Below are positions 1-64,000 of a stretch of 64,000 nt of DNA, in pieces. Made by a program: the position numbers and the translations under genes. The DNA is from an uncultured cyanobacterium. Lineage in GTDB: Bacteria; Cyanobacteriota; Cyanobacteriia; Cyanobacteriales; Cyanobacteriaceae. Numbering within the stretch: the first letter of the stretch is position 1; every line of letters begins with the position of its first letter. Below the pieces are notes generated by a model. That model did not search any database, had not been told where the DNA came from, and saw nothing but the letters and a program-made list of their open reading frames with translations. The DNA lies in the NCBI GenBank assembly GCA_963710605.1, contig CAVQBA010000006.1, forward strand, positions 224,001 through 288,000. The letters run 5' to 3'.

Positions 1-451
1 ATACAATTTCTCCTCTTTGTATAGACAATATCAATGGAGTTATATTATTTCTGTCAAAGCAATCAACTTCGAACTGGCATTCTGATGCTTGAGTGAAAAA
101 ATTACCTTCGGAGTATTCATCTACAGGTTCAAAACTTAAACAATCAAAAGTACTACTGTATGAACTACATAGTGTAGCTGAAACAATATAGTTTCCAGGA
201 GGAACTTTTATTTCATAACTTCCTTGTTCTTCTTCTGTCTCTGTACAGTGTTGCTGACGTGTTTCTATATTTGTAGCACAAAGTTTTTGTGCTGGAATAA
301 AATCGCTAGGGTAAGATGTCGCTCCTTTAATGATACCGAAACCTTCATTTGCTTGAGCAAGAAAAGGTTTATTGTTTGAAAATAATGAAACTCCGTATCC
401 TAAAAAAATAATTAGTAATAGTGTTTTCTTTGATATGTTAGTAAATTTCAT
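1..451 (-). CDS. Secreted Cys-containing hypothetical protein, runs off the window edge (not in ORF track)
   Basis: ATG at 451-449; open to base 2: MKFTNISKKTLLLIIFLGYGVSLFS...GATSYPSDFIPAQKLCATNIETRQQHC...YEIKVPPGNYIVSA; N-terminal signal-like hydrophobic stretch. Confidence 0.7.
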   Translation of the reverse strand, partial: MKFTNISKKTLLLIIFLGYGVSLFSNNKPFLAQANEGFGIIKGATSYPSDFIPAQKLCATNIETRQQHCTETEEEQGSYEIKVPPGNYIVSATLCSSYSSTFDCLSFEPVDEYSEGNFFTQASECQFEVDCFDRNNITPLILSIQRGEIV

Positions 452-539
452 TATTCTATATACTCTTTTGATTATAATTCATTGTCTTTACTGATACGAT
501 ACTTTGTCTTCTGTTTTAACTATGGGTATATACTCGTAT

Positions 540-1163
540 TTAAAAACCACGTATTTTAGGTTTAAGTTCTTTTTCTAAGTTATAAAAAACTCTTACTTTT
601 TGGGCTGAGCCTCCTCTTTTGAGAGGTTTACCAGTTTCTGGTTCGCTACGAAGGGCTATTATTTCTTGCAATACTCGATCTGGCTCGTCATCTGACTGAA
701 GAGTAAATAATAAATCTTCTTCTTCACATTGAGTATATTTTTGCTCGACACCACAAATAATATTAGTATTTGAATGACCGAGCCATCTGGCAACATCATT
801 AGTAATAAAATTAATCCCGTTACGATCGTGTATAGATTGAAATCGCTCGGAAACTGTTTCACATCGCTTTTGAGGAGACCATTTTTCGCCAAAATATTGG
901 TTATCCCCATCCCAATAAATTAGAGTTAAAGGATTATCTAGCAAATCGTTATTTACGACAGTAGCAAGTACTTGTTCACCATCTTTTTGAGTATCAACAC
1001 AGTAAAACTCTACGTTTGTAACCTCATCTTCTTTAGGTTTGGAGGTATTTTCTTTGTTTTGAGTTGTAGAATCAGCTTTAGTTTTTCCCGTACAACCAGA
1101 GGTCAAAAGCAATAAAATTGCCAAAACAGAAATAACAGACGAATAACGGATGCTCTTCATCAT
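540..1163 (-). CDS. COP23-domain lipoprotein
   Basis: Lipobox LTSGC; FYC...LIYW...YFGEKWSPQKRCETVSERFQ...IICGV...LLFTL pattern of COP23 domains. Confidence 0.75.
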   Translation of the reverse strand: MMKSIRYSSVISVLAILLLLTSGCTGKTKADSTTQNKENTSKPKEDEVTNVEFYCVDTQKDGEQVLATVVNNDLLDNPLTLIYWDGDNQYFGEKWSPQKRCETVSERFQSIHDRNGINFITNDVARWLGHSNTNIICGVEQKYTQCEEEDLLFTLQSDDEPDRVLQEIIALRSEPETGKPLKRGGSAQKVRVFYNLEKELKPKIRGF

Positions 1164-1667
1164 GATTGAAAAATTATTTATGATCTAACTCAATTTACAA
1201 TAACATGATTTTTGATGTTCGTATTTTAATGATTATTTGTTAAAAAAAAAGTAAGTAACTTTACGTGAATAAAGTTAAGTTTTTAATAAACTATTTAAAG
1301 TTTTTTCTCTTTAAATTACAAAACTTTTTCTATTTACTTATACGATCATTTATACTATTTTAAATAATTAAAACTACACTTATAGCTAGTCAGCACCCAA
1401 AAAAGCGGTGCATCTGCATATTTTTTACCTTCGCTAACTGAGATAGAGAGATTGAGGGTATTTATCTATATCTTTATTTTTAGAACTTGCTATTAGATTT
1501 AGTTATTACAAGTCTTGTAACCCTAACACCTAATATTTAGAATCTATAAACATTTATAAATTTATATTAAATATTACTAAATTCTATTTTTGTAAATATT
1601 TACAAGGTCAATCGATTAAACCTTATTGTGTAAACTTCAATTATTATTAATTATTAATCAATTAGTT

Positions 1668-2780
1668 ATGTTCTTTCAAATATCTATCGATCCAAAAAAA
1701 AGAGTTAAAACTCTCACTAAAATTGTTATCGGTTATTTTTGCTTATCCTTGACTACTAGTGTGACACTTGCTCAAGAAAATACCAGCACACTTAGAGTCG
1801 CTACCAAAAACTTTCCGCCTTTTGCCTTTGAACAAAACGGACAATATGTCGGCTTTAGTATTGATTTATGGAACGAAATTGCCCAAGAATTAGATGCCAA
1901 CTCGCAAATATACGGAGAGGCAACTGTACCCGCATTATTAGAGTCAGTAAGTAATGGAGAAACAGATATTGGTATCGCAGGAATAACTATTAATCAAGAA
2001 AGAGAAAAGATAATTGATTTTTCGCACTCTTTTTATGAGTCAGGATTACAAATCATGGTTTCCACCAGCAATTTATCCCCTTGGCAAACTTTTTTTGCTT
2101 TTGTTTTTTCTCCTGTTTTATGGAGTGCGATCGTATTTTTGATAGTCGTAATCACCATCGCCGCCCATATTATTTGGTATTTTGAAAGAAAAGCTAACCC
2201 GCAAATGTTTCCGCAAACATATTTAGCCGGTGTCGGTGAGGCTTTGTGGTGGGCGGTAGTAACTGTGGTAACAGTGGGTTATGGAGATAAAACTCCTAAA
2301 GGTATTATCGGTAGAATAGTCGCCACAATTTGGATGTTTACGGGTATTTTATTAATCTCTTATTTCACCGCTTCAGTAACATCTGCTTTAACTGTGCAAA
2401 AATTAGATCAAAATATTACCACCATTCAAGACTTACACAATCAATCGATCGGTACTGTTAAAAATACTACTGCCTCAGACTTTTTAGCAACTACACCTGC
2501 TTATGTAATTGATTTTGATACCATTGAAGATGCTTATCTAGCTTTGACTGAAGGTACGATAAAAGCGATCGTTTATGATGCACCTGCACTACGTTACTAC
2601 GTCCAAGGAGAAGGTAGAGGTAAGGTTAAAGTCGTGGGTACAGTTTTTGCCCAACAAAGTTATGGTATTGCTTTACAAACAAATAGCCCTTATCGAGAAT
2701 CCATTAATCAAGCAATTCTTAAACTTAAAGAAGATGGCACTTATGGACAAATTTATCAAAAATGGTTTGGTAAAGACTAA
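1668..2780 (+). CDS. GluR0-like ligand-gated K+ channel (split substrate-binding domain around a pore)
   Basis: PPFAF/GFSIDLW SBP motifs, TM helices, K+ filter TVGYGD; ATG 1668 preferred over upstream TTG 1626. Confidence 0.85.
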   Translation: MFFQISIDPKKRVKTLTKIVIGYFCLSLTTSVTLAQENTSTLRVATKNFPPFAFEQNGQYVGFSIDLWNEIAQELDANSQIYGEATVPALLESVSNGETDIGIAGITINQEREKIIDFSHSFYESGLQIMVSTSNLSPWQTFFAFVFSPVLWSAIVFLIVVITIAAHIIWYFERKANPQMFPQTYLAGVGEALWWAVVTVVTVGYGDKTPKGIIGRIVATIWMFTGILLISYFTASVTSALTVQKLDQNITTIQDLHNQSIGTVKNTTASDFLATTPAYVIDFDTIEDAYLALTEGTIKAIVYDAPALRYYVQGEGRGKVKVVGTVFAQQSYGIALQTNSPYRESINQAILKLKEDGTYGQIYQKWFGKD

Positions 2781-2787
2781 TTAATAG

Positions 2788-2818
2788 CTATAAGCTATAA
2801 GCTATAAGCTATAAGCTA
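2788..2818. repeat. Heptamer short tandem repeat (TAAGCTA)n, STRR-type
   Basis: gctataagctataagctataagctataagct; same unit again at ~33706-33722. Confidence 0.8.
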
Positions 2819-2904
2819 AGGCACGAAATTCACTTTTTATTCTCAATTCTCAATTCTACATTCTCCATTCTTTTACCTACTCCTTACTCCTTACTCATTA
2901 CTCA

Positions 2905-3876
2905 TTATTTAATGCGGTGAATAACATAATTAGTTAATTCAGCCAAAGAATCAGTAGCAGGTGAAGATGACAGACATTCAATGTCTTGTAATGCTAATTG
3001 ACTGTGAGTAAATGCTAATTCTCTTGCCCTTTCAATCCCATTACTTTCATGTACTAAAGTCAATGCTTTTTCTAAATCGCCATCTTCATTAAATTCTCTT
3101 TCAATCAATGTAGTTAAAATTGGTTTTTCTTCCATAGCATACAATACAGGAATAGTTAAGTTTCCACTAGCTAAATCTGAACCTGCGGGTTTACCTAATA
3201 CTTCAGTAGAAGACGTAAAATCGATAATATCATCAACAATTTGAAAGGCTAAACCTAAGTTACGTCCATAACTATAAACTTTATCTGCTATTTTTGGAGT
3301 TTGACCACTTAATACCGCTGCGGCTTTAGCACTGTTGGCAATTAAAGAAGCAGTTTTAAAATAACTTTTTTGTAAATATGCGTCCAAAGTTACCTCTGTA
3401 TCAAAACAACTCAATCCTTGTTGAATTTCTCCCTCAGCAAAATCTCTAATCACCTCGGATAGTAATTTGACTACTTCTAAGTTATCTAAATTAGCTAAAT
3501 ACCAAGAAGATTGAGCAAAAAGAAAATCTCCTGCTAATACTGCTATACGATTACCAAAAAGTGAGTTGACTGTTTCGACTTGTCTTCTTAATTCTGCTTC
3601 ATCAACGACATCATCATGGACTAAACTTGCAGTATGAATCATCTCCGTGATTTCTGCTAAACGTCTGTGTTTAGGGCTTAAATCCTCTGTTTTCATTGTC
3701 GCACGAGATACCAGTAATACGATCGCAGGTCGAATTCTTTTACCACCAGCAGAGAACAGATGTTCTGCGGCAGCTCCCAAAATTGGATGTTGGGCTTCAA
3801 CAAGGCTAGTTAGATTATCAATTAATACGGATAAATCTTTTTCTACAGGGGCAAATATCGAGGTTGCAGTCGTCAT
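2905..3876 (-). CDS. sds: Solanesyl diphosphate synthase
   Basis: GGKRIRP, LVHDDVVD and FQIVDDIID prenyltransferase motifs. Confidence 0.93.
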   Translation of the reverse strand: MTTATSIFAPVEKDLSVLIDNLTSLVEAQHPILGAAAEHLFSAGGKRIRPAIVLLVSRATMKTEDLSPKHRRLAEITEMIHTASLVHDDVVDEAELRRQVETVNSLFGNRIAVLAGDFLFAQSSWYLANLDNLEVVKLLSEVIRDFAEGEIQQGLSCFDTEVTLDAYLQKSYFKTASLIANSAKAAAVLSGQTPKIADKVYSYGRNLGLAFQIVDDIIDFTSSTEVLGKPAGSDLASGNLTIPVLYAMEEKPILTTLIEREFNEDGDLEKALTLVHESNGIERARELAFTHSQLALQDIECLSSSPATDSLAELTNYVIHRIK

Positions 3877-4674
3877 TGATGAATAGCTTTTATAAATAAT
3901 ATTTAACGAAAGTTTACATATCTTATTGCTATTTTAAGCTATGGTTTAACAACTCGACCAAAAATCAAGAAATATTTTAGTTTTTCCGATTTTCATGAGT
4001 CTTTATACTCATTACTAGGACTAGTTTAGAGCTAATTTAAAAAAAAGTAAACTTTTTTTAATTATTGCAAAAGATATGTTATATTAAAAGTAAGAAAAGT
4101 CAATCTTAAAAAAATCTATAATTCATTAGAGATTATAGTTTCTATAGAGCATTCTGTTCTAAATCTAAACAAGTAAGAAACTTAATCTAATCACTTTATC
4201 TAGTGTGACCAATTTTCGAGATTACACAACACACTATTTTATTATTTAGTGATTTTGTAGTCAGAAAAAATATTCATTTGGTTACTGTTATAAGAATAAG
4301 TTTTAATTGACAATAGCAAAAATATTGTTTGTTGAAGATTTAATCAGTAGCTTTATAAATAACAAGTGATCAACAAAATTTGGGTAATTAAATTTTAATT
4401 ACTGAAAACAAATAAGGTGAGTAATCACCATAACTAGATTAATTTAAGTTGCCAGATAAGACTAGTGAGAAAATACTTTGATGTTAATATCCAAAGTAGT
4501 ATTTCGGATATACTTATATTTACAATCTAGTTATCTTTAAATGGTTGGTAACTAAAGTAATTAATTAGTTCTCAATAATTATTAGTTAATTCTATGATGT
4601 GAAGCAATTTGTAAATAGCTTTACTAAAAGAGTTATAGTTTGACTTTTTTTAAAATTATTTTTAGGAGAACTTC

Positions 4675-4770
4675 ATGTTGATACCGGTACTGGCTTCGTT
4701 GTACGCATTAACTATCTATTTACTTTTAGGCACAATGGCTAAAAGTCTTAATAAAAAAGAGCTTAGTTAA
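4675..4770 (+). CDS. Candidate 31-aa single-TM small protein (not in ORF track)
   Basis: AGGAG 6 nt before ATG; MLIPVLASLYALTIYLLLGTMAKSLNKKELS*. Confidence 0.5.
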   Translation: MLIPVLASLYALTIYLLLGTMAKSLNKKELS

Positions 4771-5034
4771 AAGTTAAAAGTGCTTGCGACTCACTTAATT
4801 GAGTATAAATAAAAAATATTTTCAGAGTTTTTAACTCAATTAGTTTTTGCATAGATGATCAAAATTTGTCTATTACGAAAACCAATAGTAATAATTCCAA
4901 TACAATTAAACAATTAGTCATCAAACAAGTATATCTTGATCTATATAAATCTTGAGCACTTGCTTAATGGCTAATCTTTTTTGTCTGATTATAAAAAGAT
5001 CAATGATCGATCGAACTGTAGATACAATCTAATC

Positions 5035-6381
5035 TTAATCCGATAAATTTTGTTCAATAAAATTGGTGTAAATATTACCGGCGAGAAATTCAGGATGATT
5101 AAGAATACGTCGATGAAAATCAATGGTAGTACAAACACCTGTTATGGCACATTCTCTTAATGCACGTTTCATTCTTTTAATGGCTGTATCTCTATTTTCG
5201 CCCCAGACAATCAATTTACCAATCAATGAATCGTAATACGGCGGAATCTCATAATCTGGATAGACAAAAGAATCCATTCTCACACCCGGACCACCAGGTG
5301 GTAAATAAGCGATAATTTTACCCGGATTAGGACGAAAATCATGTTTTGGATCTTCCGCATTAATACGACATTCGATCGCATGACCTTTTAATTGTACTTC
5401 GCTTTGAGTAAAAGATAGTTTTTCGCCTTGTGCGATCGCAATTTGTTCTTTAATTAAATCCAAACCTGTAATCATCTCCGTCACAGGATGTTCAACTTGA
5501 ATACGAGTATTCATTTCCATAAAATAAAAATTATTATATTTATCTAATAAAAACTCAACTGTACCCGCACCCTTATAATTGATAGATTTAGCCGCTTTTA
5601 CTGCCGCCGCCCCCATTTTTTGGCGTAACTCATCACTAATAACGATCGAAGGTGCTTCTTCCAACAACTTTTGATGACGACGTTGAATTGAGCAATCTCT
5701 TTCTCCTAAGTGAACTACATTACCATAACTATCAGCTAAAATTTGAAACTCAATATGACGGGGTAATTCAATACATTTTTCGATATAAATACCGCCATTA
5801 CCAAAAGCCGCTTCCGCTTCACCTTGAGCGGCGGCTAATAAACGAGGTAATTCTGAGGCATTAGGGACGAAACGCATTCCTCTACCACCACCCCCTGCTG
5901 TAGCTTTTACAATGACAGGATAACCTATTTCTGCGGCTATTTTACTAGCTTCTTCTACTCCGCTGACTAAACCTTTACTTCCGGGGATGGTTGGTACACC
6001 TGCTTTTTGCATCGTTTTTTTTGCTGTTGCTTTATCACCCATGGAGATAATCGATTCGGGTGCAGGACCAATAAAACTCAGATTATGATCAGCACATATC
6101 TGTGCAAAACGAGCATTTTCAGCTAAAAACCCATAGCCAGGATGAATTGCTTCAGCACCTCTGGTTAATGCCGCCGCAATAATGTTGGGTATATTTAGAT
6201 AACTTTTATTACTAGGAGGAGGGCCGATACAAACACTTTCATCAGCGAGTTTAACATGTAAAGCATTACGATCGATCGTAGAGTGAACCGCAACTGTAGC
6301 TATACCCATCTCTTCACAACTATGAATAATCCGTAAAGCAATTTCACCTCGGTTCGCAATTAAGATTTTGGCAAACGGCAT
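5035..6381 (-). CDS. accC: Acetyl-CoA carboxylase biotin carboxylase subunit
   Basis: [40 protein letters not shown]. Confidence 0.97.
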
Positions 6382-6455
6382 TGTTGATCCTTAAACATAT
6401 ATCATCAGTATCATATTTTGTTTTGGTACTTCTGGCAATTTATTGCTCAGTAATT

Positions 6456-7751
6456 TTATTCTGGTATTGCCCATACTCTAATTGATGTATCAGTGCTGTA
6501 GCTAGCGATAAATTCTCTGTCGCTACTCATTGCTATATAGCCTATTGGTGCTGTATGCCCTTTTAATTTTACTAATTCTCGATTGTTAACTAAATCCCAA
6601 ACTACAATATCATAACCGTCATTACAATAAATAAAAATTCTACCATCAGCGGTTAACAAAGTAGGAGAAAAAAAAGGAAAAGACTTAATAATTTTATCGC
6701 TTTGTAATTCCCAAACACAAACGTTATCTTCTCTGATGCCACCTGCGATAATTTTTCCTTCTGGATTGATGGCTAATGAATGTACAGCAAGTAGAGGAAG
6801 ATTATCTATTTCTTGGATTAATGTACCTGTTTCTATTTCCCATAGTTGAATAACAATATGACAAGGACGTACATAAATATTAACGTAACAAACTACAACA
6901 AATTTACTGTCAGGAGTAAAAATAAAGCGAGAAGATTGATTTAAAGAAAACTCAAAGGGATTTTTTTTAACTCTTGTCTCTATATTTGAATTAAATGGAA
7001 AGGAGAGTTTATCAAATTTATAATTAAAGTATAAAGAATTAGTTTCTAGATTCCAAACATAAAATTCTCCTTCATGACCATTACACGCACTAGTCATAAT
7101 AATAGGTTTATAAGGACAAATTACTATCGAACTAAAACAATATTTATTCGTAGGTGTTGCCAGAGAATGATACTTTTGTGTTTCTATCTTTACACTTATA
7201 AGTCTCTCTTGATAGTTATAGACGCAAAGTTTTCCCTTTTCTATCAAACCTAAATCATGAGCTGAATTAACAGAGAAACTTGTTTTTAAATTAGATGTTT
7301 TTAAACACCAAGAATTAAGAAAAGAATAGTTATAATTTATATCCCAATAACAAACTAAACTCTTGTCGTACTCAGCAATACCGATAAAAAAAGGATGATA
7401 TATTGTGCCAAAATCATGTTGTTTTCTCTCATCTTTTTTCCAGCTAAAAAAATTATCGTAACTACCAAGACTGTAATCGTCAATCAAATGAATACATTGC
7501 ATTTGTGAGAAAGGCAAATGATTGTATATAATAGCATTTTTGGTAGTCTCATTATCAATCTCGGTTAATAAAATAAAAGCTGATTCTCTTACTTCCCTAA
7601 CCGAATTATTTAACATCAAAGCGACAAGTTTTATCCCTTCGTCTCCACAATCGACAGCATCAAGAAGAGCATCTATTTTCTCTTCGATTAAATTACTTTT
7701 CAAACGCTCTGTAATATTATCAATAGCTTGTTTATTTTCTTCAGAAGTCAT
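6456..7751 (-). CDS. WD40-repeat protein with N-terminal helical (HEAT-like) segment
   Basis: LKGHTAPIGYIAMSSDREFIASYSTDTSIRVW and several xxWD/WE/WN repeat ends. Confidence 0.75.
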   Translation of the reverse strand: MTSEENKQAIDNITERLKSNLIEEKIDALLDAVDCGDEGIKLVALMLNNSVREVRESAFILLTEIDNETTKNAIIYNHLPFSQMQCIHLIDDYSLGSYDNFFSWKKDERKQHDFGTIYHPFFIGIAEYDKSLVCYWDINYNYSFLNSWCLKTSNLKTSFSVNSAHDLGLIEKGKLCVYNYQERLISVKIETQKYHSLATPTNKYCFSSIVICPYKPIIMTSACNGHEGEFYVWNLETNSLYFNYKFDKLSFPFNSNIETRVKKNPFEFSLNQSSRFIFTPDSKFVVVCYVNIYVRPCHIVIQLWEIETGTLIQEIDNLPLLAVHSLAINPEGKIIAGGIREDNVCVWELQSDKIIKSFPFFSPTLLTADGRIFIYCNDGYDIVVWDLVNNRELVKLKGHTAPIGYIAMSSDREFIASYSTDTSIRVWAIPE

Positions 7752-7963
7752 TATTGATTGATGAGAATAAGTACAAACGTTTATTGGTGAAAAAACTTAA
7801 ATGTAGGGGGCAAGGTTTATGCCCTTTTTATATTTCCTTCCAAAATGAAAAACTGCCCTTCGTATATAAAAGAGCAGTTTATTTAATTAGTTATTTTAAA
7901 TAATTTTTGTTTCAATTAAGCTATTCAATTGAAAACATTGAATTAATTGTGTTTAAACTAAAC

Positions 7964-8080
7964 TTACATTGAAGAACCGATACCAGCGTAAGCACCATAG
8001 AAAAATAGTGCAACTACGCCCAAAGCACCCATTCCAGCGATCGTACCAACGATCCATAAAGGAATTTTAGCATTACCCAT
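7964..8080 (-). CDS. psbJ: Photosystem II protein J (not in ORF track)
   Basis: [46 protein letters not shown]; psbEFLJ order. Confidence 0.96.
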
Positions 8081-8112
8081 AACGAAACCTCCTAAATTAA
8101 TTAATGAATTTT

Positions 8113-8232
8113 TTAGTTGAAGAAGTAACTAGAGAATAAAACACCTAGTACTGCTACCCCCAATAAGCCTAAATACAAGGAAGTACGGTTTAATTCTACA
8201 GCTTGTCTATTAGGATTTGTTTTTCTTTCCAT
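8113..8232 (-). CDS. psbL: Photosystem II protein L (not in ORF track)
   Basis: [39 protein letters not shown]. Confidence 0.97.
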
Positions 8233-8252
8233 GATTACTCCTATTTATAATT

Positions 8253-8390
8253 TTATCTTTGAATAAATTGCATTGCGGTGATGGCACCGACAAAAAACAC
8301 ACTAGGCACTGCTAAAGTGTGTACTGCTAACCATCTTACTGTAAAAATGGGGTAAGATACTGGTTGTTCAGGACTATTACTACTTGTCAT
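8253..8390 (-). CDS. psbF: Cytochrome b559 beta subunit (not in ORF track)
   Basis: [45 protein letters not shown]. Confidence 0.97.
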
Positions 8391-8429
8391 ATTTTTTACT
8401 ACTTGATTAATCTAATTAAATTATCTGAA

Positions 8430-8675
8430 TTATTTATTAAATTCTTCGATTTGTTTTGTTGCTTCGTATCTATCGCTGACGATCGGTAATTCATCACGGG
8501 TTTGAGTAAAATACTGATCAGGGCGAGGAGTACCAAAAACATCATAAGCTAAACCAGTTTGGATAAATAACCAACCTGCAATAAATAACATCGGAATTGT
8601 AATGCTATGAATAATCCAATAACGGACACTTGTCACAATATCGGTAAACGGACGTTCGCCTGTATCTCCAGCCAT
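8430..8675 (-). CDS. psbE: Cytochrome b559 alpha subunit
   Basis: [32 protein letters not shown]. Confidence 0.98.
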
Positions 8676-8801
8676 AATTAAAATATGCTCCTAAAGTTTT
8701 TTCTACCTAAATCTAATTTACAACATTAATGGCTTAACTAATCGATTATATAAGCCTATTTTATGAATAAAAGGTATTAAATATCAATACCTCGAAATAA
8801 T

Positions 8802-9800
8802 TTAAACGTTCTGAGTATTATATTTTAACAGAACACCACGCTCTCCTAAAATAAAACCTTTATTTTGCTCAACAAAAACAATTTTATAAAGATTAGAAGG
8901 CACAGAAGTTATCTCTTCATCTTTTAACCAAGAATCTCCGCCATCAGGGCTAAGTAATAAATTACCACTACCACCTGACAACCAAATGTTTTCACCATCA
9001 GGTGTGGCTAAATCGAGAAAACCCCAACTAGTAGAATATTCGGGTGTAATTGGTTCATCCCAATCTTCAAAGTCTTCTGAATTACTAAATTGAACTTGAC
9101 CACCTCTGGCAATTAACCATAAAGTTTCGTCATCAAAAAAGCCCATGTTTTGTAAACGACGAGAAGAAGTACGTTGATGAGGCACCCATTCTGTAGCACC
9201 TGGTTGCCATGTAGAATAAAAGTTTCCTCTAGCACTAACAGCGACGTATTTACCATCGGTAGAGCGATTAACGCTACGAGCAACACCGACTGCACCTTCT
9301 ACTAGTGCTTTCCATGTTTTGGCGTTATCGGTTGTTTTATAAATAGCACCTAAATTAGTAACCATTTCTGCGGTATTATCACCTAAAGCAATTACTCCGT
9401 AAGGAATACCGGGAAGTTGATCACTTAAAAGTACTCTTTCCCAGTTGTTACCACCATCTTTGGTATGTAAAAGTATTGTCGGTGCGCCAGTTATCCAACC
9501 TTCATCGCCAAAAAAGCTAACTGCGGTAAAGTTAACTCTTTCTTCTCCTAACTCAATAAATCTCTCTGCCCATGTGTTACCACCATCGTTAGTTTCAAAC
9601 AATGCTGACTTGGTACCGACTAACCAACCATGATTGGCATCACTGGTAAAGGCAATATCAGCAAAAATTGCTTCTGTATTTAAATTGATGGTTGTCCAAG
9701 GATTTTCACTCAGTGAAGGTAAATAAGAACAACTAATACAGAAAAAAGTAAGTACTACAAATACTAAAAGTGATTTTAGTCGATTCAATAATAAATTCAT
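8802..9800 (-). CDS. ycf48: PSII assembly factor Ycf48/Hcf136
   Basis: BNR repeats (TNDGGNTW, TKDGGNNW), VAVSARGNFY, SSRRLQNMGF; position upstream of psbE. Confidence 0.95.
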   Translation of the reverse strand: MNLLLNRLKSLLVFVVLTFFCISCSYLPSLSENPWTTINLNTEAIFADIAFTSDANHGWLVGTKSALFETNDGGNTWAERFIELGEERVNFTAVSFFGDEGWITGAPTILLHTKDGGNNWERVLLSDQLPGIPYGVIALGDNTAEMVTNLGAIYKTTDNAKTWKALVEGAVGVARSVNRSTDGKYVAVSARGNFYSTWQPGATEWVPHQRTSSRRLQNMGFFDDETLWLIARGGQVQFSNSEDFEDWDEPITPEYSTSWGFLDLATPDGENIWLSGGSGNLLLSPDGGDSWLKDEEITSVPSNLYKIVFVEQNKGFILGERGVLLKYNTQNV

Positions 9801-9846
9801 TTTTATTTCGGAAAAAAGTTCATAATGGATTAATCTATTTGTTTAC

Positions 9847-10221
9847 TTAGTTCAATCCATATAGACTAAGAAAAAATAATGCACCTAAGGCTAAAGCACC
9901 AAAAATCAACAGATTTTTTTGTCCTGGTGTCATACGATTAACACCAAAACCGTAATTCAAATTCTCGGCAAATCCCGATGGTGCGTCGGTTGCCCCAATA
10001 TTTTTGAATAGAGTTTGATTCGCCCCACAAACTGGACAACGCCATTTTTTAGGTAAATCGGCAAATAATGTTCCCGGTGGAATATTTGTATTCGTGTCTC
10101 CTTTTGAAGGGACGTAAGTATATCCGCAAGAGCGACATTCAAAACTAGCTGGTGCTTGTTCTGCTAATGTTTTTTCTTGACTCGCTTGACTAACTTGTTT
10201 TTGTTGATTGTCTTCAGTCAT
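9847..10221 (-). CDS. rubA: Membrane-anchored rubredoxin A
   Basis: CRSCGY...WRCPVCG, C-terminal TM helix; rubA-ycf48-psbE synteny. Confidence 0.95.
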   Translation of the reverse strand: MTEDNQQKQVSQASQEKTLAEQAPASFECRSCGYTYVPSKGDTNTNIPPGTLFADLPKKWRCPVCGANQTLFKNIGATDAPSGFAENLNYGFGVNRMTPGQKNLLIFGALALGALFFLSLYGLN

Positions 10222-10739
10222 GATTACAATTGTCCAACCAAACCTTAAAAGTTTTTTAAGAATTATTACGTTAACAAACGATCGTCTATTAAACTTTCGA
10301 TCGTTTTTTAAGTCAGGAAAATAATTGCTTTAAGACAAACATTTTAAAGCGTTTGTTAGCTATAATATTTCCGAACTTGTTTACGGTATCGCCTTAGTAT
10401 ATCTTAAATTAGCTACTTTAGTCGAGATGGTTTGCTTACTAGTTTATTTATCACAGAAAACTTTTAATTAGTTAATGATGACTGTTTTAGCTACGAACGT
10501 AATTAAGTCAACTTTTTACCTTGATTTGTTAAGTTATACGTCAAGTTTTTCATAAACTAGTTGATTCTGAGTCAAAAAAACTTTTTTTAGATTAACGAAC
10601 ATTTTGATAAGCTCTTGCTTTTTTGGTAATAATAAGCAATCTTTATCTTTGAGAGATATTGTTTAAAGAAAAAAAACTTTCAATCGGTAGTTTTCGTACT
10701 AAAATTCAGCAAACGCTAAAAAGATTAGGTGAGATAGAT

Positions 10740-11798
10740 ATGGGTAATTCAGAAAAAACAACTGTTGGAATTGTTGGTGCTTCAGGTTACGGTGGTGTAC
10801 AGTTAGTTAGATTATTAGTTGAGCATCCTCAAGTCGAAATTGTTTATTTAGGAGGTGATAGTAGTGCCGGTAAACAATATGGTGAATTATATCCTCATCT
10901 ACGTCATCGGATAACTACTAAAATTGAAAAAGTGGATTTAGAAACGATCGCTTCTCGTTGTGATGTCGTCTTTTTAGGATTACCTAACGGATTAGCTTGT
11001 GATATAGCACCTCAATTACTAGCAAATGGCTGTAAAGTATTAGATTTGTCCGCTGACTATCGTTTTAAAGATTTAGATACTTACACTCAATGGTACAAAA
11101 CAGATAGAAAAGATATAGAAACTTCTGCTCATGCAGTTTATGGCTTACCAGAATTATACCGAGAAAAAATTAAAAATAGCCGTTTAATCGGTTGCCCTGG
11201 TTGTTATCCTACAGCTAGTTTGTTAGCACTCGCTCCTTTATTAAAACAAGGTTTAATTGATCCTAATAGCATTATTATTGATGCCAAATCAGGAACTTCA
11301 GGCGGTGGCAGGCAAGGTAAAATAAATTTGTTATTAGCTGAAGCTGATAACTCTTTAGGTGCTTATGGTATCGCCAAACATAGACATACCCCAGAGATAG
11401 AACAAATCTGCTCTGATTTAGCTCGTGATGAAGTGAAGGTACAATTTACTCCTCACTTGATACCGATGCCTAGAGGAATATTATCTACTGTCTATGGTAC
11501 TTTAACTGATCCGGGTTTGGTCACAGAAGATTTATTAACTGTTTATACAGCTTTTTATCGTAATTCTAAATTTGTTAATGTTTTAGAAAGAGGTATTTAT
11601 CCGCAAACTAAATGGGCTTGTGGTACGAATGTTGGTTATCTAGGTTTAGAAGTTGATTCACGTACAGGAAGAGTTATTGTTGTCAGTGCGATCGATAATT
11701 TGATTAAAGGACAAGCAGGACAAGCTGTTCAATGTTTAAATATTATGATGGGATGGGCTGAAGAAACTGGTTTACCTACTTTAGGTTTTTATCCTTAA
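10740..11798 (+). CDS. argC: N-acetyl-gamma-glutamyl-phosphate reductase
   Basis: [31 protein letters not shown] 10740 preferred over TTG 10659. Confidence 0.96.
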
Positions 11799-11941
11799 AG
11801 ATCAACAATTGATAGTAAATAGTAGGTAGTTAGGTAAAATTAATTAATCTGTCAGAAATTATTGACGATCTTTGAATTGATACACTTTACTATTAATAAA
11901 CTATTTACTATTTACTCAGTCATAGTTATTAAAAAACTTAT

Positions 11942-12817
11942 ATGAACAAAAAAAATTGGTCTTCATTAATCTTTGGTATTACTAGTTTATTTTTTTTGAC
12001 AACATCAGCTATTCAAGCTGAAACAGTTTTAGAAGAAATTAATCGTACAGGAATTTTAAAAGTTGGGATTAGAAATGATGTCATCCCCTTTGGTTATCTG
12101 GATAATCAAGATAATTTAGCAGGTATCTGTTTTGATTTAGTTAAGTTAATTGAAACAGAAATTCCCAAATATCTCGATCGAGATATAATTGCCACAAGAC
12201 TATTAATCTCAAGTTTGTACAATCGTTTTGAAATTGTTCAAGATGAATTAGTACATTTAGAATGTGGTCCTAATACAATTAGAAAATTAGAACAAGAGCA
12301 AGTAAGTTTCTCTAAGCCATTTTTTGTTTCTGGTGTTCGATTTTTGGTAAAAGAAGAATCGGCAAGAAAGCTAATTAATTCTCAAGGAAAAGATTTTCGG
12401 ATTGGTGTATTGCGTTACACAAGTACAGAAGAATTAATTAAACAAAAATATCCTCAAGCTACCTTTGAATATTTTCAAGGTGATGGGGCGGCTTCACAAG
12501 CGTTTGAATTAGTTAAAGCCGGACAATTAGATGCTTTTATCAATGATACTATTTTACTAACCGGTCAATCTGTAGCCCAAAGATTTCCTATCGGCGAAAC
12601 TACAGAGTATGTTTTAACTCCTGAGCAACCTTTTAGTTGCGAAAAATATGGTTTTATTTTACCTAAGAATAATCCTGATTGGTCGAATTTAGTTAATTCT
12701 GTTATTCAATCAACACAAACTCAAGAAGTATTTCAACGTTGGTTTAGTACTTTTAATTCGGATTATGGTTCAGATGTTCTAAAATGCCCTAAAGAGTTAG
12801 ATGATATAGTTGAATAA
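11942..12817 (+). CDS. Orphan amino-acid-type extracellular substrate-binding protein (SBP family 3)
   Basis: ETVLEEINRTGILKVGIRNDVIPFGY, LECGPNTI, FSKPFFVSG. Confidence 0.8.
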   Translation: MNKKNWSSLIFGITSLFFLTTSAIQAETVLEEINRTGILKVGIRNDVIPFGYLDNQDNLAGICFDLVKLIETEIPKYLDRDIIATRLLISSLYNRFEIVQDELVHLECGPNTIRKLEQEQVSFSKPFFVSGVRFLVKEESARKLINSQGKDFRIGVLRYTSTEELIKQKYPQATFEYFQGDGAASQAFELVKAGQLDAFINDTILLTGQSVAQRFPIGETTEYVLTPEQPFSCEKYGFILPKNNPDWSNLVNSVIQSTQTQEVFQRWFSTFNSDYGSDVLKCPKELDDIVE

Positions 12818-12865
12818 TTGATAATTAACAATTAATAATTGAGGAGAAAAAATCATATTTTGAGT

Positions 12866-13861
12866 ATGGATTATGGTTTACAAGAAAAAATAATTACTGT
12901 CGGTTTAGTTGGCACAGGTTATGCGGCAAAAAAAAGGGCAGAGGCTTTTAAAAACGACCCTGATAGTGAATTAGTCGCCGTCGTTGGTAATACGGTTGCT
13001 CATACTCAAGATTTTTGTCAAACTTTTGAGCTTCGGGTGGTGGCTACTTGGCAAGAATTAGTAAACGATCGTAATATTGATTTAGTCTGTATCTGTAACA
13101 TCAATAAAGAACATGGAGAGATAGTTAAAGGAGCTTTATTGGCAGACAAACACGTTATTGTTGAGTATCCTTTAAGTTTAGACCCAATTGAAGCAGAAAA
13201 ACTCATTAAATTAGCCCAAGAAAAACAAAAATTATTACACGTCGAACATATTGAAGTTATCGGTGGCGTACATCAAGCTATTAAACAAAATATCGACAAG
13301 ATTGGTACTCCCTTTCTCGCCCGTTATAGTACTATTTTAGCTAAGTCCAAAAAAGCTCCCCATTGGACTTATAGTTATGATGATTATGGCTTTCCTTTAA
13401 TTGCCGCTTTATCTCGTATTAACCGTTTTGTCGATTTGTTTGGTGACGTTGATTCAGTTGGTTGTTACGGGCGTTATTGGGATGCACCTATAGCAGGTTA
13501 TTTTAGTGCTTGTTTTTTTCAGGCACAACTCAAATTTAATAACCAAATGATGGTTAATCTTACTTATGGTAAAGGAGAAAAATTTAAAACAAGCGATCGT
13601 ACTTTAGAAATACATGGAGATAAAGCAACCCTTAAATTTGTCGGCGAAAAAGGCACTATCACCAAAGGAAAAGAAGTAACAGAGATTGAGGTAGGTAGCA
13701 GAGTCGGTTTGTTTAACAAAGATACGCAAATGGTTTTACAACACCTTAAACAAAGCAAACCACTATACATAGATAACAATCAAAGTGCTTATTCGTTAAA
13801 AGTAGCCCAAGCAACTAATCAAGCATATCAACAAGAAACGATCGTGATAGTTAATAATTAA
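12866..13861 (+). CDS. bvdR: Biliverdin reductase (Gfo/Idh/MocA family)
   Basis: VGLVGTGYAAKKRAE, KHVIVEYPL, LHVEHIEVIGG typical of cyanobacterial BvdR; ATG 12866 assumed. Confidence 0.8.
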   Translation: MDYGLQEKIITVGLVGTGYAAKKRAEAFKNDPDSELVAVVGNTVAHTQDFCQTFELRVVATWQELVNDRNIDLVCICNINKEHGEIVKGALLADKHVIVEYPLSLDPIEAEKLIKLAQEKQKLLHVEHIEVIGGVHQAIKQNIDKIGTPFLARYSTILAKSKKAPHWTYSYDDYGFPLIAALSRINRFVDLFGDVDSVGCYGRYWDAPIAGYFSACFFQAQLKFNNQMMVNLTYGKGEKFKTSDRTLEIHGDKATLKFVGEKGTITKGKEVTEIEVGSRVGLFNKDTQMVLQHLKQSKPLYIDNNQSAYSLKVAQATNQAYQQETIVIVNN

Positions 13862-13994
13862 TAATTAATAATGAAAATATCTATTAGGCTATAAGCTGTA
13901 TTCTGTTCATTGTTCACTGTTCATTGTTCATTGTTCATTGTTCGTTGCTATATAATGGAATTTAAACATTTAAAGATAAAAAAAAGAATATAAT

Positions 13995-15092
13995 ATGTCA
14001 GTATTGGCAGCGATCGCAGTTTTAGGTATCTTAATAGTAGTACACGAACTAGGACATTTTGGAGCGGCAAGACTTCAAGGTATTTATGTCACCAAATTTT
14101 CGATCGGTTTTGGTCCAGTTTTAGCTAAATACGACGGTAAAGAAACAGAATATGCACTTAGAGCGATTCCTTTAGGTGGATACGTTGCTTTTCCTGATGA
14201 TGAAGGTGAAGATAGTGATATTCCTCCAGATGATCCTAATTTACTACGAAATCGTCCCGTATTCGATCGGGCAATTGTAATTAGTGCAGGAGTAATCGCT
14301 AATCTTATCTTTGCTTATTTGCTTTTAGTCGGACAAGTTGCCACCGTCGGCGTACAAGATATTAGTTATCAACAAGGCGTTTTGATTCCTGAAATAATTG
14401 CCGAAGCAGATTCTCCAGCATATGTAGCAGGATTACAAAATGGTGATGTTATTGTGGCTATTGATGGTAAAGAGTTACCCGCATCAGAAGAAGCTATCAA
14501 TTCACTTAGAAAAACAATTCAAGCCTCACCTAATCAACCTTTAAATTTTGAAGTTAAAAGAAAAGAAGAATTAATTAATCTTGAGATTACACCTCAAACA
14601 ACAGAAAGTGGACAAGGTAAAATAGGCGTTATGCTTTCACCTTATGGCGAGTTAATCAAACGTCATCCTGAAAATGTTACTGAATTATTTACTGTCGCTT
14701 CTCAGCAATTTGAACGTTATACTCGTTTAACAATTCAAGGTTTTGGGCAACTAATCACCAACTTTAAAGAAAGCTCAAAACAAGTAGCAGGACCTATCGC
14801 TATTGTAGCAGTAGGAGCCGAGTTAGCTAAAAATGATTTAGGTAATCTATTTCAATTCGGTGCTTTGATTAGTATCAACTTAGCAATTATCAACATTTTA
14901 CCTTTACCTGCTTTAGATGGTGGACAACTAGCATTTTTAGCTTTTGAAGGAGTGATGGGTAAACCTTTACCTAATCGTTTACAAGAAGGAATTATGCAAA
15001 CAGGTTTGGTTTTATTACTTGGTTTAGGTATTTTCTTGATTGTAAGAGATACTGCTAACCTCGCTTTTTTCCAACAACTTTTACCTGAATAA
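13995..15092 (+). CDS. rseP: RIP metalloprotease RseP
   Basis: HELGH, PLGGYV, PDZ region, NILPLPALDGG. Confidence 0.93.
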   Translation: MSVLAAIAVLGILIVVHELGHFGAARLQGIYVTKFSIGFGPVLAKYDGKETEYALRAIPLGGYVAFPDDEGEDSDIPPDDPNLLRNRPVFDRAIVISAGVIANLIFAYLLLVGQVATVGVQDISYQQGVLIPEIIAEADSPAYVAGLQNGDVIVAIDGKELPASEEAINSLRKTIQASPNQPLNFEVKRKEELINLEITPQTTESGQGKIGVMLSPYGELIKRHPENVTELFTVASQQFERYTRLTIQGFGQLITNFKESSKQVAGPIAIVAVGAELAKNDLGNLFQFGALISINLAIINILPLPALDGGQLAFLAFEGVMGKPLPNRLQEGIMQTGLVLLLGLGIFLIVRDTANLAFFQQLLPE

Positions 15093-15247
15093 TTAAATCT
15101 CAAAATTATTAATTATCATTAACACGAAATAAAACGAAAAAAGGGTGCATACCATGCACCCCTACATATAATTATGAATATTTATTTAAAAAGACAATAT
15201 TTAATTCTCCATTCTCAATTCTCAACTCTCCATTCCCGAAGGCAGGC

Positions 15248-16084
15248 TTAACCTTTGATTGCACCTGCTGTAATACCTTGCACGATTCTTTTTTGGAAAA
15301 TTAAAACTAAGACGATTAAAGGAAAAGTACCTAAAATTGTTGCCGATGCGATCGCACCATAAGGAATCTCAAAAGCACTACTCCCACCAACTTTAGCCAC
15401 TGCCACGGGTATAGTTTGTAAACTTTCTCTAGAAATAAAAGTAAGGGCGAAAATAAATTCATTCCAAGCAAAAATAAAAGCCAAAATTCCAGTAGTTATC
15501 AATGCAGGAATAGTTAAAGGGAAAACTATTTTTAATAGCATTTGCACCAGATTGTAACCATCCATACGGGCTGAATCTTCTAAATCTTTGGGTAATTGTA
15601 AAAAGAAACTACGCAAAACTAAAATAGTTAATGGTAAATTAATAGCCGTATAAGGAATAATTAAGGATAAATAATTGTTTCCTAAATCTAAAAATTTAAC
15701 GATTTCTAATAAGCCTAAAAAAAGTAAAACATAAGGAAACAAACTCACTACTAAAACAAAACCGATAATGATGTTTTGATAGGAAAGATTAAACCTTGCT
15801 AAAGCATACGCACAGGGTGCACCCAAAGCCAAGCATAAAATTGTCGAAACAAGAGCAACAAAAGCACTGTTGAGCATATACCGTAAGAAAATTGCTCCTA
15901 AGCTCGAATAGTTAGTCCAAGTTAATTGCTCTGAATTAGGAAAATAAATTGTCGGAATTTTAGCGATCGCTTCGTTAGTTTTTACTGAAGTTAAAACTTG
16001 CCATAAAACAGGAGCAAGACAAAAAGAAATTATTAGAATAATTCCCAAATATAAAAGTATTTGTTTATAATTATTTTTTAACAT
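15248..16084 (-). CDS. Carbohydrate ABC transporter permease
   Basis: EAA-like loop LEDSARMDG, FIFAWNEF. Confidence 0.92.
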   Translation of the reverse strand: MLKNNYKQILLYLGIILIISFCLAPVLWQVLTSVKTNEAIAKIPTIYFPNSEQLTWTNYSSLGAIFLRYMLNSAFVALVSTILCLALGAPCAYALARFNLSYQNIIIGFVLVVSLFPYVLLFLGLLEIVKFLDLGNNYLSLIIPYTAINLPLTILVLRSFFLQLPKDLEDSARMDGYNLVQMLLKIVFPLTIPALITTGILAFIFAWNEFIFALTFISRESLQTIPVAVAKVGGSSAFEIPYGAIASATILGTFPLIVLVLIFQKRIVQGITAGAIKG

Positions 16085-16100
16085 TATTAATTATTAATTA

Positions 16101-16997
16101 TCAATTATTTTTACTGATTTTATTTAAAACAAAACTAACAATAGTTACTACCAAAATCAGAATTAAAAAAGTAACCGTAACTAAAGTTGCCCCATAGCCA
16201 AAATCGAGATAACGTCGTACCGTTGCATATATATACACAGCGATCGTTTCTGTACTACCAGCAGGACCACCACCAGTCATTACTTGTACCAAATCAAACA
16301 CCCCAAAAGATTGAGCAAAACGAAATAAAAGAGCGATCAAAATTTGAGGTATTAATAAAGGAAAAGTAATCTGCCAAAAACTTTGCCAAGGATTTGCACC
16401 ATCCATTTGATGTGCCTCATACAAATCACTAGAAATAGATTGCAAACCAGCTAGTAAAATCAAAGCAATAAAAGGAGTCGTTTTCCAGACATCAGCCACA
16501 ATTAAAGAAAACATTGCCCTTGTCGGATTGCCAAGCCAGTTAATACCTTCATTGATAATACCTAAACGCAACAGAATATCATTAACTACACCATATTGGT
16601 CATTAAAAATCCATGCCCACGCTAAACCCATTACAGCAGTCGGTAACGCCCAAGGAATCAAGGTAATAGTACGTACTAAGCCTCTACCAACAAAAGCTTG
16701 GTTAAGGATTAAAGCAAAAATCATCCCTAATACTAACTCCAAGGTTAGACTAATTGTCGTAAAAACTGTCGTATTAGCCAAATCCGCCCAAAAACGTCCA
16801 TCACCAAATAGACGAATATAATTACCTAATCCTGCAAATTCAGGTTGTAATTGCGTACCTAAATTTTGAAGATAAAAACTACTCCAAACAGCACGAGTAA
16901 TAGGGTAAACAAAAACAAAAATAAGTAGTAATAAAGCAGGTATTACTAATAACCAACGAATATATTTTTCTCGACTAGAAACTTGTTGTAAATTCAT
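16101..16997 (-). CDS. Carbohydrate ABC transporter permease
   Basis: LYEAHQMDGA, WKTTPF, MTGGGPAGST. Confidence 0.92.
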   Translation of the reverse strand: MNLQQVSSREKYIRWLLVIPALLLLIFVFVYPITRAVWSSFYLQNLGTQLQPEFAGLGNYIRLFGDGRFWADLANTTVFTTISLTLELVLGMIFALILNQAFVGRGLVRTITLIPWALPTAVMGLAWAWIFNDQYGVVNDILLRLGIINEGINWLGNPTRAMFSLIVADVWKTTPFIALILLAGLQSISSDLYEAHQMDGANPWQSFWQITFPLLIPQILIALLFRFAQSFGVFDLVQVMTGGGPAGSTETIAVYIYATVRRYLDFGYGATLVTVTFLILILVVTIVSFVLNKISKNN

Positions 16998-17038
16998 TAT
17001 TTATAAACTCTTAACTCTTAACTCTTAACTCTTAACTC

Positions 17039-18313
17039 TTAACTCTTTAGCAGTCTTCTGGTTTCTCCCGCCGCTTGTTGCATCGCTTTTTCTGGTGTCA
17101 TAGTTTGAGTTAATGCCGCACTCAAATACCTTTGTAAAATATCGGAGGCTTGAGCATATTGAGGAATAGGAGGGCGTAATGCCGAGCTTTCTACAACTTT
17201 TAATAAGTCAGGATAATAAGGATATTTGGCAACAATTTCTTCGTTATTAAATAAAGAAGTACGACTAGGTACGTAACCTGTTGCTAACACCATTTCTTTT
17301 TGATTCTCTTCGCTGGAGAAAAATTCGATTACTCGCCATGCTTCTGAGGGGTGAGAAGTAAACGCAGACATCCCAAAACCCCAACCACCTTGACAAGCAC
17401 CACTTTTTTCGTTGGGTTTATGCACCATCGGCTTAAGGGCAAATTTACCTGCAATCTCGGATTCAGAAGCTAATCCTGCCACATATGGCCAATTACGGAG
17501 GAAGATACTTTCGCCATTTTCAAAGATACGTCGGGTTTCTTCTTCGGCATAGGTTGTGACACCTGGAGGAGATATACCTGTTTCGATTGTTTCTAATAAA
17601 AATTGTACACCAGCGATCGCTTCTGGGGAATCTAACCCCACTTCATTAGTTTCAGGATTAATCCAATAAGCACCAAAACCTTTGAGTATCTCAACAAACA
17701 TCGCCGATAAACCTTCATATTGTTTCCCTTGCCAGAGATAACCCCATTTGGCGACATTTTTGCTTTGTAAATCTTGAGAAATTTTAATTAATTCACTAAA
17801 AGTATTTGGAGGATTATAGCCATTTTCTGCTAACAAGTCACTGCGATAATAAAGCATTCCGCCATCAGAACGAAAAGGCATTCTGTATAATGAATCTTGA
17901 TAACTTCCTCCTCTTATATCTCCTTTGAGATAAGCATCTAGATAATCAGGAGTGACAAATTCATCTAAAGGTTTTAACCATTTTGCCGCCGCAAATTTTT
18001 GCACCCAAGCAATGTCTAAATAGACTAAATCGTAAGGTGAATCTCCTAATAAAAAAGCTGAAGTATATAAATCTTCTACTATATTAGTTTGGTTTGGAGC
18101 GGTGATAATTTCTAAGTTTAGATCGGGATTATTTTGATTAAATTTATCGATTAAAAATTCTAGTCTTTGTTTTTCAAAAGCCTGCATTAAAACCGTAATT
18201 TTAGTTGGCTGTTGACTATAGCTAAGTTTGGTAAATAAAACTATAGAGAGAAAAATTGATAATACGATCCAGACTAATCTTTTTTTTAATTGTGAAAATA
18301 AATAACTAATCAT
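17039..18313 (-). CDS. Carbohydrate ABC transporter substrate-binding protein
   Basis: WQGKQYEGL, FLRNWPY; operon with two permeases. Confidence 0.9.
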   Translation of the reverse strand: MISYLFSQLKKRLVWIVLSIFLSIVLFTKLSYSQQPTKITVLMQAFEKQRLEFLIDKFNQNNPDLNLEIITAPNQTNIVEDLYTSAFLLGDSPYDLVYLDIAWVQKFAAAKWLKPLDEFVTPDYLDAYLKGDIRGGSYQDSLYRMPFRSDGGMLYYRSDLLAENGYNPPNTFSELIKISQDLQSKNVAKWGYLWQGKQYEGLSAMFVEILKGFGAYWINPETNEVGLDSPEAIAGVQFLLETIETGISPPGVTTYAEEETRRIFENGESIFLRNWPYVAGLASESEIAGKFALKPMVHKPNEKSGACQGGWGFGMSAFTSHPSEAWRVIEFFSSEENQKEMVLATGYVPSRTSLFNNEEIVAKYPYYPDLLKVVESSALRPPIPQYAQASDILQRYLSAALTQTMTPEKAMQQAAGETRRLLKS

Positions 18314-18587
18314 TATATTTATTTAATTATCGTCGTCACTAATTTTAACTTAGCTTAGATTACGATCGTATTAATAAAAAATAATTTGTCATATTTTCGT
18401 GGAGATGAAAATTAATAGTTTTACTTGTAACTAATCTTAAATATCTTTTATTGTTGGTAAATATTGATATTAATAATTTTTTTAGATTCATCGACTACAA
18501 AATATTCGGGTGCAAACCTTGCACCCCTACCTACAATTAATTGGAAATCAATATTACTTAATCGTTTTTTTCCCCATTCCCACCCTC

Positions 18588-18765
18588 ACTAAATTAGTAA
18601 ATCTATACATGGTAGTTACAGTTACAATACCCGATACTCATGTAACAATACTGAGTATTAAAGTGTAATTTAGGGAATCGAACCCATTTGGCTATGACTC
18701 TTCAGCCGTACCTAGCTAACTAATTACCCGTTAGCGAGGTTTGTATTCGCCTTTACTAATTTAGT
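18588..18765 (-). ncRNA. Candidate structured ncRNA / 3' element of the DIP1984-family gene
   Basis: Perfect 14-bp terminal inverted repeat (18588-18601 / 18752-18765) enclosing four hairpins including GGGUUCGAUUCCC T-loop. Confidence 0.6.
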
Positions 18766-18780
18766 TACCAACAAAGCAAA

Positions 18781-19239
18781 TTATTCCATTAATTCAGTTG
18801 ACCAATTCAATTGTTGTATTTTGGCATCTAATTCTCGATATTGTTTTGATAGAGCATCCGCTTGTTTTTGAATTTCTGATACTTTAACTGTACTTTTAAA
18901 TTTTACCTCGGATTTGCTATAACGATCTTGAGTAATTGTGGCTGTTTGTGCTAAATTTTTATATGCAGAGTACTTGAGCAACATAACATCTCTAGTTGCA
19001 AGTTTGTCCGCAATTGTTTTATCATCACTAACAACTGTATTGGAATTAGTTCTATTAATTTTTTGGATGATACTTTCTAACTGCCCGGATGTACTTTCTA
19101 AATCCTCTATCAATTCTTGAGGAGATTCTGAAGGAGAGTCTCCTTCTTGTACTTTGGCATTTTGCGTTAGTCTATTTTTTAAGTCGCTCAGTTTTTTTTG
19201 ATAATTAGCTCTTAATAAAAGTGCTTCAGCTAGTTTCAT
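18781..19239 (-). CDS. DIP1984-family (septicolysin-like) coiled-coil protein
   Basis: MKLAEALLLRA...NAKVQEGDSPSESP...INRTN...RYSKSEVKF...YRELDAKIQQLNW. Confidence 0.85.
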   Translation of the reverse strand: MKLAEALLLRANYQKKLSDLKNRLTQNAKVQEGDSPSESPQELIEDLESTSGQLESIIQKINRTNSNTVVSDDKTIADKLATRDVMLLKYSAYKNLAQTATITQDRYSKSEVKFKSTVKVSEIQKQADALSKQYRELDAKIQQLNWSTELME

Positions 19240-19604
19240 GTTAATGTTTTTCTTTTTTTACGAAACATATATATCTTTAATTATGTAACTATTAAAATTT
19301 AGACAAATATTTTAGTTTCATCGGTTTTTATTATTAATCATTATAATCATGTTATAACTTTTTCTAGTTACGATCGTAATTGACTATGTAACAATAATTA
19401 TTACCATAATCGATCGTGAATTAACTTTTTCAACCAGTGTTACAAACAATCTTAATCGTGATAACTAGTACATATTAGCAATAAAAATTATTGTAAGTGA
19501 TAGTGGTGTAGTCAATAAACCTTGAATATGATTATTTTGAATTAGTAAGACCAATCGTCAAAGTATTCATAGTATATAATTACTAAAAATACTTATAAGC
19601 AAAA

Positions 19605-21308
19605 ATGTCAGAAATCACTAATGCAGTCAAAAGAATTGCTAACATTGCTAGAAACAAAAATTGGAGTAATCTACCAGCAATATCTCTAATTTATTCTGGG
19701 GAATATCAAGACATCCCTTCAGGAAAAATCAAGCCAGAACAACTAACACAGGAACAACTAAAATATATAGATGATGTTTTTGGTGATTTTCAGCCATATT
19801 TAACCAAAGAAAAAATAGAAAACAAAGTCAAGACATATCCCTTTAAACTTCCTCAAGAATTTTATGAATTGTATCAACTAGGTAATGGTTGTCTTCCTTT
19901 TGATGTTATAGATGAATCACAAAACGATCGCAAAAAGTCGAGCTCAATTTATGACTACTTTTATTTTCCTAATCCTGATGATAAATTATTAGATTTACAT
20001 TCAATTATGAATTTTTATTCTCGTACCAAATATGCAGTTTGAATACTTAGAAAATAAATATTAGTAGCATTGGATGGAATCCAATATTATTCCTCTAAAA
20101 AGATTTATTGTCCTCATTGTAATTGTCGCAATCATAGAAATGGTGAAACAACTTATTATCATCAAGTAATTACTCCAGTTATCGTCTCACCAAACAAAAA
20201 ACAAGTAATTAACTTAGAGCCTGAATTTATTAGAAAACAGGATGGTAAAACGAAGCAAGATTGTGAAAACGTAGCGGTAAAAAGGTGGTTATTACGAAAT
20301 TCAAATGACCAAGAAAAAAATCAAATAACCTTATTGGGAGATGATCTTTATTCTCGTCAGCCAATATGTGAATTAGCGATAAAACAAGGATATAATTTTA
20401 TATTTGTGGCTTTACCATCATCTCATAAAAGTTTATATGAATGGCTTGATTTTTTAGAAAAAAATGAAGAAATAAAGAAAGGAGAAATCAAAAAATATGA
20501 AAAAGGAAGACCGATAATTTATCGTTATAAGTATGTAAATAATGTACCAATGAGAGAAAAAAAGCCAAGCTTAATGGTCAATTGGTATGAGGTCGAGATA
20601 ATTGATAGAATTAAGAATAAAGTAATTTATTATAATAGCTTTATCACTAATCATAAATTAAAAGAAGACAATATATTAGTAATAATAAAAGGGGGAAGAA
20701 CAAGATGGAAAGTAGAAAATGAAGGTAATAATATCTTGAAAAATCAAGGATATAATTTTGAACATAATTTTGGTCATGGGCAAGAGAATTTGTCCGAAAT
20801 ATTGTTATCATTAAATCTACTAGGATTTCTCTTTCACAATGTTTTAGAATTAGTGAATGTTAACTATCAAAAAATTAGAGACAAATTAGTGAGGAGAAAA
20901 ACATTTTTTAATGATATAAGAGCGTTATTGAAATATATATGGTTTGAAAGTTGGCAGGATTTATTCATATTTGTACTAACGGAAGGAGAAGAAAGAAAGT
21001 TAATCAACACAAGTTAAAAAGAGAAAAAATAAACAGTAAATTCTCCTTTACTACCTATTTTTATGTATTTAGATGCTGGAGAGTATTATCTATGTTTGGA
21101 AGGAAGTAATCAACAAGAAGAAACTTCTTCGTTATCGTTAACAATTCATGGAGGAGATTTGAGTTTTGACGTAATAGAAGAAATGTGGCCCAGTCTTACT
21201 AATATGATATTAGCCTATGCTCAATTACAAGAAACAAAAGATTTGAAAAAAGATATTTATGAAGAGTATGGTAGCTGTTGTGAGTATGCAGATGATTTTT
21301 TTACATAA
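19605..21308 (+). pseudogene. SMI1/KNR4-like protein split by a transposase fragment (5' part 19605-~20033, 3' part ~21039-21308)
   Basis: 5' part YPFKLPQEFYELYQLGNG; 3' part NSPLLPIFMYLDAGEYY...WPSLTNMILAYA, together the cyanobacterial SMI1/KNR4 pattern. Confidence 0.6.
20034..21017 (+). mobile_element. 5'-truncated ISNCY-type DDE transposase
   Basis: LVALDGIQYYSSKKIYCPHC, KQDCE, LLGDDLY, GRTRWKVENEGNNILK, EHNFGHG; N-terminus absent, extra frameshift near 20055. Confidence 0.85.
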
Positions 21309-21516
21309 TTGCTATTCACAAAGTAAACACAAGCCTTTAGTCTTTAATGCGTTATTCTTTTAATTTTTTACTCCTTGACTATAAGTAAAACAAAAAATTT
21401 TAGTTTCGATCGTTTTGTACTTCAATTCTTAATTAAATAGTATAAAATGAAATTCCGTTAAGAAATGTAATAATATATTACGAAGACGATCGCTCAATTC
21501 ATCGAGGAGACAATAA

Positions 21517-23217
21517 ATGCTCAGACTAGAACATATCAGTAAAATATATCCCACAGGCGAAATTCTCAAAGATGTAAACTGGGAGGTAAACCCAGGAGAA
21601 AGAGTGGGATTAGTTGGGGTGAATGGAGCGGGAAAATCCACCCAAATGAAAATTGTTACGGGCGAAATTGAACCTACCGCAGGAGAAATAATCCGTCCTG
21701 CAAGTCTGCATATTGCTTATCTTACTCAAGAATTTGAAGTTGAACCGACTCGTACTTTAAGAGAAGAATTTTGGACTGTATTTACTGAAGCCAATGATGT
21801 ACAAAAAGCTTTAACTCAAGTTGAGTTAGATATGGGAGTAGCTAACCCTGATGAATTGGATAGATTAATTCACAAACTAGATAAATTACAACGTAAATTT
21901 GAAGGTTTAGATGGTTATGGTTTAGAAGCTCAAATCGAGAAAATCATCCCTGAAATGGGTTTTAATATTGAAGATGGCGATCGTTTAGTTAGCTCTTTTA
22001 GTGGCGGTTGGCAGATGCGTATCAGTTTGGGTAAAATCCTCTTGCAAAATCCCGATATCTTGCTGTTAGATGAACCAACTAACCATTTAGACTTAGAAAC
22101 GATTGAATGGCTGGAAAACTACCTCAGAAGCCTGAAAACACCGATGGTGATAATTTCTCATGATAGAGAATTTCTCGATCGTCTTTGTACTAAAATTGTG
22201 GAAACCGAAAGAGGTGTATCGACAACTTATTTAGGTAACTATTCTGCTTATTTACAACAAAAAGAAGAAGCCAAAATTGCTCAACAATCAGCTTATGAGC
22301 GTCAGAAGAAAGAAATAGAAAAACAACAAGTATTTGTCGAACGTTTCCGTGCATCTGCTACCCGTAGCACCCAAGCCAAAAGTAGAGAAAAGCAACTCGA
22401 TAAAATAGAACGTATCGACGCACCTACATCCAATCTACGTGGTTTACATTTTCGTTTCCCTGATGCCCCTCGTAGCGGTCAGGAAGTTGTGAGAGTTGAA
22501 GATTTAGTGCATACTTATAATGAAAATATTCTGTTTTTAGGAGCAGAATTATTAGTTGAAAGAGGCGATCGCATTGCCTTTTTAGGACCTAATGGTTGCG
22601 GTAAATCGACCCTTTTACGCATGATTATGGGGAAAGAAAAACCCGATGAAGGTATTGCCGAATTAGGAAAGCATAATATTATTTCTGGTTATTTTGAACA
22701 AAATCAAGCCGAAGCCTTGATATTAGAAAAAACTGTCATGGAAACAATTCATGATGAAGTGCCTGAATGGAAAAATGGCGAAGTTCGTAGTTTGTTAGGT
22801 AGTTTTTTGTTTAGTGGCGAAACAGTATTTAAACAAGTAAAAGCCCTTAGTGGAGGCGAAAAAGCACGTCTTGCTTTAGCAAAAATGCTCTTATCTCCAG
22901 CGAATTTACTTATTTTGGATGAGCCTACTAACCATTTGGATATTCCTGCTAAACAGATGTTAGAAGAGGCAATTCAAAACTATGAAGGTACGGTGATGGT
23001 TATATCTCACGATTGTTATTTTATCTCTCAAGTAGCTAACAAAATTGTCGAAATTCGTGACGGTGAGTTGCTCGTTTACAACGGAGACTATCAGTATTAT
23101 CTAAGCAAACTTGAAGAAGAAAAACAAAAAGAGCGTCGTCGTATAGAAACTGAAAAACAAGCGGCGAAAAAAGCTAGTAAAAACAACAAAAAGAAAAAAC
23201 AAACAACCAAGGCTTAA
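21517..23217 (+). CDS. ABC-F family ATPase
   Basis: Two NBDs (GVNGAGKST, GPNGCGKST; LLDEPTNHLD twice), no TM domain. Confidence 0.95.
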   Translation: MLRLEHISKIYPTGEILKDVNWEVNPGERVGLVGVNGAGKSTQMKIVTGEIEPTAGEIIRPASLHIAYLTQEFEVEPTRTLREEFWTVFTEANDVQKALTQVELDMGVANPDELDRLIHKLDKLQRKFEGLDGYGLEAQIEKIIPEMGFNIEDGDRLVSSFSGGWQMRISLGKILLQNPDILLLDEPTNHLDLETIEWLENYLRSLKTPMVIISHDREFLDRLCTKIVETERGVSTTYLGNYSAYLQQKEEAKIAQQSAYERQKKEIEKQQVFVERFRASATRSTQAKSREKQLDKIERIDAPTSNLRGLHFRFPDAPRSGQEVVRVEDLVHTYNENILFLGAELLVERGDRIAFLGPNGCGKSTLLRMIMGKEKPDEGIAELGKHNIISGYFEQNQAEALILEKTVMETIHDEVPEWKNGEVRSLLGSFLFSGETVFKQVKALSGGEKARLALAKMLLSPANLLILDEPTNHLDIPAKQMLEEAIQNYEGTVMVISHDCYFISQVANKIVEIRDGELLVYNGDYQYYLSKLEEEKQKERRRIETEKQAAKKASKNNKKKKQTTKA

Positions 23218-23305
23218 ATATGGTTAGTTAATTGATTGCCCCTTTCTAAAGAGGACTTTGTCTTCGTAAATGTAAGACCTAATGTAGGGTGGGTAAAATA
23301 TGAAT

Positions 23306-23620
23306 ATCAAACCCACCTTGAAGTTAACTTCAAGGCTAATAGAATTCGTTTAATAAATTAAACTTTATCTGAATGGTGTTAGTTCATTAAAATGAACGAT
23401 CGTTTTTAGCCTTGTCAATTTATTGCAAGGCTTCTCACAGATTAATTAATAACTACCAAATATAATGTTTTTACTTTATTTTTCGTAATAAATTAAACCC
23501 TAATTTTTGAGAAAAATTTTAGTATCAAACCCACCTTGAATTGCCACCTCTTCGCTAACAGAATCCGTTTAATAAATTAAACTTTATCTGAATGGTGTTA
23601 GTTCATTTCAATGAACAATT
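23306..23620. repeat. Two imperfect direct copies (~23306-23405, ~23525-23620) of a dispersed palindromic repeat; relatives at ~38875-38980 and ~55120-55310
   Basis: tatcaaacccaccttgaa...gtttaataaattaaactttatctgaatggtgttagttcatt twice; shared ccttg(N10-11)caaggc hairpin. Confidence 0.75.
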
Positions 23621-25666
23621 GTTTTTCCCGATAAGTATTACCGCGATTGTAATAAGCATCAGCATCATTAGGATCGAGTTCAATTGCTTTACTGTAATCG
23701 GCGATCGCTTGTGAATATTTTTTTAAGCTCCGATAAGTATTACCACGATTGTAATAAGCCCAAGTATAATTGGGATCGAGTTCAATTGCTTTAGTGTAAT
23801 CGGCGATCGCTTGTGAATATTTTCTAAGCTCCGATAAGTATTACCACGATTGTAATAAACATCGGCATGATTAGGATCGAGTTCAATCGATTTACTATAA
23901 TCGGCGATAGCCTGTGAATATTTTTTTAAGTCATCATAAGCAACACCACGACTGTTGTAGGCATCAGTATAATTAGGAGCGAGTTCAATCGCTTTACTGT
24001 AGTCGGCGATCGCTTGTGGATATTTTTTGAGGTTTTTGTAAGTAATACCACGATTACGGTAAGCATCGGCATGATTAGGAGCGAGTTTAATTGCTTTACT
24101 ATAATCAGCCATAGCTTGTGAATACTTTTTGAGGTTATTGTAAGTTACACCACGATTATTGTAAGCATTAGCATAATTGGGATCGATTTCAATCGCTTTA
24201 TTATAATCAGCGATAGCTTGTGAATGTTTTTTTAAGTTATCATAAGTAATACCACGACTGTTGTAAGCATTAGCATAATTGGGATCGAGTTTAATTGCTT
24301 TATTATAATCAGCGATAGCTTGTGAATGTTTTTTTAAGTCATCATAAGTAATACCACGATTATTGTAAGCTTTAGTATAATTGGGATCGAGTTCAATCGC
24401 TTTATTATAATCAGCGATCGCCCGTGAATATTGTTTTAAGTCATCATAAGTAATACCACGACTGTTGTAAGCATTAGCATAATTGGGATCGAGTTCAATC
24501 GCTTTATTGTAGTCAGCCATCGCTTGTGGATATTTTTTTAAGTCTCGATAAGTATTACCACGATTATGGTAAGCATAAGTATGATTAGAATCGAGTTCAA
24601 TCGCTTTATTATAGTCCGCAAGCGCTTGTGTATATTTTTTAAGCTCATCGTAAGCAATACCACGATTGTTGTAAGCTTCAGTAAAATTGGGATCGAGTTC
24701 AATCGCTTTACTATAGTCAGCGATCGCTTCTGTATATTTTTCTAAGTCAGAGTAAGCATTACCACGATTTTTGTAAGGGTTAGCATCGTTAGGATTAAGC
24801 TCAATTGCCTTAAAATATTTTCTTAGTTTTCTGTGAGCATCAGTATTATTAGTATTGGTTACAATATTTTCTTCACTTTCTTCTGGTTGATTATTAATTT
24901 CAATAGGTTTAACAACAGGCGAATTATTAGGTTGTAGTGTATTTGTGGCTATCTCGACTGGATTTTGTTCTGTCCAACTAAGATAAAGATAAATAGGAAT
25001 ACTTAAAAAATCTCTCACCGCAACGGTCGGATCTTTGATAACATGACCATTGATACCGACTAATTGTCCTTTGTTATTTAATACCGCCCCGCCACTCATC
25101 CCCGGAATTGTTTCTGCTTTATGGGAAATCTGATAACCTTCTCTGGCTGTATTACTAATACCATTAATATCGCCCTGGTTAAATAGATAACGTCGTTGAG
25201 CATCTAACTTACTGTTACCACCAAACCCTGACGCATAAATAGTTTGCCCTTGACTTAATTTAGCTGAATTTCCTAATTTAGCTACTTGATATTTTTTATT
25301 AGTTTGAAATTTTATTTGAGCTAAATCGAGGTTATTGTCTTCTGTATAGCGACTAATTTGATTGGAGGAAATAGTATAAGTATCTTCTTGATTATCTTGA
25401 TAAATAGTGATTTTATAATCACCATCGTTTTCTACTACATGATGATTTGTCACGATAGTATAAATATTACCATCACGATCGATTAACACTCCCGAACCTT
25501 GACCTGCACCTTCAATCTTGACTGTAATGTTTTGGGCGACTTGAGCGATTTTAGTTGAATGCAGAGGGAAGCCTAATCGTGCGTATAAATGAGGTTGCCC
25601 AAATATTATTAAGATTATAGTCGCTACCATCAAAATAGCAGTAATAACGATCGATCGTTTTTTCAT
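23598..25666 (-). CDS. Trypsin-like serine protease with TPR array; single-base frameshift near 23822
   Basis: TNHHVV, DLA, PGMSGG catalytic motifs; 102-bp TPR units; restoring one A in the run at ~23820-23823 adds two more TPRs ending at TAA 23600-23598. Confidence 0.85.
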
Positions 25667-25862
25667 GGGGATAGTCAATAGTTCAAACTTATACTAATTT
25701 ATCCTCCCCCTTTATAAAGGGGGATAGAGGGGGATCGAGATTTAGGGAGCTTGTTCTGTTTTTTTTTGTATTATTTCAATAATTATAGATCGAAGGGCAA
25801 GGGGAAATTTAAAATTAATACAATCATTTCAATTAAGTTTCAAAGCATATATAAAATGTCTG

Positions 25863-25891
25863 GTAGGGACGTAGCACTGCTACGTCCCTAC
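25863..25891. repeat. GTAG-footed REP-like palindrome; relatives at 7803, 15143-15165, 18508-18530
   Basis: gtagggacgtagca-c-tgctacgtccctac, perfect 14-bp arms. Confidence 0.7.
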
Positions 25892-26009
25892 ACCAATACC
25901 GTAACACAGAAAAAATTACGATCGTGATTCTTTCATTTTGCTTCATTTCTTGATTGAATATTAAATAGTAATGAGTCATCATTGTTTAATAAATCGATCG
26001 AGTTAATTA

Positions 26010-26591
26010 ATGAAAAAACTAGTTGTAGCTACTGGTAATTCGGGTAAAGTGAAAGAAATGCGAAAATATCTCCAAGAATTCGCTATCGAATTAGTTCCAA
26101 AACCTCAAGAAATCGAGATCGAAGAGACAGGAGATACCTTCATCGCTAATGCTATCCTCAAGGCAACACAAACAGCTAAGGCAATGCAAGAATGGTCGAT
26201 CGCTGATGATTCTGGTTTGATGGTAACTGCTTTGAATGGACAACCGGGGATTTATTCTGCTAGATACGGAAAAACAGATCACGATCGTATCGAGCGTTTA
26301 TTGACCGAATTAGGAGATAATCAAAATCGTCAAGCTCAATTTGTCTGTGCGATCGCTATTTCCAATCCTCAAGGAGAAACTGTGATTCAAACAGAAGGTA
26401 TCTGTCAAGGACAAATACTAAAACAAGTATCAGGAGAAGGCGGTTTTGGTTACGATCCTATTTTCTATGTTCCTTCAGCACAGCAGACTTTTGCTCAAAT
26501 GTCAACTGAAGTAAAGAAAAATTATTCTCATCGTGGTCTTGCTTTTGCTAATCTTGAACCATTATTAAAATCATTGTTAAATAAAAATTAA
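26010..26591 (+). CDS. rdgB: Non-canonical purine NTP pyrophosphatase (HAM1 family)
   Basis: ATGNSGK, ADDSGL, PGIYSARY, GFGYDPIF, SHRG. Confidence 0.95.
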   Translation: MKKLVVATGNSGKVKEMRKYLQEFAIELVPKPQEIEIEETGDTFIANAILKATQTAKAMQEWSIADDSGLMVTALNGQPGIYSARYGKTDHDRIERLLTELGDNQNRQAQFVCAIAISNPQGETVIQTEGICQGQILKQVSGEGGFGYDPIFYVPSAQQTFAQMSTEVKKNYSHRGLAFANLEPLLKSLLNKN

Positions 26592-26599
26592 TCACAAAA

Positions 26600-27496
26600 A
26601 TGAGCGAACAAGAAGTAATCGGTGTCGATTTAGGTGGTACTGCAATCAAACTAGGACGGTTTAGAAAAGATGGTACTTGTGTAGAACATATTTCTATTGC
26701 TACTCCTCAACCTGCGACTCCTAGTGCTGTCATTGAAGCGATCGCATTAACTGTAAATCTATTAAATACCGCCAAGAATGCAGTAGCTATTGGTATGGGC
26801 GTACCTGGTCCTACAGACGCTGAAGGTAGAGTTGCTTTAGTGGCGATTAATCTTTTTGGCTGGCACAACGTACAGGTTGCTGATGAATTAGAAGCCCAAA
26901 CTGGTTTACCGACTATTCTTGCTAATGATGCCAATTGTGCAGGTTTAGGTGAATATTGGTTAGGTGCAGGTAAAGACTATCAAAATTTGATTTTACTAAC
27001 TTTGGGTACAGGTGTTGGTGGTGCGGTAGTATTAGACGGCAAGTTATTTACAGGGCGTTTAGGCTCTGCTGGTGAATTAGGGCTAATTACACTTAATCCT
27101 GATGGTCCTCCTTGTAATAGCGGCAATAACGGCTCTTTAGAACAATATGTATCGGCTACGGCTATCAGGAGAGATACAGGTAAAGCCCCTGCGGAATTAG
27201 GTAAACTAGCTTTACAAAATGATCCTTTTGCTTTGACATTTTGGATCGATTATGGTAAAAAATTAGCGGCTGGAATTGCTAGTTTAGTTTATATTTTTAC
27301 CCCCGAAGTAGTTGTCATCGGTGGTGGTGTTTGTGCTAGTGCGAGATACTTTTTTCCCGCATTAGAAGCAGAAGTTAATCGTCGAGTTTTAGAGACTTCT
27401 CGTGCTGATATGAAGTTAATTGTTGCCGAGTTAGGTAATAATGCAGGTATGGTGGGGGCGGCGAAGTTAGCTTGGGAAGCGGTTTCGAGAATTTAA
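26600..27496 (+). CDS. ROK-family sugar kinase
   Basis: GVDLGGT, NDANCA, TLGTGVGG, CNSGNNGSLE. Confidence 0.9.
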   Translation: MSEQEVIGVDLGGTAIKLGRFRKDGTCVEHISIATPQPATPSAVIEAIALTVNLLNTAKNAVAIGMGVPGPTDAEGRVALVAINLFGWHNVQVADELEAQTGLPTILANDANCAGLGEYWLGAGKDYQNLILLTLGTGVGGAVVLDGKLFTGRLGSAGELGLITLNPDGPPCNSGNNGSLEQYVSATAIRRDTGKAPAELGKLALQNDPFALTFWIDYGKKLAAGIASLVYIFTPEVVVIGGGVCASARYFFPALEAEVNRRVLETSRADMKLIVAELGNNAGMVGAAKLAWEAVSRI

Positions 27497-27693
27497 AACT
27501 AATTTTAGTTAACAGTTAAGAGTTAATTACCAAAAAATCAAGGGTTTAAAGCCCCGAATCTCCCCCCTTACAAAGGGGAGGGGCTGTCATCTGAATTTAC
27601 GTGACTATGAATGTCAACGCCCCGTAGGGATGGGGGGGATACTCCATTGATAGGCGTATTGGATTTTAATGGTAGTTCAAGCTATTTTTAAAA

Positions 27694-28056
27694 TTACCTT
27701 TGCCCCTTGCCCTTTGCCCTTTGCCCTTTTGACCAGATTTGTTTGTTTCCTTGTCCCCAGAAACGATCGTATTTGGTTACTTTAATATCTCCTAAAACTT
27801 TAGTTTGACAAGCTAGGCGTAAATCACGCTCTTTATCGTGAGGTGGTAATGAGCGTCTGGCTTTGTCTTTCCAATTTACTTGACTAACTTCTCCTTCAAT
27901 TTTAACTGCACAAGTACCACAAGTACCTAACGATCGACAATTAATTATTTTGGCTTGACCATTATATAAATCAATGTCACTGGCTAACAATACTTGACGT
28001 AAGTTCGCTCCCTTCGCACAGTTGATTATTTTTCCCTGAGCTTTGATTATCGGCAT
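27694..28056 (-). CDS. 2Fe-2S ferredoxin-like protein
   Basis: NCRSLGTCGTC...RLACQ; C-tail encoded by a heptamer repeat. Confidence 0.88.
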   Translation of the reverse strand: MPIIKAQGKIINCAKGANLRQVLLASDIDLYNGQAKIINCRSLGTCGTCAVKIEGEVSQVNWKDKARRSLPPHDKERDLRLACQTKVLGDIKVTKYDRFWGQGNKQIWSKGQRAKGKGQR

Positions 28057-28213
28057 TTTTCATCTATTTTCGTGCGTTTAAGACAGAGCTTATATCCCCA
28101 TTTTTTCGGTCAGGGGAATAAAACCTAATTATATAACAAATAATTAAGTAGTTTTGAGATTGATAAATTCAACTAAAACCTACGTCCTTTACCCTAAACT
28201 AGGAAAAAGAAAA

Positions 28214-28284
28214 AGGCGACACCCAGATTCGAACTGGGGATAGAGGTTTTGCAGACCTCGGCCTTACCACTTGGCGATGTCGCC
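28214..28284 (-). tRNA. trnC: tRNA-Cys(GCA), CCA not encoded
   Basis: GGCGACA-TCGCCAAGTGGTAAGGC-CGAGGTCTGCAAAACCTC-TATC-CCCAGTTCGAATCTGGG-TGTCGCC-T. Confidence 0.97.
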
Positions 28285-28336
28285 GCTTTTTAATACTTTG
28301 CTAGTATAACAAATATTTGAGTATTTAACAAGAAAA

Positions 28337-28810
28337 ATGGGTTTAGAAATAGAACGCAAATTTTTGGTCAACCACGATCGATGGCTTCCACCAGATCAAG
28401 GTATAATTTATCGTCAAGGTTATATCTATACTCATAACGGTAATACAGTCAGGATTAGGGTAGCTGACAGTGAAGGTTATTTGACTTTGAAAAGTAAAAC
28501 TAAAGGGTGTAGTCGTGCGGAGTTTGAATACTCAATACCGTTAACCGAAGCTGAAGAAATGTTGAACTTATTATGCGATCGACCTTTAATCGAAAAAATT
28601 AGATATAAAGTAACGATTGAGGGTTTTTTATGGGAAGTAGATCAGTTTTTAGGCGAAAACAAAGGTTTAATTTTAGCCGAAATTGAGTTAGAGAATGAAG
28701 CCCAAAATTTTACTTTACCAGAATGGATAGATAAAGAAGTAACTCATGATAAACGCTACTATAATTCTTATCTGGCTAAACATCCCTATCAGTCAATTGT
28801 TAATAATTAA
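28337..28810 (+). CDS. CYTH-domain protein
   Basis: EIERKFLV, RQGY, RIR, EFEY, WEVD, LAEIEL. Confidence 0.92.
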   Translation: MGLEIERKFLVNHDRWLPPDQGIIYRQGYIYTHNGNTVRIRVADSEGYLTLKSKTKGCSRAEFEYSIPLTEAEEMLNLLCDRPLIEKIRYKVTIEGFLWEVDQFLGENKGLILAEIELENEAQNFTLPEWIDKEVTHDKRYYNSYLAKHPYQSIVNN

Positions 28811-29073
28811 TTAAGAGTAAAATTAATTGTAAAAATAAACGATCGTCTTGACTAAATTATTCTGTAAAATTTACTTATAATTTAATTAAGCTACTTTGAA
28901 ATAATCAATAAACAAAAAAAAAACTCTTATTAATGGATATACAATTTGGCAGATGACATATTATCTTAGAATGCTACAATATTGATAAAAATCATAAATT
29001 AGATTTGAATTAAAGTCTTGAGATTATAACTACAAACTAGCAATTATTTATTATCAGTTATCAATAATTATTT

Positions 29074-31575
29074 ATGGTATTTAACCCCTTTAAAAAGACT
29101 TCCTGGAAGACAAACATAAGACTATTGTTAGTATTACCATTCGTTTGTCAAATTTTAGCTGGTTTAGGAATATTTGGTTATTTATCATATCGTAATAGTC
29201 AGAAAGCCTTAGAAGAAATAACGGTAAAACTAAGACAAGACATGGCAATCAGAATTGATAACCAAGTCGAGAGATTAGTAGAAAATGGTAATAATTTAAA
29301 TCAAATTAATGAAAATCAGCTTATTTTAGATCCTTCATTAATAAAAAATACTAGTCAATTAGCCCGTTATTTTGCTTTACAATATCAATGGACTGAATAT
29401 ATCAATTTGATTGGCTTTGTTAGTCAAAAAGAAGGAAACTATATAGAAGTAAGAAAACAATCTACAGGAGAATTAGAGTTAACAATTCTCGAAAAAAATA
29501 AATCTAATGCTTTATTAACTTATCAAGTTAATTCTCAAGGAGATATTATTAAACTTTTGCGTAGTCAACCAAACTTTGATTTTAATCCTCGTCAAGAATC
29601 ATGGTATCAAAACACTTTAGCCAATAAACAAGAATATTGGCATCAAACGCAAAAAAATAGTACAACAGACAAACTAGTTTTTGTTAATAGCAAACAAGTT
29701 TATAACTCACAAGGTGAATTATTAGGAATCGTTACTAATCAAATAGATTTAATTGAATTAAGTTTCTTTTTGAGCAGTTTAAAAATAGGTAAAACTGGAT
29801 CAGCTTTTATTATTGATAAGCAAGGAAAATTAATAGCTGATTCTATAACTATGAAAAGAAGCGATGCTATTTACAACGAAAAGCTTTTATTAAATCCAGC
29901 AACTAATCATCCTGATCAATATATTAAAGGAATTACTAGTTATATTTTTAAAAATCAATCTAATTTAAATAGCTATAATCAATCTCAGTTTACATCAATA
30001 AAAGTAAATAAAAAAAATCTTTTAATCGATGTAAATAATTTTGATAAAAGTAATAGTATAGAATGGTTGATTGTTTTAGTAATTCCTAAATCTGATTTTA
30101 TGGACTTTATTGGTAAAAATAATCGAGTTACATTCATGCTCTTATTTTTAGCTTTAATTATTGCAATTATCAGTGGGTTAGTTACATCTAAATTAATTGT
30201 TCGTCCAATTATTAATTTACAAGACGCATCACAGAAGATTGCACAAGGAGATTTTAATCAAAATATATCTTTACAAGGAATAAAAGAATTAGATACATTA
30301 GCAAATTCTTTTAATTATATGACACAAATGTTAGATTCTTTTTTTAATGATTTAAATAAGTCTTTAAAAAAGGTTTCTAATCTCAAATATGCGATCGATC
30401 AATCAGCAATTGTAACTGTCACAGATACAGAAGGAAAAATAATTTATTGTAATGATAAATTAACTGAAATATCAGGTTATACCCCTCAAGAATTAATTGG
30501 CAAAACAACTAGTATTTTAAAATCGGGATATCATCGAGATACCTTTTATAAAAGAATATGGGTTCAAATATCTGAACAAAAAGTATGGCGAGGAGAAATT
30601 AAAAATAAAACTAAAGATGACTGTTATTATTGGGTTGACACAACGATCGTACCTTTAAGTAACGAAGAAGGTAAACTAGTTCAATATTTATCAATTCAAA
30701 CTGAAATAACAGAAAGAAAACAGTTAGAAAAAAACTTAGAAGAAGTAGTTGATATTCGTACTCAAGAATTAGCAAATGCTAACGAAGAAATTACGCTTTT
30801 AAATCAGCGTTTATGTACCGAAAATATCCAGATGAGTGGTAAACTAAGAATGCTCCACGAAATGCAACAATTAATCTTACCAACTACTGAAGAATTAAAG
30901 AATATAGAACATTTAGATATAGCAGGTTATATGGAACCAGCTGATGAATTAGGCGGGGATTATTACGATGTTTTAACAGGAGATAATACAGTTACAATTG
31001 GAATTGGAGATGTAACAGGGCATGGGTTAGAAAGTGGTATTCTAATGGTGATGACACAAGCGGCAATTTGTACTTTAAAACAACTTGGAGAAACTAATCC
31101 GCTCAAATTTTTAGATATTTTAAATCGGACTATTTACTATAACGTTAAAAGGATGAATTCGGAAAAGAATCTTTCTTTAGCAATTATTAATTATTTTAAT
31201 GGTACTGTCTGTATTAGTGGGCAACATGAAGAAGTTATTATAGTCCGTAAAAAAGAATGTAAAGTAGAAATAATTGATACGATCGATTTAGGTTTACCAA
31301 TCGGTATTGATGAAGATATTCGTCCTTATATTGATCATACTATTATTACTTTAAATCAAGGTGACGGTATTGTACTTTATACAGATGGTATTACTGAAGC
31401 TAGAAATATGGAAAAAGATCAATACGGTATTGAGCGTTTATGCAAAGTAGTTAGTCAACACTGGCATCTTAATAGCGAAGAAATTAGAGATATTGTTATT
31501 AATGATGTTAAAAAATTTATTGGTTTACAAAAAATAGAAGATGACCTTACTTTATTATTATTAAAACAACTCTAA
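29074..31575 (+). CDS. Cache-HAMP-PAS-SpoIIE (PP2C) sensor phosphatase
   Basis: Two TMs, HAMP, PAS/PAC (WRGEIKNKTKD), GGDYYD, GDVTGHG, LYTDGITE, DDLTL. Confidence 0.9.
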   Translation: MVFNPFKKTSWKTNIRLLLVLPFVCQILAGLGIFGYLSYRNSQKALEEITVKLRQDMAIRIDNQVERLVENGNNLNQINENQLILDPSLIKNTSQLARYFALQYQWTEYINLIGFVSQKEGNYIEVRKQSTGELELTILEKNKSNALLTYQVNSQGDIIKLLRSQPNFDFNPRQESWYQNTLANKQEYWHQTQKNSTTDKLVFVNSKQVYNSQGELLGIVTNQIDLIELSFFLSSLKIGKTGSAFIIDKQGKLIADSITMKRSDAIYNEKLLLNPATNHPDQYIKGITSYIFKNQSNLNSYNQSQFTSIKVNKKNLLIDVNNFDKSNSIEWLIVLVIPKSDFMDFIGKNNRVTFMLLFLALIIAIISGLVTSKLIVRPIINLQDASQKIAQGDFNQNISLQGIKELDTLANSFNYMTQMLDSFFNDLNKSLKKVSNLKYAIDQSAIVTVTDTEGKIIYCNDKLTEISGYTPQELIGKTTSILKSGYHRDTFYKRIWVQISEQKVWRGEIKNKTKDDCYYWVDTTIVPLSNEEGKLVQYLSIQTEITERKQLEKNLEEVVDIRTQELANANEEITLLNQRLCTENIQMSGKLRMLHEMQQLILPTTEELKNIEHLDIAGYMEPADELGGDYYDVLTGDNTVTIGIGDVTGHGLESGILMVMTQAAICTLKQLGETNPLKFLDILNRTIYYNVKRMNSEKNLSLAIINYFNGTVCISGQHEEVIIVRKKECKVEIIDTIDLGLPIGIDEDIRPYIDHTIITLNQGDGIVLYTDGITEARNMEKDQYGIERLCKVVSQHWHLNSEEIRDIVINDVKKFIGLQKIEDDLTLLLLKQL

Positions 31576-31788
31576 ATAGTTAAAAGTTAAAAGTTAAAAG
31601 TTAAGAGTTAAGAGTTATTTTTTAAACAATTAGCTATTCTTTATTACTTCTTACATCTTATCCCTTCCAAATTCCGAATTCCGAATTCCGAATTCAAACA
31701 ACCTAGTTTTTTTGTTCTAGACTAGATAATGTGATGATATTATGATTATAATTAAAATTATTTTATGTTCATATATTAAGAAATATTA

Positions 31789-32478
31789 ATGCAGACGTTA
31801 AGTAACCTAATAAGTACCCGTATTAATCCTAATATCTCATCTCCTTTGAAAATTATTGCTATCGGTGATAGCTTAGTTTATGGGTATGGAGATACCGAAG
31901 CAGGAGGTTGGGTAGAAAGGTTAAGACTTAACTTAATGAATAATGAATCAGGTCATGTATTGTATAACTTAGGGATAAGAGGCGATCGAACTCAACAAGT
32001 AAGTAAAAGATTAAGCGATGAATTTAACCATCGTGGCGAAATCAGAAATAAATATCCCGATTTGATTATTATGTCCATAGGCGTTAACGATACACCCCGT
32101 TTAGGACATTTACAAGGAAGAAACCTCACCGATTATCAAGAATTTACTCGACAAATTAATAACTTACTAAATCAAGCACAAAAACTAGCACCAGTTTTAT
32201 TTATCGGCATGATACCAGTAGATGAGACTAAAATGCCATTTCTTGATTGTATGTATTTTAATCGTCGAGATCAATATCATTACAAAGAAGTTACTAAAAA
32301 TGCTTGTCAAGTTCTAGATATTCCTTATTTGGATATATTTGATTTATGGATGAGTCGAGGCGAAAACTGGTACAAATCGCAAATATCTGCCGATGGATTG
32401 CACCCAAATGCTGAAGGATATGCTAATTTATACCAAGAGATTAGTAATTGGCAGTTTCTGCGTAAAATTATTGATTAA
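31789..32478 (+). CDS. GDSL/SGNH hydrolase
   Basis: GDSLVYG, GVND, DGLHPN. Confidence 0.92.
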   Translation: MQTLSNLISTRINPNISSPLKIIAIGDSLVYGYGDTEAGGWVERLRLNLMNNESGHVLYNLGIRGDRTQQVSKRLSDEFNHRGEIRNKYPDLIIMSIGVNDTPRLGHLQGRNLTDYQEFTRQINNLLNQAQKLAPVLFIGMIPVDETKMPFLDCMYFNRRDQYHYKEVTKNACQVLDIPYLDIFDLWMSRGENWYKSQISADGLHPNAEGYANLYQEISNWQFLRKIID

Positions 32479-32589
32479 TTGCTTAAAAAACAAGCACAAT
32501 TAAAATAACTATGATACTATCTGAAATTAAGTTAAGTAAAAATAGGTAAAGAATCTTAAAATAATTGTGTAGGGGAATATTCACTATTT

Positions 32590-33666
32590 ATGAAAAATCA
32601 AAGATTATCCGCAGATAATTTACCCATGAACAAAAATTATAATCGCCCCCTCAAAATAGGTGTTATTGGGGTAGGTAATATGGGACAACATCATACCAGA
32701 GTTTTGAGCTTACTCAAAGACGTTGAGTTAGTAGGAATTGCTGACGTTAACGTCGAAAGAGGTTTGGATTTAGCTGGTAAGTATAGAGTTCGTTTTTTTG
32801 AAAATTACCAAGAATTATTACCTCATGTAGAAGCAGTTTGTATTGCCGCCCCAACTAAACTGCATCATCAATTAGGTTTAGAATGTCTTAACGCTGGCGT
32901 ACATATTTTAATCGAAAAACCAATTGCCGCTAGTATAGCTGAAGCCGAATCTTTAGTTAACGCCGCCGCTACTGCTAATTGTATTTTACAAGTCGGACAT
33001 ATCGAACGTTTTAATCCAGCTTTCCAAGAATTGAGTAAGGTATTAAAAACAGAAGATATACTTGCACTTGAAGCCCACAGAATGAGCCCCTACTCTAATC
33101 GTGCTAATGATGTTTCTGTGGTTTTAGATTTAATGATTCATGATTTAGATTTACTTTTAGAAGTAGCTAATTCTTATGTAGTCAAAGTTAATGCTACAGG
33201 TAGCCGTTTAGCAAATTCTCAACATCTAGATTATGTTACTGCTACTCTTAATTTTGCTAATGGTATCGTTGCCACTGTCACGGCAAGTAAAGTAACTCAT
33301 CGTAAAATTCGTGGTTTAGCCGCCCATTGTCAAAATAGCCTAACTGAGGCAGATTTCCTTAACAATGAAATTTTAATTCATCGTCATACTACTGCTAATT
33401 ATACTACCGACTATGGACAAATTTGTTATCGTCAAGATGGTTTAATTGAAAAGGTTTACACCAGTAATATTGAACCTTTACACGCTGAATTAGAACATTT
33501 TGTTAGTTGTGTTAGAGGTGGTAATCAACCTTCTGTTGGTGGCGAACAAGCCTTAAAAGCCTTACGTTTAGCTAGTTGTATCGAAAAGTTGGCTTTAGAT
33601 GGTAAAGTGTGGGAAGATTCTTCGATTGATTTACATCAATTAAACGGACACATTGTCAGCATCTAA
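32590..33666 (+). CDS. Gfo/Idh/MocA oxidoreductase
   Basis: GVIGVGNMG, LIEKP, VGHIERFNP, DLMIHD. Confidence 0.92.
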   Translation: MKNQRLSADNLPMNKNYNRPLKIGVIGVGNMGQHHTRVLSLLKDVELVGIADVNVERGLDLAGKYRVRFFENYQELLPHVEAVCIAAPTKLHHQLGLECLNAGVHILIEKPIAASIAEAESLVNAAATANCILQVGHIERFNPAFQELSKVLKTEDILALEAHRMSPYSNRANDVSVVLDLMIHDLDLLLEVANSYVVKVNATGSRLANSQHLDYVTATLNFANGIVATVTASKVTHRKIRGLAAHCQNSLTEADFLNNEILIHRHTTANYTTDYGQICYRQDGLIEKVYTSNIEPLHAELEHFVSCVRGGNQPSVGGEQALKALRLASCIEKLALDGKVWEDSSIDLHQLNGHIVSI

Positions 33667-33850
33667 CAGTTAAGAGTTAAGAGTTAAGAGTTAAAAGTTA
33701 AAACCTATAAGCTATAAGCTAAGAGTTATTTATTGTCAATTCTCAATTGTCAATTATTATACATACCATAGTGTTCGTAACGATAATTAACTACTTATTA
33801 CTTATTAGACTTCTTTCATAATTAACAATTAAAGTTAGAAGATAAAAATT

Positions 33851-34129
33851 ATGGAATTAATTACAGGTGAAGAGTTAATTGACTTTGCCACAACTATCAA
33901 ATCAAAATCAGATTTTGAGTATTTTCTTCTATGTTTTGTCGAAGACTATAAAAAAAATCAAAATGAATGGGAGAATAAAAATTTGCTGAGTTATTTGGAA
34001 GGGATGAGATATTTTGTTCCGAGTATGGCTAACTACTATAAAAATATGAATGAAGAGGTTGATGTCGAACATGCAAGTTGGCGTATTGTTGCTGAAGTAT
34101 TAATTGCGGCAACTATTTATGGTAATTAA
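33851..34129 (+). CDS. Small hypothetical protein resembling orphan immunity-type proteins
   Basis: EWENKNLLSYLEGM...ASWRIVAEVLIAATIY pattern. Confidence 0.6.
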   Translation: MELITGEELIDFATTIKSKSDFEYFLLCFVEDYKKNQNEWENKNLLSYLEGMRYFVPSMANYYKNMNEEVDVEHASWRIVAEVLIAATIYGN

Positions 34130-34311
34130 ATACGATCGTATCTGTTATCTAGTATGTCAACGGAAAATTAACTAAAGTAGGATTGTTATTTTGTAGTATG
34201 ATAGTCGATCTTATTGGGTGTGTTTTTTAAAATCATTACATATTTAAGATCGTCTTATACAGCATAGAACGCATCACCCTTGCTGTTAAGTACGAATGAT
34301 TTACACTGTGG

Positions 34312-34480
34312 TCGATCGAGATAATATTTGCGTTGGGTTTATCCTCCAAGTCAGAACCTGTTGATAGTGGCTTATGCTAATTATCCTGTTGGTCAGTCTT
34401 TTATTTGGTAGGTGATGTCGATGTCTGTTTGGAGTAGAAGGGTTGACCAGATGTGGTTTACGCTATTATTGAGTTGATTA
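34312..34480 (-). pseudogene. Decayed fragment of a larger protein (repeat A; also at 34645-34800 and 35549-35714)
   Basis: NQLNNSVNHIWSTLLLQTDIDITYQIKD*PTG*LA*ATI/TGSDLEDKPNANIISIDH; copy 2 TYQIKDLPSGQLAEAIITDFDSEGKPKVEIVSI; copy 3 EIKDLPIGQLVQVTITGFDSQNKPKVGIVSI. Confidence 0.7.
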
Positions 34481-34850
34481 TTGGAAAGATACTCCTTGAT
34501 GGTGATGCAAGTACGATCGACATCTCGTAGGTTGGGTTAAGCCTCGAAAAGATTAATATACATTCGATACATAAAATAAAAGCCAAACCCAATAACCGTC
34601 GCCTTAATAAAACTAGAAATAGCGATCGTAACCTAACCCTCGATCGATCGAGACAATTTCTACCTTGGGTTTACCTTCCGAATCGAAATCTGTAATGATG
34701 GCTTCTGCTAGTTGTCCAGAAGGTAAGTCTTTTATTTGATAGGTTATCGATGTTTGTTTGAGGTAGAAAAGTTGACCAGATTTGGTTTACGCTATTATTT
34801 TATCGATCGAGTGTTTGTAGATTTGAATTAGATATTGAAGGAGAAATTTG

Positions 34851-35372
34851 ATGACCAGTATTATTATTGATCCCATTGAGCATAAACGTAGAATGGATAC
34901 TTGGAGTTATATTGACAGAATTTGGGACAGAAGCGATATCGCTCAAGAAGAAATTGTTAATATTTTTGATCAGTTCTTTGCTCCCACTATTACTGTTCGG
35001 GAATTGCGGGAATATTATGCCAGAGGAGAAAGAGAATTCATTGACATCAGTTTGCCCCATAAAGCTAATTTGACGGGAATCAATTTGGCTGGTGCGAATT
35101 TGATTGGTGCCAAGTTTAATCACTCCAATCTGACTGGGGCTAATTTGAACGGGGCTAATTTGAGATATGCTTGGATTAATGGAGTTAACTTCACTGAAGC
35201 TAATTTGGAAGGTGTTGATATTTCCTGGGCTGATGCTACTGGAGCTATTTTAAAAAATGCTAGTTTGCTCAATGCGATTGGACAATTTGGTATTAATTGT
35301 GATGCTCTTTATGAAAATACTATCAGACCTAATGGAAGCATTATCAAAGGACCCTATCGCCCTTTCGGATAA
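34851..35372 (+). CDS. Pentapeptide-repeat protein (cassette 2)
   Basis: YARGEREF...ANLTGINLAGANLIGAKFNHSNLTGANLNGANL...NTIRPNGSI; AGGAG RBS. Confidence 0.88.
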   Translation: MTSIIIDPIEHKRRMDTWSYIDRIWDRSDIAQEEIVNIFDQFFAPTITVRELREYYARGEREFIDISLPHKANLTGINLAGANLIGAKFNHSNLTGANLNGANLRYAWINGVNFTEANLEGVDISWADATGAILKNASLLNAIGQFGINCDALYENTIRPNGSIIKGPYRPFG

Positions 35373-35734
35373 TTCTAATAAGTTATTATTCGCTAATAAA
35401 AAAACTGGTAGCCTATAAGTACGATCGACATCTCGTAGAAAAAGGTGAAGCCCCGAAAAGATTAATATACATTCGATACATAAAATAAAAGCCAAACCCA
35501 ACAACCGTCACCTCAGTTAAACTAGAAATAGCGATCGTAACCTAACCCTCGATCGAGACAATTCCTACCTTGGGTTTATTTTGAGAGTCAAAACCTGTGA
35601 TAGTGACTTGTACTAATTGCCCTATTGGTAAGTCTTTTATTTCATCGATTATCGATGTTTGTTTGAGGTAGGAGAGTTAACCAGATTTGATTTACGCTAT
35701 TATTTAGTTGATTAATTATTTGAGGATTTGAACT

Positions 35735-36115
35735 ATGACTATGGAAGGTGGAGAATTGATCGCTCGTTATGGGGCGGGAGAAAGAGACTTTGCTGGAGTC
35801 GATTTGAGTGATGCCGATTTGCAAGATGTTCATTTGGATGGGATCAATTTGGAAGGGGCTATCTTGGATGGGGCTAATATGTGTTTTAGCACTTTTTCTC
35901 ATGCTAACTTCAAAAATGCCAGTATGGAAGAAATTGTTGCTCAAGAAACTTTCTTTGGAGATGCCACTTTTGAAAATGCTAATCTCAGAAATGCTATTAT
36001 TGCTGAATGTTGTATTGATAGAGCTAGTTTCAAAGGAGCTAATATTGAAGGTGTCGATGATAGCCTTTTCTACGGGGAGTATATATGGAGCGATGGAAAA
36101 GTCATTAGTGAGTGA
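35735..36115 (+). CDS. Pentapeptide-repeat protein (cassette 3)
   Basis: ELIARYGAGERDFAGVDLSDADLQDVHLDGINLEGAILDGANM...WSDGK. Confidence 0.88.
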   Translation: MTMEGGELIARYGAGERDFAGVDLSDADLQDVHLDGINLEGAILDGANMCFSTFSHANFKNASMEEIVAQETFFGDATFENANLRNAIIAECCIDRASFKGANIEGVDDSLFYGEYIWSDGKVISE

Positions 36116-36327
36116 GTAATCTTCAAAGTACGATCGACATCTTGTAGGTTGGGTTAAAGCCTCGAAAAGCTCAATATAAATTCGATACATAAAATACAAG
36201 CGAAAGCTAACAACAGTCGCCTCAGTAAAACTAGAAATAGCGATCGATCCCCCTAAATCCCCCTTAGAAAGGGGGACTCGATCTATTTATGTATCGCTTT
36301 TATAGATTGAATTGGTCTTCTTACTTA

Positions 36328-37455
36328 TTACTCCCACAATCGCCGACGAGACGAACCATTATAGCGGTGATGGCTATCATACAATAACTGCGGTATATCT
36401 AAAGATTCGGGGCATTTAGGTAAACATTCGCCACATTCGGTACATTTGTTTCCTTTTTGTCCCCAAAACCAATGCCCTGCATTTTCAAACATTTGATAAC
36501 GATATTTAGCGTATTCTGTCATCTCCAAACCAACACCAAGATTACGCAGACGTAATATTTCAGATATATTGATATTTTCAGGGCAAGGTAAACATAGATG
36601 ACATTGACTACATCGATCGGTTTGTAAAATCTCGCTCAATGCGGTTTCAATTTTAGCAAAAGTTTGTTGTTCTTCAAAAGTTAACGATCGATCGTCTTCG
36701 GCGACTGATAATGGTACGATAAACTGTTCTGGATTACTTGCCCCTAAACTCAATGTGGTAATACGTCGATCGTTAAGTAAAAAACGGTAATTCAAATACA
36801 TCGGTGTAAAAGGCTGACAAAGACTACTCAATTTAGTTGAAGGTTGATGTAACAACCCTCCTTTGTCTACAGGAGAAATAATAAATACACCCATATCTTT
36901 CTCTTGGGCTAATGTTAAAGCAGGGCTATTTCTTTGCCAAAAATAATAGTAGTGTAAATTAACAAACGAAAATAGATTTGTTTCGATCGTCTTGCTAATT
37001 AAATCTAAATTACCATGAGTAGAAAAACCAATATGTTTAATTTTTCCTAATTGTTGTGCTTTTTTTAAAACATCTAAGCAACTGTTTTTTTGCGTAACAA
37101 TTTCTAAATGTTGTGGCGTATTAATTCCGTGAATAGCAACACAATCAAGATAATCTACTTGTAAATTAGCTAAAGATTCATCTAACCATTTTTGCATTAT
37201 TTGAGCAGAATCAACAGGAGTAAATTTAGTCGTAATAACAATTTTTTCACGAGGAATATTTAACTGTTTTAAAGCCTTACCCAAATATTGTTCACTTTCA
37301 CCGTAAGCCTTTGCAGTTTCTATATGATTGATACCTAATTCTAATGCTTCATTAACGGTGTCTAACAATTGATTATAATTATCACAACAACGCATCAAAC
37401 CAAGAGAGAAAACCGACATTTTTAATTCTGTCTTACCAAAACGACGATATAGCAT
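36328..37455 (-). CDS. Aldo/keto reductase with C-terminal 4Fe-4S dicluster
   Basis: YRRFGKT, HIETAKAYG, IGFSTHG, CSQCHLCLPCP and CTECGECLPKCP. Confidence 0.9.
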   Translation of the reverse strand: MLYRRFGKTELKMSVFSLGLMRCCDNYNQLLDTVNEALELGINHIETAKAYGESEQYLGKALKQLNIPREKIVITTKFTPVDSAQIMQKWLDESLANLQVDYLDCVAIHGINTPQHLEIVTQKNSCLDVLKKAQQLGKIKHIGFSTHGNLDLISKTIETNLFSFVNLHYYYFWQRNSPALTLAQEKDMGVFIISPVDKGGLLHQPSTKLSSLCQPFTPMYLNYRFLLNDRRITTLSLGASNPEQFIVPLSVAEDDRSLTFEEQQTFAKIETALSEILQTDRCSQCHLCLPCPENINISEILRLRNLGVGLEMTEYAKYRYQMFENAGHWFWGQKGNKCTECGECLPKCPESLDIPQLLYDSHHRYNGSSRRRLWE

Positions 37456-37580
37456 TGCATAGTTAATAGTTGATATAGCGTTTCCTACATTTATGAGGTA
37501 TAGTTTATATTTGCAAGTCCCCCTTTCTAAGGGGGATTTAGGGGGATCGATATGTGATTCATAATACTAATAATTGCTAT

Positions 37581-37850
37581 CTATAAAACGATCGTCTCTT
37601 GTCAAATGTGCTAAGTAATTAATTATTCATTCTAAGGGTTAGTTGTTGGGTTTCGTTTTTATTTTATTTGTAGTTTAGATCTTAAGCCTTTAGAGACTCA
37701 ACCCAACCTACAACTATAAAACGATCGTCTCTTGTCAAATGAGCTAAGTAATTAATTATTCATTTTAAGGGTTAGTTGTTGGGTTTCGTTTTTATTTTAT
37801 CTCTAGTTTAGATCTTAAGCCCTTGGAGGCTCAACCCAACCTACAACTAT
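37581..37850. repeat. Two tandem 133-bp units each with CGATCG and a GTAG-footed long REP-like element
   Basis: ctataaaacgatcgtctcttgtcaaatg...gttgggtttcg...ctcaacccaacctacaactat at 37581 and 37714. Confidence 0.9.
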
Positions 37851-37994
37851 TCCTCTTTTGTTACTCCCCTCTCCTGCGAGGAGCGGTCAGACCCCGCGTC
37901 GGCGTAGGACGCAAGGGAACGCTGACCAAGACAGAGGGGTTGGGGGTGAGGTAAAATCAAAATAAGGCTGGTACTTTTTTTCATGGAAATGTCT

Positions 37995-38774
37995 TTAATT
38001 ATCAATGACTAACTGCTGTTTAGAATTAAAAAATTTACGATAAACGCCTTCAGTAATAATTAAAGTAGTCATCAAATTAGATAAAGCAACCATAAACAAA
38101 ATTAAAATTTGATATGAAGCCGCTGATAAAGGATCGTTTCCTGCTAATACTTGCCCTGTAAACATCCCTGGTAAACTCACCATCCCAACTATCATCATCG
38201 TATTTAACGTGGGAATTAAAGCGACTTTAACTGCTCCAATACGGTATTTTTCGATCGCTTGTTTGTCTGTTGCCCCCAAACATAAATGGGTTTCAATCTC
38301 CAGACGATTATGTTTAATTGAGGTAGCAAGTCTTTCTCCTGATAAAGATGCACCATTAAGGGTGTTACCAAGTATCATACCGACTAAAGGGATAAGATAC
38401 TGAGGATTGTACCATCGATCGGGTTGAATAATAAAAATTATGCCATAACCCACAATTAATGAGGAGGTGAAAAATAATGCTCCCCAGACTATGGGTAATA
38501 AACCTGCCATCTTTTTCGCAATTCGATTTTTAGCCACGATCGCCGCAATTGTGATCATCACTGATACAATTGAAATTACCGCAACAGGATTATCGATCGC
38601 AAAAATAAATTCTAAGACATAACCGATAAACATTAGCTGAATCAAAGAGCGAATACCAGCTATTAAAAATTGACCTTCTAGCCCTAGTTTTTGCCACCTA
38701 GATAAAGCGATCGCAATTACAATCAGCCCCCCAGTCCAAAACAAATCAAGAAAGTCTAATTCGATAATTTCCAT
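37995..38774 (-). CDS. fetB: UPF0014 / FetB (YbbM) ABC permease
   Basis: RSLIQL, PQYLIPLVGMILGN, GMVSLPGMFTGQVLAG, AASYQI. Confidence 0.85.
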   Translation of the reverse strand: MEIIELDFLDLFWTGGLIVIAIALSRWQKLGLEGQFLIAGIRSLIQLMFIGYVLEFIFAIDNPVAVISIVSVMITIAAIVAKNRIAKKMAGLLPIVWGALFFTSSLIVGYGIIFIIQPDRWYNPQYLIPLVGMILGNTLNGASLSGERLATSIKHNRLEIETHLCLGATDKQAIEKYRIGAVKVALIPTLNTMMIVGMVSLPGMFTGQVLAGNDPLSAASYQILILFMVALSNLMTTLIITEGVYRKFFNSKQQLVIDN

Positions 38775-39020
38775 CTTTTTAGAATTTAGAAGTCATAATT
38801 CAGGTGTTAGCCGTTAGCTCTTAACTTTTATCATTAATTAAAATAAAAATGAGACAATTTGAGAATTATTTCTTTTAGTTTAATTTATTAAACGGATTCT
38901 ATTAGCCTTGGCAATTTATTGCAAGGCGGGTTCGGGTTTCATATTTATACTGTCTCAAACTTAATTTAAACAACTATAACTGTTTAACTTTTTACAAATT
39001 ACTTCCTCTTTCATCCTTGA

Positions 39021-39359
39021 CTAAGAATCGATCGAAAAAGAAAGACCACAGGTACAATGGTGAGTAATATCAGGGTTTTTAAATTGGAATGCACCCCCCA
39101 TCAAATCTTCTAAATAATCGATCGTCAAATTTTGGATTTGTTCATGACTTACTCGATCGGTAATAATTACAATACCCGAATCGTGAGTAAACTGTAAATT
39201 TTGCTGATCAGATTCAGCCATAAAATCTAACTGATAAATAAACTCCAAACAACCTCCCTCACTAACTTTGATTCGTAGATACTTAGAATCAGAATCAGAA
39301 TCTTGGTGATTTTTTAATCTCTCTAATTCAGCGATCGCTCTTGTTGTTAAATTAACCAT
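39021..39359 (-). CDS. HesB/IscA-family Fe-S assembly protein
   Basis: LRIKVSEGGC, IDYLEDLMGGAFQFKNP, CTCGLSF. Confidence 0.9.
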   Translation of the reverse strand: MVNLTTRAIAELERLKNHQDSDSDSKYLRIKVSEGGCLEFIYQLDFMAESDQQNLQFTHDSGIVIITDRVSHEQIQNLTIDYLEDLMGGAFQFKNPDITHHCTCGLSFSIDS

Positions 39360-39620
39360 AGGTAATTTAATTAATAATTAATAATTAATAATTAATAATT
39401 TTTTAATCTGTTATTATTTCAATTTGAGAAAATATTATCTCATAAATAATTGTCATTAGGGTATGAGAGAAAAAGAAAACACAAAGTTTTTATACTTATA
39501 AGTTCAAAAAACAACAAACAATGTTTAGTTTTGAAACTTGAATACTAGACACAGATATCAATATGTTTAGTGGGAAAAAATTCATTCTCCATTCTCCATT
39601 CTCCATTCTCCATTAATTAC

Positions 39621-40007
39621 CTATCCACGGGAATAATCATCTTGAAAACGGATAATGTCATCTTCGCCTAGATATTCGCCATTCTGGACTTCAATTAAAA
39701 CTAACTTGATTACCCCTGGATTTTCTAAACGATGAGCAGTACACTGAGGCACATAAGTAGATTCATTCGCACCTAAAATTGTTTCTTTATCACCACAAGT
39801 TACCTTAGCTGTACCTGATACGACAATCCAATGTTCGCTACGGTGGTGGTGCATTTGTAAACTTAATCGGTGTCCAGGTTGAACTTCAATTCGTTTGATT
39901 TTGTAACCTGTACCTTCTTCTAAAGTGGTAAAGCTACCCCAAGGACGAGTTTCAGACATATTTGCTTGATTAACAGGAGTTTGAGTAATAGACATAGACA
40001 TCACCAA
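39621..40007 (-). CDS. Mannose-6-phosphate isomerase type II C-terminal cupin
   Basis: RPWG, LSLQMHHHRSEHW, HRLENPG, GEYLGEDDIIR. Confidence 0.92.
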   Translation of the reverse strand: MVMSMSITQTPVNQANMSETRPWGSFTTLEEGTGYKIKRIEVQPGHRLSLQMHHHRSEHWIVVSGTAKVTCGDKETILGANESTYVPQCTAHRLENPGVIKLVLIEVQNGEYLGEDDIIRFQDDYSRG

Positions 40008-40093
40008 TTGAATTTAGTTTAAAAGCACTTTGCTGTAATTCTAACTTAAGATAACAATAGTTTAAGGTTTTATATAGTCAAAAAGAATACATT

Positions 40094-40834
40094 ATGGAAT
40101 TACATTTATGTACTTGGCAAGAAGTAGAAAATTATCTCAACAGTTCAGATAGTATTATTATACCGATCGGTTCTACAGAACAGCATGGTCCGACTGGATT
40201 AATTGGTACTGATGCTATTTGTGCTTATAAAGTAGCTATAGGAGTAGGAGAAAAAGCTAACGCCTTAGTTGCCCCGACGATGAATGTGGGGATGGCACTT
40301 CATCATACGGCTTTCCCCGGTAGTATTAGTTTACGCCCCACTACCTTAATTCTTTATATCCAAGATTATATTACCTCTTTAGCTAAAGCAGGTTTTCGTA
40401 AATTCTTTTTTATCAATGGGCATGGTGGTAATGTAGCTACATTAAGAGCGGCTTTTTCGCAAATATACGATCATTTAGATGGTTTAAATATAACTAATTC
40501 TGAACAAGTTAAATGTAAAGTAGCAAATTGGTATATGGGTAGGGAAGTTTATCAATTAGCAAAAAGCTTGTATGGTAAGGAAGAAGGCTCTCATGCTACC
40601 CCTTCTGAAGTTGCTTTAACTCAATATGTTTATCCAGAAGAAATTAAAACAGCTACCCTAAACCCAGAAGTATCAAAAGGTTATGCTATTTATGGAGCAA
40701 AGAGCTTTCGTAAAAGTTACCCAGATGGTAGAATGGGATCAAATCCCGCTTTGGCTACTCCTGAACACGGTCAACAATTCTACGAGTTGGCAGTAAAAGA
40801 ATTAACTCAAAGTTACGGGGAATTTATTCAATAA
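40094..40834 (+). CDS. Creatininase-family amidohydrolase
   Basis: GSTEQHG, NGHGGN, GSHA. Confidence 0.9.
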   Translation: MELHLCTWQEVENYLNSSDSIIIPIGSTEQHGPTGLIGTDAICAYKVAIGVGEKANALVAPTMNVGMALHHTAFPGSISLRPTTLILYIQDYITSLAKAGFRKFFFINGHGGNVATLRAAFSQIYDHLDGLNITNSEQVKCKVANWYMGREVYQLAKSLYGKEEGSHATPSEVALTQYVYPEEIKTATLNPEVSKGYAIYGAKSFRKSYPDGRMGSNPALATPEHGQQFYELAVKELTQSYGEFIQ

Positions 40835-40869
40835 ATTTAGACATTTTTTCATCACCAGACTTTCATCAT

Positions 40870-41685
40870 ATGAAACCATATTTGGCGGCGGCGGTTTGCA
40901 TGACTAGTACTCCTGATATAGATCATAATCTAGCTCAGGCGGAAGAATTAATCGAGTTAGCAGTAAATCAAGGGGCAAAACTAATCGGTTTACCAGAAAA
41001 TTTTTCTTTTTTAGGTGAAGACGATGACAAAATTGCTCAAGCAAAAACGATCGTTTCTCGAAGCGAAAAGTTTCTCACTCAGATGTCACGGCGTTATCAG
41101 GTAACTATCCTTGGTGGTGGTTTTCCTGCTACTGTAGCAGACGATCATTCTAAAGTATCTAATACAGCAGTATTAGTTTCTCCTGATGGTTCGCAATTAG
41201 CTCGTTATCACAAGGTACATTTATTTGATGCTGATATGCCTGATGGTAATCATTATCAAGAATCTAGTTCGGTGATGGCAGGAGACAAATTACCTGATGT
41301 TTGTGATGCTGGAGATTTGGGTAAGTTAGGTTTTTCGATTTGTTATGATGTCCGTTTTCCTGAATTATTTCGTCATTTATCTGAGCAAGGGGCAGAAATA
41401 ATCTTTATCCCTGCGGCTTTCACCGCTTTTACTGGAAAAGATCATTGGCAAGTATTATTACAAGCAAGAGCGATCGAAAATACTAGTTATGTGATTGCCC
41501 CTGCCCAAACAGGTAATCATTATGGTCGTCGTTGTAGCCACGGTCATGCTATGATTATCGATCCTTGGGGTTGTATTCTCAAAAGCACTGGCACACAAAT
41601 TGGCATCGCTTTGGCTGAAATTAATCCACAACGATTACAACAAGTAAGAAAACAAATGCCTTGTTTACAACACCGAGTGTTTTGA
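40870..41685 (+). CDS. Carbon-nitrogen hydrolase (Nit1 / deaminated glutathione amidase-like)
   Basis: LPEN, YHKVHLFD, SICYDVRFPE, RAIEN. Confidence 0.9.
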   Translation: MKPYLAAAVCMTSTPDIDHNLAQAEELIELAVNQGAKLIGLPENFSFLGEDDDKIAQAKTIVSRSEKFLTQMSRRYQVTILGGGFPATVADDHSKVSNTAVLVSPDGSQLARYHKVHLFDADMPDGNHYQESSSVMAGDKLPDVCDAGDLGKLGFSICYDVRFPELFRHLSEQGAEIIFIPAAFTAFTGKDHWQVLLQARAIENTSYVIAPAQTGNHYGRRCSHGHAMIIDPWGCILKSTGTQIGIALAEINPQRLQQVRKQMPCLQHRVF

Positions 41686-41721
41686 GTAAGGAGTAAGGAG
41701 TAATGAGTAATGAGTAATGAG

Positions 41722-43302
41722 TTAATTGTTAATTGTTAATTGCTTTATTGTTAATTGCTTTATTGCTTTAACAATGTAATCAGCTAAAGTCACTCCATCA
41801 ACTCCCATTTCGCTGACATCTTCAACTGCTAAAATACCTGCTTGTTGATGTAACCATGCGGCTAGGGCTACCATATCAGCAACAGAATATTTAGTATAAT
41901 CTCCTTGAGAAACTAAAGCACAAATCAAACCACTGAGTACATCTCCATTTCCTCCTCTGGCTAAAGCGGGTGTACTCTTATTTATTACCCATGTATGTCC
42001 ACCTCGATCGCAAATCATAGTTTTAGCACCTTTAAGTAAAATAATACAATTTGCTTCTCTAGAGGCTTGTTGTACACCCTGTAAACGATTTTTGGTTAAA
42101 TCAATGTCAGGAAATAACCGTTTAAATTCTCCTTCATGAGGAGTAAGTATAGTAATACCTTGGCGTTGAGACAACAATGAGTAAACATTTTCTTCGGCTA
42201 AAAGATTTAAACCATCCGCATCAATTAATAATGTATTTTGACTAGCTAAAAGTTGTCCGACAAATTGACGGGCTAGAGATGTTACCTCACGAGAAAAACC
42301 CATCCCAAAACCAATCACGTCATATTTAGATAAATCATCAGGATGAATCGGAATTGTATTCATCTCTCCTGTATTTGTTTCGTTACTACCAATTACTAAT
42401 GCCATAGGAATATTTTGATTAATCAATGGTTTTACTGAGGAGGGAACAACCATGGTTAACATCCCCACACCGCCACTATTTGCTCCATATCCAGAGAGTA
42501 ATGCCGCTCCTGCATACCTAGCAGAGCCACAAATTAAAGCGATGTTTCCTTGGCGATATTTATGGGTATTGACACGGCGAGGTAATGGTAAGATTGCTTT
42601 GGCTTTTGTCGGGGTAATCAATTCTACTGCTGTACGAGGATTGATGAATTCGGTAACAACATGATCAGGAATACCAATATCAATTAAATACGAATTACCG
42701 ATGTATTCAACGGCGTTGTCTTGAAATAAACCGATTTTCCATAATCCTAAACAAAATGTATCTGTGGCTTTGATCGCAATTCCTTGTACTGTACCTGTAT
42801 CACTATTAATTCCTGATGGAATATCAATACTAACTACTGGTTGTGATAATTGATTAACAAATTCGATATCTTGAAATAGTCTTCCTTCGATCGATCGTTG
42901 TAAGCCGAAACCTAATAAACTATCAATGATAAAATTACACTGCTGTAACTCTTCTATCTGTTGAACAAAATTAAGCCCTAGAAATTGAGCATAATTAAGA
43001 TGTTGTAAGGTTAAATTTTTTGATTTATTCGCTAGAGGTGCATATAAATAAACATCATAACCATTAAGATGTAATTCTCTGGCAATTACCAAACCATCTC
43101 CACCATTATGACCACAACCAACAATTATGCCCACTTTATCATATTTGTTTTGAGGATATAATTGTTCAATTTTTTGGCTTGACAAAAGTGCAACTTTCTC
43201 CATTAAACTCGCTATAGGCATTTGATGAGCAAATAGTTGGTTCTCTATTTGTTGCATTTGTTGTGTGGTAACGATCGTTTGTGTTATGGTTGTTTTTCTC
43301 AT
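41722..43302 (-). CDS. nnr: Bifunctional NAD(P)HX epimerase/dehydratase
   Basis: GHNGGDG, DIPSG, DADGL, TPHEGEF, GGNGDVLSG. Confidence 0.93.
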   Translation of the reverse strand: MRKTTITQTIVTTQQMQQIENQLFAHQMPIASLMEKVALLSSQKIEQLYPQNKYDKVGIIVGCGHNGGDGLVIARELHLNGYDVYLYAPLANKSKNLTLQHLNYAQFLGLNFVQQIEELQQCNFIIDSLLGFGLQRSIEGRLFQDIEFVNQLSQPVVSIDIPSGINSDTGTVQGIAIKATDTFCLGLWKIGLFQDNAVEYIGNSYLIDIGIPDHVVTEFINPRTAVELITPTKAKAILPLPRRVNTHKYRQGNIALICGSARYAGAALLSGYGANSGGVGMLTMVVPSSVKPLINQNIPMALVIGSNETNTGEMNTIPIHPDDLSKYDVIGFGMGFSREVTSLARQFVGQLLASQNTLLIDADGLNLLAEENVYSLLSQRQGITILTPHEGEFKRLFPDIDLTKNRLQGVQQASREANCIILLKGAKTMICDRGGHTWVINKSTPALARGGNGDVLSGLICALVSQGDYTKYSVADMVALAAWLHQQAGILAVEDVSEMGVDGVTLADYIVKAIKQLTIKQLTINN

Positions 43303-43704
43303 TTTCGGGCTTAATCAGCTTTACCTTTTCTGCAAGTATTATCCTCTATTCAAAAGTTATTGATTCTAATTAATTTTGATTAGAATATCCTTTTGATTAA
43401 AGAATAAATAATTTGTTTTAAATTTGTAGTTAATTTTACTTTTATTGTAAAATTTTGTTACAAAATTATCGTTATAGATTCAAATTAAAACTTTATCAAG
43501 ACTTTACACAAAATACTAGTATTTATTGCCGAAAAAGAAGTAATGAATGCTATCTTAAAAATAGCAAATTCAAACACGAATCAATTAATTAAAGTTATTA
43601 AAACTAAAAAGTAGGTATTGAAATAAATACTTTCTTGAGTAATTTGTCGGTATGACCCAAACAATAACAATTAAGAAAAGAAGTAGAAACCATCAGGGGA
43701 GGAA

Positions 43705-44907
43705 ATGAATAGTAGTAGTACAATAGCGTTACAAAAAATACTCCAATCCCTAAGAGGAAAAAAGTTTACAGGCAGAATAGATATTAAGCAAAGTGACGGG
43801 CAACAGTGGCATATTTATCTGTGTTTAAGTCGTTTGGTATGGGCTGATGGTGGTTATCATCCTTTAAGAGAATGGAATAGATTACTAATTAAGTATTTTC
43901 CTGAATTAGATCATCAATTATTAGATTTAGAAAAAGCCAAAAAATACGAGTGTTGGAATTATTATTTGATAATCTCTTTATTACAAAGATTTTTAATTAC
44001 TAAAACACAAGCATATAGTTTAATTAAAACTAAAATAAAACAAACTTTATTAGATATTTATCAAGCTGAAGTTAATGATCAAGTTACTTATAAAATTATT
44101 GAATTAGAAAATAATTTTTCTGTAGAATCAGGGTTACGAATATCGATCGCTCTTTTTACGATCGATAAATTATTAGTTGAAACAGAAACTCAATGGCATA
44201 TGTGGCAAAAATTAGATTTAATTCCTTGGAATCCACATTCAGCACCAACAATTAGAAATCATGTTTTACTCAAACAACAGTTTCAAAATCAAGAAAAAAC
44301 ATATCAAAGATTAGTTTCTTTATTTAACGGTCAATTTACTTTAATTGAATTAGCCGATAAATTAAATTTAAATTTACTTAAACTAATGGTTTGGTTTAAA
44401 CCTTATTTTGAAAGTGGAATTGTTGAATTAGTACCAATTATCGATCGCCAAAATAAAGCTAATTTGATTGGAGTTAATAATAATAATCAAATTACTAAAC
44501 CAACTTCTCAACAATTAATTGTTTGTATTGATGACAGTATTCAAATTTGTGAGATAATGCAACATATCATCACCGAAGCAGGTTATCAATTTTTTTCAAT
44601 TCAAGATCCTCTCAAAGCTTTACCAATATTAATTAAAAGAAAACCAGATTTAATTTTACTCGATTTAGTGATGCCGATCGTTAATGGTTACGAAATTTGT
44701 ACCCAAATTCGTCGTGTCTCTGCTTTACAAAATATTCCTGTAATTATTTTAACGGGTAATGATGGTATGATCGATCGACTCAGAAGTAAAATGGTAGGGG
44801 CGAATGGCTTTTTAAGTAAACCAATCGATCAAGAAAAACTATTAAGTAAAATCAAATCTGTCTTAACAATCGCTTCAACGAGTGATTCGCCGACTCAATT
44901 AAGATAA
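43705..44907 (+). CDS. PatA-type response regulator (PATAN + receiver)
   Basis: N-terminal FTGRIDI...WHIY...RLVWA; C-terminal CIDDS, LDLVMP, FLSKP. Confidence 0.85.
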   Translation: MNSSSTIALQKILQSLRGKKFTGRIDIKQSDGQQWHIYLCLSRLVWADGGYHPLREWNRLLIKYFPELDHQLLDLEKAKKYECWNYYLIISLLQRFLITKTQAYSLIKTKIKQTLLDIYQAEVNDQVTYKIIELENNFSVESGLRISIALFTIDKLLVETETQWHMWQKLDLIPWNPHSAPTIRNHVLLKQQFQNQEKTYQRLVSLFNGQFTLIELADKLNLNLLKLMVWFKPYFESGIVELVPIIDRQNKANLIGVNNNNQITKPTSQQLIVCIDDSIQICEIMQHIITEAGYQFFSIQDPLKALPILIKRKPDLILLDLVMPIVNGYEICTQIRRVSALQNIPVIILTGNDGMIDRLRSKMVGANGFLSKPIDQEKLLSKIKSVLTIASTSDSPTQLR

Positions 44908-44996
44908 AGCCAAAAGCAAAATATTGTCACAGATAATTGATTATAGTTACAATGGTAAAATTGTCTAATAATTAAAATTACTATTTTTTAAAATTC

Positions 44997-45179
44997 ATGG
45001 CTGTACCAAAGAAGAAAACATCGAAATCTAAACGTAATCAACGTAGGGCACATTGGTTTAAAAAAGCCGAAAAAGAAGCTCAAAAAGCATTATCTTTAGG
45101 TAAATCAGTATTAACAGGAAACTCAAATAGTTTTGTTTATCCTACTAAAGACGACGACGAAGATGAAACTGAAGAATAA
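44997..45179 (+). CDS. rpmF: 50S ribosomal protein L32
   Basis: [20 protein letters not shown]...ALSLGKS. Confidence 0.97.
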
Positions 45180-45689
45180 CTATCAATTGTGAATTAGTAA
45201 ATAACAGCAATTGAATATCTTTAATGAGGTGCATCATGTTTTGCACCCTTATTTTTATCGAAAAATTACGGGTTTTAAACCCCGAATCACCCCCCTTTCA
45301 AAGGGCAGGGCTGTTTTATTCAAAGGAAGAAAAAAATAGCTATCTGCTCAAAACAAATAGCTAGAAGCTATTACTACATACAATACGATCGATCGAGAGT
45401 GGTTACATTGTGTTTTTACTATAGGAAAAAAACAGCTACATTTACTGCTATTTCTGGCGTTGTATAAGTTACAAAATTTGACAATGAATCAGCCCTGCTT
45501 TACAAAGGGGTTGCACGAGTGCCCTTTGCCCTTTGCCCTTTGTTGACAAGTAGATATTGTAAAAGGTAATGAAATACAGATAATTAATAATTTACTGTTT
45601 AACTACTACTGATTAACGATTGCTTCTAAATCATGTCTTTTAAATTCTGTCTCCTACCTTCATAATAAATAAATGTTTTTACTGAGGCA

Positions 45690-46265
45690 TCAGTTATTAA
45701 GATTAAGATAATCTTCAGGTGTATTGCAGTTAAACAAAATAGTTTGATTATCAATTGAGATAGGAGTTACCTTAACGTTTTTTAACCAAGATTGAAAAGA
45801 TTTGCCCCCCGTGTTAAGGTATTGCTCAATAGAAGAAAGACAATTACGACGATAAAAACCACATAAACATTCCCATCGATTTTGATTATTTACTAGAAAA
45901 GCAACTGAATCTGGTGGTAATTGTTCTAGCTCATTGATCCAGTTTTCGATCGGTGCTAAATTAAAATAAGGTAAATCACAAGCTAATAACAACACCCATT
46001 GAGTTTGTATATGTGTTAATCCTTGGCTAAAAGCTGATAAAGGACCTTGAAATTTTTTAGCTTCGGTAATAAACTGACAATTATCGTCAACTAAATCTTG
46101 ATATTTTTCCTGCCATGGTGTAACGATATAAACTTGTTGGCTGAATTGATTTGCTTGTTGATAAATATGGCTTAAAAAAGATTTTCCTTCTATACTTAAT
46201 AAAGCTTTATCTTTCCCCATACGAGAGCTTTTTCCACCTGCTAAGATAATTGTTTCAATTTTCAT
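45690..46265 (-). CDS. mobA: Molybdenum cofactor guanylyltransferase
   Basis: ILAGGKSSRMGKDKA, GPL, ACDLP, NCNTPED. Confidence 0.93.
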   Translation of the reverse strand: MKIETIILAGGKSSRMGKDKALLSIEGKSFLSHIYQQANQFSQQVYIVTPWQEKYQDLVDDNCQFITEAKKFQGPLSAFSQGLTHIQTQWVLLLACDLPYFNLAPIENWINELEQLPPDSVAFLVNNQNRWECLCGFYRRNCLSSIEQYLNTGGKSFQSWLKNVKVTPISIDNQTILFNCNTPEDYLNLNN

Positions 46266-46591
46266 AAATAATTTAAATACAATAAAAACAATTGTGCCTT
46301 AAATAACTATCAATCCCTTATTCCGATTCAAAATAGTATAGTTAAAAACAAAAGAAAGTAAAACCTCAGAAAACTTATGAGCAAACGATTAGACAACAAA
46401 ACTGATAACTATAGTTTGACTAAATAATTGAGGAGAAAAAGTTATACCAAATCAAAAACTAAACAATAGGGTAACACTGTAACCAACAATTTGACAATAG
46501 AGATATTAAATTATTAATTATCTTTACCCGATACCTTTTTTTCAAAATTAATTGTCTATAATAAAAACTGACTTCACACAAGCCTAAAGCA

Positions 46592-48055
46592 ATGAATAAT
46601 TATCCAGATTTAAGTAGCACCAACTACTCCATAATTAGAGAATTAGGGCGAAACTCTGAAGGTGGTAGAGTTAGTTATTTAGCTACCGAAAACGATCGAC
46701 AAGTAGTGATTAAGCAATTCCGCTTTTTTACAGGTGAGAGTGATTGGCATGGATTTAAAGTATATGAAACAGAAGTAAATATTCTCAAAGAATTAAACCA
46801 TCCGCGCATACCTACATATATAGATTCATTTGAAACAGATGACGGTTTTTGTTTAGTACAAGAATATAAAGATGCACCTTCAATTGCAACTTTAAAAGAT
46901 TTGACTCCTCAAATAGTTCAGAAAATTGCTATTTCGATTTTAGAAATTTTAGAAGATTTACAATCAAGAAAACCTGCTATTATTCATCGAGATTTGAAAC
47001 CCGAAAATATCTTAGTAGATACTGATTATAATGCTTATTTAATTGATTTTGGTTTAGCTAAAAAACCAGACCAAAATATTGCTATTAGTAGTATGGCGAT
47101 GGGAACGCCGGGTTTTATGCCCCCAGAAGAAGTGTTTAGTCGTAGTGTAACTTCTGCATCCGATCTTTACAGTTTAGGAGCAACTTTAATTGGATTATTA
47201 ACTAATACTCCCTCGATCGAAATTAGTAGTTTAATTAATGATAATTATCGCTTTTATTTTCAAGATCAATTAGGAGAAATTAATCCTTTATTTGTAAATT
47301 GGTTAACCCTGATGGTTGAACCTAATCCGAAGAATAGATTTCCCAATGCAACTACAGCTTTAAAAGCAATTAAATCGATCGATATTGATAATTACGATCG
47401 ATACGATTCTTCTGTCTCTAATAAACCTAATAGTTTATTAATTGGCTCTAGGATTGTTATTGGCTTGGTTGTGAGTGCAAATATTTGGGGTAATTATATT
47501 GCTCCATCTTCTTCACCTAAAGTTACTACACAAAACCGATCGTTCAACCAAAAAGTTCATTTAGCACCAGATTCTGCACAGCAATGGTTTAAAACTATTA
47601 AACCTCAATGTAATTCAGTTGAGATTGGTACTACAATTGGTAATTTTCCACCTCCACAAACTACAGGCGGAATTGGTTACGCCAGTGCATGTTATGCTTT
47701 AGCTGGAAAAATTGAAGTAGCCGATCAATTAATTCAGTCTTTACCGCAAACTCAACAAGCTAAAGCGGCTAATATTGTCTTTAATATCGGACATCCTATT
47801 GCCGATGCGGGTGATGATGAGTCAGCAGGGGCAATTATGAATTTAGTTGTTAAATACCAACCTAACAATTATATGGCGTTGTATCATGCAGGAATGTCAG
47901 CTTATATTCTTGGTGATTTAACAATGTCGAAACAACATCTAGAGTCTTTTCTCGATATTTATAGTTGTAATAATCGTTGGCGACAAAATGCTTTGGAAAT
48001 TCTCGATCAGCCGAAGGCTGGCGCTGCGCGATCGTATTTGATCAATAATGGATAA
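46592..48055 (+). CDS. Membrane-associated Ser/Thr protein kinase
   Basis: HRDLKPEN, DFG, GTPGFMPPE, SDLYSLG; hydrophobic segment then C-terminal domain. Confidence 0.92.
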   Translation: MNNYPDLSSTNYSIIRELGRNSEGGRVSYLATENDRQVVIKQFRFFTGESDWHGFKVYETEVNILKELNHPRIPTYIDSFETDDGFCLVQEYKDAPSIATLKDLTPQIVQKIAISILEILEDLQSRKPAIIHRDLKPENILVDTDYNAYLIDFGLAKKPDQNIAISSMAMGTPGFMPPEEVFSRSVTSASDLYSLGATLIGLLTNTPSIEISSLINDNYRFYFQDQLGEINPLFVNWLTLMVEPNPKNRFPNATTALKAIKSIDIDNYDRYDSSVSNKPNSLLIGSRIVIGLVVSANIWGNYIAPSSSPKVTTQNRSFNQKVHLAPDSAQQWFKTIKPQCNSVEIGTTIGNFPPPQTTGGIGYASACYALAGKIEVADQLIQSLPQTQQAKAANIVFNIGHPIADAGDDESAGAIMNLVVKYQPNNYMALYHAGMSAYILGDLTMSKQHLESFLDIYSCNNRWRQNALEILDQPKAGAARSYLINNG

Positions 48056-48158
48056 TTAAAAATATTTTTGGCTATTTTCACTTCTTCACTTTTAACTTTT
48101 AAGGTGGGCATTGCCCACCTCTCTACGTCAATCTTATGATCAGGAATAAACAGAATTT

Positions 48159-49683
48159 TTAACCTTCGACTTTCAATTCTTTAATAGCGGGGCCGTGAAG
48201 AATTTTACCTGCGGTATCAAAACGTGAACCATGACAAGGGCAATCCCAACTTTTTTCAGCCGCATTCCAAGCCATAATACAGCCTAAGTGAGGACAAACA
48301 GCCGATACTTGGTGTAGTTCTCCTGTTTCGTCTCGGTAAGCACCAACTTTTTTAAGTCCTGCGGTAACTAGTTTTCCTTCGCCTATTTTCACGTCTTCGG
48401 GGCTTTCACCAAGGTTTTTAAAACGATCGCCTACCCAACGTGTACCAACATCTAAATTGTTTTTAATTGATGCTTTACTGACAAAAGGAGTGGCACGGGT
48501 GGAATCATAAAGCGTCGCCCATGAATTTTGTTGATTTAAAATTAAATCTTTTAATAACATCGCTGAAAGTGTACCGTTAGTCATTCCCCATAAACTAAAT
48601 CCTGTAGCGACATATGTATGTTTATGTAACGGTGTTAAATTACCGACATAAGGTACTTGATCGAATGATTTAAAATCTTGAGATGACCAATAATAATCGA
48701 TTTTTTCTACACCAAAATGTTCACGAGCATAATTACCCAAACGAGCAAAACGCTCTTCGGTATCGTCGGCTTCACCTACTTTATGCCCTTCACCACCGAT
48801 TAATAACAGAGTACCACCATCATCAGTAGGAGTTGTACGAATAGAGCGGTATTTATCTCCCGTGCCAATAAAGACTGCCGTTGTGGGTGCTTTGTCTGCA
48901 TCAATACGAGCACCGACTAAATAAGAGCGTTGCGGATGAGTTTTAGCAAAAAATAATCCTAAATCAAGAATAGGTAAATTAGTGGCAACAATTACATCAG
49001 TAGCGGTAATTGTCAATCCATCTACAGTTTTAACTTTGCAAGGCTCTTCACCATCAACAGTTTCAATGCGAGTTTGCTCGAATACATAAGAACCATCACC
49101 ATCAATTTTAGCCGCTAAAGCAAGTAAGTATTTACGTGGATGGAATTGGGCTTGATTGGTAAATTTAACCGCTCCTAAGACAGGAAATGGGAGGGGGACT
49201 TCATCGACAAAAGATGCCGGTAAACCAAGGGATTGAGCGGCTTCTACTTCTTTTTTTACTTTCTCTAAAGTGTCAGGAGATGTGGCAAATGTATAGGCAT
49301 CTTTACGCTCAAAATCACAATCGATTGATTCTGTTTCAACTAAGGTAGCAATTTGTTCGATTGCCGCTTGATTAGATTCACCATATGCTCGTGCTTTTTC
49401 TTCTCCCATTTTGTCAATGAGTGTCGCATATTTGAGTTGATGTAAGGCAGTAACTTTCGCAGTTGTATGTCCAGAAGCACCTTGAGCAATACTGTCAGCT
49501 TCAATTAAAGCTACTTTTTTTTCCTGCTTTTTTTAATAAATAAGCGGCGGTAACACCCGCTATTCCAGCACCAACAATGGCAACGTCAATTTCTATATTT
49601 TCAGTTAAAGAAGGATAGGTAGAAGCAAGAGTAGAATCAATCCAAAAAGACTGATGACTGTCTAAAAATGAAGGTATAGTCAT
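48159..49683 (-). CDS. FAD-dependent oxidoreductase with C-terminal Rieske domain (YhfW-like); frameshift in an A8 run at 49515-49522
   Basis: GAGIAG in the upstream frame continues as GKKVALIEADSIAQGASGHTTAKVT if one A is removed; CPHLGC...WDCPCHGSRF. Confidence 0.88.
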
Positions 49684-50157
49684 GGCTTAATACTATTTAT
49701 AGTCTATAAAGTTTTGAGTGAGGATAAATACTTGAAGTGCCAATCTTCTACCAAGACAATAAATGTCAGAAGTAAAATTACAGGTCGAGGTATATTTACG
49801 ACCGGGAATCAACTCTAGTAGAAGATCATTGGCACTATAACGGGGCATATGTACTGATTATACAAAGGTAAATAAATTTTAATATCTAACTAAAGGAAGA
49901 TGAGGAGATTATCGAAAAACTCTGTTTTTTTGACAGTTAATTAAGAGACTAAATCATAAACATAAATATTGTTTCATCTATAAGACTGAAATTATGTCAC
50001 TATATTTAACTAATTTTTGAATTTTGACAAGGATAGGATAGTTAGTTTTTTAACTGATAATATCAAGTTAAATTTTAGAAACAAACGGAAAAGTTTGCTT
50101 TAAATACTAGTAAGTAATCAATTTACTTTTTCAATAGACTTCTGGCAAATTACTAAC

Positions 50158-50544
50158 ATGAAATCACTATTAATACCGATCGCAATTATTATTGGTGCAA
50201 CAATAGGTGCAATATCTCGTTTTTATTTAACTGAATGGACAAAAAGAGTTTGGGGCGATCGATTTGCTTACGGCACATTTATCGTGAATATCACAGGATG
50301 TTTGTTAATCGGTTTATTTTTTACTTTATCTACATCTATTAAAGGTTACTCTACAGAATTAGATATTTTAATCAGAACAGGTTTTTTAGGCTCTTTTACC
50401 ACATTTTCTACTTACAGTTGGGAGACTTTTATCCTTTGGCATGATCATAAAGTATTGAGTCTGTTTTACTCGTTGGCAAGTGCTATTTTTGGGATAGCTG
50501 CGGTTTATCTTGGTATTCTATTGGGTAGGTTATTTATTAATTAA
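50158..50544 (+). CDS. crcB: Fluoride channel Fluc/CrcB, copy 1
   Basis: GAISRF, GTFIVNITGC, TGFLGSFTTFST. Confidence 0.93.
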   Translation: MKSLLIPIAIIIGATIGAISRFYLTEWTKRVWGDRFAYGTFIVNITGCLLIGLFFTLSTSIKGYSTELDILIRTGFLGSFTTFSTYSWETFILWHDHKVLSLFYSLASAIFGIAAVYLGILLGRLFIN

Positions 50545-50552
50545 AAAAGATT

Positions 50553-50954
50553 ATGTTTCAATCAATTCGCCCTGCAATTGCAATCGCTTTAGGTGCAAGT
50601 ATAGGGGCATTGAGTAGATACTATCTGGGTGAACTAGTACAAAAAAACTTAGGTGAAGATTTTGGTTTTTATGGTACATTTATTGTCAACATAATCGGCT
50701 GTATCATGATTGGTTTTTTTCTGACGTTGGCTACAGAAAGAATCAAAAATTTTCATCCTGAAATAAAATTACTTTTAACAACAGGTTTTTGTGGTGCATT
50801 TACTACTTTTTCGAGTTTTGAATTAGAAACACAGATTTTTTTAGCCGGGTCGGATTTATTACTTGCTTTTAACTATTGGTTTAGTAGTATTGTAATGGGA
50901 ATAATTGGCATTTTTTTAGGTGTTAGATTAGCAAAATTAGCAACTAGCAATTAG
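50553..50954 (+). CDS. crcB: Fluoride channel Fluc/CrcB, copy 2
   Basis: GALSRY, GTFIVNIIGC, TGFCGAFTTFSS. Confidence 0.93.
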   Translation: MFQSIRPAIAIALGASIGALSRYYLGELVQKNLGEDFGFYGTFIVNIIGCIMIGFFLTLATERIKNFHPEIKLLLTTGFCGAFTTFSSFELETQIFLAGSDLLLAFNYWFSSIVMGIIGIFLGVRLAKLATSN

Positions 50955-50991
50955 CAATTAATAATTAACAATCAATAATCATTTTTATTAT

Positions 50992-53544
50992 ATGAATAAG
51001 TTTAGCCTTAAATCAAAAATTATTATTTTATTATTAGGAGTTAGTCTTTTTTCTATAGCCACAGGAAGTATTTTAAGTTGGTTAAGATTTAAAATATTAA
51101 TTGAAGAACAAGTTTTTACTCAATTAACTAGTATTAAAAAAACTAAATCTTATCATACCGAATATTATTTTGAAAACTTACGCAATCAGTTAGAAATATT
51201 AAGCGAAAATCAAATTTTAGTTACGGCAATAAGTGAATTTAATACGGCATTTCAAGAATTAGAAAATTATCAACTTTCTAGCAATATAAATCAAGAAGTG
51301 AAAACTTTTTATGAAGAGACTTTTTTTCCTAAATTAGCTCAAAATAGAGAAGGAGAGCAAATTTATAGTAATTATTCTCCTTTAAGTAAAGCAGGTATAT
51401 ATCTTCAGTACCATTATCTAGTTAAAAATCCTTTTTCTTTAGGTGAAAAAAACAAATTAAACTCAGCAAAAGATAATAGTAATTATAGTCAGGTACATAA
51501 TAAATATCATTCAATTTTGCAAGACTTAGTCAAAAAATTTGGCTATAATGATTTATTTTTAATTGATTATCAAACAGAGGCAATTATTTATTCAGTCTAT
51601 AAAGAAACTGATTATGCAACTAATTTACAAAAAGGAGCTTATAGTCGTAGCAACTTAGCTTCTGTTGTTAATGCAGTCAAAGACAATCCTGCTAAAGGTT
51701 TAGTTCATGTAACAGATTTTCAGTCTTATACACCTAGTTATGGTGAACCTGCGGCTTTTTTGGCAATACCTATTTATGATAATACTCAGATTACTGGTAT
51801 TTTAGCTGTTCAATTACCGATCGATAAACTTAACAGTATTTTAATAGAAGATAATGCTTTTCAAGGATTAGGAAATACAGGCGAAGTTTATTTATTTGGT
51901 AATGATTATTTAATGAGATCTCAAGCTAGATTATTAAAAGAAAATCCTCAAAAATATTCTCAACAAATTAAAAAATTAGGTTTACCTGAATTAACTATTA
52001 AATTAATTGAAAATTATCAAAGTTCGGTTTTTTTACAACCAGTAGATAGGAAAATAGCTAACTTAGCTATTTCAGGGGATTCAGGAAATATTATTACTGA
52101 AAATAATCAAGGTAAATTGATTTTTAGTTCTTATTCACCTTTAGATATAAAGGGATTACAGTGGGGTATTATTGCTCAAATAGAAGCCGATGAAGTTTTT
52201 GAACCTTTATATTCGTTTTTATCTAATTTAGTGGTTATCAGTGCCATTACCGCAGCACTTATTTTAGGTATATCAAATTTAGCTTCCCGAAATTTAATTA
52301 AGCCAATTCAATCTTTAATCAATTTAGGTGACAAAATACAAGCGGGAAATTACGATATTAAAGCACAATTGAATCGTAATGATGAATTACAAGAGTTAGC
52401 TCAAAGTATTAATCATATTATCGATCGAGTTCAAATTCAATCGCAATTAGTAGAAGAAAAAAGTCAAAAAAATAAAAGTTTATTATTAAATATTCTTCCT
52501 GATGTAGTTGTTGAAAGACTCAATCAAGGTGAACAATCAATTAATGATTCTGTTTCTCAAGCTACTGTTGTCGCCACTAGAATCGTCGGCTTAGATGAAT
52601 TAGCAACTCAAAGAAATCTTGCTGAAATTGCTGAAATTTTTAATCAGCTAATTAATAGTTTTGATGGGTTAGCAATCGAATATGGTATAGAAAAGCAAAA
52701 CACGATTGGGGCTGGATATATCGGTATTTGTGGTTTATCAGTCGCTTATTTAGATCATGAACAAAGATGTGTTAGGTTTACTTTTGAAATGCTAGAAGCG
52801 ATCGAATCTGTTAATGCAAAATATGAAACTAATCTTGGTTTAAGAATAGCAATTCATTCTGGGGCGTTAAGTGCAAGTATTATTGGTAAACAGAAATTTG
52901 CATATCAAGTTTGGGGAGAAACAATTGATAATATCATCAAAATCAATCAAGCACAAAAAATAAATAATATTTTAGTGACTCAATCTCTTCAAGAAAAATT
53001 AACAGATCAATATTTATTTATTAAACATTACGGTGTCGATAACGAAGCAAAAGGTAAGATTCAGACATGGATGTTGATGACACCTAAAGGTACATTCTCT
53101 AAACAAGTAGATTTAGTTCAAGATTCTTTCGTTAAATTATTACCTCAAATGGATTCGACAGGAGAATTGTTTTACGATCGATTATTTAAAGTTGCTCCTC
53201 AAGTTCGTCGTATGTTTAAAAAAGACATGAAAACACAACATCAAAATTTAATGTCAACTTTACAAATAGCAGTGAATGGTTTGAGGAATTTAGAAACTTT
53301 GTTACCGATTGTGCAAGATTTGGGGAGAAAACACGTAGGTTACCACGTTGTGCCCGAACAATACGATTTAGTCGCAGAAGTCTTGATTTGGACTTTAGAG
53401 CAACAACTAGCTCAAGATTTTACTCCTTCAGTCAAAGTAGCTTGGCGTACTGCTTTATCTTTAATTATTAATGTGATGAAAGATGCGGCTATGTCTGTAT
53501 CTGATTTAAATGTAGAAAACAAAAAAATTAATCAAGCTGTTTAA
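50992..53544 (+). CDS. Membrane sensor-HAMP-degenerate class III cyclase-globin fusion
   Basis: LLLNILP, LRIAIHSG, KFAYQVWGET cyclase motifs; C-terminal FYDRLFKVAPQVRRMF...LGRKHVGYHV globin. Confidence 0.85.
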   Translation: MNKFSLKSKIIILLLGVSLFSIATGSILSWLRFKILIEEQVFTQLTSIKKTKSYHTEYYFENLRNQLEILSENQILVTAISEFNTAFQELENYQLSSNINQEVKTFYEETFFPKLAQNREGEQIYSNYSPLSKAGIYLQYHYLVKNPFSLGEKNKLNSAKDNSNYSQVHNKYHSILQDLVKKFGYNDLFLIDYQTEAIIYSVYKETDYATNLQKGAYSRSNLASVVNAVKDNPAKGLVHVTDFQSYTPSYGEPAAFLAIPIYDNTQITGILAVQLPIDKLNSILIEDNAFQGLGNTGEVYLFGNDYLMRSQARLLKENPQKYSQQIKKLGLPELTIKLIENYQSSVFLQPVDRKIANLAISGDSGNIITENNQGKLIFSSYSPLDIKGLQWGIIAQIEADEVFEPLYSFLSNLVVISAITAALILGISNLASRNLIKPIQSLINLGDKIQAGNYDIKAQLNRNDELQELAQSINHIIDRVQIQSQLVEEKSQKNKSLLLNILPDVVVERLNQGEQSINDSVSQATVVATRIVGLDELATQRNLAEIAEIFNQLINSFDGLAIEYGIEKQNTIGAGYIGICGLSVAYLDHEQRCVRFTFEMLEAIESVNAKYETNLGLRIAIHSGALSASIIGKQKFAYQVWGETIDNIIKINQAQKINNILVTQSLQEKLTDQYLFIKHYGVDNEAKGKIQTWMLMTPKGTFSKQVDLVQDSFVKLLPQMDSTGELFYDRLFKVAPQVRRMFKKDMKTQHQNLMSTLQIAVNGLRNLETLLPIVQDLGRKHVGYHVVPEQYDLVAEVLIWTLEQQLAQDFTPSVKVAWRTALSLIINVMKDAAMSVSDLNVENKKINQAV

Positions 53545-53566
53545 TGTAATTAACTCAAAAGAAAAA

Positions 53567-55081
53567 ATGGCAAAATCAACTTTAGTTTGGGGATTAATTA
53601 TCATGATTGCTATTCCAATTGTGGCAGTTATTTTAATTGAGTGTATTCGTTATTTTGAGAAACAAAAAAGTTTGTTTACTCCTGTTGTTAAAAATATTTG
53701 GCAATATATTTTTCCTCTAACGGTTTTATTGTTAGTGATGACTAAACTTTTAAATTTTACCAGTAATAATATACTAGTAAAGGTCATTGAAACAGGTTTT
53801 TGGATTGGAGCATTTATTACTTTACTGGCAGTAATTAACTCAATTTTAACGACAAAAGAAGTAGGTAAAGGGCTTTCACAGATAAAAGTATCTAATCTAT
53901 TTTTTCAATTAACCCGTGGTTTAGTTTTAGCCGTTATTTTCTATTATGTTTTTGAAGTCGTTTGGCAAGTTAATTTAGCTAACTTAGCAGGTGCATTAGG
54001 AATTGGTTCGTTAGTAATTGCTTTAGCCCTGCAAGATACTTTTAGTGGTCTTGTTTCGGGTTTTTTATTAGCAATCGATCGACCTTTTAAAGTTGGTGAT
54101 TGGATAAAATTTAATGAAATTGAAGGAGAAGTTATTGACCAAAATTGGCGTGCGGTGAGAGTAGAAACATTGTTTGGTGATGAGATTATTATTCCTAATA
54201 GTATTTTATCTAAAGCGGTGATTACTAACCCTGTGAATCTTTATCCTTGGATTTGGCGAGAGTTAGATGTCCGTTTTGCTTATTATCATCCTCCTAATTT
54301 AATCAAAAAAATCATTTTAGAAGAAGTGTTCGAGAAAACACCCAGTATATTTGTTGAGCCTAAGCCTGTAGTTCGTGTTAGTGCTTATGAAGATTTTTAC
54401 ATTAAGTATTATATTGGTTTTGCGATGAACGATCGAGAATATCGTTCTTGTCTTGACTATGACGACATGGTTATGACTCAAATTTATTACGCTACAAAAC
54501 GAGCTAATTTGGTCACACCAATCTCAACTAAAATACAATTAAAAAGCGATCGACATCCTTATAATCCTTATTATGATCCTAATGATAAATACGATCGTGA
54601 TTATATTCAACAATTTTTACAACTACTATCTTATTTTTCTTATCTAGATGAAAAGACGATCGCAAATTTGACAACTAAAGCCAGTTTAAAAACTTATGGT
54701 ATGAATGAATATATTATTCAAGCACAAGAAACAGATCAAGGATTATATATTATTTTAGAAGGTAGTGTCAAACTTCAAATTAGAGATTGGCAAAATGAAC
54801 AAAAAATAGTTAGTCATCTATTCAAAGGTGATTTATTCGGTGAGATGGCACTTTTAGAAAACGAATCTTCTCCTGTTTCTATTCTGGCGATAGAAGATGT
54901 TACGGTAGTTATCTTTAACCATCAATTAATTAATACTATTATTGATAGTAACGCCAAATTTGGTCGAGATATGAATCAATTTATTGAAGAGCGGAAAAAA
55001 TTGATCGGTTTTGCTCAAGGCTTAGAAAATACAACTAAAAATCGAACCAACGAAGATGATTTTACACAGTTAATTGTTTAG
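53567..55081 (+). CDS. MscS-family channel with C-terminal cNMP-binding domain
   Basis: ALALQDTFSGLVSG, RPFKVGDWI, IPNS; GLYIILEGSV...GDLFGEMALL. Confidence 0.9.
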   Translation: MAKSTLVWGLIIMIAIPIVAVILIECIRYFEKQKSLFTPVVKNIWQYIFPLTVLLLVMTKLLNFTSNNILVKVIETGFWIGAFITLLAVINSILTTKEVGKGLSQIKVSNLFFQLTRGLVLAVIFYYVFEVVWQVNLANLAGALGIGSLVIALALQDTFSGLVSGFLLAIDRPFKVGDWIKFNEIEGEVIDQNWRAVRVETLFGDEIIIPNSILSKAVITNPVNLYPWIWRELDVRFAYYHPPNLIKKIILEEVFEKTPSIFVEPKPVVRVSAYEDFYIKYYIGFAMNDREYRSCLDYDDMVMTQIYYATKRANLVTPISTKIQLKSDRHPYNPYYDPNDKYDRDYIQQFLQLLSYFSYLDEKTIANLTTKASLKTYGMNEYIIQAQETDQGLYIILEGSVKLQIRDWQNEQKIVSHLFKGDLFGEMALLENESSPVSILAIEDVTVVIFNHQLINTIIDSNAKFGRDMNQFIEERKKLIGFAQGLENTTKNRTNEDDFTQLIV

Positions 55082-55424
55082 TCAGAGTAATTTAATACTT
55101 TTGTATTGATGATAAAAGTTAAGACATAATTTTAGTTCAATTTATTGAACGGTTGTTGTAGCCTTGTCAATTGATTGCAAGGCGGGTTTTATCTTCTTTT
55201 TCTATTATTACTTATACTGTCTCAAACTTAATTTAAACAACTATAAGACATAATTTTAGTTCAATTTATTGAACGGTTATTTGTAGCCTTGAACTTAAGT
55301 TCAAGGCTAATCATGTACGTTAACTAAAGTTAACTTTTAGTTTATTGGGAGATTTATTAGTGTATATAATCTTTTTTTGCTTAGGTGCAATTATGAAATT
55401 ACGATCGCACCTAATATATTAATC

Positions 55425-56963
55425 CTAACTATTAAATTGTTCAAACACTGATAAATCTAATTGCTCAAACTGCTTAAAAAACATCAGTAAACGAGAAGCA
55501 ATTTTACTCACACCACCACTGATATTACTTTCTATATTTAAAGGTATAACAGGATCGTGTAAAGATAAACGTAATAAAAACCAACCTTTTTCTTGCTCAG
55601 ATTCACAAGCCACTCTTACCCCTTCATGATTGGGAGTAACTAGTTGCCAATCTGATTGAGTTTGAACAAATTCGCTTAATTCGTCAATTACTTTATTTCC
55701 ATATGCTTTAAAGTCATCTGTATTAATTGCAAAACGAAATTCTTCACTTTCAATCGGCTCAACTAAATCAGCGATTAAATCGGTTAATTTTTGCCCCTTT
55801 AAATTCAACTTGGCTAATTCGATTAATAATTTGGTGATTAAATAAGCACCATCATCAAGAAAATGGTTTTCTTTTAATGCCCCATGCCCTGAAGTTTCGA
55901 TCGCTAACCATGATTCCTCTCCTGCTTCGTTTAGCTTTAAAGATTCGTTGATAACGTTTTTGTAACCACGTTTGAAACGATGATGTTTACCTTGTAATTT
56001 TTCTACGATAAATTGAGTTAATCCATCAGAGGTAATTGAATCTGTAACAACAGTTGAGTGAGGATGCTCGGTTAAAACGATCGAACTGATTAAAGCAATC
56101 AGACGGTTACGATTTAATTCTTTACCCTCGGCATCAACCGCCGCTGAGCGATCGACATCAGTATCAAAAATAATACCAAAATCAGCTTGATTATCAACAA
56201 CAGCTTGAGAAATTGAAGCCATCGCCTCTTTGTTTTCAGGGTTAGGAATATGGTTAGGAAAATTACCATCAGGCTCTAAAAACTGACTTCCTGTAGTATC
56301 TGCCCCTAAGGGTTTTAATACTTTATCAGCGTAAAATCCACCTGCACCATTACCAGCATCTACGATTATTTTTAACCCTTGTAAAGGTTGCTCAAAACTG
56401 TCTGGATGATTGACAGCCTTTCTAATTTGTTGAACGAAACCATCGGCATAAACCGAAATAAAGTCATGGTTAGTTACTTTACCTTTGGTATCACTATCAA
56501 TAAATTCGTTTTGCTCAGCGAGGGTTAAAATATCAGTAATATTTTGTTTTCCTAAACCACCATTAGGGGTAAAAAATTTTAAACCATTACGATTAAAAGG
56601 TAGGTGACTAGCTGTTAACATAATCGCTCCATCGCAATTAAACCCATCGGTGATAGTACTCATAAACATTGCCGGAGTAGAGGCGATCGCAAAATTTAAT
56701 ACATTTGCCCCCAGACTATTGATACCTTCGCTTAAGGCTTTGAGTAATGTCTCTCCTGATAAACGACTATCTCTACCTACAGAAACAGTGAGTTGATTAG
56801 TTGGTTTTTGGCTTTGTTGACTTAACCATTGCGTAAAGGCTTTACCTAAAATGGTAACAACTTCAGGAGTTAGGTTAACCTTTTCGCCTTTTACTCCTTC
56901 AATTGCTACACCTCTAATATCAGAACCATTTTGTAGTTTTTGCCAATTAGTTGTTGTGATCAT
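55425..56963 (-). CDS. Phosphoglucomutase/phosphomannomutase
   Basis: NGSDIRG, TASH, FDTDVDR, ETSGH; ATG 56963 preferred. Confidence 0.92.
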   Translation of the reverse strand: MITTTNWQKLQNGSDIRGVAIEGVKGEKVNLTPEVVTILGKAFTQWLSQQSQKPTNQLTVSVGRDSRLSGETLLKALSEGINSLGANVLNFAIASTPAMFMSTITDGFNCDGAIMLTASHLPFNRNGLKFFTPNGGLGKQNITDILTLAEQNEFIDSDTKGKVTNHDFISVYADGFVQQIRKAVNHPDSFEQPLQGLKIIVDAGNGAGGFYADKVLKPLGADTTGSQFLEPDGNFPNHIPNPENKEAMASISQAVVDNQADFGIIFDTDVDRSAAVDAEGKELNRNRLIALISSIVLTEHPHSTVVTDSITSDGLTQFIVEKLQGKHHRFKRGYKNVINESLKLNEAGEESWLAIETSGHGALKENHFLDDGAYLITKLLIELAKLNLKGQKLTDLIADLVEPIESEEFRFAINTDDFKAYGNKVIDELSEFVQTQSDWQLVTPNHEGVRVACESEQEKGWFLLRLSLHDPVIPLNIESNISGGVSKIASRLLMFFKQFEQLDLSVFEQFNS

Positions 56964-57267
56964 GATCAAAAATTTTTGAAATTGATAATTACTGATGAAG
57001 AGGCGACTAATCCTCTTTACAATTAACGATAACAATTCCCTTTCAAAAACAAGAACAAAAAGTAGCTTTACTTAATATTCTTAGTTTTTAAGAAAAAAAA
57101 GAGCAAAAATTACCCTGAATTGAGGATAGTCTTAAATACTTAATAGTTGATCGTGATTTTATTTTTCACTAAATACTAAAATATAATCTGATTGTGAAGT
57201 ATCTCAATACTAAATTGAGTAAGAAATAGCAATTATTAATTATTAATTATTAATTATTAATTACTTT

Positions 57268-60198
57268 TTACCAAGTAAAATTAGTTTCGTAAACTTTCTT
57301 GCAGATAAAGTAAGAAAAGACTAAAAATAAAATCATTGGAATTGCGATCGCAATTAAGTTTGACAGACCAAAAGTCTCTAAAATATTTTTTAAAGGTAAA
57401 ACGAATTGGTGAGTGATAAAAAATGGAAATGCTAAAATCCCAATAGTTGCTGTTGCTTGAAAGATAAATTTAAGCCACTGAGGAAATTCATTGTATTGAG
57501 ATAAAATACGATCGTTAATTTTTAAAAGTACTAAAATCGCTCCAATATTAAATATCCAAGTCCAAGAAGATACTGGACGTGGCCACGTCCACCAAGTATC
57601 AAATGAATCAGCATGAGAAGAAGTGACTAGTGCGAAGGAAATCAAAGCAAGACCAATCCAAATGTAGTCAGTATTAAGCGGATTTATTTCTTTATTTATT
57701 TTCTTCCTCATGGCAATACCAATACTCATACCAACTAATACGCCAGGAGTGAGGCTAAAGTAACCAAATTTGGCAACCATCAAAATTTTAAATAATTCAA
57801 CTAAGCCATAGGCTGTGTAATTTCCCCAACCTTGTAAGAAAAAATAATATAAAAAGTGAATTAGTACACCCAAACACAAACTGACAACAACAGGATTTTT
57901 AACTTTCTCTAGTAACTTAAACCACAATCCGAGAGTAGCAGTAATTAAGAAGAAATAGCTAATAACAGAATAGAAAGAGTTAGTAAAATTAGTAAATGAA
58001 TCAAATCGATTAGTAGCTAATTGCAGTCCAATCACTCTAATTGATAGAGCGATAATACCTACAAATAAAAGTTTTAACGTTGTTTTAATAAGTTTGTAAA
58101 AACGTTGACGATCGTTTTTATATATTTCAAACAAAGAATAACCAGCCGAAACACCATACACAATACTAAAACCTTGAGTACCTGCCGCAAATATATTCGC
58201 CATCACAGGTGCTAATATTTGACCAATAACTGAAGGTAGCTTATCAAAAAGACCAGCTGACCAATGTCCAGATATAACGCAAAAAACTAAAAATCCACGA
58301 ATTATATTGATATTAAAACCTGTTTTAGTATAAAGATTAGAAATAGTGTGAGATATTTTAACAGGTTCTTTTTCGGTATTTTGAGAGGCTTGAATTCTTT
58401 GAGCTAATTCTCTAACTGACAAACCTTGTAACATTCCCCTGACAATCTCACGAGGAATACCTAACTGCTCCATTTTGACCATTACTGAGATCGCTGTTAA
58501 GGAGTCTCCACCAATGGAAAAGAAGTTACTCTCAGGTTCAATGTTATCTACTCCTAGAACTTCTTGCCAAACTTTAATAATATGTTGTTCTTGTTCGTGC
58601 TGAGTATTTGTCGTAGTGGTTGCTGTTGTCGTTTTTGAGCCTTCAATTCTCTGGGCTAACTCCCTGACTGACAAGCCTTGCAACATTCCCCTAACAATAT
58701 CACGAGAGATACCTAACTGCTCCATTTTGACCATTACTGAGATCGCTGTTAAGGAGTCTCCACCGATTGAAAAGAAGTTGCTATCTGGTTCAATATTTTC
58801 TACTCCTAATATTTCTTGCCAAACCTCGATGATATGTCTTTCTTGTTCACTGAGATGATTACCACCATTGGTTGAGAAGACATCAACATCAGGGGCTGTA
58901 CTATCAATTTTTGGTTCAGCTTCAAATAGTTTAGTTAATTCTTTTCTTTTGATTTTACCTGTGTTAGTAGTGGGAAATTCATCCAACTCAATTAGTTTAA
59001 TGGCATCAAAACTACGAATATTATTTGCCGCCATTGCTTCTGTGGCGGCTTTTTTGACTGATTCTAATGGTAAATTGTATTCTTTTAAGGTAGCAATTAG
59101 GATACCATCACCTCTCATAACATCTGGTATTCTGGTAACTGCAACACCTGATTTGATTTGAAGTGTTTCTCTGATGTGTTTTTCGATCGTTTCTGGTGAT
59201 ATTTTGATTCCACCACAGTTAATTAAATCATCCGCTCTACCTTGATAGTAAATATAACCATTCTCAATCTTACCTAAATCGTTAGTAGTTAACCATCCTT
59301 GTTGATCAATATTTTCAATTAATTCACCGTTAACTAACATTTTGCGAGCAACGTTATCTCCTTTAATCATTATTTTTTGTTCAGGAGATAATTTGATTTG
59401 CATATTACCGTAACCTTTACCTACAGATTCTAAATCGATACCTGAAGTTTGATCAATTTCTAAAAATGTACTTCGAGATGCTTCAGTTAAACCGTAGTGT
59501 TGAAGTATTTTAGCATTAGGAAAAAGAGCTTTGATTTGTTCTTTTTCTTTTTGACTCATGTATTGACTACCAATTTCAATCCACTTTACTTGATGAGTTT
59601 CTTGACCAAAAATTTGTTGACATTGAAATAACAATCGCCATAAACTAGGAACAGCAGAGATAGCATTAATCGATCCTTCTAACAGCATATCTCTGATTTC
59701 TAGCGGATTAAATCCATTTTCAGGTAAATAAAATTCTCCTCCTGCGGTGGCAACGGCTCGGCATCTACCAAAACCGAATGAATAATTAACTGGAATACCC
59801 ACATATTCTCTAATAGTTGAATCGACTTTCATTGTGTGGTTAAGACGCTCAACAACATCGTTTAAGTTTTGATGAGATAACAATACCCCTTTAGGATTTC
59901 CTGTTGTACCTGAAGTAAAAGCTATTTGGGCGAGCGATTCTGTTTGTTGAGGAATAAAACCTATTTTACACCAACCAAACTCTAATTTGGGGGTAATTAT
60001 TTTTTTTGCCCCTGTTAAATCTATTTTATAGTAATCTTGTTCACTCGTTAAAAATACGGCTATTTTTTTTTCTTGAAAACAGTTAAAAATTGTCCTGATA
60101 AAATCGATCGAATTAACTGAGACAACCCCAACTATTTCTCTAGTATTTGCACCAAAAATATGTTGTTTCGTTTGTGGGGAGATAATATCGTTTTCCAT
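57268..60198 (-). CDS. Adenylation domain + two carrier (PP-binding) domains + multi-TM acyltransferase-like domain
   Basis: FTSGTTGNPKG, YGLTE, TNDLG, GRADD, TGKIKR; NFFSIGGDSL twice; INIIRGFLVFCVISGH then ~10 TM helices. Confidence 0.8.
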   Translation of the reverse strand: MENDIISPQTKQHIFGANTREIVGVVSVNSIDFIRTIFNCFQEKKIAVFLTSEQDYYKIDLTGAKKIITPKLEFGWCKIGFIPQQTESLAQIAFTSGTTGNPKGVLLSHQNLNDVVERLNHTMKVDSTIREYVGIPVNYSFGFGRCRAVATAGGEFYLPENGFNPLEIRDMLLEGSINAISAVPSLWRLLFQCQQIFGQETHQVKWIEIGSQYMSQKEKEQIKALFPNAKILQHYGLTEASRSTFLEIDQTSGIDLESVGKGYGNMQIKLSPEQKIMIKGDNVARKMLVNGELIENIDQQGWLTTNDLGKIENGYIYYQGRADDLINCGGIKISPETIEKHIRETLQIKSGVAVTRIPDVMRGDGILIATLKEYNLPLESVKKAATEAMAANNIRSFDAIKLIELDEFPTTNTGKIKRKELTKLFEAEPKIDSTAPDVDVFSTNGGNHLSEQERHIIEVWQEILGVENIEPDSNFFSIGGDSLTAISVMVKMEQLGISRDIVRGMLQGLSVRELAQRIEGSKTTTATTTTNTQHEQEQHIIKVWQEVLGVDNIEPESNFFSIGGDSLTAISVMVKMEQLGIPREIVRGMLQGLSVRELAQRIQASQNTEKEPVKISHTISNLYTKTGFNINIIRGFLVFCVISGHWSAGLFDKLPSVIGQILAPVMANIFAAGTQGFSIVYGVSAGYSLFEIYKNDRQRFYKLIKTTLKLLFVGIIALSIRVIGLQLATNRFDSFTNFTNSFYSVISYFFLITATLGLWFKLLEKVKNPVVVSLCLGVLIHFLYYFFLQGWGNYTAYGLVELFKILMVAKFGYFSLTPGVLVGMSIGIAMRKKINKEINPLNTDYIWIGLALISFALVTSSHADSFDTWWTWPRPVSSWTWIFNIGAILVLLKINDRILSQYNEFPQWLKFIFQATATIGILAFPFFITHQFVLPLKNILETFGLSNLIAIAIPMILFLVFSYFICKKVYETNFTW

Positions 60199-60677
60199 CG
60201 TTTATCCTCAGTATTAAAATACAAAATAATTTATTCACAAAGCAAGGAATGAGAAATATAGGTTATTAAAACAGTTAATTTATTGAATTTAAATCAAAAC
60301 TGCTGTTAAGTTTAGCATTTAAATCTTTATATCTTTTTACGTCAATAAGGTCAAGACAATTATCTTCAATCATTGATATTAAAATGAGAAGTTTAGCTAA
60401 AAATATTATCCTATCATGATTTAGCTTGTGTCTTTTACCTTACTCGATCGAGCGTATCATAACGTTTTTACTCAATATTCAAATACAAAATTGGTTCGTT
60501 TAAAAATAAGATATTTTAATTACTAGTTGATGATTACTATTTAAATACAAATCTAGGGAATTAATTTTAGTATGGGTTGAGTTTAACTAAATGATTGAAA
60601 AGATAGCCAACCGCACAACCCATCACCATATATTTAAACTCTATTATCTGCACATACAGCCGAATTAATATTTTTTT

Positions 60678-61687
60678 TTAGGCTGTCATGCCAACTAATA
60701 TTTTTCTAGGCCGACAAAAGTGCTTCTGCCGTGAGCGGCTAAGAGATTATCTAACAACATAATATCTCCTTTTTGCCAAGGGAATTTGATCTCTTCTTCT
60801 AGATAAATTTGTCTAATTTGGTCTAATACAGATGGCTCTATTTCGCTACCATCACCATAATAAGAATTACGAGGAAGTTCGTTTGGTTCAAACAAAGATA
60901 ACAATTTTTGTTGAATATCAGGCTTCATATTAGACAGATGAAATAGATGTGCTTGATTAAACCATACTTTTTCTTTAGTAACAGGATGAGTTAAGACTGC
61001 TTGACAAGTTTGATAAGTTCTGAGATGATTTTCGTTTACCCATTCTTGTTTAATTCCGATTTTGTCACATATTTTTTTCAATTCTGATTTACTTTCAGTT
61101 TGAAACACTTGTTGCCACGGTAAATCTAAGCCATTACCGTAGTTACGAATATACATAATTTTTTTGTCTTCAAACTTAGAGCGAATGCTAGGATCAATTT
61201 TTTGGTAAACTGCTTTACTATCAGCGATCGGTGTATAGCCAAGTTCTAATGCGGGTTGAACACAATAAAAACCGATTTTCATTGGCCAGCTAAGACTATA
61301 GGACATTTCGTTATGCAAAGGAATAGACTGCTGGGCTGGATATTCTGTTGAGGTATAAACCTTATTACCAACTTTAGAGCGAGGGGTAGAAGCATAAGAA
61401 TATGTTAATAACTTACCAAAAGTCTTGGCGATTAAGTTTTCAAAATCTTCGACACCATTAACTTGAAAGCCTCTAAGTAAAACACCTCCATGTTCTAATA
61501 TTTTTTCTTGAACAAATTGTTTATTTTTAACAACCCAATCAACAACATTGATGTCTTTTTCTGAAGCTTTCATCAGTAAAGGAAGCATTGAGTTTTCATG
61601 CAAAGGAGAACATTCAACTAATTCTTGTCCTAATTCTTGTTTGCCAAAACTTGAGGTGAGATTCAATCTAGAAAGTAAATTTTTCAT
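60678..61687 (-). CDS. TauD/TfdA (SyrP-like) Fe(II)/2-oxoglutarate dioxygenase; frameshift near 60709
   Basis: VYTSTEYP, IPLHNEMSY, WFNQAHLFH, DNLLAAHGR; adding one C gives GPRKILVGMTA*. Confidence 0.88.
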
Positions 61688-62015
61688 AAAATTAATTGAT
61701 ATAAGTTAGTAAATTTCAACACATTTTGCTGATTGTATCTAGGTTGATACTTAAATCCTTCGAGCAACTTTTAAGTATCTGCGTACTTAATTTAGCCAAT
61801 ACTCGTTTAAGCAAAAATCAATATTTTGCCTTGATTATACTTTGGGCTACAATAATCAGCTTCAAATTCTTTAATCATTTTAGCTATTTAATCATCCTTT
61901 TTCCTGAATTGTTTATGTAGTATATTTATTTTAGATTGTTGTTTAAATTATTAGTTATTTACTAATAAAATACAGAATAGACAACATTTATTAAATAAAT
62001 TGACAATCTCAAACT

Positions 62016-63224
62016 TTAACTTGTTGTTGTCTTGATAAACAACTCTTTTAATTTTCGAGCTTCTGTATTAATGTTATGTTGTTCAATCACTTTTTCTTTT
62101 CCTAAGATACCCATTTGTTTCAGTTTTTCAATCGAGGTGTCTAGTGCAAGTTCAATCGAATCAGCTAAACTATCAATATCTCCTGCAGATATTAACCAAC
62201 CAGATTCTTCATTAACGACTAATTCAGGAATACCTGCAACATAAGTACTAATAACTGGTCTAGCTAAAGCTAAAGATTCCATAATCACAACGGGTAAACC
62301 TTCAGCAAAACTAGGCATTACCATTAATTTCGCTTCTTTAATTTTCTCTTTCACTTCATCACTAGTTGCCCAACCTGTAATATTAACTTCGGATTCTAAA
62401 TTCAGTGTTTTGGCTAAGTTTTCGATCGCACCTCTTAATTCTCCATCTCCTACTAAAGTCAGTTGAAAATCTATACCTTTTTCTTTTAATCTACCCAATG
62501 CTTGCAATAAAAGTAATTGTCCTTTCTGAGGGCATAATCTACCTACTTGGATTAATTTATTTGCTCGAGGAAGTTGGCTTATTTCAGCTTTAATAAATTT
62601 TTCATCTAAACCACAACGAATAATATTTATTTTCTGCCAATCTTGATAGTCACACCAACGGTATGCCTGACTTTTTCCATACGAACTAATTACTGCTACA
62701 AATTTAGCCCTTTTAATTTTTTCAGGTAATGCGATCGCTTTTGGCTTATCAAACTCTTCTGGGCCATGAATAGTAAAGCTATAACTGGTTTCACCTAACA
62801 TACTACAAAGCATAGCAACTGCTGTTGAATTAGTCCCAAAGTGAGCGTGTATATGCTTTATCTGAGCTTTTGATAATAAAAATGATAAAACACAAGCTTC
62901 AGCTAAATAAGCAAAATGGAGTATCAATCCTCGTTCTGAACCATAACCTATTTTACAAGTTAATTGTAATGCACGAATAAACGAAACAGGCTTAAGTAAT
63001 ATTGTTTTGAATATATTAAATAACAAACCAATGATACCAACATCAAGTAGATAAGTAGTTTGTTTTAGTTCTTTTAAATCTTCCTCATCAACTAATTGCG
63101 TGGCACAAGAGCGAACCGAATATCTAGTAATTTCCATTCCTTTAGCTTCTAATGCCAATATTTCTCGGCGAATAAAGCTATGGCTTACTTTCGGATATTG
63201 ATTAACAAGATAAGCTATTTTCAT
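62016..63224 (-). CDS. GT4 glycosyltransferase (WcaL-like)
   Basis: YPKVSHSFIRREI, HIHAHFG, VGRLCPQKG, PSFAEGLPVVIMES. Confidence 0.92.
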   Translation of the reverse strand: MKIAYLVNQYPKVSHSFIRREILALEAKGMEITRYSVRSCATQLVDEEDLKELKQTTYLLDVGIIGLLFNIFKTILLKPVSFIRALQLTCKIGYGSERGLILHFAYLAEACVLSFLLSKAQIKHIHAHFGTNSTAVAMLCSMLGETSYSFTIHGPEEFDKPKAIALPEKIKRAKFVAVISSYGKSQAYRWCDYQDWQKINIIRCGLDEKFIKAEISQLPRANKLIQVGRLCPQKGQLLLLQALGRLKEKGIDFQLTLVGDGELRGAIENLAKTLNLESEVNITGWATSDEVKEKIKEAKLMVMPSFAEGLPVVIMESLALARPVISTYVAGIPELVVNEESGWLISAGDIDSLADSIELALDTSIEKLKQMGILGKEKVIEQHNINTEARKLKELFIKTTTS

Positions 63225-63379
63225 TGATAATGAATAATGAATAATTAATAATGAATAATTAACAGGGAATAGGGAATAGGGAATAAAAAGAATTGTTCTG
63301 TAAGTTCGTTCAGTGCGAGAATGGAAAATGATTAATGTACGAGTGCCTTTTAACTGTTAACTATTTACTGTTAAGGCTA

Positions 63380-64000
63380 TTAACCATGAAACACCAAACT
63401 CAGACATAATAATATTCCGCTAACAAAATGCCAATTAACAGCAATAAATTTACTATTTTTAACTTTGTTAGGTCGATCGTGATTTTCTCTCACTAGTTTG
63501 CTTAATTGTAAAGCAATCGGTAAACTTAAAAGAACGAGCAAACTTGTTAAGGGTAAAATACCTAACCAAATAAAAATTAAGGAAAAAGTATAGAATTTAA
63601 CTAAATTAATCGTCAAGATATTCGAGCCGTTTTTTGTCCCAAAACGAACTATAGGTGATTTTTTACCTGCGGCTAAGTCGTCTTTGACTTGATGAAAATG
63701 TGAACACAAAAGAATAACTGAAGTGGAAAGACCGATTAAAATTGATACCCAAAGACTATTAATTGAAAAACTTTGACTTTGGCTATAATATACTGCTTCG
63801 ATCGCCATCGGACCAAAAGTAAAGAAACAAATAATTTCTCCTAAACCTAAATAACCCAAACGAAAAGGAGGACCTTGGTAAGTATAGCCTAAAAAACAAC
63901 AACCAATAATAATTGTCAAAACAGTCAAGTCTTGTTGCCAATAATTAATTAAGCCAATACCAACTAATCCTAAAACTAACATCACATTCGCTATCCAAAA
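63380..64000 (-). CDS. menA: 1,4-dihydroxy-2-naphthoate phytyltransferase (5' end outside window)
   Basis: GYTYQGPPFRLGYLGLGE, SHFHQVKDDLAAGKKSPIVR. Confidence 0.9.
   Translation of the reverse strand, partial: FWIANVMLVLGLVGIGLINYWQQDLTVLTIIIGCCFLGYTYQGPPFRLGYLGLGEIICFFTFGPMAIEAVYYSQSQSFSINSLWVSILIGLSTSVILLCSHFHQVKDDLAAGKKSPIVRFGTKNGSNILTINLVKFYTFSLIFIWLGILPLTSLLVLLSLPIALQLSKLVRENHDRPNKVKNSKFIAVNWHFVSGILLCLSLVFHG

Follow-up and report, generated by a model that had tools for sequence, protein, structure and literature searches.

The gene of the DIP1984 (DUF6847) family and the structured RNA of 212 nt described here are best explained as the halves of a single module that is both conserved and horizontally mobile. 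The RNA lies directly 3' of the DIP1984 gene, on the same strand, and was found only where the gene was found. This strongly constrained RNA fold, which is absent from Rfam 15 and linked one-to-one to DIP1984, is new, and so is its repeated occurrence in settings of RNA repair and tRNA genes. The module was detected in a window of 64,000 nt, i.e. the whole stretch of DNA that was analysed, from an uncultured cyanobacterium (GCA_963710605.1 CAVQBA010000006.1:224001-288000), the assembly of which comprises 3.93 Mb with a completeness of 84.9%. Few structured RNAs that are this large and conserved across bacteria and archaea remain uncatalogued or without a function.

The gene (18781-19239, minus strand) encodes a four-helix protein of 152 amino acids. 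Its assignment to the DIP1984 family, already made in a preliminary description of this DNA, was borne out by the scores against NF038048 (188.5 bits, cut-off 70) and PF20935 (DUF6847; 183.2 bits, cut-off 27). Among solved structures, the PDB entry 3kdq is a sequence match of the protein (E 1.2e-38). The AF2 model likewise shows four helices (pLDDT 92.9), and in a fold search with this model 3kdq was the sole significant match (TM-score 0.94-0.95); neither a nuclease-like nor an RNA-binding protein was matched in this search. Proteins of the family are near neutral (median pI 5.7) and possess 14 conserved lysine or arginine positions. The protein may form a dimer, as is predicted by a two-copy model with a score of 0.77 (best control 0.01). 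Among solved pairs, 20 of 30 attain this mark, whereas only 1 of 23 single chains does. Contact agreement of the two-copy runs was at least 97%, with a partner pLDDT of at least 90. Since the crystal entry 3kdq was solved with four chains, the good result of the two-copy model may also reflect this solved relative. A protein search yielded 2159 relatives at E ≤ 1e-5. The protein of the window is about 60% identical to proteins of Chloroflexota and Acidobacteriota and about 50% identical to cyanobacterial ones, which fits a horizontal transfer of the gene.

The entire conserved RNA, the DIP1984-associated RNA, occupies positions 18569-18780 on the minus strand and starts right after the stop codon of the gene. 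Model R1, which was built from 78 homologues, matched it in full length (model positions 1-212; 159.1 bits, E 4.3e-48), and the closing stem, the pseudoknot and the tail of the form GAGGG-Y-GGG were all located in this match directly 3' of DIP1984. In the preliminary description the element reached only to 18588; the element itself is real, but the limit was drawn too narrowly and left the G-rich tail just outside.

The linkage of gene and RNA was consistent in all samples. Counted at E ≤ 0.01 in 97 sources, R1 gave 96 matches in 95 of them, always downstream of DIP1984 and in the same orientation. Both sources without a match are loci truncated at contig ends, and one locus held a fragment of 15.6 bits alone. 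One planctomycete locus (L107) carries two tandem copies of the RNA. Among 61 cyanobacterial genomes, i.e. the window genome and 60 relatives, the gene was present in 10 and one strong RNA match in the same 10, in one of which a contig break separates the two; an additional scrap of 22.4 bits was obtained in a genome of 61% completeness. In a second sample of 101 genomes around an acidobacterial carrier, the gene occurred in two genomes and the RNA in the same two. Furthermore, a DNA search of 60 relatives gave separate matches to the gene and to the 3' half of the element in other families of the same taxonomic order. The earlier proposal of a discrete, conserved structured RNA which is coupled to the gene is well supported by R1 matches in 95 of 97 sources and by this exact co-occurrence.

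The distribution of the module is patchy and wide. DIP1984 was found in 14 of 401 genomes sampled from the cyanobacterial phylum; 15 of the 16 extracted cyanobacterial loci contained the element, and the sixteenth was split by a contig end, with the element on another contig. From a scan with one genome per species, 80 of 513 confirmed loci were kept. Their hosts belong to Chloroflexota, Acidobacteriota, Deinococcota, Actinomycetota, Armatimonadota, Planctomycetota, Pseudomonadota and cyanobacteria as well as to the archaea Methanocella and Methanoregula. In addition, the gene was found in 371 plasmid records, of which 342 are from Acinetobacter. Even remote members of the family on plasmids are followed by the RNA: four plasmid records were tested, and in all four R1 matched directly after DIP1984 (Picosynechococcus, 111.4 bits; Streptomyces, 96.5 bits; Enterococcus faecium, 44.3 bits; Acinetobacter baumannii, 20.3 bits). 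Among cultured, harmless carriers, Picosynechococcus sp. PCC 7117 has the RNA at 4460-4674 of locus L145, and Deinococcus radiodurans possesses the gene. Phage records contained the gene in only 5 of 50,697 cases.

Taken as a single sequence, the element has a moderately unusual fold, which is weak evidence alone: its minimum energy is -52.7 kcal/mol in comparison to -43.1 ± 3.8 kcal/mol for shuffled sequences (z -2.55), 4 of 200 shuffles folded as well, and the closing stem of 14 bp was reproduced. Compensatory changes were already seen in a first alignment of relatives. Covariation was scored in alignment A6, which comprises 78 homologues and 33 nested pairs in six helices. In these pairs 92.1% of the cells are paired, compared to 32.1-43.4% if the partners are slid by one to three columns. 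Changes on both sides occurred in 32 of the 33 pairs, in 483 cells, and none of 500 shuffles attained any of the observed pairing measures. The two stems at the base, P1 and P2, together account for 19 covarying pairs. G-U pairs are frequent (one pair in P1 is G-U in 50 of 78 sequences), so that the fold fits the strand of the gene. These observations clearly show that the RNA is under selection for its fold, which consists of a closing stem, an internal loop, a pseudoknot, a D-arm-like hairpin, usually a T-arm, an unpaired core and a tail. A structured RNA, as suspected from the window alone, is conserved downstream of DIP1984 homologues.

The covariation also bears on the question of whether the element acts as DNA, for example as a MITE with terminal inverted repeats, as an attachment site or as a remnant of a tRNA gene. 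Inverted repeats of 14 bp at its ends and the piece resembling a T-arm would be in line with such an element. However, compensatory changes with many G-U pairs preserve an RNA fold of one strand, and ARAGORN predicted no tRNA at this position. A blastn search of the 3.93-Mb assembly gave one full-length copy, besides 27 other matches of at most 26 nt (E ≥ 0.37), and each carrier genome had one model match. A MITE or another dispersed repeat was rejected on these grounds; the element is single in the window genome and linked to the gene, and a function at the DNA level has practically no probability.

A second inspection of the sequence confirmed the coordinates given in the preliminary description, the perfect pairing of 14 bp and all four hairpins as written. 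In the family, some of these parts have a different standing. All parts of the RNA are given in the following on the minus strand, from 5' to 3'. The word GGUA (18769-18766; GGTA[GAC] in 92 of 96 copies) precedes the 5' strand of the closing stem P1, ACUAAAUUAGUAAA (18765-18752), to which the 3' strand (18601-18588) is a perfect 14-bp complement; all 14 pairs of P1 vary on both sides. The internal loop is formed by the word GGCG (18751-18748; [AG]GCG[AG] in 95 of 96 copies) and, on the other side, by the bases GA (18603-18602). Further inside follows the stem P2 (18747-18743 with 18608-18604), in which 97.7% of the cells are paired and all five pairs vary on both sides.

The next part is the pseudoknot region (18710-18740), which is evident from the covariation of stem S2 and from the pairing counts of stem S1. 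In S2, GCUAAC (18735-18730) pairs with GUUAGC (18720-18715); 91.7% of the cells are paired, and 5 of 5 pairs covary. S1 connects the bases 5' of S2 with the loop of S2. Of 86 distinct sequences, 71 allow at least 4 bp of S1. The stem has 4.06 bp on average, compared to 2.88 bp in shuffled sequences, and its variants include ACCC/GGGU, GCCC/GGGC, AGCU/AGCU and CGGC/GCCG. Since the pairs vary while the pairing is kept, this part of the RNA is an H-type pseudoknot. In the window, ACCU (18740-18737) can pair either with GGGU of the S2 loop (18729-18726) or with AGGU (18713-18710), the latter in the window only. The first of the four hairpins described earlier therefore exists in this sequence, but its counterpart in the family is the pseudoknot.

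Two hairpins reminiscent of tRNA arms follow. The hairpin GGCUG/UAGCC (18690-18707) is the homologue of the D-arm-like hairpin of the family (93.2% paired, 5 of 5 pairs covarying). A word of the GGGG type is present in the loop in 88 of 96 copies; the copy in the window has no G-rich loop. The T-arm-like hairpin GGG-UUCGAUU-CCC (18673-18685) possesses a helix which is 90.5% paired in the family. Its T-loop was correctly recognised in the window, but it is not universal: 66 of 96 copies contain the motif GGTTC[AG]A..CC, and the other 30 have no T-arm. A stem P3 around both hairpins was also considered and dropped, with 3.41 bp compared to 3.65 bp in shuffles.

The core (18611-18658) is highly conserved and mostly unpaired according to the conservation lines of the alignments A6 and A7, and contains repeated GU-N-AC words as well as CUACC. 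The preliminary description regarded such iterated motifs as putative sites at which an oligomer of the protein would bind. The fourth hairpin reported previously (AUACUCA/UGAGUAU, 18658-18634) lies within this core. It is present in the window but is not a conserved feature, as merely 53% of the cells are paired in the family. A possible core hairpin of GCCC with GGGC is paired to 70-95% across the family and barely varies. The RNA is terminated by the near-invariant G-rich tail GAGGGUGGGAAUGGGG (18587-18572), with GAGGG[TC]GGG in 91 of 96 copies and a subsequent GGGG in 89 of 96. Seven columns of the tail are invariant in alignment A6, and the whole element has 17 invariant columns across bacteria and archaea. 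The exact word GAGGGTGGG occurs about 200 nt past the gene in 59 of the 80 loci, and a relaxed form in 74. As partner of the tail, covariation singled out neither the conserved CCC nor CUACC. Three conserved words in the element contain ACA, and short words (GUAACAAGGUAGCC) are common to the element and the 3' end of the 16S rRNA of the window genome.

The large number of invariant bases outside helices and the compact core with its pseudoknot, conserved in two domains of life, might also be expected of a self-processing or otherwise catalytic RNA, for which the protein would be a helper, and a release from the longer transcript is needed. Conserved single strands are, however, equally expected for contacts with proteins, no ribozyme family of Rfam 15 was matched, and no cleavage site could be named from the sequence. 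This interpretation is very unlikely.

No sigma-70-like site was found between the DIP1984 gene and the RNA in the window; candidates were present upstream of the gene. Downstream of the RNA, a terminator-like hairpin with a U-run (18526-18508, minus strand) is the probable end of a transcript comprising gene and RNA. It lies in a dispersed repeat, as the stretch 18500-18562 matches seven further places of the genome. The statement of the preliminary description that a U-tract is missing holds for the element itself; a U-run occurs further on. With no promoter-like site separating them and a terminator-like site further downstream, gene and RNA are probably co-transcribed, as had been proposed. 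The lengths of the element modulo 3 are evenly spread (32, 37 and 27 of 96), which makes a conserved small ORF unlikely. Long stretches free of stop codons occur in GC-rich copies of the element and are uninformative with regard to coding.

These features would also agree with a function in cis only, i.e. with a structured 3' untranslated region which stabilises the DIP1984 mRNA or allows self-control and does not give rise to a separate stable RNA. The RNA starts right after the stop codon, has no promoter-like site of its own before it, is followed by the terminator-like site, and was never found apart from the gene (10 of 61 and 2 of 101 genomes). On the other hand, known 3' stabilisers require far less than 212 nt with a pseudoknot, arms like those of tRNA and 17 invariant columns. 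Furthermore, in the loci L079 and L097 gene and RNA are located inside a tRNA array, with flanking tRNA genes at a distance of 13-26 nt, so that tRNA processing would release the RNA, and the two tandem copies in the planctomycete locus L107 are likewise not easily reconciled with a role in cis. We consider such a role rather unlikely, although it retains a modest share of probability.

The RNA does not belong to a family of Rfam 15. At E ≤ 10, nothing relevant was obtained for the region 17500-20500 and for the loci of three relatives; the sole tmRNA match was a 15-nt piece of the T-arm in one relative (L032), which scored 12.8 bits in comparison to a threshold of 47. At E ≤ 1, ten diverse loci from other phyla gave no match on the element. 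A tRNA was rejected, as ARAGORN predicted only a tRNA-Cys (28214-28284) in the window and the element had no Rfam tRNA match. YrlA (RF02553, gathering score 69 bits) was rejected as well, with no match in the window, the relatives, the ten diverse loci and the window genome.

The tmRNA, too, is structured, possesses a T-arm as well as pseudoknots, and is often encoded beside its small protein partner SmpB. The DIP1984-associated RNA shares with it the T-arm, the pseudoknot and the adjoining gene of a small protein. As a candidate, tmRNA was nevertheless discarded: the element lacks both an acceptor end and a reading frame for a tag, ARAGORN was negative, and the match of 12.8 bits was the only trace of tmRNA in the Rfam search.

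The surroundings of the module are heterogeneous. Among the nearest ORFs, no Pfam family occurred in more than 4 of 77 loci upstream or in more than 3 of 77 downstream, and the only recurring families upstream were RtcR (3 of 77) and sigma-54 activator domains (4 of 77). A tblastn search over 96 loci revealed, within 3 kb, RtcB in nine, RtcR in four, a Ro60-like vWA protein of about 480-490 amino acids in nine and a DRB0094-type RNA ligase in two loci. The Ro60-like protein and the RNA ligase form one recurring setting beside DIP1984. In the loci L094 and L099, a divergent rtcR is followed by a GG-N10-GC site at a distance of about 45 nt from the start codon, and then by DIP1984, its RNA, small ORFs and RtcB. 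The GG-N10-GC site is presumably a promoter of the sigma-54 type. The RtcB of such an operon is the sole RtcB in one carrier genome that was checked.

In addition, ARAGORN was applied to 80 loci and detected one or more tRNA genes within 3 kb in 26 of them; 19 loci have arrays of 5-27 such genes on the same strand. RtcB lies ahead of the tRNA array in several cases, and one locus (L124) also contains an HNH gene. All loci with RtcB, RtcR or tRNA arrays belong to Acidobacteriota, and those with the Ro60-like gene belong to cyanobacteria and one Rubrobacter; because they are confined to these lineages, the settings represent few independent events. In the window itself no repair gene and no tRNA array lie beside the module. 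Taken together, these neighbourhoods point to RNA repair and tRNA biology.

The assignment of the Ro60-like neighbour is based on its fold. For the cyanobacterial protein of about 490 amino acids, the top 13 Foldseek matches were all structures of Ro60, Rsr or TROVE proteins over the full length (E 8.7e-8 to 2e-4; TM 0.33-0.38), obtained with a query model of low confidence (pLDDT 63.3). A comparison of its sequence profile with PDB sequences gave no TROVE match, so the likeness comes from the fold search alone.

Several properties of the module resemble the system of Ro60 and YrlA. The RNA is encoded beside the gene of a dedicated protein, its ends are paired in a long closing stem, and it contains an internal T-loop of the tRNA type (66 of 96 copies) and a D-like G-rich hairpin (88 of 96). 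In Salmonella, rsr and the Y RNAs are described in an operon slot (rsr-yrlBA-rtcBA) which is equivalent to that of DIP1984 and its RNA, first in an RtcR/sigma-54 operon with RtcB, in L094 and L099 (PMC7790460; bioRxiv 10.1101/312249). In contrast to this system, the partner is a helical protein of 152 amino acids and not a TROVE ring, and the RNA possesses an H-type pseudoknot and an invariant G-rich tail, while 30 of 96 copies have no T-arm. YrlA is recognised by its position beside an rsr (TROVE) gene; such a gene was not matched in the window genome, and only 9 of 96 loci have a neighbour resembling Ro60.

It could be argued that the RNA is a divergent Y RNA which in truth pairs up with a Ro60-like protein, DIP1984 being an accessory. 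The nine loci with a Ro60-like gene next to DIP1984 and the combination of a closing stem with a tRNA-like module, as depicted for YrlA in bioRxiv 10.1101/312249, speak for this. However, a Ro60-like gene is missing within 3 kb in the majority of loci, the window genome gave no TROVE match at 84.9% completeness, RF02553 was not matched, and the RNA is linked to DIP1984 in every case. A divergent Y RNA is highly doubtful.

A second comparison concerns the b7a-tRNA of RtcB operons, which is said to be a prediction by Burroughs and Aravind from 2016. Proteins with a Band-7 (SPFH) domain and this predicted RNA have been proposed to constitute a scaffold with a cognate tRNA-like RNA next to RtcB, and the b7a-tRNA strongly resembles a genuine tRNA (both according to bioRxiv 10.1101/312249). 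The combination of a protein with a tRNA-like RNA near RtcB is common to both; unlike the b7a-tRNA, the DIP1984-associated RNA is called neither by ARAGORN nor by the Rfam tRNA model. Long tRNA arrays are a third parallel. They are spread horizontally, and in Anabaena impaired translation induces them along with rtcB and an HNH gene, as stated in passages of PMC8421152 and PMC10272220. DIP1984 and its RNA likewise occur near long arrays, with RtcB in several cases and HNH in L124; the window, however, is different in this respect. In the searched text of both articles, neither DIP1984 nor an accompanying structured RNA was found, and the main text of PMC8421152 does not contain the word septicolysin in the parts searched.

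The preliminary description had favoured an RNA-protein system of the type III toxin-antitoxin or defence kind. Type III systems of the ToxIN type consist of tandem RNA repeats upstream of the gene of an endoribonuclease toxin. The DIP1984 module resembles them in that a small protein and an RNA are probably encoded by the same transcript, but its RNA is single and complex and follows the gene of a helical protein without a nuclease match. A module in which the RNA neutralises a toxic DIP1984 protein, or senses for it, would explain the patchy distribution, which suggests horizontal transfer (14 of 401 cyanobacterial genomes, 371 plasmid records), and would suit the genes annotated near the Picosynechococcus plasmid copy (PIN, MazF and nucleotidyltransferase/DUF86) and the flanking ORFs of one genome (G041), which resembled HicAB pairs by eye. 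The type III assignment had to be abandoned all the same, as tandem RNA repeats are missing, the RNA is not upstream of the gene, and the only fold match, 3kdq, is no nuclease. The idea of a defence module fared no better: PADLOC gave no match for the gene or its three neighbours, and very few phage records carry DIP1984 (5 of 50,697). The position with RtcR, sigma-54 and RtcB fits repair better, and a toxin-antitoxin or anti-phage function is unlikely.

In our preferred interpretation, DIP1984 and its RNA would form a particle working like Ro60 with Y RNA in RNA damage or translational stress. We regard the chances of this interpretation as evenly balanced. The covariation, the strict linkage and the settings of repair and tRNA genes speak for it. 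Against it speak the protein, which is not basic and resembles no RNA-binding protein in its fold, the heterogeneous neighbours, the few independent events behind the settings, the copies lacking a T-arm and the low confidence of the Ro60-like model. The RNA would be made from the transcript of the DIP1984 gene, in some relatives probably from a tRNA precursor, and a dimer of DIP1984 would bind it, with the closing stem as the part that holds the protein. The tRNA-like elbow and the conserved single strands might engage tRNA-handling enzymes of the RtcB type or broken tRNAs, so that the RNA may serve as a scaffold, an adaptor or a decoy. The particle could thereby act when RNA is damaged or translation stalls, in the manner of Ro60 with YrlA. 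Beside Ro60 with Y RNA and Band-7 with b7a-tRNA, it would be the third pair of this kind.

A more specific possibility is that the RNA acts as a sentinel or decoy towards toxins that cut RNA, to which it would present tRNA-like and conserved single-stranded targets. It would be cut alongside tRNA and rRNA or in their stead; the fragments with 2',3'-cyclic phosphates would switch on RtcR, RtcB would reseal the RNA, and DIP1984 would hold the pieces. The targets displayed in this way might be the three ACA-containing words and the words shared with the 3' end of 16S rRNA. This scheme is speculative and quite improbable; if true, it would represent a reusable sensor of RNA damage unlike any described system.

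Irrespective of the mechanism, the settings with RtcR and RtcB, with supernumerary tRNA arrays and with Ro60-like proteins bear on the targets and the RNA cofactors of bacterial RNA repair. Among the publications searched, none was found that links the DIP1984/DUF6847 family to RNA. The literature on PF20935, 3KDQ, NF038048, the DIP1984 family and DUF6847 likewise contained nothing relevant, apart from DIP1984 being named in the annotation of a plasmid. The crystal structure 3kdq has been unexplained since 2009. Meanwhile, the gene is carried by hundreds of sequenced Acinetobacter plasmids, on which it is mislabelled as "septicolysin" or "hypothetical", and the literature on septicolysin is mostly Acinetobacter genomics, with a few other organisms among the papers listed.

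Arrays of 5–27 tRNA genes on the same strand stop just upstream of the DIP1984 gene in 19 acidobacterial loci, when the upstream 3 kb are considered (L067, L071, L072, L074, L078, L079, L084, L087, L093, L097, L098, L105, L106, L114, L116, L119, L121, L126 and L133). Several of these arrays contain an unusually long tRNA-Ile(tat) of 90–96 nt, and in L079 and L097 a tRNA-Gln comes after the structured RNA. In the cyanobacterium G041, the DIP1984 gene is separated from a promoter-like stretch by an AT-rich tRNA-Met(cat) gene (L030 1702-1773, minus strand; Rfam tRNA 48.1 bits and ARAGORN call).

In Candidatus Uabimicrobium amorphum, the DIP1984 gene is followed by two RNA copies in tandem (L107 3466-3672, 145.3 bits, and 3686-3880, 95.5 bits).

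Two near-invariant words, GU-N-ACAAG and GGUAG(C), occur apart from each other in the RNA, compared over window 18769-18611. The 3' region of the 16S rRNA of the same genome (L148 1497-1550) reads GUAACAAGGUAGCC. The resemblance of the RNA to this 3' end rests on short words and may be a chance match.

Further ORFs were detected beside the module in related loci. In the RtcR-controlled operon of L094, a HEPN_AbiU2-like ORF (4452-4838, E 1.3e-6) sits between the RNA and RtcB. In L048 (G044), the Ro60-like gene and DIP1984 are separated by a 144-aa ORF (7667-8101) that matches no family; it was found only in this locus when 96 loci were searched with tblastn.

In the window, a 315-aa ORF (20070-21017) showed no match in Pfam, NCBIfam or PADLOC, and the short ORFs on either side of it (19605-20042 and 21063-21308) were likewise without hits. 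In this region (19605-21308), the 315-aa ORF may be a mobile gene inserted into another gene. According to DNA searches, the stretch 18500-18562, which contains a terminator-like hairpin, is a dispersed repeat with seven further matches in the same genome (78–100% identity over 24–63 nt) and three matching places in the relative G010.

What the first reader, a model, noticed from the sequence alone, without database searches (positions are those of the whole stretch)
34800..36199. Pentapeptide-repeat genes carry a codon-aligned antisense reading frame (dual-coding signature)
Seen: both pentapeptide genes sit exactly codon-aligned opposite long minus-strand frames. 35642-36199 is fully open. 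35504-34800 is open except one TAA at 35250-35252. Only 1 of their 21 Leu codons is TTA (15 are TTG, none CTA), and I found no TCA Ser codon. TTA/CTA/TCA are the codons that read as stops on the other strand, and neighbouring genes use TTA heavily. Both antisense frames run in frame (cassette 2 across one TAA) into the conserved repeat-A peptide NNSVNQIW.T.L.QTNID/TYQIKDLP.GQLAEA.IT.FDS.GKP. Unverified recollection: this peptide resembles a segment of giant secreted cyanobacterial proteins. Inference: these genes evolved nested antisense inside a large exoprotein gene, so one DNA cassette encodes both a variable segment of that protein and a partner (possibly immunity-like) protein. Here the host frame is decaying while the nested genes persist.
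Basis: partly seen in the sequence, partly recalled or inferred. Interest (0 to 1): 0.88.

Follow-up and report, generated by a model that had tools for sequence, protein, structure and literature searches.

The report
Pentapeptide genes nested antisense in exoprotein genes
The two small pentapeptide-repeat genes belong to a widespread cyanobacterial family written backwards, codon for codon, inside giant secreted nuclease-protease genes, so one stretch of DNA is kept readable on both strands; in this window the big gene has decayed and only the small genes survive.

Summary
The two pentapeptide-repeat (PRP) genes (34851-35372, 35735-36115) lie codon-aligned opposite minus-strand frames with one stop and no stop inside them. 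In this genome TTA is 58.6% of Leu codons. Yet 17 repeat-A-linked PRP genes hold 6 TTA/CTA/TCA codons against 228 expected, while 33 other PRP genes hold 769 against 868.

Repeat A encodes the first helix and strands of a metzincin-like HExxH domain of giant cyanobacterial exoproteins, typically built as nuclease domain, linker, HExxH domain, Ig-like domains. In 66 of 79 loci from many genera an intact PRP frame lies codon-aligned antisense over that linker. In 46 of these loci one host frame runs from the nuclease through the linker.

Substitutions show strong purifying selection on the PRP frame. The host frame is constrained mainly to avoid stops and cysteine.

In the window the host is reduced to repeat-A fragments, so these PRPs are orphans that still carry the codon signature. 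No expression data could be obtained. A role for the PRP as a DNA-mimic inhibitor or immunity protein of the nuclease is my leading but untested idea.

I found no published description in four literature searches. In the 3 plasmid records held, only the giant gene is annotated.

The parts
34312..34480 (-). Repeat A copy 0. A fragment encoding the first part of the metzincin-like HExxH domain. It has no PRP gene behind it, so it is an 'empty' unit followed directly by B1.
   Evidence: tblastn to residues 264-323 of the intact 817-codon ORF.
34509..34647 (.). Repeat B copy 1, a dispersed repeat with 79 merged blastn intervals in the genome. It abuts A1 at a CGATCG-rich junction.
   Evidence: No significant fold.
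34644..34830 (-). Repeat A copy 1, a frameshifted and truncated remnant of the host gene (A peptide). On the + strand it holds a promoter-like site (34772-34801) upstream of PRP gene 1.
34851..35372 (+). PRP gene 1 (173 aa from the ATG; a TTG at 34848 is an alternative start). AAGGAG lies 7 nt upstream.
   Evidence: Pfam PF00805, E 5e-20. Codon counts.
34803..35504 (-). Codon-aligned antisense frame over PRP gene 1, the relic of the host linker. It is open except for one TAA, opposite the TTA at 35250-35252.
   Evidence: No Pfam family on the part scanned, 34800-35123.
35417..35556 (.). Repeat B copy 2.
35549..35735 (-). Repeat A copy 2, a frameshifted and truncated host remnant. On the + strand it carries the 5' region of PRP gene 2, with GAGGA before the ATG.
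35735..36115 (+). PRP gene 2 (126 aa, net charge -17).
   Evidence: Pfam PF00805, E 4.2e-16. Similar to solved cyanobacterial PRPs: Np275/Np276 (2j8k), E 2e-17; All3740 (3du1), E 2.8e-14. Charge.
35642..36199 (-). Codon-aligned antisense ORF over PRP gene 2 (185 codons, no stop). It runs in frame into the first half of the A peptide.
   Evidence: No Pfam family.
36126..36265 (.). Repeat B copy 3, which closes the array.

Best explanation
The window holds a short tandem array, [A0][B1][A1-PRP1][B2][A2-PRP2][B3]. It is what is left of one or more genes for a large secreted multidomain protein.

The intact form in other cyanobacteria:
- The host gene reads: DNA/RNA non-specific endonuclease domain, then a linker of about 130-300 codons rich in Ser, Ile, Thr and Gln, then a metzincin-like HExxH domain whose start is the repeat-A peptide, then Ig-like or PKD domains.
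- The linker is the exact codon-aligned reverse complement of a complete PRP gene with its own ATG and ribosome-binding site.

How both frames stay readable:
- The PRP avoids TTA, CTA and TCA, which would be stops in the host. It also avoids ACA and GCA, which would be Cys in the host.
- The linker avoids the same three codons on its own strand.

Which frame is constrained: the PRP is the strongly constrained protein. The linker is largely whatever the antisense of the PRP spells, minus stops and Cys.

In this window the host frame is dead: repeat A is frameshifted and truncated, and there is no nuclease or protease domain. The two PRP genes are therefore orphans that still carry the near-complete codon signature of their nested origin.

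Function, inferred and not shown (my odds about 0.35): the acidic, signal-less PRP is a cytoplasmic DNA-mimic inhibitor or immunity protein for the nuclease domain it lies next to. The orphan copies would then act like orphan immunity genes.
For: This genome:
- 17 A-linked PRP genes hold 4 TTA and 2 CTA among 279 Leu codons and 0 TCA among 207 Ser codons. That is 6 antisense stops against 227.6 expected.
- 33 other PRP genes hold 769 against 868 expected.
- The antisense frames run into the A peptide. At C6:181719-184172 the frame continues as an 817-codon ORF with HExxH and Big_9.

Other genomes:
- 188 homologues of the A/HExxH module were found, many with PF01223 in front and PKD/Big_9 behind.
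- I read 12 of these sequences. In the 8 that carry a nuclease domain, linker motifs are the antisense reading of the PRP caps.
- 5 of 5 loci from a phylum sample have an intact antisense PRP, while the rest of the antisense frame is full of stops.
- 66 of 79 loci from many genera have a codon-aligned antisense PRP (HMM E 1e-12 to 1e-68).
- 78 of 79 PRP-family hits in those loci are antisense, and 71 are codon-aligned.
- In 46 of 79 loci the nuclease, linker and HExxH domain lie in one continuous host ORF.
- 47 of 47 testable PRP ORFs have 0 host-frame stops (399 expected). The PRP frame is open where 283 stops would be expected. The host outside the linker has 3.1 such codons per 100.
- 62 of 68 PRP ORFs have an ATG within 25 codons of the N-cap, and 41 of those 62 have GGAG, GAGG or AGGA upstream.

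Selection (40 pairs, 1945 single-difference codons):
- PRP-synonymous and host-nonsynonymous: 53.0% against 22.2% neutral.
- PRP-nonsynonymous and host-synonymous: 15.4% against 22.4%.
- Nonsynonymous in both frames: 27.1% against 53.1%.
- Differences are highest at PRP codon position 3 in every identity bin.

Host constraint:
- Nested PRPs avoid ACA (0.026 against 0.200) and GCA (0.016 against 0.283).
- These give Cys in the host, whose remainder has 0.0% Cys.

PRP identity:
- Pfam and PDB matches.
- Ordinary PRPs of this genome, with normal TTA use, share the same kind of N-cap.

Function hint:
- 61 of 62 nested PRPs are net acidic, median -9.
- PRPs can act as DNA mimics (MfpA; PMC7980463, abstract read).
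- Secreted EndoG-like nucleases have cytoplasmic inhibitors, such as NucA/NuiA (PMC2790893, passages read).
- GH-E His-Me finger toxins are neighboured by YjbI-like PRP genes (PMC5714182, passage read).
Against: - There is no transcript, ribosome or peptide evidence for either strand.
- Substitution counts come from PRP-guided alignments of related, non-independent sequences. Only 11 pairs are at 70% nucleotide identity or more, though they show the same pattern.
- 13 of 79 loci lack a codon-aligned PRP. Most are partial or frame-broken matches, and 5 of them have a PRP-family hit on the antisense strand in another frame or position.

Against the inhibitor idea:
- 17 of 79 loci have a PRP and HExxH domain but no detected nuclease.
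- The tight coupling is to the HExxH module.
- In this genome (84.9% complete) no nuclease domain lies next to any PRP. There is one stand-alone nuclease ORF and one remnant.
- PRPs are unrelated to NuiA.

An open puzzle: if the host is dead here, the almost intact codon avoidance in 13 truncated loci (6 stops in all) needs either recent decay or some continuing selection.
Confidence: 0.8

Rival explanations
1. Regulatory antisense pair. The point of the arrangement is convergent, overlapping transcription. PRP-strand transcription, possibly from a promoter inside the A-peptide coding region, interferes with or gates expression of the giant host gene, or the reverse. The two products would then be mutually exclusive. 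The PRP protein need not touch the host protein.
For: - The complete overlap forces head-on transcription.
- A sigma-70-like site lies inside A1 (34772-34801).
- The region 30-60 nt upstream of the PRP ATG is conserved across genera, with a TAnnnT-like element.
- PRPs stay linked to the HExxH module even where no nuclease is present (17 of 79 loci).
Against: - Regulation by transcription alone would not need a PRP frame under strong purifying selection, nor a conserved ATG and ribosome-binding site.
- The promoter-like conservation cannot be separated from conservation of the host peptide.
- The promoter scan found 9 sites against 7.7 expected.
- This rival is compatible with the best explanation and adds to it; it does not replace the dual coding.
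Confidence: 0.15
2. Recombination cassettes. The orphan [A-PRP-B] units are silent donor cassettes. They recombine through the conserved A segment into full-length host genes, swapping the linker and PRP together. This would explain why their antisense frames are still kept open.
For: - About 20 A copies share 75-85% nucleotide identity while the PRP bodies are highly diverged.
- Units are often in tandem, at three places in the genome.
- Truncated loci keep near-complete stop avoidance.
- CGATCG palindromes lie at the A/B junctions.
Against: - No recombinant or mosaic copies were looked for or seen.
- Only one long host ORF remains in the assembled genome.
- All six stops that exist lie in truncated loci, and none lies in the four loci that keep the HExxH domain. 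That fits simple relaxation after host loss.
Confidence: 0.1
3. Single-coding artefact. Only one strand is ever translated, and the open frame on the other strand is a by-product of repeat composition, an ordinary 'shadow ORF'.
For: - Codon-aligned antisense frames are the commonest long shadow ORFs in general (own knowledge).
- The antisense products have no Pfam family.
Against: - Ordinary PRP genes of the same genome are not open on the antisense strand (769 stop-giving codons).
- In 46 loci two real domains, nuclease and HExxH, can only be joined by translating the linker.
- The PRP frame is open although the Ser-rich linker should give about 283 stops, and it evolves under purifying selection.
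- PRP synonymous choice tracks Cys avoidance of the host.
Confidence: 0.04

Closest known systems
Long antisense overlapping genes reported in bacteria (olg1/olg2 of Pseudomonas aeruginosa, PMC8850804; pop opposite ompA in E. coli O157:H7, PMC7103648). Search listings and abstracts only.
   Same: A protein-coding ORF of several hundred bases lies fully embedded antisense in another coding gene. Annotation pipelines ignore it.
   Different: - By their abstracts those cases are evolutionarily novel ORFs, and they rest on expression data.
- Here the nested gene belongs to an old, structurally solved family (PRP).
- The arrangement is conserved across many cyanobacterial genera (66 of 79 loci).
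- The evidence is evolutionary only, with no expression data.
- The overprinted partner is a linker of the host, not a folded domain.
NucA/NuiA of Anabaena and other secreted-nuclease/cytoplasmic-inhibitor pairs (PMC2790893, passages read).
   Same: A secreted EndoG/Serratia-type (PF01223) nuclease in a cyanobacterium is paired with a small, signal-less, genetically linked protein.
   Different: - NuiA has an alpha/beta fold with a central sheet, not a beta-helix.
- No binding or inhibition is shown here.
- The partner here lies inside the nuclease gene on the other strand.
Pentapeptide-repeat DNA mimics (MfpA, Qnr; PMC7980463, abstract read) and cyanobacterial Rfr-fold proteins Np275/Np276, All3740 and Alr5209 (PDB).
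   Same: Same family by Pfam and by sequence similarity to solved chains. The proteins are acidic.
   Different: - The known targets are gyrase, or are unknown.
- None of the PRP papers I opened (passages or abstracts) mentions one encoded antisense within another gene. Four searches found none.
Polymorphic toxin systems with orphan immunity genes; GH-E His-Me finger toxins neighboured by YjbI-like PRP genes (PMC5714182, passage read; the orphan-immunity concept is recalled).
   Same: - Giant secreted proteins carry a nuclease domain near the C-terminal end.
- A small linked gene lies next to the nuclease.
- Many diverged stand-alone copies of the small gene exist in one genome.
   Different: - Classical immunity genes lie downstream on the same strand.
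- The nuclease here is followed by further domains.
- Immunity is untested.

Membership tests
Pentapeptide-repeat proteins (Pfam PF00805, Rfr fold) | Tandem pentapeptide repeats recognised by the family profile. | tested here: met
   Gene 1 E 5e-20, gene 2 E 4.2e-16. 157 PF00805 matches in the genome.
Pentapeptide-repeat proteins (Pfam PF00805, Rfr fold) | Sequence relationship to proteins with a solved right-handed quadrilateral beta-helix. | tested here: met
   Gene 2 matches 18 PDB sequences, including Np275/Np276 (2e-17), All3740 (2.8e-14) and MfpA (1.6e-7). The fold itself was not modelled here.
Antisense overlapping (dual-coding) gene pair | Both frames open over the whole overlap, beyond what codon usage gives. 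| tested here: met
   6 stops against 227.6 expected in this genome. 0 against 399 (host frame) and 0 against 283 (PRP frame) in 47 ORFs of other genomes.
Antisense overlapping (dual-coding) gene pair | Arrangement conserved across taxa. | tested here: met
   66 of 79 loci from many genera. 5 of 5 loci in an independent phylum sample.
Antisense overlapping (dual-coding) gene pair | Selection acting on each frame. | tested here: met
   PRP frame: synonymous changes are 2.4-fold enriched. Host frame: no stops and Cys-giving codons avoided. Beyond that, amino-acid constraint on the host frame is weak.
Antisense overlapping (dual-coding) gene pair | Transcription and translation of both strands. 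| not testable with these tools
   No RNA run was listed for the window stretch.
Nuclease-inhibitor / toxin-immunity pair | Tight genetic linkage of the small gene to the nuclease domain. | tested here: inconclusive
   In 46 of 79 loci the PRP abuts the nuclease domain in one host ORF. 17 loci have a PRP without a detected nuclease. No nuclease lies next to any PRP in this genome.
Nuclease-inhibitor / toxin-immunity pair | Physical binding and inhibition of the nuclease. | not testable with these tools
   Needs a bench assay.
Metzincin / leishmanolysin-like zinc peptidase (the host domain that starts with the A peptide) | HExxH motif and zincin-type fold. | tested here: inconclusive
   - H113, E114 and H117 are invariant in 55 sequences, together with G120 and H156.
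- The model has pLDDT 87.9.
- Best fold match is leishmanolysin 1lml (E 3.7e-4, TMq 0.49), followed by MMPs.
- There is no Pfam or PDB sequence match.
- The third zinc ligand and the Met-turn were not verified.
Integron-type gene cassettes (considered at first sight of the [A-gene-B] array) | Diverse promoterless cargo genes separated by attC sites, next to an integrase. | tested here: not met
   - In every A-linked unit with an ORF behind A, that ORF is a PRP. 2 of the 20 units are empty.
- Repeat A is a fragment of a coding region.
- attC and an integrase were not searched for.

The most novel reading that the evidence does not exclude
The nested PRP is a DNA-mimic immunity or inhibitor protein for the His-Me finger nuclease domain of the giant exoprotein. 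It is encoded backwards inside the toxin gene itself, so that toxin and antidote cannot be separated by recombination. The roughly 20 diverged orphan copies in this genome, including the two in the window, would be an immunity repertoire against neighbours' nucleases. This would be a new way of linking toxin and immunity, and a new function for pentapeptide-repeat proteins.
Probability: 0.3. Interest if true: 0.93.

Novelty: new variant of a known kind. Interest (0 to 1): 0.86.

Why it matters
Long antisense overlapping genes in bacteria are few and disputed, and annotation pipelines discard them by rule. This case has several unusual strengths:
- It is a family-wide example, found in dozens of genera.
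- The nested gene belongs to a well-known protein fold.
- Both frames carry clear and different signatures of selection.
- The rest of the same host gene serves as an internal control.

It also yields practical results:
- A simple codon signature: no TTA, CTA or TCA, and few ACA or GCA. It marks PRP genes of nested origin even after the host gene has gone.
- Unannotated PRP genes inside annotated giant genes. In 3 of 3 plasmid records held, only the host CDS is listed.
- A testable candidate function for some of the many cyanobacterial PRPs of unknown role.

Tried and rejected
- Integron-like cassette reading of the [A-gene-B] units: dropped, because in every A-linked unit with an ORF behind A that ORF is a PRP and repeat A is coding sequence.
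- Rfam and tRNA scans of the window: one tRNA-Cys, far from the locus.
- Folding of repeat B: no significant structure, z from -1.8 to +0.1. Its nature is left open.
- Horizontal transfer or general A-ending-codon avoidance as the cause of the TTG preference: rejected. GAA, AAA and CAA are used as in the genome, and AGA and GGA are used more.
- Complex prediction, nuclease domain plus its nested PRP from locus L082, each with a 28-row alignment: no verdict, score 0.00. This is not evidence either way.
- The look-up of sequencing runs for RNA: no RNA holder was listed.
- First structure model of the HExxH module from a 12-row alignment: pLDDT 41.7, unusable. It was replaced by a 55-row alignment.
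- Profile search of the HExxH module against PDB sequences: 0 matches.
- Earlier findings of this scan: nothing on this genome or sequence. The word search gave unrelated items.
- Two plasmid accessions were not in the collection.
- Supplements of papers were not consulted. Table S6 of PMC8557916, which lists novel opposite-strand genes in Nostoc 7120, might bear on expression of such genes, but I did not see it.
Full report
**1. What is in the window**

Between a DUF7660 gene (33851-34129) and an aldo/keto-reductase gene (36328-37455, minus strand) lies a tandem array:
- A0 (34312-34480)
- B1 (34509-34647)
- A1 (34644-34830)
- PRP gene 1 (34851-35372, + strand)
- B2 (35417-35556)
- A2 (35549-35735)
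- PRP gene 2 (35735-36115, + strand)
- B3 (36126-36265)

Both + genes are pentapeptide-repeat proteins (PF00805, E 5e-20 and 4.2e-16). Gene 2 matches solved cyanobacterial PRPs: Np275/Np276 at 2e-17 and All3740 at 2.8e-14.

The minus-strand frames opposite them are codon-aligned, with codon position 2 facing position 2.
- 35642-36199 has no stop.
- 35504-34803 has one stop, the reverse of the TTA at 35250-35252.
- A further stop lies at 34800-34802.
- In both copies the A peptide is frameshifted half-way and is cut off by repeat B.
- The antisense products match no Pfam family.

**2. Is it more than chance?**

In 981 long ORFs of this 3.93-Mb, 33%-GC genome:
- TTA is 58.6% of Leu codons, CTA 9.2% and TTG 12.7%.
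- TCA is 18.5% of Ser codons.

Counts by group of PRP genes:

| Group | Stop-giving codons observed | Expected |
|---|---|---|
| Window gene 1 | 1 | 10.3 |
| Window gene 2 | 0 | 6.9 |
| 17 PRP genes next to a repeat-A copy | 6 | 227.6 |
| 33 other PRP genes of the genome | 769 | 868 |

In the 17 A-linked genes the six codons are 4 TTA and 2 CTA among 279 Leu codons, with 0 TCA among 207 Ser codons.

A few PRPs without a recognisable A copy also avoid these codons, with slightly more stops: for example C2:65212 (0), C2:82462 (1), C4:411912 (1) and C5:9489 (1).

The avoidance is not a general dislike of A-ending codons. GAA, AAA and CAA are used as in the genome, and AGA and GGA are used more.

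**3. What repeat A is**

Repeat A has about 20 copies in the genome and B about 79. In almost every A copy the + strand continues into a PRP gene and the minus frame is open through it.

At C6:181719-184172 the minus frame is an 817-codon ORF. It runs through the PRP antisense, the A peptide, an HExxH region and a Big_9/cadherin-like domain. Four other loci keep decayed parts of the HExxH region.

A database search with the A/HExxH part found 188 proteins (120 listed). Nearly all named ones are cyanobacterial. Many carry a DNA/RNA non-specific endonuclease domain (PF01223) in front and PKD, Big_9 or cadherin domains behind.

I read 12 of these sequences. In the 8 that carry a nuclease domain, the roughly 200 residues between nuclease and A peptide are Ser/Thr/Gln/Ile-rich. 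They end with motifs such as SSIPSEQFF-SIH-NS. That motif is exactly the antisense reading of the PRP start (ATG opposite His) and of its N-cap EELLRRYAAGERDF. The motif (S/T)IGH(N/D)SF at the start of the linker is the antisense of the PRP C-cap ETIMPDGS. One protein (P0020) has three such modules in tandem.

A 55-sequence alignment gave a confident model of the A/HExxH module (pLDDT 87.9). The A peptide forms its first helix and first strands. The best fold matches are leishmanolysin (1lml, E 3.7e-4, TMq 0.49) and matrix metalloproteinases. H113, E114, H117, G120 and H156 are invariant. I call the domain metzincin-like and do not claim membership.

**4. The arrangement elsewhere**

- In a sample of 300 other genomes of the phylum, 4 had the module.
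- All 5 of their loci have an intact PRP ORF exactly over the linker, codon-aligned. The antisense frame over the rest of the host gene is riddled with stops.
- A scan of one genome per species returned 79 loci, from Xenococcus, Waterburya, Crocosphaera, Calothrix, Nostoc, Tolypothrix, Chamaesiphon, Acaryochloris and others.
- In 66 of the 79, a codon-aligned antisense ORF just upstream of the A peptide matches an HMM built from 16 PRPs of the window's genome (E 1e-12 to 1e-68).
- The 13 without such an ORF are mostly partial or frame-broken matches. Five of them have an antisense PRP-family hit in another frame or position.
- Of 79 PRP-family hits in all six frames of these loci, 78 are antisense to the host and 71 are codon-aligned.
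- In 46 of the 79 loci the nuclease domain, linker and HExxH domain lie in one uninterrupted host ORF. 17 loci have a PRP without a detected nuclease. 3 have a nuclease upstream that is not in one continuous frame with the HExxH match.
- In the 3 plasmid records available (of 5 tried), the host is a single annotated CDS of 34.8, 31.3 or 31.0 kb and no PRP gene is listed (the PLSDB gene tables are incomplete).

**5. Both frames are kept, in different ways**

Stops:
- In 47 PRP ORFs whose host gene gave enough codons for a local expectation, there are 0 TTA/CTA/TCA among 1024 Leu and 638 Ser codons, against 399 expected.
- The PRP frame is open where the Ser-rich linker should have produced about 283 stops.
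- Outside the linker the same host genes carry 3.1 such codons per 100.
- Over all 68 ORFs there is a single TCA.

Translation signals:
- 62 of 68 PRP ORFs have an ATG within 25 codons upstream of the N-cap.
- 41 of those 62 have GGAG, GAGG or AGGA at -20 to -4.

Substitutions, in 40 pairs of at least 60% nucleotide identity (1945 codons differing at one base):

| Class of change | Observed | Neutral expectation |
|---|---|---|
| Synonymous in PRP, nonsynonymous in host | 53.0% | 22.2% |
| Nonsynonymous in PRP, synonymous in host | 15.4% | 22.4% |
| Nonsynonymous in both | 27.1% | 53.1% |

- The 11 pairs of at least 70% identity give the same figures.
- Differences per site are highest at PRP position 3 in every identity bin.
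- The PRP is therefore the strongly constrained protein.

The host frame is not free, however. Nested PRPs avoid ACA and GCA, both in other genomes (0.026 against 0.200, and 0.016 against 0.283) and in this genome (5 of 173 and 6 of 190). These codons would put Cys into the host. The rest of the host has 0.0% Cys and the linker 0.3%. GTA and ATA, which give Tyr, are also depleted. Synonymous codon choice in one gene thus tracks the amino-acid preferences of the protein on the other strand.

Caveats: the alignments are PRP-guided, and the sequences are related and not independent.

**6. The window in this light**

No nuclease or HExxH domain follows A0, A1 or A2. The copies end at a CGATCG-rich junction with repeat B.

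In the assembled genome (84.9% complete) the only nuclease-domain matches are a stand-alone ORF at C5:276066-276833 and a remnant at C7:5546-6448.

The six antisense stops among the 17 A-linked PRPs all lie in truncated loci. None lies in the four loci that keep the HExxH region. The numbers are small, but the direction is the one expected if the constraint relaxes once the host is lost.

The window's PRPs are therefore orphaned nested genes. Gene 2 still has a perfect signature and gene 1 has acquired one stop.

A promoter-like site lies within A1, and the conserved element upstream of the PRP ATG coincides with the conserved host peptide. This suggests that the PRP promoter is written into the A coding region. 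It cannot be separated from conservation at the protein level.

**7. How it probably works**

Shown:
- The architecture.
- Its conservation.
- The double openness of the frames.
- The pattern of selection.

Inferred: both products are made. The host linker is essentially a passive read-through of the PRP's reverse complement.

My preferred function, at about 0.35, is that the signal-less, acidic PRP is a DNA-mimic inhibitor or immunity protein for the adjacent His-Me finger nuclease. Points in favour:
- 61 of 62 nested PRPs are net negative, median -9. Window gene 2 is -17.
- Secreted EndoG-type nucleases are known to have cytoplasmic inhibitors, such as NucA/NuiA (PMC2790893, passages read).
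- PRPs can mimic DNA (MfpA; PMC7980463, abstract read).
- GH-E nuclease toxins are neighboured by YjbI-like PRP genes (PMC5714182, passage read).

Points against:
- The tightest coupling is to the HExxH module.
- 17 loci lack a detected nuclease.
- There is no binding evidence.

Rivals are a regulatory convergent-transcription role and a cassette-exchange role for the orphan units. An ordinary shadow-ORF artefact is largely excluded.

**8. Novelty**

Four full-text searches combined pentapeptide repeats with terms for antisense, overlapping, nested or dual coding, nuclease and immunity. They returned no paper describing this arrangement. The scan's own notes had nothing on it.

The kind, antisense overlapping genes, is known. 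I am not aware of a described variant like this one: an old, well-defined protein family nested in the linker of giant exoprotein genes across many genera.

Noticed in passing
window 33851-34129 (+): A 92-aa ORF of family DUF7660 (E 3.6e-23) lies directly upstream of the cassette array. Its function is unknown, and any link to the PRP units was not examined.
   Followed up: partly
window 34509-34647, 35417-35556, 36126-36265; inverted tandem copies at 37581-37713 and 37714-37846: Repeat B is a dispersed element of about 70-140 nt, with 79 merged blastn intervals in the genome. It often lies directly after the stop codon of PRP genes and is bounded by CGATCG palindromes. It has no significant fold and no Rfam match, and its nature is unexplained.
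   Followed up: partly
window 36243-36278 and 37516-37551: A perfect 36-nt inverted repeat (G/C-rich core, CCCCC...GGGGG) brackets the aldo/keto-reductase/4Fe-4S gene 36328-37455.
   Followed up: no
window 33664-33728: A short tandem array of TAAGAGT-like heptamers lies just after the GFO/IDH/MocA oxidoreductase gene.
   Followed up: no
G000 C6:396030-396371 and C4:387974-388213: Two 'empty' or minimal units. One A-B unit holds an 80-aa mini-PRP with the N-cap and C-cap but almost no repeats between them. The other A-B unit has no PRP at all, like A0-B1 in the window.
   Followed up: no
L019 2543-4006 (protein P0020); L051 2763-3797: Some host genes carry two or three PRP modules in tandem in the antisense frame. 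They are separated only by a stop codon, or are fused into one open frame.
   Followed up: partly
79 loci, host ORFs downstream of the linker: The host exoproteins are essentially cysteine-free (0.0% of 50,073 codons) and very Thr-rich (15.6%).
   Followed up: partly
L098, L099, L100 (Calothrix plasmids): The nuclease/PRP/HExxH module lies in single annotated CDSs of 31-35 kb on plasmids. In AP018293.1 it sits about 1,500 codons from the C-terminal end. The CDSs are variously named 'peptidase S8/S53', 'polymorphic membrane protein' and 'hypothetical protein'.
   Followed up: partly
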